Positions 1 to 38,464 of a stretch of DNA of 38,464 nt are shown piece by piece (positions within the stretch are counted from its first letter, which is position 1; each line of letters begins with the position of its first letter). Under the pieces are notes generated by a model. That model ran no database searches, was not told the DNA's origin, and saw nothing but the letters and a program-made list of their open reading frames with translations. This DNA comes from Phoronis australis (taxonomy: Eukaryota > Animalia > Phoronida). A program made the translations under genes and the position numbers. Where the stretch lies: contig NMRA01000050.1 of the NCBI GenBank assembly GCA_002633005.1, positions 154,959-193,422 on the forward strand, read 5' to 3'.

Positions 1-1613
1 GAACTAATGCACGTATTGCCAAATCTTCATCGCATCATGATAACTTTTGATGGCCATTGCCACTTTATGGTTTAAGTGGATCCTAGAGTTCCAAGGCAAG
101 AAATTGAACTCATGGCAACATGGTTATGTCCCAAGTGCTACTCAGCAGCCGGTCATACTATCATCGTCTTTTAACAAGCAGTAAGAAACCTACATTGAGA
201 GAAAATAGAGTTGCATTTTCACAGAAAATTTTCTGCGGCTATAAACCCTGTTATCCGCGCAACTTAACTTTTGATTTTAACCACTTTCCTCATTCAGATG
301 AGAAAAAAGTTTTGGTCTTGCAAAGAACTGTCAGTTCATTATGGTTGTGACCATGTCAGGTTAATGAAATGGCATGCTGTGACACGTCAACCTAAAGAAA
401 CTCTCAAGTAGTAACAAATTGCTGGAGATTTTCAAGCCCAAAGTCCACACCTTATTTTTATCAAGATCAATATCATACTAATGGTACATGGTCTAAATAA
501 ACAGGTGGTTTTCGTGACATAAGGCATGCCTATATCCACTTTAAATTCCAATAGAGCATAGAGTCTTTACAAGAGCAGACACAAACCTTTGATCCAGATT
601 GTGAGGATGCAGGTGACACAGAATATAAGGACAAGGGTGAACAACAGCTCTGAATCCCTGCAAGATGACAATAGTGGCATTTGTAAGAAGACATTCAGTT
701 TAAAATTTAGTCTGAGGCCTCTACACTGAGAACTCAGACATGTATCTATGAATCTGAAACAGTGACATTGAATCGACAGATGGAATCGTAAAAGGGCAAT
801 TAAATTTTCAAAATAAGGTTTTTAGAAATCATAATTGCTCCCCACACCAAACATGATGCACAGAATTTCAACCAGCAGCTGGGGTTAGCTTGCATTTATA
901 CTACAGTGGTAAGCGAGTTGAAAATGTTCACATGCAAATTAGTTACATTACAAATGTTCTTTGCTCTACTGGACATCCTCCAAAGCACTGATACATTAGA
1001 ATAAAAACTTCACACTAAAGTATGGTTTACACAAACCTAATATAAATAACTCAAATGAAACACTGCTTCGTGCATTTCAATGTGCATTTCCATGTTTTAA
1101 TATGGAACAGTAGTGACACCATCATCTGCAAAGTGCACTCATCCTTCAAAAATATCTCAAATATTTGTCTGGTAAGCTGCTTGGCTGTATTCATAAGTTT
1201 AGGTGTAAAAGTCTAGGTCCAAGCAGTTTTTTTTAGTAAAAAAGCTCGCTACGGGGGGTTAGTTTGAAAAAGCAGATGTAAACGCTTTGATCTATGTATT
1301 TTTGTAAAAAAATCAGTGTGGGGGTTGCTGGTGCACTGCACGGTGGTAGGGGTAATGCGTTGTCGGAATCACGGACACTCCGAAATATTGGGAATCCCAT
1401 TTTGGACACCCTATTTTCGAAATCCTGAGTGAATCCCTGAATAGAAATTGAACAGGCTTTAAACAAGGCATGTTTAAATACTGTAAACGAAACAGTGATA
1501 TCTTTGGTTAGGATTGTGAGTTGTGAGTTGAATAAAATGTGAAATGTCACTCCATGAGATATTAAGGAAATGAATGAAACAATACCTCAAGGTTTCTTCA
1601 GGGGATGACCAGT

Positions 1614-1765
1614 NNNNNNNNNNNNNNNNNNNNNNNNNNNNNNNNNNNNNNNNNNNNNNNNNNNNNNNNNNNNNNNNNNNNNNNNNNNNNNNNNNNNNNN
1701 NNNNNNNNNNNNNNNNNNNNNNNNNNNNNNNNNNNNNNNNNNNNNNNNNNNNNNNNNNNNNNNNN
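1614..1765. other. Assembly gap (N run)
   Basis: Run of n bases. Confidence 0.99.
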
Positions 1766-3089
1766 NTGTACTCAGTACGACCAACACTGATATGAGCTTT
1801 CTAATAAAGCTATTGGCGTGGCCAGGTGAAGTCCCTAACACCCTCTCCCGCCACAATTCTTTACACCACCTGTCACATTGTTCTGCTAGTTGAAATCAGT
1901 CTAAAAGCCCTTTTGTACTTAATTTCGGTATGAGCAGAGTGTCGACATGAACTGGAAAGTTAATCGAACTGTTTTTACCGGCTTTGGATGTCTAAGTAAA
2001 CTGTAGCTGACGATGTTGTCATCGAAGTAATCGCAACGTAGTGCAGATGCAACACTTGTACACCAGGATTTTTAATGTGATAATTTGGGAACATTGACAT
2101 GTGCTAATGGACACAAAAAACTATTTCTAATTCGATTAGTGACTACTCGAGCAAAATATGAGCAGCTTTTAGCGACGACATTACCCTGCAATTGTCGATG
2201 ATAGCACTGGCCCCTGACAATAACTTCTTCGATGTAACCGAAGTGGATCATTCATACTACCGTGCACCACAGCATCGATGCTCCGCTTGTCTACTGTGAA
2301 GTCAACTGGCACAGTTAACTTCGATTCAAGACCGAAGTTAACCCTCCCTACTGACTGCAACTCCCCAGAACATCGCCATGTCGACGTTAGAATGAAAGGG
2401 CCTGACCAGTTTTAACTACATGTTAAAACACTAACATAGTGTAACTAGTCCGGGTCAGCGTGAATCAGTACTACTAGTAGCATTAGAACAAAAACTGCAC
2501 ACTCGAATTGAGGCTCTTCAAAATGATTTGGGTCCGATGTATGCTGACTGAGATCAGTTACCCATCAGTGAATGCTCTAACCGTGTATATGAGTCATTGA
2601 ACATTTCACAAACAGCACACTTATTACTTCAGTATGCTGTTCCCACTGGATGGTGAGCGCTTATATCCTGTTGTGTGACTCCCTCGCCACACACCTGGCA
2701 CCTTCTAATTAGCTCCAATACTTTAATCAAGTCTGCAATAAAGTTATTAATGATTAATTGGCTTATCGGTCAATTCACTAGACGACGAACTATCCTCCTC
2801 GCTGGGTGTCGACCTGGGCCGGTATTCATTCCCATTACTCAACATCGCTGCAGGGATGCTTACAGCTTTGGGCTGGAGACAGCAGCAGCACACGGCGAAT
2901 CACTGCTGGTTACCGGTGGCACGGGTGAGAGTAGATGAAGTCACTGCAGAAGCCACAGCTGGCGAAGCTTCTTGCTTCAAAATGTAATTCTCGGGAGTTG
3001 CGACGGGGCACTGTCTCGAACCAACAGCGTTGTTTTTGCAGGACCTTCATTGTACTTGCAATTTACCTAGACATTTAAGAAAGCCGGTT

Positions 3090-4100
3090 TTCTTTGATGA
3101 TTTCTTTGTGATGTGATGTGATCTGTGTGCATATTAAATTTAATGTTGGGGTCTAAAATAATGCCCAATACTGAAACTTGTAGACACTCTCGACAGAAGA
3201 TCCGTTGGTAGAAAGAGACAGTTTCTGTTGTTTTAATTTCTCTTGGGTTCCCTACAGCATAGATTTGGTATTACTAACGTTCAGAGTGAGTTTATTTTGA
3301 ACCACCCAGTCATGGATAAGGGCTAGTTCATCGTTGAGAGAAGTTTCAAGTTCAGTCCCTGATACAGCTGTGGACATAATTGCGATGTCGTCAGCACATA
3401 AAACTGGTACACTGTTGTGGAAGACAGTAGGGAGATTGTTAACAAAAATCGTGAACAATAGGGGGTCCAGAGTAGTCAGAAATAATACCACCGTACTTGG
3501 TAGCCTGTTTAGGTCGTAAAAGTAGTTTTTAAATCAAAGAAGCTCGTTACCCCCATAGGAGTCTAGTTTCTTTAATAGGTTACCATGATCCACAATCTCA
3601 AAGGCTTTCTTAAAGTCAACAAAATAGCACCTGTAAGCCTCCCCTGATCGATATTGGTAAAGGTAAACTCAGTAGCGTGTAGCCAAAGTAGAATGTGTGG
3701 GGCGGAAACCAGACTGTGCTGTCGATAGAAGGGAATTTTCCTGCAGGAACTAATGAAGCTGCTTTTTGACACAACTTTCAAGATTTTTGGACACTGCAAT
3801 GAGGACCGATATCGGTCTATAATTCTCGCAACTGTACTTTTCACCGTCATTAAAAACAGGAGTACTGCCTGCCATCTTCCAATGATTAGGAATTGTCGAC
3901 GTTTTTTAAACTTGACATCATGATATTGGTAAGCGGCTCAGCTATTTGCGTACACGCCAGTTTTAATTGTTTGCTATCGATGCCACTTGCACTACTCAAG
4001 CTTAAGAGTTTTTATTTGTGCTCTTACGTAGTCAACTTGAATGGTCTGAAACTTAAATGGTATTCCCTTCTGTACCTTGGGCGGGAGTTAAAATAGTTGA
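3090..4100 (-). pseudogene. Degenerate non-LTR (LINE, CR1/L2-like) reverse transcriptase fragment
   Basis: RT motifs occur in the expected order across frameshifts and stops on the minus strand: WKMA..TPVF, YRPISVL..VSKNLE, FVDFKKAFEIVDHGNLLKKLDSYG, PLLFTIFVNNLP, LCADD (YADD box), WVVQNKLTLNVSNTKSM, GIILDPNIKF. Confidence 0.9.
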
Positions 4101-5528
4101 CGCACTGAATTTGTATGCCGATTTTAGCCAATGCCAGTAAAAAATCACCAAATGCATTTGGTGTGGTAAAATAAACATTTAAGCTAAAATCTGTATTCAA
4201 TTTAGTTTAATTGAGAAAAATCAATGTCATGTCAAAAGAGCATTAGTTGGTCCTACATGTAGGTTTCGAATAAGGGTGTATGCGTAAACATCCGTTTCAT
4301 GAAATTTTTAACAAAATGAAGCGGAAGCAGAATCTTTACGAAAATGCGTAGTGGAAACATTTTAAAGCAATAAAATGCTACGATTCCTTTTCAAAATTTG
4401 CTGAAAACGTTTTTAGTGCATCAAAGTCTAAAAATAATTGCTAGGAAAAAATATTTCAGTAACTAGCAGTGATGTACATACTCTTCGAAAATTTGCATTT
4501 TGTTCAAAGGAGATCTAAATATATCTTAAAATAGCTGTAAGACCAAGTTTCATTCTTAACTTTAAGCCACAGTTCATAAAACAGACTCCAAGTGCCAGGG
4601 GCCTGATTGCGAAGAATCTATAGCCAAATGCTGATTTGTTTTTGGCTTTTGTTTTTAGTGTACTACCGAGCACGCTACGGATTCCTCTGTTTTGGCTTCG
4701 ACTTTGTGAAACAGGCAAAGCAGAGCGTGGTTCCAATTTCTGGAACAGTAGATAATTTGCAAACGTCGAAACTGTCGAGTTTTCAGTAAGGCCGTTGACG
4801 CTGCTACATACAGAAAAGGGAAGTCTGTATGCACAACGATAACTCTGAGCCATGCGCACACCCAACCTAAATATAGGGGGGGGCTAGAATTTTTTGATAT
4901 GCGCACCTTTTACTGGAGGAGATCAACAAGGACTAAATAAAAATGGGGCCACTGTGTTCAGGCCCAGGAATTGTGCATTAGCGCCGAGTTTCCGTAAATT
5001 TTGAGGAATTTTGTCTCGTTTGCTTGGACATTTTGTTTCGTTGAGGTGGACCTTCGTGCCCAACTCACCAAATTGGGGGGCTCGTTCAAACTGCTCGTAA
5101 ATATTTGGACTCAAATTCGGATATGTAATGTGGTCCAGAAGGAGAATGTTCTCACGTTACATGTACCTTCCACCAAATTTTCAAATCAGGCGTGCTTAAA
5201 TGATTGATTGCACCTCATTGCATACTCAGAAGGATTTTTTTAGTTTGAGAATGACCTGACGAAATTGTTTACATGTATCCGTACATGCATTGCTGGAAAT
5301 GGGGACAGCTCACAAATCTGAAGGTTCACTTCTCCAAAAATATCTAAAACTTCGAACTTGGGTTTAACTTTATACCTTTTTATGCAAAAGTAAACGATAC
5401 TACGGTTATTAGATGAGCTGAGTGGTGTACCTATACCGAAAACAACGCCCGGGCACTATTGAATTCATGGGCACACAAAATTGCCCGCATGTCTTACGAA
5501 TACGGAAAATGAGTACGTTCTTGCACTT

Positions 5529-6172
5529 TTAAAAGGATTCCAAACCCGGTTTTGGCCTACTGACAATGTTTAAAAATGACTTTCCCAATCCAGTTCTCTG
5601 AAACAAAATGATACTCTGTAACCCTTGACAACTCTCAAAACCTAAAAAATTTGCACTCCTTTCAAAGTTTGCTAAACGGGCAAACGTGACCTACGCTTTT
5701 TGTGAATTGCGTGGCCACTGTGGGAAAAAACACCCACCAAGGACCATAATGTCCAAACTGTGACATTGGCTGCATAGATTTTTAACTGATCCCTTCCTTA
5801 AAAAGGATTCTAAGCCCTGTTTGGATGATTTTAACCAATCGTCGTTCTCGGACCTGCTGGTGCATAAGTAGCGTCAAAGATAAAAACAGGAATTAATTAT
5901 CTAAGAATTCATACCCACTATCTCACGAATAGGACGTTGTGGTGCTTGATGGGTGGTGTTTTCCCAAAGATGCCATGTCACTCGCTAAAGACGTAAGTCA
6001 CGCTTCCCCCTTTAGCAGACTTTTATAGGAGTTTTCTAATTTTCCTCAATTCTGTTGATGGTTGTCTAGCCCATTACAGAGCATTACATGTATTTTTGTT
6101 TCAGAGAACTGGATACGAAAGTCGTTTTAGTATCTGTTAATGGGCCAAAACCTCGTTTGGTATACTTTTTAA
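5529..6172. mobile_element. Foldback/MITE-like element with long imperfect inverted arms, TTAA at both ends
   Basis: Arm ~5530-5800 is the reverse complement of ~5885-6170, e.g. atccagttctctgaaacaaaa vs ttttgtttcagagaactggat, and aaagtttgctaaacgggcaaacgtgacctacg vs cgtaagtcacgcttccccctttagcagacttt. TTAA at 5529-5532 and 6169-6172. Confidence 0.75.
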
Positions 6173-7643
6173 CACAGAAGATTGGCGCTAGTGATGCATT
6201 AGCAGTTGACAGAACGAGAATTGTGGGAAATAATCGCAGGGTTTAGTAACCTTTTGAGGGAATATGAAGTAAAAATATTGATGAATTATCAGCCACGTTA
6301 CATTCATCAAATCCATGTCAAGGTTGCACCATTTCGCAGCCTGAGCAAACCTCACCTGACAGAACCGCGCACACGGCCAGTCGGAACTAAATGTAATTAT
6401 AATGCTACCCTGTCCCCGGCTGCAAGTCTTCACAATGTCACAGAGTCCCATTCAGTAGTCTTAATTTAAAACCGCAATTGGTTGCCGCGCAGCCCTGACA
6501 CATGCCTCAGATGTTGTCCATGCCTGAGAACGAGTTGATACTTAGATCCAAGAATCACAATGGGGCTATTCGGAAAATTTACATTAACTAGAGGGCGCCC
6601 GTGTACTAGTGGTGATACACAAGCAGCCTCGATTTCGCGAGCCCTTTAAATACATGGTGAATTGGCTTGCAGCGGTGCCAACTGAATCTGAGATTGCGTG
6701 AAAAGGGTGCTTCTATGAGAAGTAAGCACGCCCTTATACAAAGTTAAGGTTTGTGATTATTTTAACGATTATTCCATGTTCATTCTACTCATGCCTGTTA
6801 ATTGAGGTACTCGCCGATGTCGACTTCGCGGCAGTCGCCAGTCGGGTCAATCTTTGTTGTGATGTATATTACTATACTTGACGTAGCACTCGGCATCCTT
6901 TCGTACATCAAAGCAGTATTAATGTTTGGAATGATTTCTGACATGTTTATCAGTGGCAGTTAAATCAATCAATGTTGAATGTTTACGCTGTCAACTACTT
7001 ATTGGTTACTGAGTTAAGATTACAATCCAAGCCCAATGGCAAAGGGTACGTGACAAATATCCATTAGACTATTTGTTTACTCCCTATCCTATGTTTTGCG
7101 GAAATCTATTGCACGTTGAAATGGAATCTATCATGTCTGTTTTCACTTGACCTTTGGTTTTTAGGTTTGAAGACTTGTACCTTGCAGAGGAAACATGCAT
7201 CGCTTCTTCACCGTTCCTGAATGGACAAAAAATTGGTTTTAAGCATTTGACTGCAGCTAAGCAGCAAGATCTTTCCATTCAGTGCAGATCTGTTGTCAAA
7301 GCGTATTTTCTTTATTGGAGACAACGAGCAAAGCGTTTGACAAGGAAGAGCTATTTTTAAAGAAAGGTATGTAAGACATTTTGTTAATTTACGTATTCAG
7401 GTCCTTAGCGGGGGTTGGCATAGGGGGTTGGGGTTGTAACATTTCGTGCAACTGAATGTGTGAAAATAACAGGTAGGCCTAATACATGTTTGGGGGAAAG
7501 AGCATGGTGAGGTAATTCTTAACCTTCATGAAGTCCCTTCAAGTTTATTTCATGAAACTGTTTTGCTATCAATTGTAAACCCATAAAATATATTACATTT
7601 TCTGAATTCTCAGTGCCTGAATAGTCCTAACTCATGCCCTGAA

Positions 7644-7797
7644 CAGTGGCGGATTTAGATGGGGGGCAAGGGGGCCAAGGCACCCCAAAAATTCTCCCAG
7701 ATTCCTTGGCAGTACGGGGGTGCGAATGTCTGTGGGGCAAAATCCTGGCGAATACTCTGCCCTGCCCCCCCAACTCAAAATCTGGGATCCGCGCCTG
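7644..7797. mobile_element. MITE (CAGTGGCGGAT-type termini) nested in the ISL2EU-like element
   Basis: Imperfect TIRs cagtggcggattt / ggatccgcgcctg. 5-bp TSD ctgaa at 7639-7643 and 7798-7802. Confidence 0.85.
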
Positions 7798-8295
7798 CTG
7801 AAATGTTGCAAGTCGTTTATAATTTCAAAAAACTGCCATTTTTTGAAAAATACACTTTTGATGTTGCCTTATGATTTGCAATTACTCTTAAACAACAGAA
7901 AGATTATCGATCATTTTTTAAATGACCCAAGTCTTAGTAGTAGAAGAAAAATAAAAAGTCTGAGATACAGTTTCCTCAGCCTTAGCCTAGAAGTTTGCTT
8001 CAAAGACCCATGGTTCTGTAATCGGAATTTAACATTGCTGAAAGTATCAAAAATAAAAAGGCTTGAAAATGAGTAACAAAGGTTTGAAATTGTCTCAAAA
8101 AGCTTGCATATTTTGCAGACAAGTGATGCGTTTAAGGGATTGTTATGGCTACGAATGAAAAATAAAGACGCAGTATTATACAATACTTGTGTGAAATTGT
8201 AGAGCAGTCACCGTATCATATTTTCGAAAAACAGGGGCAGCATTTGTGACCCAATATGGAGTACTTAATTAATCATATTTCAATATTTGTTCCAG

Positions 8296-8818
8296 GTTCA
8301 GTGACATTTTAAGGCCACTTCAAGCCGCAACATAGACAAGCTTTGTTACTCCTTTCTCTTCCCACAGCATTTCCACACACCAGCAGTGCTACATGGCACA
8401 ATGTAAAAGTCAGTGGCCCTGGAGAAATGTGAACCGCACTACTAAGTTACCATAATTCAATGGGACTGTGGATTCTTCGTGTATGAAGAGGAACTATATC
8501 TGACTTTTACACAAGTCAGCCTCGTCGGTGAGGATACCCTTCCATAGGCAATGAGGCATGTGTGGACAATAGCTTATTTCTTTTCCTGGAAGAAACATGA
8601 GGGACTGAAGCTAAAGAAGACCTGATGACATTCTGTTCTAGTTCGGGGTCAGATTTTGGGCACAAAACGAGTCAAGCGATATGCTGTTGTGTGGACCTTC
8701 AAGGATCTAATTTTGGATATTATTGAGGCTGAATGAGGTTAGATGAAGGAAAGCCACGTGTCCCACGTGTCGAAACTGGACCTTTTTTGCAAGCGCTTCT
8801 ATAAGCCATTGAAATTAG
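8296..8818 (+). pseudogene. YqaJ-like viral recombinase/exonuclease domain pseudogene
   Basis: After a candidate acceptor (ttgttccag) the broken frames read FSDIL..RNIDKLCYSFLFPQHFHTPAVLHGTM*KSVALEK, DCGFFVYEEELYL and VRGQILGTKRVKRYAVVWTFKDL. These match the YqaJ motifs HG..E..A, CG.F+ and QVQGQ..C.FVVWT. Confidence 0.8.
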
Positions 8819-9559
8819 ATCCCAATGAAATGAAGACCATGGGCATAGGGTATAAATACCTGTCCTTTCTCATTGAATGACATTAACTTTTCCTTTCAGA
8901 AGGAATGCTTTATACTAATCGTAAAAAATTTTCAACTTGGCACAAATTATGGGGAAATGACATTCAGTGACTGTATCGATTGTCTTATTGTCTGTAGAAA
9001 GCTCGTTAATGTTACACTTTGATGATCGAATAAATATTTCATCAACAGGCAAGTTTGTCACTAATTATTAAAACCACAACATTTCTTCACTTTTATAAAA
9101 AGCCCCATACAGTGCAGTTATGCTTACTCTTTATAAAGCTGAAACGATTACCGAATATGCTTGCGAATTGTCATTTTCCTGTTGACCTATAGAAATGTAC
9201 AGCGGTCAAAATGAAGTATACCTTTTGTTTGCATGAACTTTCTTAAGAAGGCCTTTGAACAATTTTAAGTTTTCTGTTAACTTGTCAATAAACAAAAGTT
9301 CCACATGCAAGAAAGGTATGTTTTCAATTGTAGCTAGCTGGATAAGGATCTGCTATGCACAAGAATCGGGAATAAAAAATTATCGGTGCGTCACGTACCA
9401 CATACAACCCTTATGTTGGGCGCATTCCCACCCAGGACAATATGTGAATATGTGCTGCTAGCCTAGCCGGCATCCGAGTCCCGAGTGAGTTTCCGAAAAG
9501 AAACAATTAGTTCCACTCAATACTCAGTGGGGTAACTGGTGGGGAAAACATCACCGAAC

Positions 9560-9814
9560 GATGTCGATAGAAAGTGGTTGCTAATGACTTACCAGGTAAC
9601 GTTTCAGTATGTAGACCCCTAATGGAAATGCAAAGAGCCCACAAGGGGCTTCGGCATCCACACACTTTTTGTCGGTTGGTTGACCCTTTTGACCACAATT
9701 CTCCACGAATGTAGTCACCTTAGGTCTTTTGGGAATTTTGACTAACTGTCGAAGACTTGCACCAAGGAAAATAGCAATAATAAGGGTTAGCGTGACGACG
9801 TATTTTGGTAACAT
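9560..9814 (-). pseudogene. THAP zinc-finger domain relic (leftward)
   Basis: The minus frame reads KFPKDLR*LHSWRIVVKRVNQPTKSVWMPKPLVGSLHF, matching the THAP pattern FP..W...(V)CS.HF. Confidence 0.7.
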
Positions 9815-9851
9815 TTCCGTCTTTTACGAGCTGTTTAGATGCAGAAAGCGA

Positions 9852-9996
9852 CGCATGCGCAATTCAATCACCACTTGTACAGCAGCGAAACCGCGAGAAT
9901 TCTCCCTATCGCTAGGATTATGACGGACGACTTAACTGACCAATCAGAACGCAGCATTCTTGGCACACCTTCGTCTGCGTTTCCAAGCCGCCATTT
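9852..9996. promoter_or_regulatory. Putative bidirectional promoter between the divergent THAP relics
   Basis: NRF1-like cgcatgcgca (9852-9861), CCAAT box gaccaatcag (9938-9947) and YY1-like gccgccattt (9987-9996). Confidence 0.45.
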
Positions 9997-10066
9997 AACC
10001 CGACAAACCACACACAGTCGAGTAAAACTTACTTTAGTCTATAGCTCAAGAAATTGTCCGCTAAGA

Positions 10067-10287
10067 ATGGAGAAACGCTATTGATATAGCGTATGTAGCA
10101 CCGACAGCCGTTATGCTGCTCCAGAATAATATCCCGTCATTTTTAGCATGTCCAAAGCCGAAAACTGATGTTGAAAAGCGTAAACTATGGATCAAACTGT
10201 ACGGCCACACGAGCAGCTGAACTTAGCGATGTTGCTTGATAACTCGAAGGCTATAATAAACACAAATACATGTATATTAGTTCCAAG
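10067..10287 (+). pseudogene. THAP zinc-finger domain relic (rightward)
   Basis: Across stops and frameshifts: MEKRY*YSVCSTDSRY...PKPKTDVEKRKLWIKL..RPHEQLN...YMYISSK. This matches the THAP pattern C..C...FP...W...YVCSK. Confidence 0.8.
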
Positions 10288-10964
10288 ATACGCACTTTTC
10301 AGCTTAGTGGTGGCTATGGTGCAGGGCTATCTCAGATTTTGACTCCCGAGTCTCCTACGTCTGGCCACCTTTGTCTCGGCACCTGCTGGATCTCAGCACT
10401 CTAGCTGTAGTCCCCGGATATTGTTGTTTTCAAAGACATTTTTATTTTGTTTTTTTTTAATTATGTCAACCTAATGGAAATTATTTTGTTTCGTATCAGA
10501 GGTGCATTTTTGTTATTCATGAACCGTAGACTGGCGTTCAACTGAACTTCTCTCCCGGTCAAAATTCAGAGATTCGATCGGCACAGGGAAGGGCACTGGA
10601 TTATTGCCAGAACTCAAAGCCTTGGTCGAGCTGTTGTCACTAAAAATAAACTGTTGAATTACTTTATTACGTGTACCTCTAGTATACACTAAGTCTGCAG
10701 AGAGAGCTCATTTTGGAGTGGTTCAAACATGATATTTAGATTTATGAAGCTCTAAAAAGAATTTGAGTTATTTTTGTAAATACCCTATTTTTGCAACTAC
10801 CACACCAGACTTGTAATCTTTTGTAACCATACCACGACTTAGTGATCCATGCTACCTTCAAAATTAAATGAAAGCTACCTTTATGGAGTGAAACTACAAA
10901 AAATGCCAAGTTCATATGAAGGTAGACCTAATTTAAATGTCTTAATGGTGCAAACGGACAATTC

Positions 10965-11281
10965 CATAGGCGGATTTAGGGGGGAGGGCAGGGGCCACAA
11001 CTTCCCCAACCCTTGGCTGCCGCAAGCAAAATGAAACAGCAAGAACGTGAGGAAGTATTGAGTTCAGTAACTAGGACCGGTAGCAGAAGAGGGGGGGGGG
11101 GCTCAGACCCCAGATCGCGGCGGAATCGTGTTCCTGTTTATTTTAGTCCACCGATAGATTTTCTGAACAGAAGGTCCAACGGTCTACAACCCTGGCCGCC
11201 TGTGCACATACAATCGCACTTTGCCCAATTCCACGAGGTAACATATGTTGGCCCACCTGTAGTATCCTAGATACGCCACTG
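10965..11281. mobile_element. MITE (same terminal type as 7644-7797)
   Basis: TIRs cataggcggatttagg / cctagatacgccactg. Perfect 5-bp TSD aattc at 10960-10964 and 11282-11286. Confidence 0.88.
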
Positions 11282-11900
11282 AATTCCAGACAGCCCTAGA
11301 CCTAACGGAGGACGAGATGGGTGTGTACCTGAGCTATGAACCTGAATTTTTTGATCAAAATATTTCGTTACAAGATTAGAAAAGCTATCGAGTCGATGTG
11401 TTGTCTGTAATCTATGACCTACTTTAATCCAGGAGTCCCACCAGTTGTGACCTATTTTTCATTTGGCGAAATTGAGCAGACGACAGAATAAAAATATCGG
11501 TGAATCTTCACTGATTTTATTCGAAAGATCATGAAATCTACGGTATAGTACGCATAATTCGACTTTAAGGTACATACCTAGCTTTACAAGAACATATCGT
11601 ATCAGTGGCCTTGTCGTTTGTCACTGGTGGCCCTGAGCCCGAAGGATTCTTCGGATTTTCGCAGGCTCCTCGAGCACTTATTTTTTATCGTCACCTTTAC
11701 AAATTCTCATATCATGAACGTACTATTCACTGTTGAAAAGCATCGCCTCTTGTCTCTGCCGACTCGTTTTCAAATAGTGCAAAAACACTCATCGATTCCA
11801 CCAGGAACGTCGTTTAGCGACAGTGTAATTGCCTCTGACATTTCGTTCGAATGTCGGGTATCACGTGACTTTTCGCATATTGGCGGAGCTTGCGATAGGT

Positions 11901-12333
11901 CAATTGTGCATTGCTGGGTAGCCACTGAGAAATTGGCTGCGATTTTAGGTAACCCTCAAACAAGCCAGAATTGCCAAAAAACTAGTTGGTTGACAGTTTT
12001 TTTGGACCACATTTTCGGAGTCTGTAGGAAAGTTGCTTTCAGAATCTATTGTTGGTTTTAGTCGTGCATCGGCAGGGAAGTGGTGTTTTTGGGGGTGAAA
12101 AGTGCCGATTTTGCACTTTTTGGCCCTATTTTTCTTAGTCTAGCTTGGTTTTCAGTGGGATTGAAATGGTCAAAAATACAAGAGAGAATAAAGTTTCTGG
12201 GCTCATCTGCAGGGCTTTTTATGTGAAATATCTGAAAACATGTCATCCTTTGCATCCTGTTTTTGACAGAGTGAAGAAAAGGTGACAAAGCAACTGATGT
12301 GGGTTTTGCCCAGCAGAACTGTTCTGTGCCTCC
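11901..12333. repeat. Long terminal direct repeat, copy 1 (left end probably truncated)
   Basis: caattgtgcattgctgggtagc...aactgttctgtgcctcc is highly similar to 15554-15991 in the same orientation. Confidence 0.95.
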
Positions 12334-12665
12334 TTAAAAGAAATGGCGAAATTTCAAGTTTTGGCACCAGTTCTTCTCTCTGCCACAAATCAAAGTCAGA
12401 ACAATAGTTTTTGTTGAATATTTTTTCATTTTTTTTGTAGAAATTGAAGAAAGAATTGTGTGTGACTTTGTACTTGGATCAGCAGATGGCACTGGAGCCC
12501 GGCACCTGGTTGTGGATGTGGTGCTTGCGATTAACTTCAGACACTCATTAATGCATTTGAAATGACAATTTAATGTTCATCAGCAACATTGTGACAGTGT
12601 ACTACAGTGCAATTAAAAACAACTGCCAAATATGCTTTTACAGGTACAACAACCCTCTCTCTGCC

Positions 12666-13047
12666 ATGGCCAGTGCATTCTTCCAAGCACCCTTAAATAA
12701 CCAAGAATCCCATAGTCTAAAACAAACCCTCTCTTTAAAATCTCACCCTGTGGGACAGTGTCAGCTGTGGACAGGTCCTGTAAGTAAGAAAGGATACGGT
12801 GTTCATTGTGTTAAACTTCGAGGGAAATATATCAGCGAGAGTACAAGCTCATCGCTTGTCTTATTACTTGCATGGCATGCCCCAGCGGCTGTCCCAGTCC
12901 CACCACGTCTCCCACCTCTGTCATAACCCTTCCTGTATAAAATTCTCTCACCTTTCTTATGAACACCCCAAAATTAACAACTCAAGGCAAATTTGTAAAA
13001 ATAAAATCATGCCTGCTGACTATGGTAATCCTATCAAGAGCTTTTAA
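12666..13047 (+). pseudogene. His-Me finger (zinc-binding loop, homing-endonuclease-like) nuclease, frameshifted
   Basis: CQLWTGPVSKKGYG, then after a frameshift near 12825, AHRLSY...VSHLCHNPSCIKFSHLSYEHPKINNSRQIC. This fits the His-Cys box pattern SHLCHN..C.NP.HL..E....N..R..C. Confidence 0.92.
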
Positions 13048-13093
13048 GTTCCGTTTATTTTTTCATTTGGTTATTGCTTTGACAAAAATACAG

Positions 13094-14939
13094 TTAGTAA
13101 CTACATGTAAGTCCGTAGCTGTGGTCAGTGGCACTAGTAGACGCTATGTTTTCCGTACTATAAACAGATTTGTCAAACAGATTCGTGTTGGCCATCCTCT
13201 CCCTTAGGTAGTACCTGGCCTTTTTGTACTCTTGGCTCAACTTTCTCTGGGCATGGTGGCGCTTTCTGGAGTCGACATTTCACAGCATTTTTCTCATGGC
13301 ACTGTTTTCAGGCACGGTTAGTCCTGATTCCTCGGCCAGCTTCACCGTGGATTTCCCTTGTCCCAGGGTTCTAGAGTGAATGGCTGAATGACACAGCCCC
13401 GTGAAGTTTCGAGTGTATCTTGATGTCTTTGTCGCATGTGCATAAGCTTCTGCATTCAAACTTTCACTGACGTTTGTGTTGAAAAGATAGTGTATATCTC
13501 TTAGCTGTTCCTGGTCAAAGTAGGGATTGATTTTTGTTTGAATCGTTTTCAAGTCCTTTTCACTCAGTTCTAGATGCCGGTCATAAGGCAAATGATATGG
13601 CTTGTTGTACAGTTGCTATGGTGTGCAATGCACACAGACGACAGCTCGCGACATTACTGGTGCTGTCCCGAAAAACAGCGAGTAACATTGTTCCCCGCAG
13701 CAGGTCCAACTTTCAAAAATTCATCTCTTTCGATGTTTCTGTTTTTTAGGTTGATGAGCTCTTTTCGCACTCTGGCTCGTACAGCAGATGAAAGTTTCCT
13801 CTTGTAACAAGTCTTGTTATGTGACCTGGGTAAACTTTTCGAGTCCGCTTCGTTAACGCTTTTTTCCATTCGCCTCAGTCTGTGAATGAAGCATTTGTAG
13901 TGTTTAGGTTTTTTCTTTTGGTACTGTAGAAATCACTTCTTGGTTGCTGACATCGGTCGTAATGCTCCTGATATTCAGGTCCACGCCGCTGATTTCCACT
14001 GCTCTGAGGCTGGCTTGTAACAGGGTGCGTTCACTTGATGCAATTGATTTCTCAGCTGGGTAGTTTTGGCTGCAGTGTTCATGCTTGCACCTGGGAATCC
14101 TGCAGTGTTTGTTAGCCGTGGCAAGGGCCAGTGGAAGTTTTAGGGTGGTTGTGTGCTCAACAAGTCCATTGAAGCTCTGCTTAGCTTTCTCGCAGCCACC
14201 CTGTGGCTAATTGGAGTAGGAAATGTCAAACTGAACGTCTGCAACACCTTCACCGCCAGCCACAGTGGTGACTTTTTTAACGTAGCGCTGGTTCTCAATC
14301 ATTTGTTCTTCGTTCAGTTGAGTTACTCTGTGGCTCATGGCATTCATTTTATTCTGCAGACTGCGATTGGATGGTGGCACAATATTCAAGCATGTCAGAA
14401 TGTTGATTACATCCTCAATTCCCACTTTTGACATTTGCACAGGCAATACAGCCTAGCTGTTCAAGGCTCTAGGTGGTGGCCTAGTCTTCTGCTACTTGGC
14501 ACAGTGGGCGATTTATATTTGCAAACTCTGCAGTGCAATGATGCATAGACACACAGTCCCAGTATCTTTTCAACAATTAGCTTTAGTTTTCCAAATTTGC
14601 ATGCAACCTGATGCACATGTCCCACCAGGCCTGTTAAGCGACGCACGTTAATGATGATATTCTCATCCAGTCCTTTGCTGTCATGAATTTTTCTTTCTTT
14701 TCAGTACTTGGCCTGAACCTGTAAGCTGTCGCAGCAGCATCACTGTCAATTAGGTAGGTGACATCCTCAGCTTCGAAATGTGAGAGACGCTCAGCCGTGC
14801 AATCGTCTATTGCTGCCTTGGGCTGCCTTGGTATGCTGCAGCTGCAGTAGTCCATATTGGAGTGCCTGTGTCCTTTTTTAAATTGGCATTTTATTCTCCC
14901 TCTGCTCCTAGTGAAACAACGTGGCTTTTCAGGATACAT
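13094..14939 (-). pseudogene. DDE transposase (Kolobok / Mutator-like fold), disrupted by stops and frameshifts
   Basis: Contiguous fragments: N-terminal QFKKGH, zinc-finger HCRVCKY, VQFDISYSN (D at 14225-14227), RSITTDVS (D at 13952-13954), YKCFIH (CxxH), NTNVSESLN (E at 13463-13465), RNFTGLCHSAIH, C-terminal DHSY, stop at 13094. Confidence 0.88.
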
Positions 14940-15553
14940 TGTGTGTGCTCATCACTCAAAGCTTGTTCTCATGACTTTTGTAGTTATGCAAATCGATTCT
15001 AATAAATATGTCCCCTATACACAAGGGGCCTTGATGAGAACATGTTCCACTTGTGGGGTTAGGAAATTAACTTAAATTAAACTTTTATTGTTATATCAAT
15101 GTGCTAATTTATCAATTTTCCCCAATTCCCTCAATCAAAAGTCTGTTTAGTACAAAGTAGGGCAAGAAATTGCACTTGATGGCTTTGTCTAGCTGTGAAA
15201 TGGCCCTAGTTCAAAAATCCCAGTTTTTGGGTGGGCACATGCAATCGGCTTGAAAAATCAAAAACGGTCATCGCTTCACGTTTTTACTTTGCAAAATAGG
15301 TCAGCAGGTGGAGAGGAACTATTCTGAACAAAATTTGGAAAATGTGGCACTGAATAGTTAGGCTGCGGCCGCGGCCAATTTGCACTGCCAAAACATTAAA
15401 ATTTTGGGGTAGGCCAAGTTTGGGGGCATTTTGTAGGTGGGCATTGCACGTAGGCTCAGTGAATGTAGTTTGTTTGCATTTGTGAAAATGCTGAGAAAAA
15501 AGCCACTTTCTCGGCTGTAGCTGCACTCTTTTTCAAGATAGCGGCCCCGGGTG

Positions 15554-15991
15554 CAATTGTGCATTGCTGGGTAGCGACTGAGAAATTGGCTGCGATTTTA
15601 GGTATCCCTCAAACAAGCCAGAATTGCCAAAAAACTAGAAGTTTGACAGTACTTTTGGACCCCATTTTAGGAATTTGTAGGAAATTTGCTTTCAGAATCT
15701 ATTGTTGGTTTTAGTCGTGCATCGGTAGGGAAGTGGTGTTTTTGGGGGTGAAAAGTGCCGATTTTGCACTTTTTGGCCCTATTTTCTTAGTAATTAGCTT
15801 GGTTTTCAGTGGGATTGAAATGGTCAAAAATACAAGAGAGAATAAAGTTTCTGCGCTCATCTGCAGGGCCTTTTATTTGAAATAACTGCAAACATGTCAT
15901 TCTTTGCATCTTATTTTTGACAGAGTGAAGAAAAGGTGACAAATCAAGCGATGTGGGTTTTGCCCAGCAGTGAGAACTGTTCTGTGCCTCC
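15554..15991. repeat. Long terminal direct repeat, copy 2
   Basis: Same-orientation match to 11901-12333. It may extend further left, where copy 1 has no counterpart. Confidence 0.95.
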
Positions 15992-18009
15992 TCAGGAACT
16001 TGTCTTGAACATTTTCATTTTTTCCTTGTAACTGAATGTGCTCTCGCTTGCTCGAAGTTTTCATTATTTTGTTATATTAGTAATATATCGTGATTCGTTT
16101 GTGTATGTGTCGTGTATTTATAGTTTGTAGTTAGTGTTCGTTGAATTTCTTTGGAATATTACGCGTACTTATTATGTTAAAATAGCATTGGTGTTTATTT
16201 CCTTACGTAGGGCGGTCGAACCTAGGAACCAATATGAGTCGAACCAATTTTTTCTTTCTCGTTTTGAAAAAGTGCTTTGCTATCATTGGAAAGTCAGTGC
16301 ATCCTACTAAGTAAAAATCGAAAAAGTATCAAAATCAGGGCAAGTACTGTAAAGTTAATGTAAATTTTGTGGAGAAATTTGGGTCACTTTGTTTGGATCG
16401 CGTCGGCTATATTGGAGGACAGCGGTATAAGTTACGAGTTTAAAACTTTGTGTAAATTGTTTTTGCCAACAATTTACGGTGAAATTTAGTGAGACATATC
16501 TTTACTTACTGCACGATTCAACAGTGTTCACCAAAGTTCAGCCTCGCAGTTGTTACTCATTAGGTGATAAATGTGCCCACAATTCCCGTTGGACTTCGTC
16601 TCATTTCTGGCGGCATCGACAACATGGCGACTTTTGCTGAACTGTAAGGGATGTTCAACCTGTTACTTTGTAATTTGTGAAGATTTAACGTTGATACATT
16701 TTGACAAACGTTGCTACAAAAAAGAAACTTTGTTCAATTTTTGTGTTTTTGTGCAAAAATATGAGATAATTCGAATTATTTTACTGTGAATTTCCCATTC
16801 AGGTGATCTTACACTAAGCTAAAAAAAATTGAAATAATTTTGAAATGTTTTTTGTTTGATCATCAACTGCTGTTCAAGGCTTGATTAGGTGTCACAAAAT
16901 GATTCATATTTTTCTAAATTTTAAGTCTCAATTGCTTTCAAGTCATGTTTTGTAACTTATTGCTTCTTAATTCAGGTTATCAAGTCAACAATATGAAAAA
17001 TCTTAATTTGACAAATATGCCACATGTATGTTGGATTGTGAAGCTTCAAGCCTCCAATTCTTGTTCCTTCCAACTTCATATTTTTTTAATCATGCTTGTC
17101 AAATTCTGCTGTAAGGAAACACTATTCGGTCACCATGGTAATAGTTACATGTATGTCCATTTTAATATCGTGGAAACTTTTGCTGTTGAATAGTGTTTGT
17201 AATGCTAAATGTTGTAAAGTATTGTGCATTTTAAGTTACTTATTATGTTAAGAGGTTGAATCATTTTGGCTTAATGAATAAATGTGATAACATTTTGTAT
17301 TAGACTTGTCATACTTATGTGCTCGAACGAGCCCCCTATTTGGAGAAATAGAAAAAGGTCAGCCTCAGTCAGAGAAGCACGAACTCCGAAAAAAGTAGAA
17401 AACGAGACGATATTCCATTAGAAGACAAGAAGTGTCAAAATTTAGCGTCTGCAATTCATAACTCTGAACATACCCAGTGAATCTTATTGTAAAAGATAGA
17501 CATTCCCAAAAATTCCAGCCCCCCATTTTTTGAAGCTTGGTGCGCTCACACAAAGTCTGGGAAAATCTCTGTTGAAAGTCAACACCTTTGCACAGTTTGC
17601 CAGAAGTAAACGAGTTCTAAATAAACCTCGTTTGAGCGAGCGCTGTGGCCAGCGACCAGGTGGGCCTAAGGGTAGCCTTGGCCCATTGGCCATATTTCAT
17701 CAGCAAACTCAATAAAATTGTATTTCGATTTTATTACAATCAAGTTGCGCTGTCCATTATTTTATTCCCGTTTGCAGGCGGGTAACAGGCACTCGTCCAT
17801 TCACACAGACGGTGTTTTCTTAGCCTGGGTTCCTGAACGAATTGAACTTCTGAGTTCGCGGCAAGTTCAAAAGGGGGGTGGTTCTTCGGGTGCGAATTGT
17901 GAGTGGGGCATTCATTTAAACTTTTTTCGAATACGGATCGTGTATTAGTTATGGGGATCCTTATAACATCCTGTAACCATGTAATAAGGGTTAATAACGC
18001 GTGAGACCA

Positions 18010-18445
18010 GGACTTTAAACGGACAATATTATCGCACAAATGACCCATGACAGACAAATTGCAATCTGGAATGGATCCGGCAGAAACCGAAAAGAACCCC
18101 CCGCCCCCTGAAATGAGCTAGCTCATACACATGAACAGTCGAGGTACCACAAACACAATTAAATGTGATTCAATACGAGTCAATGATCACTAAGTGCCCC
18201 ATGACAGACGAAATACACTCTGGGTTGTGCCCGCCAGAAACCCCCAAAATTTTCAACCACCGTATGCCATTGAAAAATTGAGCTAGATTAGGTACAATGT
18301 ATATACGAGGCACTAGCTAAAACTGATTTAAAACGGACCATAGTACCGCACTGAAAACCAAGTGACCCATGACAGACAAGTTGCATTCTAGAAAGGGTCT
18401 GCCAGAAACCTAAAATGACCCCCCCCCCCCAAATAAGCTAATTAT
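18010..18445. repeat. Degenerate tandem repeat, ~3 units of ~155-170 bp
   Basis: The core catgacagac...(c/g)cagaaacc recurs at 18046, 18200 and 18368, each followed by a C-rich tract and gagcta/aagcta. Confidence 0.85.
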
Positions 18446-19394
18446 TACACCGATTTATGTAAAGTGCAGAACGGTGTTGCTCAACATCTGTGTTCCGCGG
18501 GGCAAGACAAACATATGCATTAGCTGCATGGCCCTTGAATGGGTGACATTTGTGTAACAAAGGGATTAAAAATACTTCGTTATGGTCCTAACACTGCAAT
18601 ATTTTCCCACCGCCGAGATTGAGCTCATAGACTACTAGGCCATAGTCCATTCGACTCTAGGAAACCTAGAAAATCACTTCCGTGGTCACTTTTTGGGGGC
18701 AAGATAATTTTGGTGTTTTTATGGTCATTAAGTACTATCATACTTTAAGAATGTAAAAAGTTCCGAAGGTTTGATTTTCACGTTTACGAGAAATTTGACC
18801 TCAAAAATCTGACTTTTTGCATAATTGGCTAAGAAAACCAATCTTCAAAAACCAACAACACAAGCTAAAAACTGAATGATAATTTGATTGGGATTTGTTC
18901 ATTTGATGTTACTGGACAAGAAAAGTGATATATATTATGATATTTGTTGGAAATTTGCTCAAAAAAGAGATAAAGAAATATTTTAGCAGCGCCTCCTGTT
19001 AGCCAGAAAACATACCTCTACATTCTGATCTGCCAAAAAAACAAATACTGTCAAACATTTTGATGGAACTTGATGAAGATTTGATATCACAACCTACATA
19101 TGAACAATCTACATTTCCAAATCCTCTGAAACAAATTCACTGCCATCATATTGATTAATTGTCACAATTAATTATCATTTTCCACATTGCTGTTCACTGT
19201 CAACTGTCACAGGGAACGATACATCCAACAGTCCCCACAGTCTTCAGCATGTTGTAAGTATTTTCCATTAGGTTGAAAATTTAAAGTTCTTTAACAACAT
19301 AGCATACACTTATTGTGTTTTTTCATCCACTCCATCATCATTTATATCACCATTATTGCCGCCAAAAGCTGATTTTTTTGACTGAGACACCGTG

Positions 19395-19790
19395 TTCACA
19401 AAGTCTGGACAGTCAAACAACTTAGAACATGGCATGCCTGACTTCAAACAAGAACACATTTTTTACTACAACCACTTCTTTTACACTTGCCATTAAGATT
19501 TTTCGTGGCATTTTCTGGGGCTAATGGCAGAGCCATCCAGTGGAACTTCAGAATAACCTGCTCCAAAAGCCACCCATTACCAACTGGAGATGGTGCACTG
19601 ACATGCTGTTGCAAGACTCGTTTGTGAATGACACACTGATAGTTTGATCTTTTAGCGTGTAACAGCAAACGATCATGAGGAGGAGGCAGATCACAGATTT
19701 CAACCTGAATATGTGGTAGCGTGCTTTGTTAACTGTTGATGACTCGCGGTACAGCTCGTCTACAAACGGTTCAATGTCTTCCATGAGTTA
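19395..19790 (-). pseudogene. Academ-type protein C-terminus with Cys-rich (Cys8/CXC) finger
   Basis: IEPFVDELY..VNKARYHIF, LLHAKRSNYQ..PSPVGNGW...W..PLAP..KCKRSGCSKK, then after a frameshift CSCLKSGMPCSKLFDCPDFVN. Confidence 0.8.
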
Positions 19791-20916
19791 ACAAGGAAAC
19801 TAAAATTTTGAGCCCAACTTTAATGGCAAAGACAAAGTTAGAAAAATCTCTTCAAGCCTGCATTCTACCCAAAATAAAAAAAAGTTTTGGTAACCTGAAT
19901 ACCGTTTCATCTAAACACCTTGTTACAGTAATCCTATTGAATTGAAATACATGTAGATAACCAAAATGCTCTTCGCTTTAGCAGACAGTACGGCCAACAA
20001 CTGAAATTTCATTTTATCAAAGTGCTCAGCGAAAATAAGCATTAAGAGAAATGAACATCATTATTAGCATTGATTGCACTGTGCAGCTGCCTTCAAACAA
20101 TTTAAAACATAGAAACATTTTTATCATCCTTAATACAGAAGTTCAGCCTTTGAAAAATAGAGGAATGGTCATATTGGCAATAGTTTTAGCGTCTTCTTTA
20201 CAGTAGAGCTAAAATTTCTTTTGACTTCCTGTTTTAAAATGCACATAATTGGAAGATTAAATATTTTCTTCGATAAAAATTCCCATTCAATAATCTTCAA
20301 AACGTGAGATACTGAAATCTGCGCAACACTTGAATTTTCAAAATAAAGGAATTACAGAACACAGGAAATATGTCCAATTTTATATTTCTCAAATTCTAAG
20401 CACTGCTCATGACTTTACATTAAAGGGTCTAAAAATAGGCTTAGAAATTCATAAAAGCACTGCTGATTTCTCGCATGTAGGTAAAAACTACTGCCAGTAC
20501 ATTTGGGATTGAGACGAGTATTATTACAAATTTATCAAGCAAAATAGTTTTTGGGATGTGACCTAAACTAAAGATCATTTACCATAAATGATACCTTTTC
20601 AAATTAAGCATAGGTAGACCTTTTTACAAATGAATCTTTGGAACTGGGATAGATTTTCAACTTTTCTTTTGTTTTTGAAGTTCTCCTGTGATGAAATTTG
20701 ATTTGTGGCAAATGGTGCATTATGGTGGCAAGACATATACGGTATATTTCTTTGAGCACTGTTAAATTTACATGTAACTGACAGTGACAATCTCCTTAAT
20801 TTTCTCTTGGGCTCAACATTATTTCCATCATCAGTTTGGTCTCTTTTTCTTTTTTAAAAGCTCTTTGAATTTTTGTTACATCCGTTAAATGTCTGTAACA
20901 CTGTCTGTGATAGAAG

Positions 20917-21153
20917 CATGCGCGCACCAAGCCTAAAAATGGGGGGCTCGAGTGGACATTTATTAAAAGTCACGGGGTACTTCAGATCTACGAATTGTGT
21001 GTTCGTCGATTTTTTGTAGTACATGTACCTGCCTTTTTAGTGAACTTTTGTTTCGTTTTCTACTTTTTCGAAGTTTTTGTTTCACCGAGGCGGACATTTT
21101 TACTCACTTTACCAAGCCCCTGAGACTCCCACCCCTCAGTGGGTATGCGCATG
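20917..21153. mobile_element. Small MITE nested in the Academ-like element
   Basis: Imperfect TIRs catgcgcgcacc / ggtatgcgcatg. The left end resembles 4851-4887 (catgcgcacacccaacctaaatatagggggggctag). No clear TSD. Confidence 0.6.
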
Positions 21154-24100
21154 ACAACAGTTCTGTTTTTTTCACAAAAAAATTAAAAACTTATCAGCAA
21201 TGATACTTCTCCTGCAGTCAATGTTGATACATTGGTTTGCAGTGGCCTTAGACCAGGTACATGTAATATCTGAAAATTCCCGCTCAGAGATTTGAGCGGA
21301 ACCTGACACATGAATGCAGCAAGGGGCAGATATCTTGTCACTCTATTGTGAAGTCGCACACTCGTTCAATAATTCATGGTTTCAGCAGAGTCCTAGCTGT
21401 CCAAAAACTGTTCTTTGCGAAACACAAAATGATTCAGGAATGTGCCAAGAATTGTTTCATTCAGTATGATGACACTCGTGGCCACTTAACTTGGCTTTCC
21501 TCGATTCCTAAGTGCTGCCTGCTGGTTTTTTAGCCTTGGCCCTTGGTAATAACCTATTACTTGTACACCCATCCAAGAATTAAAACTATCCATTGTGGTC
21601 AGTAGCAGTAAACAAGCCACCTAAGAAAGCAGGAAAACATCTGACTGTCCTCTGATGATATTTTCATGCCAAGCAGACGACTTTCGAAGGGGAAAGGCAT
21701 TGACAAAATATTTTTCTAGCATTTGATTGGCTGTTCGGATCATTTTGCACTGACACTTGGTGGCTAACAGATTAGTTGAGGTTATATTTTTTCAACATTT
21801 GAATTAAAATTCTTACTAAATGCGCAAGTGTATTCTTGGGAACTTTTTTTGAAATTGACTTTTGAACATCTGTAGATGGGTTTAAAGCAAAGATCCCGTT
21901 GCCCCCAGAAAGTGGTCACGGAGGTGAAAGATAGGAAAGCTGGGACTATGGCCTATACACTTCACTACACTCCATTCCCCACGTTTGCGTTTTCAATCGC
22001 GGAATGTTTCTACTTAGACGACCGAGGCATATAATGAAAGTTTTTGTGACGTTCTAAAATATATGTTCCTGAATAATTCACAATCAACATCAATTTAGCA
22101 AGTGATTATTTTCCCGGCGAAGTGTCACGGTAACTGCAGGGGAATTACTTCGCTGGTTAATTGTCGTGTCCGGGCAAAATCAAACACAGTTGCGCGTTAT
22201 TGCAATTCAGATGTGGAGCTCACTGTTTTGTGATAAAACCTGTTTGTGTTTGTTAAAACGTCGCCGTGTGTGGATCTTCTTTCTCTAGTTTATATTTTAA
22301 CCACCAGTAAAGCCGGTTCCGATTTGCTGCCAAGTAGTCTAAAATGTGCCCACACGTCCGGGTAGTCACACGGTAATTGCAAACTCCAGGCTGGTACTGT
22401 ACTTTGCATCAGTTTCACGACTTCGCGATAAGGATAAGACATTTGCTGATCTAAAAAGATTTTTCTTCTAATTTATTACATAAACAGGTATTGTTGCTGA
22501 AATTTGCCGAACATGTACCGGCCTCGCGATGAGTCAAGGCTGACCTCCGCGGAGTCATTGGTCGAGTGTTGGCTGTGGGAGATGCGTACTTCACAAACTT
22601 ATGATTATGCACTAAATACCATTCGTCACATGCAAAGAACAGATAAAATTTGGACAATAAAAAATAAAGTTTGCATAAAAAGAACGAGAATGCGAACCAA
22701 AAACAACCGTAAACAAAATTGCAACGCATTTGCGCTCATGGTAAAATCAATACGTTGTCAAGGACAACATGGCCGTCTTCCAGGAATTGTTCCTGAACTG
22801 AGAATAGTCGATGATTTTCTGATCTTTGCCGAGGCAAAGATACTCTATACCAAGATGGGCTTCTCAGTGTAAAAACACATTTAGAACAGCGCTACCTGTT
22901 GGCGGGAGACCTAGATGTATTCATAGACCCTCAAACCAGGTCTGAGCCTGCGGTGAAGACTTTAATTAACTGGAATAAAAACAAGTTTTTTAGATATAAA
23001 ACCAATTTTGAGGAATTTTCATTGTTAATTTAGTTGAGGAAAACGTAAGTTTTTTGATGTTTTGGCTAAGGCAATGATTATTGTTATGCCATTCGACTAG
23101 AAAAAAAGCAAATGCCATTCAATTGAATAACAACATTTTCCGGATCCCTTTGTAAGCATAGTGACACAACAGAAAACCAATTGTGAGGAAATAAAATTTA
23201 TCTTGTCTTGGATGTTTTTGCAATTATGATAATATTTAACTGTAATTCACTGAGTCTCTACCATGGCTGAGACTTAATTTGATGTTTAATAAATGTAATA
23301 ATAATGCATTTAATACTTTAGCATAGTATTTTACGATATATGGATTATTCATATAATTAATTTTGTGGATGAAAGACACGGAATAAGATAATTATGGATT
23401 AATAAATAATACTCACTGCATAAACAAAAATAGAGTAATAATAAATAAGAGCATGTCGATCAGTATCATTGTTTATTCTAACTTTGTACATCATTAACGC
23501 CTTTGATAAATTGTATGAAATCGAAATTCCATATTTAATATACATTATGCAATACTTGTCAATACATAAACTAGTAAAGATGTATCAGCCATGAAACCTA
23601 GCACTTCCACAGTACTAATGTTCTAGAACTGCTGCAGTATAAATGATAATAAGTTTGATTTTGCCAACATACCAATAGTTGCCGCGGATAATATATGTGG
23701 TTCGAGGGAACAAACACCCCATCCGGTAAAATAAAAATGATACCAAGTAAGGTTCCCCACTTTTATTCTCTATAACTAAGTCTACTTCAGACTAATCAAC
23801 TAATTTCCATTAATACCATTGCATAAGAAGTCAATGACATCAATACAACTCCCTGGGCATTAACCTCAAACTGAATCTCGGGATAAATGCTAATCCCCAA
23901 AGTTTTCAAAAATATATAGTTGAACAGGTTCACGCTAGCACTTGATTTTCAAGTTTTGCAATTTAAACATGGCCTGCTTGGGGGTTTTCAGGGAATAATA
24001 GAATAGTTTAGCAAATGTTATTATTATTTCAAAGTGAGTTCTGCCAGACAAAAATGAGACCAATTTCCACAAATAGTTATGAAAGACACACACATTCTGA

Positions 24101-24720
24101 TAGGTTGTGGACTATAGCAAATACAGATAATAGGAAACAAGGTGTCTGGATACAGCAGGATGCGTTAAAGAATAAAGTTCCTTTGTAAATATAATGTTCC
24201 AAGGAAGGGACTGTGTAGAATTTGGCCAAACAATCCCTGTATAGGATATTCTTCAGCAAGATAGCCTGAGGTAGACGTATCTTGTGATAATGCAGAGTAG
24301 TGTCTGGGACCTTCATAATAACTCATCAGATCAGAATGATAACAACAAAATACCGTTTCTTACTTTAGCTGATTGGTACATTGTTCGTCTTCGCAGTGGC
24401 GACTATACAATCGGAAGCTATGTAGCTCTTCTACAGATTGTCCTGCTAATTAACTATAATATCTTTGGCCGAGGTACAAAACTGTGCTCAAACTGGCTAT
24501 TTGTTTGATAAGAGAAAGGAGGTAAATATTACGTCATGTTAGATATTTTTCAATTTGGTATATATTTTTAAGTATTTGGACTACATTGCCCCTTGAGATA
24601 AGGACTTTAATGAGTATGCCACATGTGACTTCAGCACCCCTCTCAAGAGAAATCAGGACATTTATGAGTTTACCATAAGTGACTCCCGCATCCCTCTCAA
24701 GAGAAACCCCTTCATGAACA

Positions 24721-25322
24721 CTATACCCTCCTTATTTTAAGAACTGAACTTTTCAAAATTACGTGTTTTCCTGGATAATATTTCATGCATTGGTTCTCGT
24801 TTTGGGCTGGGCAATTCCCGCTAGTTGGATAAATACTATTTAAAGCTAACCTAGCACAGTTTGCATACCACCACCCACCACTATTTATTTCTGCACAACT
24901 TTTTTTGTTACTTTGGTCATTATCTTGGTCTATTGTCGAAAAACGAGCTCCGTTTAATTCGCTCATCGAATATTTGGGATTGGAGTCAACATTTGCAGAT
25001 ATTGACAATTTGTATTTCTCTTTCTCATTGGCTATTGCGAATGAACTATGTTCACGTGTTACACTCGTGCCATGCCATGTGGTCATTACGTATTGTATTT
25101 TGTACTGAGCCTGCTGAGTGACGTATTGAATGTTGTCATTTCCGAGCCACAGCTCTCCTCCGAGGTCGCCAAAACCATTCATATAGTCTGACCCGTGCCT
25201 TTTGAAATCAACGCTTCCGTTGAATCTTCGCTGAATTACTATCCACCCTTCTTCGCAGATCACATCGAAGGTCTTGTGACGGTTCAGCGGTCGGATGCGC
25301 AGAACGCCGTTGTAGTGAATGC
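24721..25322 (-). CDS. Fibrinogen-related domain protein (FReD; ficolin/angiopoietin-like), terminal exon or pseudogene
   Basis: The open frame has C..GWIVIQRRFNGSVDF, Y.NGFGDLGGELWLGNDNI, FSTIDQDND, CA....GGWWYANC...LN and the terminal LKIR. It extends upstream of the listed start (GIHYNGVLRIRP) to a candidate acceptor tttttctag at 25323. Confidence 0.9.
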
Positions 25323-26322
25323 CTAGAAAAACTTAATACAATCTGAATTCCACGTGGTGCTCTATCTGTCTAAACTGTATGCGAGTGTGTGGCTTTCTGA
25401 ATAGAGTACACGTGTTGCTCAGAGTCACAAAATTGCACATATCTTCAAAATTATCGCACACAAATACATATTCGTTGGATTCTCAACGAAATATCTGTAA
25501 AAAGAATATCGGGATAAGTACAATCAAATAAATGTGTATTTTTCTTAAAATCAGATTTTCTTCCTAATATTTTCACCTTCTGTAATACCCATTTTCTTGG
25601 TTACAAATGGGATTTTTAGGCATTAAAAGGCTAATGGTCACACTTGACAAAATACACTGTTACGTCGAGTATGACAATATACGCCGTAGATATAGACATA
25701 TGTTGCCCGCCAGGGGACAATGTGTCGGCATTCCCGGCACGTATTCTTCATGAAGGATACTGTCAACACCTGCACAAACATGTAGTATCCCCCGGGTGAC
25801 AATATGTGCCGCTGATCCCAGGATGCATTTTGAGCAGTACATTACATGTAAGTGGTTTACGTTATTTGTTTGAGGGGGCCTTTGGTCACAAGACAAATAT
25901 CAAGGTTGTAAGGGGAAAGGACATATTCTGAAAACTTGAAGAAAGAAAAATGAGGTCACGCATGAATGTTGAATAGACCAAAGTATATTAGACCCACAAG
26001 TGAATTTGACTTTTTGTGTTGGAGAGGGATCTCGGTCAATGGCCATGGATCATGCTGTGTATCTGGACGCCATCCCCAAACTAGAAGGAGGTGGAAAGTC
26101 GTAATACCAACCGACGTCATGGTGTCATTTCCGACATCATTTATGTAGCGCTTGTCACCCTCTATCACCAAGAAGTTCTGACAATAAAAATACATTCAAA
26201 TGGGTCTGAGGCGTTCTACTGATCGAGATTGGGGGCAGGGGATAAAAGATTGGTTCCACTATTTTACGTGCTCCACGCCTCATGCCGTCTTAGTCATCTT
26301 ATTCAAAATTATCACCCATTGT

Positions 26323-26327
<5 letters not shown>

Positions 26328-26365
<38 letters not shown>
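26328..26365. repeat. (CT)n microsatellite running into the gap
   Basis: Perfect ct dinucleotide run. Confidence 0.98.
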
Positions 26366-26707
26366 NNNNNNNNNNNNNNNNNNNNNNNNNNNNNNNNNNN
26401 NNNNNNNNNNNNNNNNNNNNNNNNNNNNNNNNNNNNNNNNNNNNNNNNNNNNNNNNNNNNNNNNNNNNNNNNNNNNNNNNNNNNNNNNNNNNNNNNNNNN
26501 NNNNNNNNNNNNNNNNNNNNNNNNNNNNNNNNNNNNNNNNNNNNNNNNNNNNNNNNNNNNNNNNNNNNNNNNNNNNNNNNNNNNNNNNNNNNNNNNNNNN
26601 NNNNNNNNNNNNNNNNNNNNNNNNNNNNNNNNNNNNNNNNNNNNNNNNNNNNNNNNNNNNNNNNNNNNNNNNNNNNNNNNNNNNNNNNNNNNNNNNNNNN
26701 NNNNNNN
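26366..26707. other. Assembly gap (N run)
   Basis: Run of n bases. Confidence 0.99.
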
Positions 26708-26780
26708 ATTTCAAAACAAGGTTACACATGCATCTGCTAAAGCTGGTAATGTAAACAGTGGTGAAGGTTTTGTCGAAGTC

Positions 26781-26942
26781 CAGTGCTGTCAGTGATAAAA
26801 TTAGAGGTAAGTAGGCGCCCAAAGCCCGCCGTATCACCTTGAGCACTGAACTTAACTTACGGACGGGTGCGTAATCGCTACGTACAAATGACAAAATCTG
26901 GTTGGCTGCGCCTACGTGCGCCTACGCCCCACTACAGCAGTG
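26781..26942 (+). mobile_element. hAT-like MITE, copy 1
   Basis: TIRs cagtgctgtcagtg / cactacagcagtg. 8-bp TSD tcgaagtc / tcaaagtc (7/8). Homologous to 32982-33119. Confidence 0.9.
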
Positions 26943-29900
26943 TCAAAGTCGTTAAAATATATGGCAAAGTTTACGTTTAAGCAAGTGGAGGGATATTGCA
27001 CAGAGTTTGTTTAAACTTGCTTACCGCTTCTTTAGTCGACATCACCAACGTCAATTCACATGTTGCAAGGCATTATAGGAAAAATACGTACTGCGTCCAG
27101 TCGAACTGTAGCCACACCGTACGTGTTTGGGAAGTTTTTGGCGTTATTAGTTTATTATATTATGAGATTTTGGCATCAACTGCCGTACCTGTTCGTCAGT
27201 CAGTGTCTCCCTTGTATAACAACGTGCTGTTAACCCAGTTCGTGGGCCGCGCACCATAAAGGGCTGGGGGGTCTTATAGCTACGCTTTTTTCAGTGCTGC
27301 GGCGCCCATGGTCTATGAGTGGTTCACCACAAGGGCTATGGACCCACTTCTTCTTCATTGCTGCGCCGCTCATGCAGCTACTTCGACTCCTGGCGGACAC
27401 TTATCTTTTTAGGATAGGGAGGATGTGGCCCGGGCTTCCAAATCGGAACCCATATTTATACCTTGCCAAATTGGAAAATTGTAACCCATGCTTACATTGT
27501 ATATCAAGAGCTGAAATTGCACCCAATGATTTACCTACAGATCTAAAAATGCATGTAGTTTATTAGGGCATAGAGATTATTAGCGAGTTATTTCCCTACA
27601 TAAAAAGTGTTTAAATAGATAGAACACACAAATGTATAGAGGAAAATTGACGACGGACATTCATTAATCTCAACTCGAATTAAAGACTCGACATCGCGCA
27701 ATTGCAAACAAACAAGTGAGCGGCACTGAAATTTGAAACGAGGACCATGATTCCGTCTTATTTCGTAAATCCATACTTTCATTATCACCTCATCAGTAGA
27801 GAACAAGTTAGTGAAAAGACTGTTCTGTTGAGTACTTTTTACCCTGCTTAGCGCCAAGGTCACTAGGCTCAGCCACCATCCTGGAGAGAGAGGGATGTAC
27901 GTAAATCCTCGTTCTGAGAATAATGGCCGATCGTGTGATATAGGTCTGTTTAGCGATATACGAAATCGGCTCTGTCCACAAAATTTAGCAAGAAGTCATA
28001 ATAAAACAACAACAGCAGTCCGGCTGAGACACAATTTCTATATCTTCCAAAAAACTGAAAGATTCGTAAGCTTTAACGTCGTTTGTTGTCCAGGCTTCGC
28101 AAGCATAACATGCCTCTGACAGGTTGAAGAGATATTTAAATCGACACTGAAAATTGCTTTCTAGGTGCAAACCTAGCATGTATTACCAAGATAATCACCA
28201 CAAACGCTGACAAAGTTCTGAGTCGCTGTCTGTGTGAAGTAACCGTAAACGAATTGAACGGAAACCTACGGCTGACCACCAACCAAAAATGAAAGCTTTG
28301 AAATGACAAAACAAGCCTTCGCATTCTTGTGAAGGGGAAGACGCTTTCGAAAACAACACAACTATTCTGTAATCCTCGTTTGTTGGAATCACCGTGTGAA
28401 TTCCTCGCTTACACTGGTTCTCCGCTGACATTCCATTTGCCCTCAGCGTTCCAGAAAGCGCACTACTCCTCGAATAAATTAGTTTGAGGTCACTGGGCGA
28501 TAAGCGCTAACAAAAAGCACTATGTGTTGCTTCTATCTGTCGTAATGCAGTTTAGTTGTATGTTAAAATATAAATATGGAGGTATTGTAAATTATATAAA
28601 TCTTCCAAAGAGGCCTACATGTATATCGACACATGTACGCACGGTTGTTTATCGTAATTCCGTAGCCAATTTTGTAGTTTTTAGCTATTAGTCAATTGAT
28701 TCTTAATAATTGAAAACCACACTGTGCTGATGTTTCAGATAAATACTGCTGTAATGTTCATTTTAAACGAAAATTATTGCTTTATGCATTTTGAAAATTC
28801 TCCAGTATCTACAGACAGAGACGGTTAGAACAGTTTATAGACAGGTAATTACACTAAATTGGGCCTTGTTCGCACTGGACCATGTGGTCATCACCACTGC
28901 GTCCAATTCCGGCCCTGCGTCTTCGAGAACCCCCCCCGAAAAAATGCAGGTGTCAGGGTTAAGCCGTGGCAACCGAAAGAGGCGAGGGACCGAGGACAGT
29001 GGAGAATAGAAAAAACTGCAAATCACGGATAAGAGAGAAACTTCTGGAGAACATTTGACGCAGTATCAGTGCATGGTTTACTTTTTGAGGACCCTGGCAG
29101 GATATTGTTGTTAGGGTCAAGTGCACTTAATCATTCAAAAAAAATCGAGTCAATTTGTAAAGCGAAGCTTTTGCACTGCGTATTAATTTACTTGATTTTA
29201 AATTCAATAAGATAATATTGCGAATGCAAAAATATTTTCCAAGAGGGCCCTCTCCGGCAAGGGATGATGAAGACAACCGTCGTTTATTTTTTTCCAGAAA
29301 TTGTATATCACTTGGTAAAGCATGATGACCTGACAGATACCATCAATTGCTGCGCATTTCCTGATTTTTGAAAATAAAGACCTTTTCATATTTAGGGACC
29401 CACACCTTGAAGGGAGCCATAAATGATTGACGACATTTAAGTGGCCACACTTTTTGCTTTTTTATTGACAAATTCTTAAGTTTCCTCTCTAACGGAGAGA
29501 GGGCTTAATGTTGGAGACGATTACCTCTAACTGGCTTTCAAGTTGAGGAAGGCCACTTCCTGTACCTTTGTGTGACTACAAGACGGTGGAATAAATTGTC
29601 CCTCTTTTCCAAGCTTAATGATGTTGAAGGTGTCCCATTTCCGACGGGATGCCCTCTCGGTGGAGCAGTTCGGGAGAGATGTCCCTTTGTCTCTCTATAC
29701 ATGTGAATCCGGCAATACCAAGTATTCACAGTGAGAAGTTGAGATTCTAAATTCATCATAATACACAAAACATTCGTCCACAGTAGCATCAAGACATGTG
29801 ATGCAACCAACCAAAAATGTGAAAATACAATAGGATGGACTCCCATCGAAAAAGTAGAATTTTGAAGAACGGGAAGACCACTATTTGTGAATTAGAGAAA

Positions 29901-30282
29901 AGGACTATTTCCGATGGTTAGTTATAAAATAATGCTGCTTTTTCCAAGAGTATCACAAGAATAGTATTTCTTGTTTAAGATCATTGCTAGGAGTTGTTTG
30001 AAAAGACCTGTCGAAAGGCCTGCCAGGGCTCCGATTTGTGATGACCATCTACATGTCGAACGGGGGTACTCAAAGTACTCTCGAATCATAAACAAGGATG
30101 TCAGCGTTTTTTCCTTGGAATTCAAGTTTACCTCGTGAACTGTTATAGGTGCTGAGCAAAAATGCACCTTAACACGAATGTCCCATCTCAAATGTTCCCC
30201 CGGTTACCCGTCTAGAATCTGCGAACATGCCTGAGGAAACTGCTTATAACATTCCGTTTTGATAAAAAAATTCGTTGGTTTC

Positions 30283-30975
30283 CGATTTACATGTTTATGT
30301 ATCTAGGAAAATCGACAGAATCACAGATGATTTTTGAAAATTAGAATCTAGTATTGTAAAAATTGACGATGTTTCAGTGAATTTAGTTGCAGCCTGAAGT
30401 TGGAAAAAACTTTATAATCAAATCCCAAATAGAAACGTACACTTCCGTTCCCTAATCTAAAATACATCTCAAAGACATTGCTGAAATACGGACAGTTCCC
30501 AATTTAAATGAAAATGTATTCAATGCATTTTGACTGAGGCTTTAGATTTGTCGTTTAAACTCACAAACAGGAGATCAAAAAGAAGTTGAGTCATTAAATC
30601 ATGCTGAACGCATTGCTCGTTGAATCAATTGTTGATGTCTGGTTTACTTGTTTATGTACATGTATCTACAAATATTCGACTAATTGACAGATAATTTTAA
30701 CAATCAGAAGTTAATCATTTACGAAATAACGATGCTTCAGTGAACTAAGCTGCAGGCTGACATCGGTAAAATTTTATCTACCATCAGATCCCAGTAGCAA
30801 AGCACACTAATCTATTTTTGTCTATCTGAAATACGTCTCAAGGATAGTGGTGAATGTCGGAGAGCTCTACAAAATGTTTTCACGATGCAAATGACAATAA
30901 ATTGTTTATTGACTTAGGAGACATATTAGTGATTAAATTCACAAACTGAAGATCGAAAAAAGAAGTTTGAGCCCT
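30283..30975. repeat. Diverged tandem duplication, ~360-bp period, 2 units
   Basis: acgatgtttcagtgaatttagttgcagcctga vs acgatgcttcagtgaactaagctgcaggctga, and ttaaactcacaaacaggagatc vs ttaaattcacaaactgaagatc, at similar offsets. Confidence 0.85.
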
Positions 30976-32981
30976 AATTAAACTTCTTGCTCATTAACTT
31001 TGAAAGGCTGTCTTTACACTTCCTTGAAGTTTTTAGTTTCCAGTATTATTGCGCAATGAATTTTTGTTCTTCATACCTGGTGCGTTTGATTACCTCTCCT
31101 ATGCACACTACACAGATGAAGCGCGTCATAACTAACGCACTCACGTTAAAATATGATGTAACCATGCAGTAGGCCCGCGCAGAATCTGTGACCACGGGAA
31201 CTGAATTTGATTTCCAGGTGTTGAAGTGTGCACTTTTCTGGGAAACGTGCACTCTCACTATAATGTAGGGAGAAAGTGGGCTGCCAAAGTCACTGGTATT
31301 GAAATAGGAGGTGAAGTTCATGATAATGACAGCATGCTCATTGAAGTCAATTTGGCATCACAAATCCATAAGTTTGACATATAACCTTTGCTATGCATTT
31401 TAATCATTGACTGTTCCTAGTTGACTTAATGGTCAACATGGAAATGCGCTGTGTGATTTTCTATATTACAACCCAACAAAAAGTGAAGCTGTTGTGGAAC
31501 ATGCTGCTCAACGGCCTATATGCAGTTTGGACATTCCCACAAAATTGGGCTGGATTTTTTGAAGTGGAGTAATGTATCAATCAGACCACTCAAACAGCAG
31601 AACTCTCTCACTTATGACCACAGCATGTGGCTTTGTAAACTCATTTTGTGAATTCACAAACCATGGCTATCCATCCAAAAAGCATTACTCCTGGTGTTGC
31701 ATCCAGCTTTGTTACCTATAGACACTGCTCGCACACTCTTCCCTGAGTCATACACATGATTCTTAGTCGCGTGAGTTTTTAAACTGATTTTTGGTTGCAA
31801 AAGCTGTGTTTGATATCTGTGAACAGGGATTGGCTTACATTTAGGTGTGTGAGTTGTGTTCACGAGTGTTTGACGTACAATTGGTACCCTGCAAATGGAC
31901 TAGGTAACATGTACTATCTTATTGATTTTTGCATTTGCAAGTGTAAAAATGCAGGCAGCTAGAACAGCAGGGGAGTCATACTGCACAATGGGGGTAGGCT
32001 CTGAAGTCAGCATAAAGGCCTGAAATAATGACCGTAAAAGCGTAAAGATGCGTTCGACGAAGGCATGAAAACTGGTCAAAAAGGCGATCCAGTGGGGTGT
32101 TTTCAATAAACAAGAACCGCAGGACATAATCAAAGAACTCCTGTTAGAATATCTTGAGTAGTGTCCATGTCGATCGTAATCATCAGTGTTACTGTATTCT
32201 TGTTGTGCACCTTATGGTGTGTCTATTGCTTTGAAGTAATATTGCTAGTGAGTTTGATTCCATGACATTTTCTGTGAAATTACTTTTCACGCCAAGAATG
32301 TCTCTTTAACTGTCGTTTCTAGGTTATTTGTATTCATTAATACAGTTCAAGCCAAACGTATTAAGACAAAATAACCCGGAATTCTTGCCATGACACCTGG
32401 GGCAAAAGTAGATGTCGTGGTCAAAGTGGCCTTCTTTGTGACTGAAATTGAATGGAAACAAGAAATTTAGTACGGTGGCTAAGACATTATGCAATTAGCC
32501 GTTGTAATGATTATTACCAGTTATTTTTGCATTAACAGGACAAGCCATCAAGCGGGGCAAATATTTATATTGTCTGATTACTTTTGCTTTGTTCTGTATG
32601 ACTGTTTGCATATATGCAAGCATGCGTGTGTAGGCCCATTATGCTGTCATTCCCGTCTTTTTTCTGGCATCAGCTGCTGCATCTCCAAATCCTTGGTGAA
32701 TGTGAAATTTTACAAATGAGATGACACAAAAGAGCTTTGGCATATATTTGACTACCACTGGGCCCCTAGTGGCAACTTTACTTCTTCATGTTAGTCTCTT
32801 TATCTAGCAAGTTCCTTGACTGATTTTCATCAAATTTTGCAAATAAGTTTCAGTTATGGAGACAATCACACTTTCCTATTTCCTGGCTACCTATGTAATC
32901 TGTACGGAAATGTTGCCATTGAGATGAGCACGACTGACACTGATTGTTGATTGGACTATCTCTTATGGTGTCCCTTAATGG

Positions 32982-33119
32982 CAGTGCTGTAGTGGTAAAA
33001 TTAAAGGTAAGTAGGCACCCAAAGCCATCGTATCACCTTGAGCACTGAACGTAACTATGTTCAAATGGCAAAAGGTGGTTGGCTGCGCCTACCTGCGCCT
33101 ACGCCCCACTACAGCATTG
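32982..33119 (+). mobile_element. hAT-like MITE, copy 2
   Basis: TIRs cagtgctgtagtgg / ccactacagcattg. 8-bp TSD cttaatgg / cttaatga (7/8). Confidence 0.9.
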
Positions 33120-34568
33120 CTTAATGACAACTTAGGTTTTCCTTATGTATGTCTCTATAAGTTTCTTGATGTATTTTCGTGTAATATGGTAAATTTGTTT
33201 CTGTTGTGGAAACGAGAACAGATTGCTATTTTAGGCTGGATTTAAAATATTCTGTGCTACTAAAGATTATTATTTCTGGCTCCAGCCTCTCTGTCCCTTA
33301 AATTGCTCGGAAGATAGTTTTGAAATTTTGCTCATGTGTACTTATAGAGAAGATCACTACTGACAGGTTTTCTAGTGGGTGCAATCCCCGAGGTGCCTGG
33401 CGTGGCAATTTCTTTGTTTATCTGCACCGCAATATTTACCAAGTTCTGTTGATGAATGTGGGTGAAATTTGACGTATTTGTTACATTATTGAGGAAGGTG
33501 TGCCCGGCATTAATTTGAGGACATGTCTGAGTGCTGTGGCGTTCTCTAGTGGTTCTTGATGTATGGAATTTGACAAGAATACGACAGTAGTTGTCTTGTT
33601 TCAGATGAGTATAATGTATGCTGCACCACCTAGAGGTTTTTTATTTTATATATTACATATTATTAACATACCTGGAAGCATTCTGACAGAGATGCAATCT
33701 TGGGCGCTTTGCGTTTTTCCTGTTTTTGTATGATTTTGACAAAACATTGCAGTGTAAAGTTTACTACGATTTCATTTTTACTTCTTTTGATGAAAGATCT
33801 CGATATCCAAAACTTAATGTTGACAACCAGCCTTAACTTCCACACTTGTATAATACACATTATGTACTATAATCAGTGTACAGGTGGGAAACTAAAGTGT
33901 CCTATCCATAGCTCGATGTGAACCACGATCAAAGGGTGAGTTATATAAATTTCCTGTGTAATTAATACTGCACTGATGTGTTTTTTCTGAGTGTTGCAAG
34001 TCAGAGTTTTCATGAGTATTAGATAATAAAACACTAACTTCACCGATACCATGTAAAATAATTTGTTATTTTCGTAGTCTGTCTGTGTTTCAAAATCATA
34101 GCACCACTACAATTGCCCCTTTTGAAAATCTGGATCTGCTGGTGGTTTACATCTGATGCCCAGATTAACCAATGATATTCCTAGCCCTATGTAGTATTTT
34201 TACGTACATCTCGAATTCATATTGCGTTATTGATGTTCTATAATCACGGTTGAAATCTTCTGGTCCATCCTCACCTGAACCTGCAATGCTTCATCGAATC
34301 TACGTTCCAGTCCTTTACTTTGCAGTCATCATCACTAAAATGGAAGTCCCGGTGATGGATTGTAAATAGAACTGACTGAAACGTTGCTTAAAGAACTGTT
34401 GACTAGAGGTTGCCGAACACTCCTATAGATATAGCAATAGCCATTATACGCTTACCGTACATTGATTAGTTAGCCAAACATGTAGGATTTCTCAAAGTTA
34501 CAAGCTTGGGTCCGCTCTAAAATATTGACTTGACACTGCGTTTTATTTGAGTACAACTTGTTCAACAG

Positions 34569-35158
34569 CTCGCTGGTTCCGTGCGTGCCGCTAGGTGGGG
34601 CGGTAGCCGGGCCAGCACGCAGGTATCACTTAAATTTCCTCTGTAAATTTTTTTACACCGGCGTTTCTGATTGGCTAGTCGATTCGTCAACAGGCAGCGC
34701 TTTGCGCAAACAAACTGGCATGGCTGATGGACTGAAGTGTAAATGTGGTCTGTTGTACAGACAAATCGGTGCTTAAAATTTATGTTCAGGAAATGTGAAG
34801 CCTAGAAATTGTGACTGAGCCTTTTCGGAATGCATCTTTCTACTGTCGATGACTTTTGTTTACGATAATGTCCTTATACACTATGAATAACACACCGGTT
34901 AAATCGGCCACATAATGTGTGTTTATTGTGCATGTATGTGTTTCAAGCACGCGGCTATTAAACATCACTGCAGAAACGAAATAGTTGCTGCGACGCCACT
35001 TGCATGACAAGGCTAAAAATCGTTCACAGTCCGCCATTTTTTCAAGGTGTTGTAAAGCTAACCAATGACTGCCAAGATTACATCGACCAATGCTAAAGCG
35101 CGTGCCACTGCGTGATACCTGCGTGCTGGCTGAGCTAAGCACGCAGGGAACCAGCGAG
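34569..35158. mobile_element. Non-autonomous TIR element with 9-bp TSD (AcademH- or MuDR-like; superfamily unresolved)
   Basis: 20-bp TIRs ctcgctggttccgtgcgtgc / gcacgcagggaaccagcgag (1 mismatch), an inner block gccagcacgcaggtatcac / gtgatacctgcgtgctggc, and a perfect TSD gttcaacag at 34560-34568 and 35159-35167. Confidence 0.92.
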
Positions 35159-37098
35159 GTTCAACAGAAGGTTCATTTTTACGTCTCGGTAAACCGGTGC
35201 GCCATCTGATGAGCAGCAGAAAATTACTATCAGGAAGATTTTCACCTTTACAGGATCAATGGTCCCCGTGGGTCTTCGGTACTTAAAAGGTATGATTAGC
35301 TATAACCATTCAATCGAGTATGATTTTTGGATTGCCTCGTGTTAATATACGCTCCTATTTTTCGGAATCACTTAACGTTACTAGACGTAAAGCAGACATT
35401 ACAGGACCAACAATTGTCATCGTTTTGAGGCCGTAATTTCAGCTTTAATTGTTGGAGTTCTGAACACCAGCCTAATTAATTTTAATGTAATTCAGATTTC
35501 GAGCTTTGAAAAATCTTAATGTTCTTGTTGACATCGTTTTTTGTTACTCATAAAACTTTAGAACTTTGTTTGTTTGTTAATGGGAGTGTGACAGTAATGG
35601 AAAACAGGACGACCGATATCAGCAAAGTGGGTGGTTTCAATCGAAGCAAGCAGGACACACAAAACGCTGTCCACAATGTTTTTAATATATATGTACTTTA
35701 CAAAGGCTCAGCTTTCATATGTAGTATGTAACTTTTCTGAGTGATGTTGTGCCGTAAAATAAATAACCATCGAATGAAGGGCATTCCCACCAGTTACACA
35801 GCTTGACTCAGGTGGGATGAAAAAGTAACAAAAAATAGCTAACTTGCGAATACGTTTCAATTATGATTTTTACATTTTCACGTGAACACAAGTTGTGTTT
35901 ATTCAGTGTGTCATTCTTAGTTTCTGTTAATTTGTCGTTGTTGCACAATGATGCAACAAAAATGCTAGAATTTGATGGTTTCCGAAGCCATAAACTAGCC
36001 AAAAATTTCGAGGGGGCTTTTTTCTGACTTTCTTACGTAGTAACTCTTAACAACCTTTTTGAGGTAGCTGGTGAAGTTCTCTTTTAAAAGGATTTCATGA
36101 AAATGTACCTTTTTAAACATGGAATTTGAATTAAAAAGGTGTTAACGTAAGGATAATGTCACATAAATATATAATACATTTTGATATTCCTGATCTGTCT
36201 TCATTATGAAAATATAAATTATTTTAGTATTAAATTATTTTATGTAAGCTATACTGCTTTGCCCTCATTATCATATTGTTTGGATTCTCGGGTCAGTGAC
36301 CCTCTTCGTTCTACGATTATTGGTTTAATTGTACCACGTGATCTCTTTGTCTCGTCGCAACACTGGGCCATCGTCCACAATGCTCTCCAAATTTCAGTTT
36401 TCACTCAAATTCTCTTTGCACCCACCTTAACAGTTCAACATATTATATAACTTTTGTAATTACCGATATCTATAGTAGTTTAGTTTGTCATAATATATAT
36501 GAACTTTTATCTCATCTACACGTGTTGTTTCAGTGTGAAGTAGCTTCGGTATCGCTTTGCAGTTAGCGCATGCATATCAATAAATGTAACTTTACTAGTT
36601 GACGAAACCTATATTTTTGATATAAGAGTTAGAACTGAGGCCACTAAATAAGGCTTAGGATATCCTTAAAGTGAGGATCGGCGTGCCTTTTGCTAAATGA
36701 GAATTACAAAATATTTCATTGTGAACCACATTTCAGGCTTACAAAGGACTATAAAACGACAATCGTCTACACATAATGATTCAAATGTTGTGGTAAAGTG
36801 TGTCTTGCTTTTGCTGGTGGTCATTGCTATACAATGGCTGCATTCGGTGGAATTATTCGGTTGAGCTGGTTCAACCAGGTAGACATTGCTTGTTTAAAAG
36901 GTGAAGGATGTCATCTATAACCAATCATATGTCTATACCTATAGACCCGACGTGCTGCAAGAAGGTAGACATTAACTAAAACGTACATGCAGTTTTCTTA
37001 CTTACGGAGAGGCGTTACATTGAGTATGACGAAGTCACGCAAAGCCATGAAAAATCAAGAGAATGAAAGGCAATTCTCTCGAATATCACCTTGCGCTA

Positions 37099-37760
37099 TA
37101 GTCGGTGGGCCAGATCTCATAGCGTTCATCCTTGTGAGTACTTTGGGGGGGCAACCTAGTTTTTTCTATGTGACTAGATAATATACCTATAAATCAAATT
37201 TCAAAAAGTTCCCACGTCTACACTTGCACATTTTTTTTTAAAAAGGTGTTTTTGTTGCACGAAATATGGTGCACATTCCTGCCACTTGGTGGCACTTTTC
37301 TATTGAATTGACCAATCAGAGAGCCAGATTGTATTGCTGTGCTTAGTTACTTCAATATGGCTGCTCCCATGGAGTGTGATGCCTGTATAATTCAAGGTTT
37401 ATCAAACAGTACAAAATTGTGAAGCCAGAGCCTAAAGAAGCTTAGGAAAGCTTCCTGACGAAAGCTGATGGACTGTGGAACTCTGTAGATCAGTAGATAA
37501 GAAAGAAGAGGTGTCACAAACGTTTGTGAAGAAAACAGCTGCATGTCCTGGTGTAGCCTACACAGTATACTCCTGAGTGCTGTAGACTAGAAGACCAAGT
37601 GTCAGACCAAAAAATTGAAAAGACATAGAACGGCATAGCAACGTTTCAAGGCACCAGCAGTAGTACTAAAGCTGAAGTTGGTGAAAGTGATACAGATGTT
37701 ATCCAAGATTTCCCAAGATACTTCCAATATCTGAAACACGTACCAATTAACCCGAACTAG
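37099..37760 (+). mobile_element. 5' end of a second Academ-like element (other end not seen)
   Basis: TAGTCGGTGGGCCAGATCTCATAGCGTTCATCCTTGTGAGTACTTTGGGGGGGCAAC aligns with the 21955 terminus (TAGGCCATAGTCCCAGCTTTCCTATCTTTCACCTCCGTGACCACTTTCTGGGGGCAAC). It is followed by a CCAAT box and a broken ORF start MAAPMECDACII. Confidence 0.55.
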
Positions 37761-38464
37761 ATAGGAACATTCTGAAACATGAGTGCATCATTTGTTAGCA
37801 GGAAAAGTATATTATGGACCATATTTCAAGAAAGAGCAAGAAGTATAGCTTTCAAATACAGGTACGTGTTTTTGAAAGGTACATCTTGGTGTTTTCCAGG
37901 TGTGTTTCGGTATTATCACCAGATGTTTTTTAACTTGTTCAGCCCCTTGGCTGCCTGGGTAGGCCTTGGACAATACCGCTGACCCAGTAGAGATGGTGAT
38001 CCTACCATAGGTACTCCACATGCCGGATGCTTTTCGGCAAATTATGTTCCTATAAGATTAGAAGTACCGCGTAGAGAGATGCCTTTAAGGAGGTCGTTAA
38101 TGGTTTCATTTGTTCCCAATTTGAACAAATACTCCTGCAATCCTATTTTTCGAACACTCCATTGTTCAGTTGCCACATCGACACTGCTTCCGCTAAGGAA
38201 TAATCATATGGCGTTATACTGTGGGTTTGATTTTAAAGCACTTTAAGTCAAAAATTTTTGAGAAGGTTAAATGGAGTAGATGGTTGCAAACAACATGCCC
38301 AAGTGGCCGTCATCCCCTGCCGTAGTCCTGGGATAGGGGGAACCTCTTCTCAATTTTTTGTAAACATTAATTACTTAGGTAGCTGCAATGATAATTAAAT
38401 TAAAGGAGCATGCCACCCAAAAAACAACCTAATTTGTATCAATTCAGATCGAGTAGTTCTACTC

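Follow-up and report, generated by a model that had tools for sequence, protein, structure and literature searches.

What kind of mobile element carries a transposase gene and a nuclease gene on opposite strands between two long repeats of the same orientation, and is it new to its host? The question is raised by a window of 38,464 nucleotides from the phoronid Phoronis australis (assembly GCA_002633005.1, contig NMRA01000050.1, positions 154,959 to 193,422; coordinates below count from the first letter of the window). The original prediction for this locus was a decayed DNA transposon of the KolobokP type, one that might be new for this host. The first part of it holds and the second does not: judged from its sequence, the segment 11901..15991 of the minus strand is very probably a decayed and inactive copy of KolobokP-1F_PhoAus, a Kolobok DNA transposon composed of a long terminal direct repeat (LTDR), an internal region and a second LTDR, which was published from the same species by Kojima & Bao in 2022 (PMC9587614). 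The match to this family runs from end to end, and both genes are broken. Lineage, family and host are already in print, and the copy adds nothing to the 2022 description.

The element and its published family

According to PMC9587614, the KolobokP lineage is defined by an internal region flanked by two LTDRs of ~450 or ~660 bp and by target site duplications (TSDs) of 3-5 bp. The LTDRs carry terminal inverted repeats (TIRs), and solo repeats, multimers and excisions of single repeats occur, with excision footprints that resemble copy-out pathways; the transposases are marked by DDD/E with C/DxxH on the direct strand and by two zinc fingers (PMC9587614). Table S1 of that paper gives KolobokP-1F_PhoAus as 4423 bp long, with LTDR 652/660, TSD 3 and TIR 17, copies being counted at >90% identity and >99% length relative to the consensus. 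Its transposase, 1F_PhoAus_1p, is a member of the KolobokP tree, where the text of the figure places it among the families with LTDRs of ~660 bp (PMC9587614).

The window copy shows the same architecture (Table 1). Its internal region of 3010 bp is colinear, by eye, with the consensus KolobokP-1F_PhoAus-I to both ends, and it lies between one whole LTDR of 648 bp and a partial one of 433 bp, which are 92.7% alike. It shares with the published element LTDRs of the 652-bp type (~96% identical), the 17-bp TIRs, TTAA at an inner junction, the transposase (527/604 residues identical, 87%) and, on the opposite strand, the His-Me finger nuclease (107/111 residues); all identities to published KolobokP sequences reported in this work are hand counts made by eye. 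It differs from the published element in that both genes are broken, the 3' LTDR is short by 216 bp, the internal region measures 3010 rather than 3111 bp, one segment of the transposase gene is only ~80% identical, and the repeats are both of the 652 type, Table S1 giving 652/660. By the published counting rule, the 5' LTDR would qualify as a copy (~96% identity, 648/652 in length; hand count), while the internal region falls short of it in length (3010/3111) and includes the ~80% identical segment, which leaves room for a sister subfamily.

Table 1. Features of the KolobokP-1F-type copy and of its surroundings (positions in the window)
Feature	Position	Strand	Basis
KolobokP-1F-type remnant (5' LTDR - internal region - 3' LTDR missing its outer part)	11901..15991	-	Colinear with published LTDR and internal consensus, by eye
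5' LTDR, 648 bp, GG start, final C lost	15344..15991	-	Hand count against 652-bp 1F LTDR
Outer TIR of 5' LTDR, the element's 5' end; plus-strand flank starts TCA	15975..15991	-	13/16 match to inner TIR
Inner TIR of 5' LTDR; terminal C lost	15344..15359	-	By eye against published consensus
3' LTDR, consensus positions 1-436 only	11901..12333	-	~14 substitutions against 1F LTDR, hand count
TTAA at junction of internal region and 3' LTDR	12334..12337	.	Sequence; internal consensus starts and ends with TTAA
Dead DDE transposase	13094..14939	-	Pfam, motif positions, hand count against 1F
Transposase catalytic motifs	D 14225-27, D 13952-54, CxxH 13882-93, E 13463-65	-	
Transposase fingers	CCHC-type 14072-14104 (after first D); second 13630-13677 (between CxxH and E)	-	
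Transposase frameshifts (5)	near 14697, 14497, 13936, 13908, 13594	-	
Transposase premature stops (5)	14494, 14455, 14209, 13656, 13282	-	
Dead His-Me finger (I-PpoI-like) nuclease	12666..13018	+	PF05551 E 1e-11; KolobokP nuclease motif pattern
Antisense 'exon' of family transcripts	14705..14830	+	RNA joints in runs X7-X9; splice-site context
Unrelated terminal-inverted-repeat element, not KolobokP	9905..11906	.	Loose read ends; 10/11 inverted match of its ends

Direct repeats, inverted ends and junctions

Self-comparison of the window revealed one long direct repeat, 11901-12334 against 15554-15992, with 92.7% identity over 440 columns. Global alignment of the LTDR pair comprises 407 matches, 25 substitutions (10 transitions and 15 transversions) and 7 gap columns (K2P 0.060), and the local alignment scores 712, compared with at most 30 in 30 shuffles. 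Thus, the two same-orientation repeats of the original prediction are real, but their size was underestimated at ~435 bp: the published 1F LTDR runs beyond the predicted boundary and matches down to 15344, which gives a repeat of 648 bp, whole in the right copy alone. This 5' LTDR differs from the 652-bp 1F LTDR by ~25 substitutions and 6 indels (hand count). A search of the window for the outer part that the left, 3' LTDR lacks (209-bp query; blastn, word size 7) returned only the self match, the next best having E 0.93; the missing part may be located beyond the window or within the gap at 1614-1766.

Inverted termini had been treated as absent, which proved wrong, as the whole LTDR has TIRs of its own, with 13/16 matching positions between its ends. 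A TIR at the predicted left boundary was rejected, at most 6/16 positions matching at 8 offsets. The ends of the LTDR are of the RR...YY type, with the GG start present and the terminal C deleted; at the inner junction of the 5' LTDR ~15 nt between two CCAC motifs are missing, and with them the terminal C and the TTAA that follows it. The element's 5' end is also crossed by a contig covering 15968-16170 with 0 differences from the window (record 15 of read run X2, which may be from the source sample).

TTAA is found at both ends of the published 1F internal consensus (PMC9587614). Of the TTAA junctions that had been predicted, one survives in the window, and it is an inner junction, not a target duplication. 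The latter reading was rejected: this TTAA is internal, the TSD of the family is 3 bp, and the surviving outer end continues TCAG. The right flank of the 5' LTDR starts TCA and, the left end being gone, has no partner for a 3-bp TSD. With canonical Kolobok (Kol0), as described in PMC9587614, the window copy shares a DDE transposase with C/DxxH and RR...YY ends; unlike the window copy, Kol0 has a single TIR pair, a TTAA target duplication and the KolX protein, and is described there without long direct repeats and without a His-Me nuclease. The mark of Kol0, an outer TTAA target duplication, is absent from the window copy.

Two independent insertions of solo repeats, flanking transposase and nuclease genes unrelated to them, would be another way to read the repeats. 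Solo LTDRs occur often in the KolobokP lineage, KolobokP-1F_PhoAus itself being counted with 85 LTDR and 2 internal copies (Table S1, PMC9587614), and no target duplication is visible here. However, agreement of the internal region with the published consensus extends to both ends, the intact junction carries TTAA, and there are contigs from other copies that cross from the repeat into the internal region (records 23 and 25 of run X6). Moreover, the two repeats have in common three differences that occur in 0/4 published phoronid LTDRs, which argues for a single co-inserted unit. We regard two separate insertions as very improbable, the colinear match to the published LTDR-INT-LTDR consensus refuting them.

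Long repeats in the same orientation, 6% diverged, are also what an LTR or DIRS-type retroelement might possess. Against this, the ends read GG...(C)C with 17-bp TIRs rather than TG...CA, and the transposase is a Mutator-like DDE enzyme with CxxH (PF20700). None of the four RT and gag patterns (0/4) matched in the six frames of 12334-15343, and the sole weak RT hit of the window (3255-3533) lies >8 kb away. A retroelement, to which we assign practically no probability, was rejected on the grounds of its ends, of RT and gag absence and of the DDE transposase. The original prediction had likewise denied that this is an LTR retrotransposon, correctly so; its statement that RT, RNase H and gag motifs are absent was borne out for RT and gag.

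The transposase

The minus-strand gene with the D..D..CxxH..E signature, as originally proposed, could be located motif by motif. The Mutator-like transposase family PF20700 was matched by 3 of its 6 fragments, one of them above the cut-off (38.1 against 26.5 bits), and the motif columns agree, by eye, with the published KolobokP alignment. Both marks of KolobokP transposases, C/DxxH on the direct strand and two zinc fingers, are present. At the sites where the window copy is frameshifted, contigs of other copies read differently.

The repeats and the nuclease are closer to 1F than the transposase part is. In particular, the segment 13367-13528 differs from 1F at 33/162 nt, the changes being purely synonymous in 17 codons and altering the residue in 11 (hand count); this excess of synonymous change indicates divergence under selection, and hence that either this copy or the consensus is a mosaic. 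It is conceivable, although we incline to the contrary, that the copy represents an unnamed sister subfamily or a recombinant within the KolobokP-1 PhoAus group, and not a plain 1F copy. This would agree with the ~80% identity and synonymous excess of that segment, with the deep contigs described below, which are 7-11% off the window in the transposase and ~4% in the repeat, and with the existence of two phoronid KolobokP subfamilies known by LTDR alone (PMC9587614). On the other hand, both repeats are of the 652-bp 1F type at ~96% identity, the nuclease is nearly that of 1F (both by hand count), and the published consensus may itself be mixed. In any case, a sister subfamily would refine the assignment to KolobokP-1F_PhoAus without making the element one of another kind, and we retain that assignment.

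The His-Me finger nuclease

The convergent nuclease predicted on the plus strand is present as well. One of its two fragments matches PF05551 (zf-His_Me_endon) with E 1e-11, and in the PDB every sequence listed with E of 10 or less is a chain of I-PpoI (3/3, E 0.17-0.32, not significant alone). The motifs CxxWTG, GYG, HRL, SHLCHN, HL..E and N are intact, in the same pattern as in the KolobokP nucleases of Data S4 (PMC9587614). With I-PpoI, a His-Cys box homing endonuclease, it shares the motif SHLCHN...HL..E...N; unlike I-PpoI, it resides in a transposon instead of a group I intron, and it is broken. By eye against the published internal sequence, two breaks are seen: 4 nt inserted near 12835, and 29 nt deleted near 13003. 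The deletion removes a Cys and a His, the probable ligands of the second zinc site.

The truncated end and its neighbour

The 3' LTDR breaks off on the hexamer CAATTG (11901-11906), which it has in common with the end of a neighbouring TIR element. RNA reads show loose ends behind 11905 (162 and 202 reads, agreement 0.45 and 0.51) and low-agreement loose ends before 9905 as well, and short copies of the neighbouring element join 9969-10013 to 11882 in these reads. It is likely that the TIR element inserted at the CAATTG of the 3' LTDR, and that the outer 216 bp, together with the target duplication, were then lost or displaced. No contig bridging the 11901 junction was found among the 32 pieces listed (6824 further), and the sequence file of PMC9587614, in which line breaks might mask matches, contains none of four 12-mers taken from the left flank. 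When 115 fragments from outside the internal region were scanned against Pfam (114 of 117 listed, the 3 overlapping the repeats being left out, plus 1 more), 3 gave hits, none related to the KolobokP element, and no Pfam hit was obtained for a THAP-like relic in the window.

Proposed history of the copy

We propose, with considerable confidence, that this copy originated by action of the transposase at the outer TIRs. The LTDR-internal-LTDR assembly would likely have been moved as one unit by the DDE transposase acting at the 17-bp inverted repeat ends: the two outermost TIRs would have served for excision or copying of the ancestor, whose insertion would have produced a 3-bp duplication, and each repeat would since have drifted by ~3%. 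In its present state the copy can make neither enzyme and has lost one outer end; what mobility is left would at most concern the 5' LTDR, in trans, though this is short of one terminal base.

A deep nuclease-less variant in DNA reads

Nine read runs were listed, and eight of them (all except X3) were compared with the window. The DNA runs X1, X2 and X4 are from one sample, and are therefore not independent and may be the source of the window; X5 and X6 are small-share runs that were used solely for what their contigs join. The deepest transposase contigs reach a depth of 2293 (X1), 16109 (X2) and 613 (X4), and low-depth contigs one of ~4-14, 33-72 and 3-8, respectively, a ratio of roughly 80-500, in which depth does not stand for copy number. 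The deep variant skips from 12688 to 13066, i.e. the nuclease core, at a depth of 2211 (X1) and 676 (X4); in X2 the same skip is visible as a loose end at 12688. Bins of the transposase have depths in the thousands (X1), tens of thousands (X2) and hundreds (X4), and the nuclease-core bin has 56, 276 and 9.9. In X5 and X6, too, contigs join across this region, and the joint also occurs in RNA reads (19, 19 and 1). Compared with the window, the deep contigs show 7-11% difference in the transposase (e.g. 33/450 and 32/280 nt), against ~4% for the repeat. In most repeat bins, summed depth exceeds that of the internal region.

The 12688-13066 joint coincides with the nuclease-core deletion in the published internal sequence of KolobokP-1_PhoAus, which belongs to the transposase lineage and LTDR group of the window copy; unlike that copy, KolobokP-1_PhoAus is without the nuclease core and has an LTDR of the 660-bp type. 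PMC9587614 counts 1 full internal copy of it in the assembly, yet the depth of the contigs is far above that of the low-depth contigs.

Backward splice joints in antisense RNA

The RNA reads are three runs (X7-X9) of one study, with library selection 'unspecified', and 15 joints were shown per comparison, with 101 and 140 further. In four of the joints every first mate lies on the minus strand, which corresponds to plus-strand RNA, antisense to the transposase. One is a forward joint, 13430 to 14704 (14, 21 and 5 reads in the three runs). The others run backward: 14829 to 14704 (33, 56 and 19 reads; 126 nt), 14829 to 13311 (9, 22 and 4 reads; 1519 nt) and 14751 to 14703 (19, 36 and 1 reads; 49 nt). 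For all three backward joints the window offers suitable splice sites (GT donors at 14831 or 14754, AG acceptors at 14703 or 13310), whereas the donor of the forward joint reads GT in the published sequence only. The antisense exon has its acceptor AG at 14703-04 and donors GT at 14754-55 and 14831-32, and is joined to itself or back to 13312.

Strand calls need care, since both strands are represented among the reads of another GT-AG joint, which lies in the flank (8989 to 9316). Reads at least 99% alike to the window number 21/10284, 19/9313 and 40/6878 (80/26,475 overall), so other copies are the source of nearly all of this RNA. Over the nuclease bin, RNA depth in the sense of the nuclease is at most 1. 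An unrelated transcript with 33 nt in common inflates the bin 13020-13299, and the depths are no ranking of expression, all bins but the nuclease bin being deeply repetitive and a silent control being absent.

Implications for the nuclease and for multimers

The backward joints can be explained by splicing from one unit of an array into the next, with circular RNA as the rival. They fit head-to-tail arrays, and they therefore bear on the building of multimers that has been proposed for the nuclease: according to PMC9587614, it would cut in or at the repeats and thereby induce unequal crossover and promote multimers, a model that a 2026 review still calls unconfirmed (PMC13565253).

Somewhat short of an even chance, in our estimation, is the following scenario. 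Amplification of a nuclease-less KolobokP variant would have produced head-to-tail arrays (or DNA circles) with some hundreds of nearly identical units, which the short-read assembly would have collapsed; long antisense transcripts would read through these units and be spliced from one to another; and multimers would grow without the nuclease in cis, so that the His-Me enzyme would either be dispensable for their growth or be provided in trans by a small number of copies resembling this one's ancestor. Less expected, but a serious competitor, is that the backward joints stem from circular RNAs of single copies and that the deep variant consists of dispersed young monomers. Back-splicing yields identical joints, the library selection is 'unspecified', and contig depth cannot separate arrays from dispersed copies. 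However, one of the joints connects an exon of 49 nt to itself (flagged 'between: not known'), and 49 nt is very short for a circular RNA. Multimers, moreover, are documented for the KolobokP lineage (PMC9587614). In an incomplete literature collection we found no publication on such arrays in Phoronis australis, the work on Kolobok tandem arrays or satellites found there concerning frogs, and the coordinate file of PMC9587614 yielded 0 rows for multimers of the family under the one name tried.

That the nuclease promotes multimers seems to us about as likely as not. A requirement for it in cis, on the other hand, seems unlikely; it is apparently dispensable in cis, given that the deepest variant in the species is without the nuclease core. 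With a deep nuclease-less variant beside rare nuclease-bearing copies, and with RNA joints compatible with arrays, Phoronis australis would offer a natural test case for the question of how KolobokP keeps its composite form and what role the nuclease has in it.

Neighbourhood of the KolobokP copy and other features of the window

The features that lie outside the KolobokP copy are collected in the table below. The TIR element that abuts the KolobokP copy has many short deleted relatives, and more repeats are seemingly nested in it, e.g. near 10965-11280. It also includes a broken stretch at about 10070-10230, which we take to resemble THAP; a Pfam scan of this stretch gave no match. On the other side, the right flank of the KolobokP copy (15992-16659) is itself a repeat with deep coverage. 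RNA reads of all three RNA runs (X7-X9) exhibit, on both strands, a GT..AG skip of 326 nt (8989-9316), which sits inside a high-copy repeat.

As for the more distant features, the fibrinogen-like frame is likely an exon of a host gene, and the reverse transcriptase match is likely a retroelement relic with no relation to the KolobokP copy. The nested inverted arms suggest a putative old TIR element of ~3.7 kb. The left copy of the older direct repeat adjoins an N gap (26366-26707).

Features of the window outside the KolobokP copy
Feature	Position	Strand	Detail
TIR element	9905-11906		~2 kb; ends exactly at the LTDR break (11901, where the 3' long terminal direct repeat is cut)
Open frame, fibrinogen C-terminal domain	24721-25332	-	203 aa; E 9.6e-42
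Weak reverse-transcriptase match (RVT_1)	3255-3533	-	E 0.004, below cut-off
Inverted arms, two nested pairs	17390-17423/21035-21068 and 17521-17548/20919-20946		79% each
Direct repeat, second and older	26781-26942 and 32982-33119		77% over 162 columns; 6.2 kb apart
Small MITE-like fold-back elements with inverted arms	5528-6172, 30269-30967, 34569-35158		

Variants and transcripts of the KolobokP family

The deepest variant of the family lacks the His-Me nuclease core (window 12688-13066) in DNA contigs of runs X1, X2 and X4, in the small-share runs X5 and X6, and in the RNA runs X7-X9; the published KolobokP-1_PhoAus carries the identical deletion. In one sample its contig depth, which is no copy number, is roughly 80-500x that of low-depth contigs. 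At all five transposase frameshifts of the window copy this variant has a different reading.

Within the window copy, an open frame continues on the + strand past the nuclease core to 13207 (13004-13207), overlapping the 3' end of the transposase in antisense. By eye, it differs from the published consensus by two indels, both multiples of three. All of this may be due to chance. The transposase segment 13367-13528, with ~80% identity to the 1F consensus and synonymous changes in excess, points to a mosaic of subfamilies, in either this copy or the consensus.

The RNA reads include antisense (+ strand) transcripts of the family that contain splice joints (window 13312-13431 and 14705-14830), among them backward joints of 49, 126 and 1519 nt. 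These backward joints fit either circular RNA or transcription that continues from one tandem unit into the next.

Follow-up and report, generated by a model that had tools for sequence, protein, structure and literature searches.

A degenerate KolobokP-like transposon copy in Phoronis australis and the putative role of its His-Cys box nuclease

Introduction

KolobokP is a lineage of Kolobok DNA transposons in which an internal region (INT) lies between a pair of long terminal direct repeats (LTDRs), giving the layout LTDR-INT-LTDR (Kojima & Bao 2022, PMC9587614). As described there, the transposase is of the DDD/E type, with a C/DxxH signature, a CCHC finger past the first D and a zinc finger ahead of the E, and a downstream gene on the complementary strand encodes a His-Me finger nuclease. 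The nuclease gene is reported to be retained over seven phyla, some KolobokP families are described without it, and accessory nucleases are also reported for other Kolobok lineages (PMC9587614). The model put forward in the same paper is an induced unequal crossover, in which units are gained as a misaligned sister repeat serves for repair, and a joint between two INT regions is ascribed to the excision of a repeat from a multimer (PMC9587614). According to a 2026 review (PMC13565253), this model awaits experimental confirmation. No cleavage data for the KolobokP nuclease were found in the literature under the lineage name, most subscription journals lying outside this search.

Two homing endonucleases are useful for comparison. 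I-PpoI (PDB 1A73), found in nuclear group I introns, resembles the KolobokP nuclease in its catalytic and first zinc-site residues, which correspond one to one, although the two are only 16-18% identical in structure alignments. I-PpoI resides in an rDNA intron, whereas the KolobokP gene is carried by a DNA transposon and has other residues in the DNA-reading strand, which in I-PpoI spans residues 55-76 (PMC2034468). The phage HNH enzyme I-HmuI (PDB 1U3E) has the same core of beta-beta-alpha-metal type, but it is a monomer with a separate DNA-binding region (PMC3384342).

Here we analyse a KolobokP-like element in a stretch of 38,464 nucleotides (the window) from the genome of Phoronis australis (GCA_002633005.1, contig NMRA01000050.1, positions 154,959 to 193,422). 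An account of the lineage with its layout and nuclease, and of the very family, has already been published (PMC9587614). As a discovery, this copy adds little.

Structure and identity of the element

The element, on the minus strand from 15991 to about 11901 (4.1 kb), has long direct repeats, a Kolobok DDE transposase and, convergent to it, the nuclease gene (Table 1). Its family was found through a short motif of the window present in two consensus sequences of P. australis in the published supplement, KolobokP-1_PhoAus and KolobokP-1F_PhoAus. By eye, the consensus of KolobokP-1F_PhoAus matches the minus strand along its whole length, the repeat agrees with KolobokP-1F_PhoAus-LTDR (652 bp) in each of its first 42 letters, and the N-terminal protein of the transposase, like the DNA, matches this family. 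From these similarities, we consider it almost certain that the window holds a dead KolobokP copy very close to KolobokP-1F_PhoAus. They have in common the LTDR-INT-LTDR layout, a GG-starting repeat of the ~660 class, an INT ending in TTAA, the transposase on the element strand and the convergent His-Me nuclease. The window copy differs by its truncated 3' repeat, the loss of TTAA at the 5' junction and the breakage of both genes, and, relative to the consensus, its transposase is visibly more diverged than its nuclease. It may belong to a sister subfamily. The best public run shares only 27% of sampled words with the window, so the copy and the run may come from different individuals, populations or Phoronis species.

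Table 1. Coordinates of the element's parts within the window
Feature	Position	Strand	Details
5' LTDR	15344..15991	-	648 bp, GG start, imperfect short terminal inverted repeats
INT	12334..15343	-	TTAA end (12337-12334) adjoins 3' LTDR; by-eye match to KolobokP-1F_PhoAus-I
3' LTDR, truncated	11901..12333	-	about 433 of 652 bp; last ~216 bp absent, adjoins unrelated repeat
His-Cys box (I-PpoI-like) nuclease pseudogene	12666..13047	+	Pfam PF05551, I-PpoI alignment and comparison with P0002
4-bp insertion, first frameshift	12834-12837	+	X2 and X8 loose ends at 12835 and 12838; one-residue gap against P0002
~29 bp deletion site	13003..13004	+	takes most of second zinc motif, shifts frame
Kolobok-type DDD/E transposase pseudogene	13094..14939	-	PF20700 and motif/frame map; motif layout as described for KolobokP
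Transposase first D, in QFDIS	14233-14219	-
Transposase CCHC finger	14104-14072	-
Transposase second D, in ITTD	13963-13952	-
Transposase CxxH signature	13893-13882	-
Transposase second zinc finger	13677-13630	-
Transposase E, in TNVSES	13477-13460	-

The stretches 11901-12334 and 15554-15992 form a direct repeat with 92.7% identity; over 432 aligned bases the two LTDRs differ by 25 substitutions (5.8%). Repeats of KolobokP fall into classes of about 450 or about 660 bp; here the 5' repeat has 648 bp and the truncated 3' repeat about 433 bp, against 652 bp in the published one. GG at 15991 and 12333 marks the repeat starts, in keeping with the RR...YY termini and terminal inverted repeats of the lineage; the two ends of the 5' repeat match each other at 13 of 18 positions, its last base being deleted, and the end of the 3' repeat is missing. 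A deletion of ~15 bp at the inner junction of the 5' LTDR removed this last base together with the TTAA-bearing start of INT, while contigs from run X1 retain TTAA at the junction (loose end at 15346). An alternative repeat of 687 bp ending at 15306 was discarded, as the published consensus places the end at 15344.

The missing part of the 3' LTDR was not found elsewhere within the window, and no multimers are present there. A high-copy repeat at 11670-11900 abuts and truncates the 3' LTDR. The Phoronis families generate target site duplications of 3 bp; here the 3' end of the element is gone and a single flank remains.

All transposase motifs described for KolobokP occur in order on the minus strand. 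The reading frame changes four times, at about 14697, 14497, 13935 and 13600, resulting in five frame segments, and it is interrupted by in-frame stops at 14209-14207, 13656-13654 and 13282-13280 and another near 14455, at least two of which are not common to other copies. The terminal stop lies at 13096-13094. Pfam Mutator (PF20700) was detected in two of six transposase fragments, one with E 6.1e-8, above the cut-off, and the other below it (E 0.0018).

The nuclease gene and its lesions

An endonuclease of the His-Cys box type, carried as cargo by a transposon, had been proposed for this locus from the DNA letters, and both parts of this proposal hold. The motif S-H-L-C-H-N-x-x-C...H-L...E....N..R..C lies where it was predicted, at 12910-12996 on the plus strand of a gene with its ATG at 12666, and the flanking repeats and transposase motifs place the gene in a DDE transposon with direct repeats, not in an rDNA group I intron as for classical His-Cys box enzymes. 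As in KolobokP, it is downstream of the transposase on the complementary strand. The lack of a His-Me profile match for the repaired protein would have counted against the original prediction; Pfam zf-His_Me_endon (PF05551) matched (E 2.3e-11, 44.5 bits, cut-off 27), on the unjoined fragment 12820-13044. Residues H83, C85, C90, H95, E99, N104, R107 and C110 align with I-PpoI H98, C100, C105, H110, E114, N119, R122 and C125; as a single sequence with X at the break, the window nuclease gives only a weak match to I-PpoI (E 0.19).

A single disabling frameshift near 12825 had been expected, but we found two lesions in other places, recognized by comparison with P0002, an intact natural relative of 161 aa with 82% identity across 111 residues. 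One is the 4-bp insertion at 12834-12837, which contigs and reads of other copies do not have. The other is a deletion of ~29 bp near 13004: the window has no counterpart of P0002 residues 111-121, and residues 122-145 find their match at 13004-13075 in a different frame. Two contigs have additional letters ahead of 13004, and the published consensus has 29 additional bases at this place (size by eye). Over the nuclease region, the consensus differs from the window by 11 substitutions (in about 350 bp) and two indels, also counted by eye. The first zinc motif is thus present in this copy and the second one mostly deleted.

These lesions also bear on the relation between the genes, which were believed to lie tail-to-tail. 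The stops at 13047 and 13094 do exist 46 bp apart. Since the deletion near 13004 shifts the frame, however, the TAA at 13045-13047 does not belong to the nuclease frame, and the 46-bp spacing is therefore not the native layout. In this copy, the homologous nuclease frame continues until a stop whose last base is 13207, and so overlaps the end of the transposase by 114 nt.

The window copy is dead, with a nuclease broken at two places and a transposase with frameshifts and stops. It is a poor reagent for nuclease function, for which P0002 or other intact natural relatives would serve better. A look for purifying selection used the coding rows among the differences listed (40 of 859 and 40 of 259) and does not amount to a dN/dS. 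For the nuclease, 5 of 8 changes are synonymous (neutral share 21-34%, P 0.014-0.10); for the transposase, 13 of 36 are (P 0.03-0.51).

Conservation and fold of the nuclease in relatives

We aligned 13 sequences, comprising P0001 and the 12 matching ones from 14 relatives; P0014 and P0015, with weak HNH_3 matches, were left out. The relatives match the His-Cys box family PF05551 above cut-off and HNH_3 only below it. They are 36-79% identical to P0002 and share 12 invariant columns, including S-H-L-C-H-N, C89, H94, E98 and N103. All 13 sequences have the catalytic His and the metal-binding Asn, and the first-zinc residues do not vary either; the equivalents of I-PpoI S97, H110 and E114 are present. 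P0002 has the whole second zinc motif (C-x5-C-x2-H-x5-C), and of 12 relatives 8 have it complete, 3 in part and 1 not at all. Judging from these sequences, the lineage has both zinc motifs, unlike the window copy. The region corresponding to the DNA-binding strand of I-PpoI varies among relatives, as would be expected if each family had its own target.

Searches against PDB with single sequences gave weak results (E 0.12-0.36), and only the alignment profile was significant, with I-PpoI chains in all five matches (best E 9.8e-7). In one of the weak single-sequence searches, a processivity factor ranked equal to I-PpoI, and we discarded it as unrelated.

A comparison of a structure model with I-PpoI had also been suggested, and it was made with P0002 instead of the window copy. 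The AlphaFold model has a mean pLDDT of 79.7, falling under 50 at residues 119-129, in the second zinc region. Foldseek places I-PpoI first (E 4e-3), and so does VIA-align (Z 8.1, rmsd 4.1, 108 aligned), where I-HmuI (Z 7.2) is tied within 1 of I-PpoI and is followed by Smad MH1 and NFI (Z 5.3 and 4.8). The I-PpoI-like fold is thus predicted for the model of P0002 and not for the window copy. Taken together, conservation and modelling suggest that the nuclease is probably a working enzyme in the lineage. A metagenome scan with P0002 returned 244 pattern matches, none of which was confirmed.

Other copies of the family

DNA contigs covering the element were obtained from four runs (X1, X2, X4 and X5), representing at most two samples. 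An X1 contig with depth 2211 jumps from position 12688 straight to 13066; corresponding loose ends exist in X2 and X4. Because the 27 letters between the two sides of the joint resemble the window just past the nuclease gene, the true deletion is about 12689-13041. As a share of the transposase-bin median, depth over the nuclease bin amounts to 4.9%, 4.2%, 5.1% and 0% in the four runs, bearing in mind that contig depth is not copy number. The direction is consistent across runs: most copies in X1, X2, X4 and X5 are without the nuclease gene. The deletion fits the shorter published consensus, KolobokP-1_PhoAus (4047 bp, against 4423 bp for the gene-bearing one; PMC9587614). With the deleted form dominant, amplification seems independent of a nuclease gene in cis, which suggests that the gene is not needed in cis. 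The useful addition here is that one family contains both a form with the gene and a far more abundant form that has lost it, so that their multimer frequencies could be compared directly on long reads.

For RNA, three runs with the same species label (X6, X7 and X8) were used, about a fifth of each being read. The joint 12688 to 13066 of the X1 DNA contigs also occurs in their reads, in both orientations (19, 19 and 1 reads). Only 3 of 1450 aligned RNA reads are 99% alike to the window, so the reads come from other copies. Mean depth over the nuclease core is 7.4, 7.7 and 8.4 for one orientation, against 1.0, 0.9 and 0.0 for the opposite one; the majority orientation would be antisense to the nuclease if the library is of the commonest stranded type, the library type not being on record. 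A pile of ~320 reads at 13034-13067, with loose ends on both sides, was set aside as belonging to an unrelated transcript.

One contig from X2, aligned at 80% likeness, links the end of INT to its start via a single TTAA (joint 15347 to 12334).

Possible roles of the nuclease

By analogy with known enzymes, we tentatively favour the reading in which the nuclease of active relatives cuts a family-specific site in or at its own LTDRs, so that host recombination builds tandem multimers, a reading that we hold as possible but short of probable. From the published account and the enzyme classes, the DDE transposase would excise and insert the element, or a single repeat, via the short inverted repeats, whereas the nuclease, as a zinc-bound dimer like I-PpoI, would make the break in or at an LTDR. 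Repair using a misaligned sister repeat would then add units, as in an induced unequal crossover, and the nuclease could probably act in trans, on gene-less copies too. The INT-INT joint from X2 speaks for this role, being the junction that the original authors ascribe to repeat excision from a multimer (PMC9587614). Against it stand the dominance of the nuclease-deleted form in our data, which weighs most against a role that must be exercised in cis, the published families without a nuclease (PMC9587614), and the scarcity of RNA reads on the nuclease core, nearly all in one orientation. The original prediction had supposed that cutting resolves or regenerates the direct repeats, an idea close to the model of Kojima & Bao (PMC9587614).

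Part of that idea belongs to a different reading, in which the nuclease is an accessory to transposition: it would either open a circular intermediate where the abutted ends form a near-palindrome or nick the donor, thereby regenerating the second repeat (see also Fig. 5b of PMC9587614). The ends of the LTDRs form an imperfect inverted repeat, TTAA stands at their junctions with INT, I-PpoI is reported to cut a semi-palindrome leaving TTAA overhangs, and the accessory nucleases of other Kolobok lineages offer a precedent (PMC9587614). However, the nuclease-deleted form is abundant and its published consensus keeps both repeats. The junction between INT and the 3' repeat was considered as an I-PpoI-like site (site from PMC2602781) and rejected as a chance resemblance: it matches at 11 of 15 positions, and 12 window sites reach 11 or more, so that it is equalled or bettered by 11 others. 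Six of its matching letters follow from the Kolobok termini, and the remainder has P of about 0.05-0.10. We regard an accessory role as unlikely.

Alternatively, the gene could be a selfish passenger with no role in the repeat structure, homing among element copies or protecting the element at the donor site after excision. Its descent from homing endonucleases and the coexistence of forms with and without it would fit, and so would a nuclease that is closer to the consensus than the transposase (by eye), which could reflect exchange between subfamilies. The last point is weakened by the fact that the consensus of this rare region was built from few copies, explaining a closer match. Moreover, the gene-less form still has the gene's initial codons and its tail (joint 12688), which indicates a later deletion and not an empty homing site, and the gene is described as kept across seven phyla (PMC9587614). 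This makes a purely selfish passenger rather improbable.

A further reading, in which the protein regulates the transposon by binding DNA without cutting it, as would Smad MH1 and NFI with their common fold, is very hard to sustain: these two came next in the fold searches, and Smad MH1 has been described as a degraded homing endonuclease (PMC3384342), but the catalytic His and metal-binding Asn of the nuclease do not vary in any aligned sequence.

Returning to amplification by cutting in the LTDRs, a more elaborate version for the phoronid family is that rare gene-bearing copies cut the shared direct repeats of the larger nuclease-deleted pool and expand it in trans, possibly as collapsed tandem arrays, while antisense read-through from the transposase damps the nuclease. 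We offer this as a speculation with a low chance of being right; if true, it would offer a case from nature in which to test break-induced amplification of the homing type for a eukaryotic DNA transposon.

Other features of the window

On the minus strand, an open frame of 203 aa at 24721-25332 contains a fibrinogen C-terminal domain (PF00147, E 9.6e-42) and is probably an exon of a host gene. The region 3255-3533, on the same strand, has a weak RVT_1 fragment below cut-off (E 0.0039) with short frames nearby (3572-3937 and 4515-4883) and is likely a decayed non-LTR retrotransposon. A cluster of long frames at 26188-26921 was dismissed as an effect of an N gap, runs of N being present at 1614-1766 and 26366-26707.

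At 17352-21101, imperfect inverted repeats about 3.7 kb apart enclose internal repeats of 70-110 bp (18011-18440). The two frames searched there gave no Pfam match, and the region may be another DNA transposon of the non-autonomous type. At 5528-6172 and 34569-35158 lie two MITE-like elements with inverted repeats, each about 600 bp long, besides a dispersed duplicate with 77% identity (26781-26942 and 32982-33119) and a diverged tandem pair with 68% (30269-30967).
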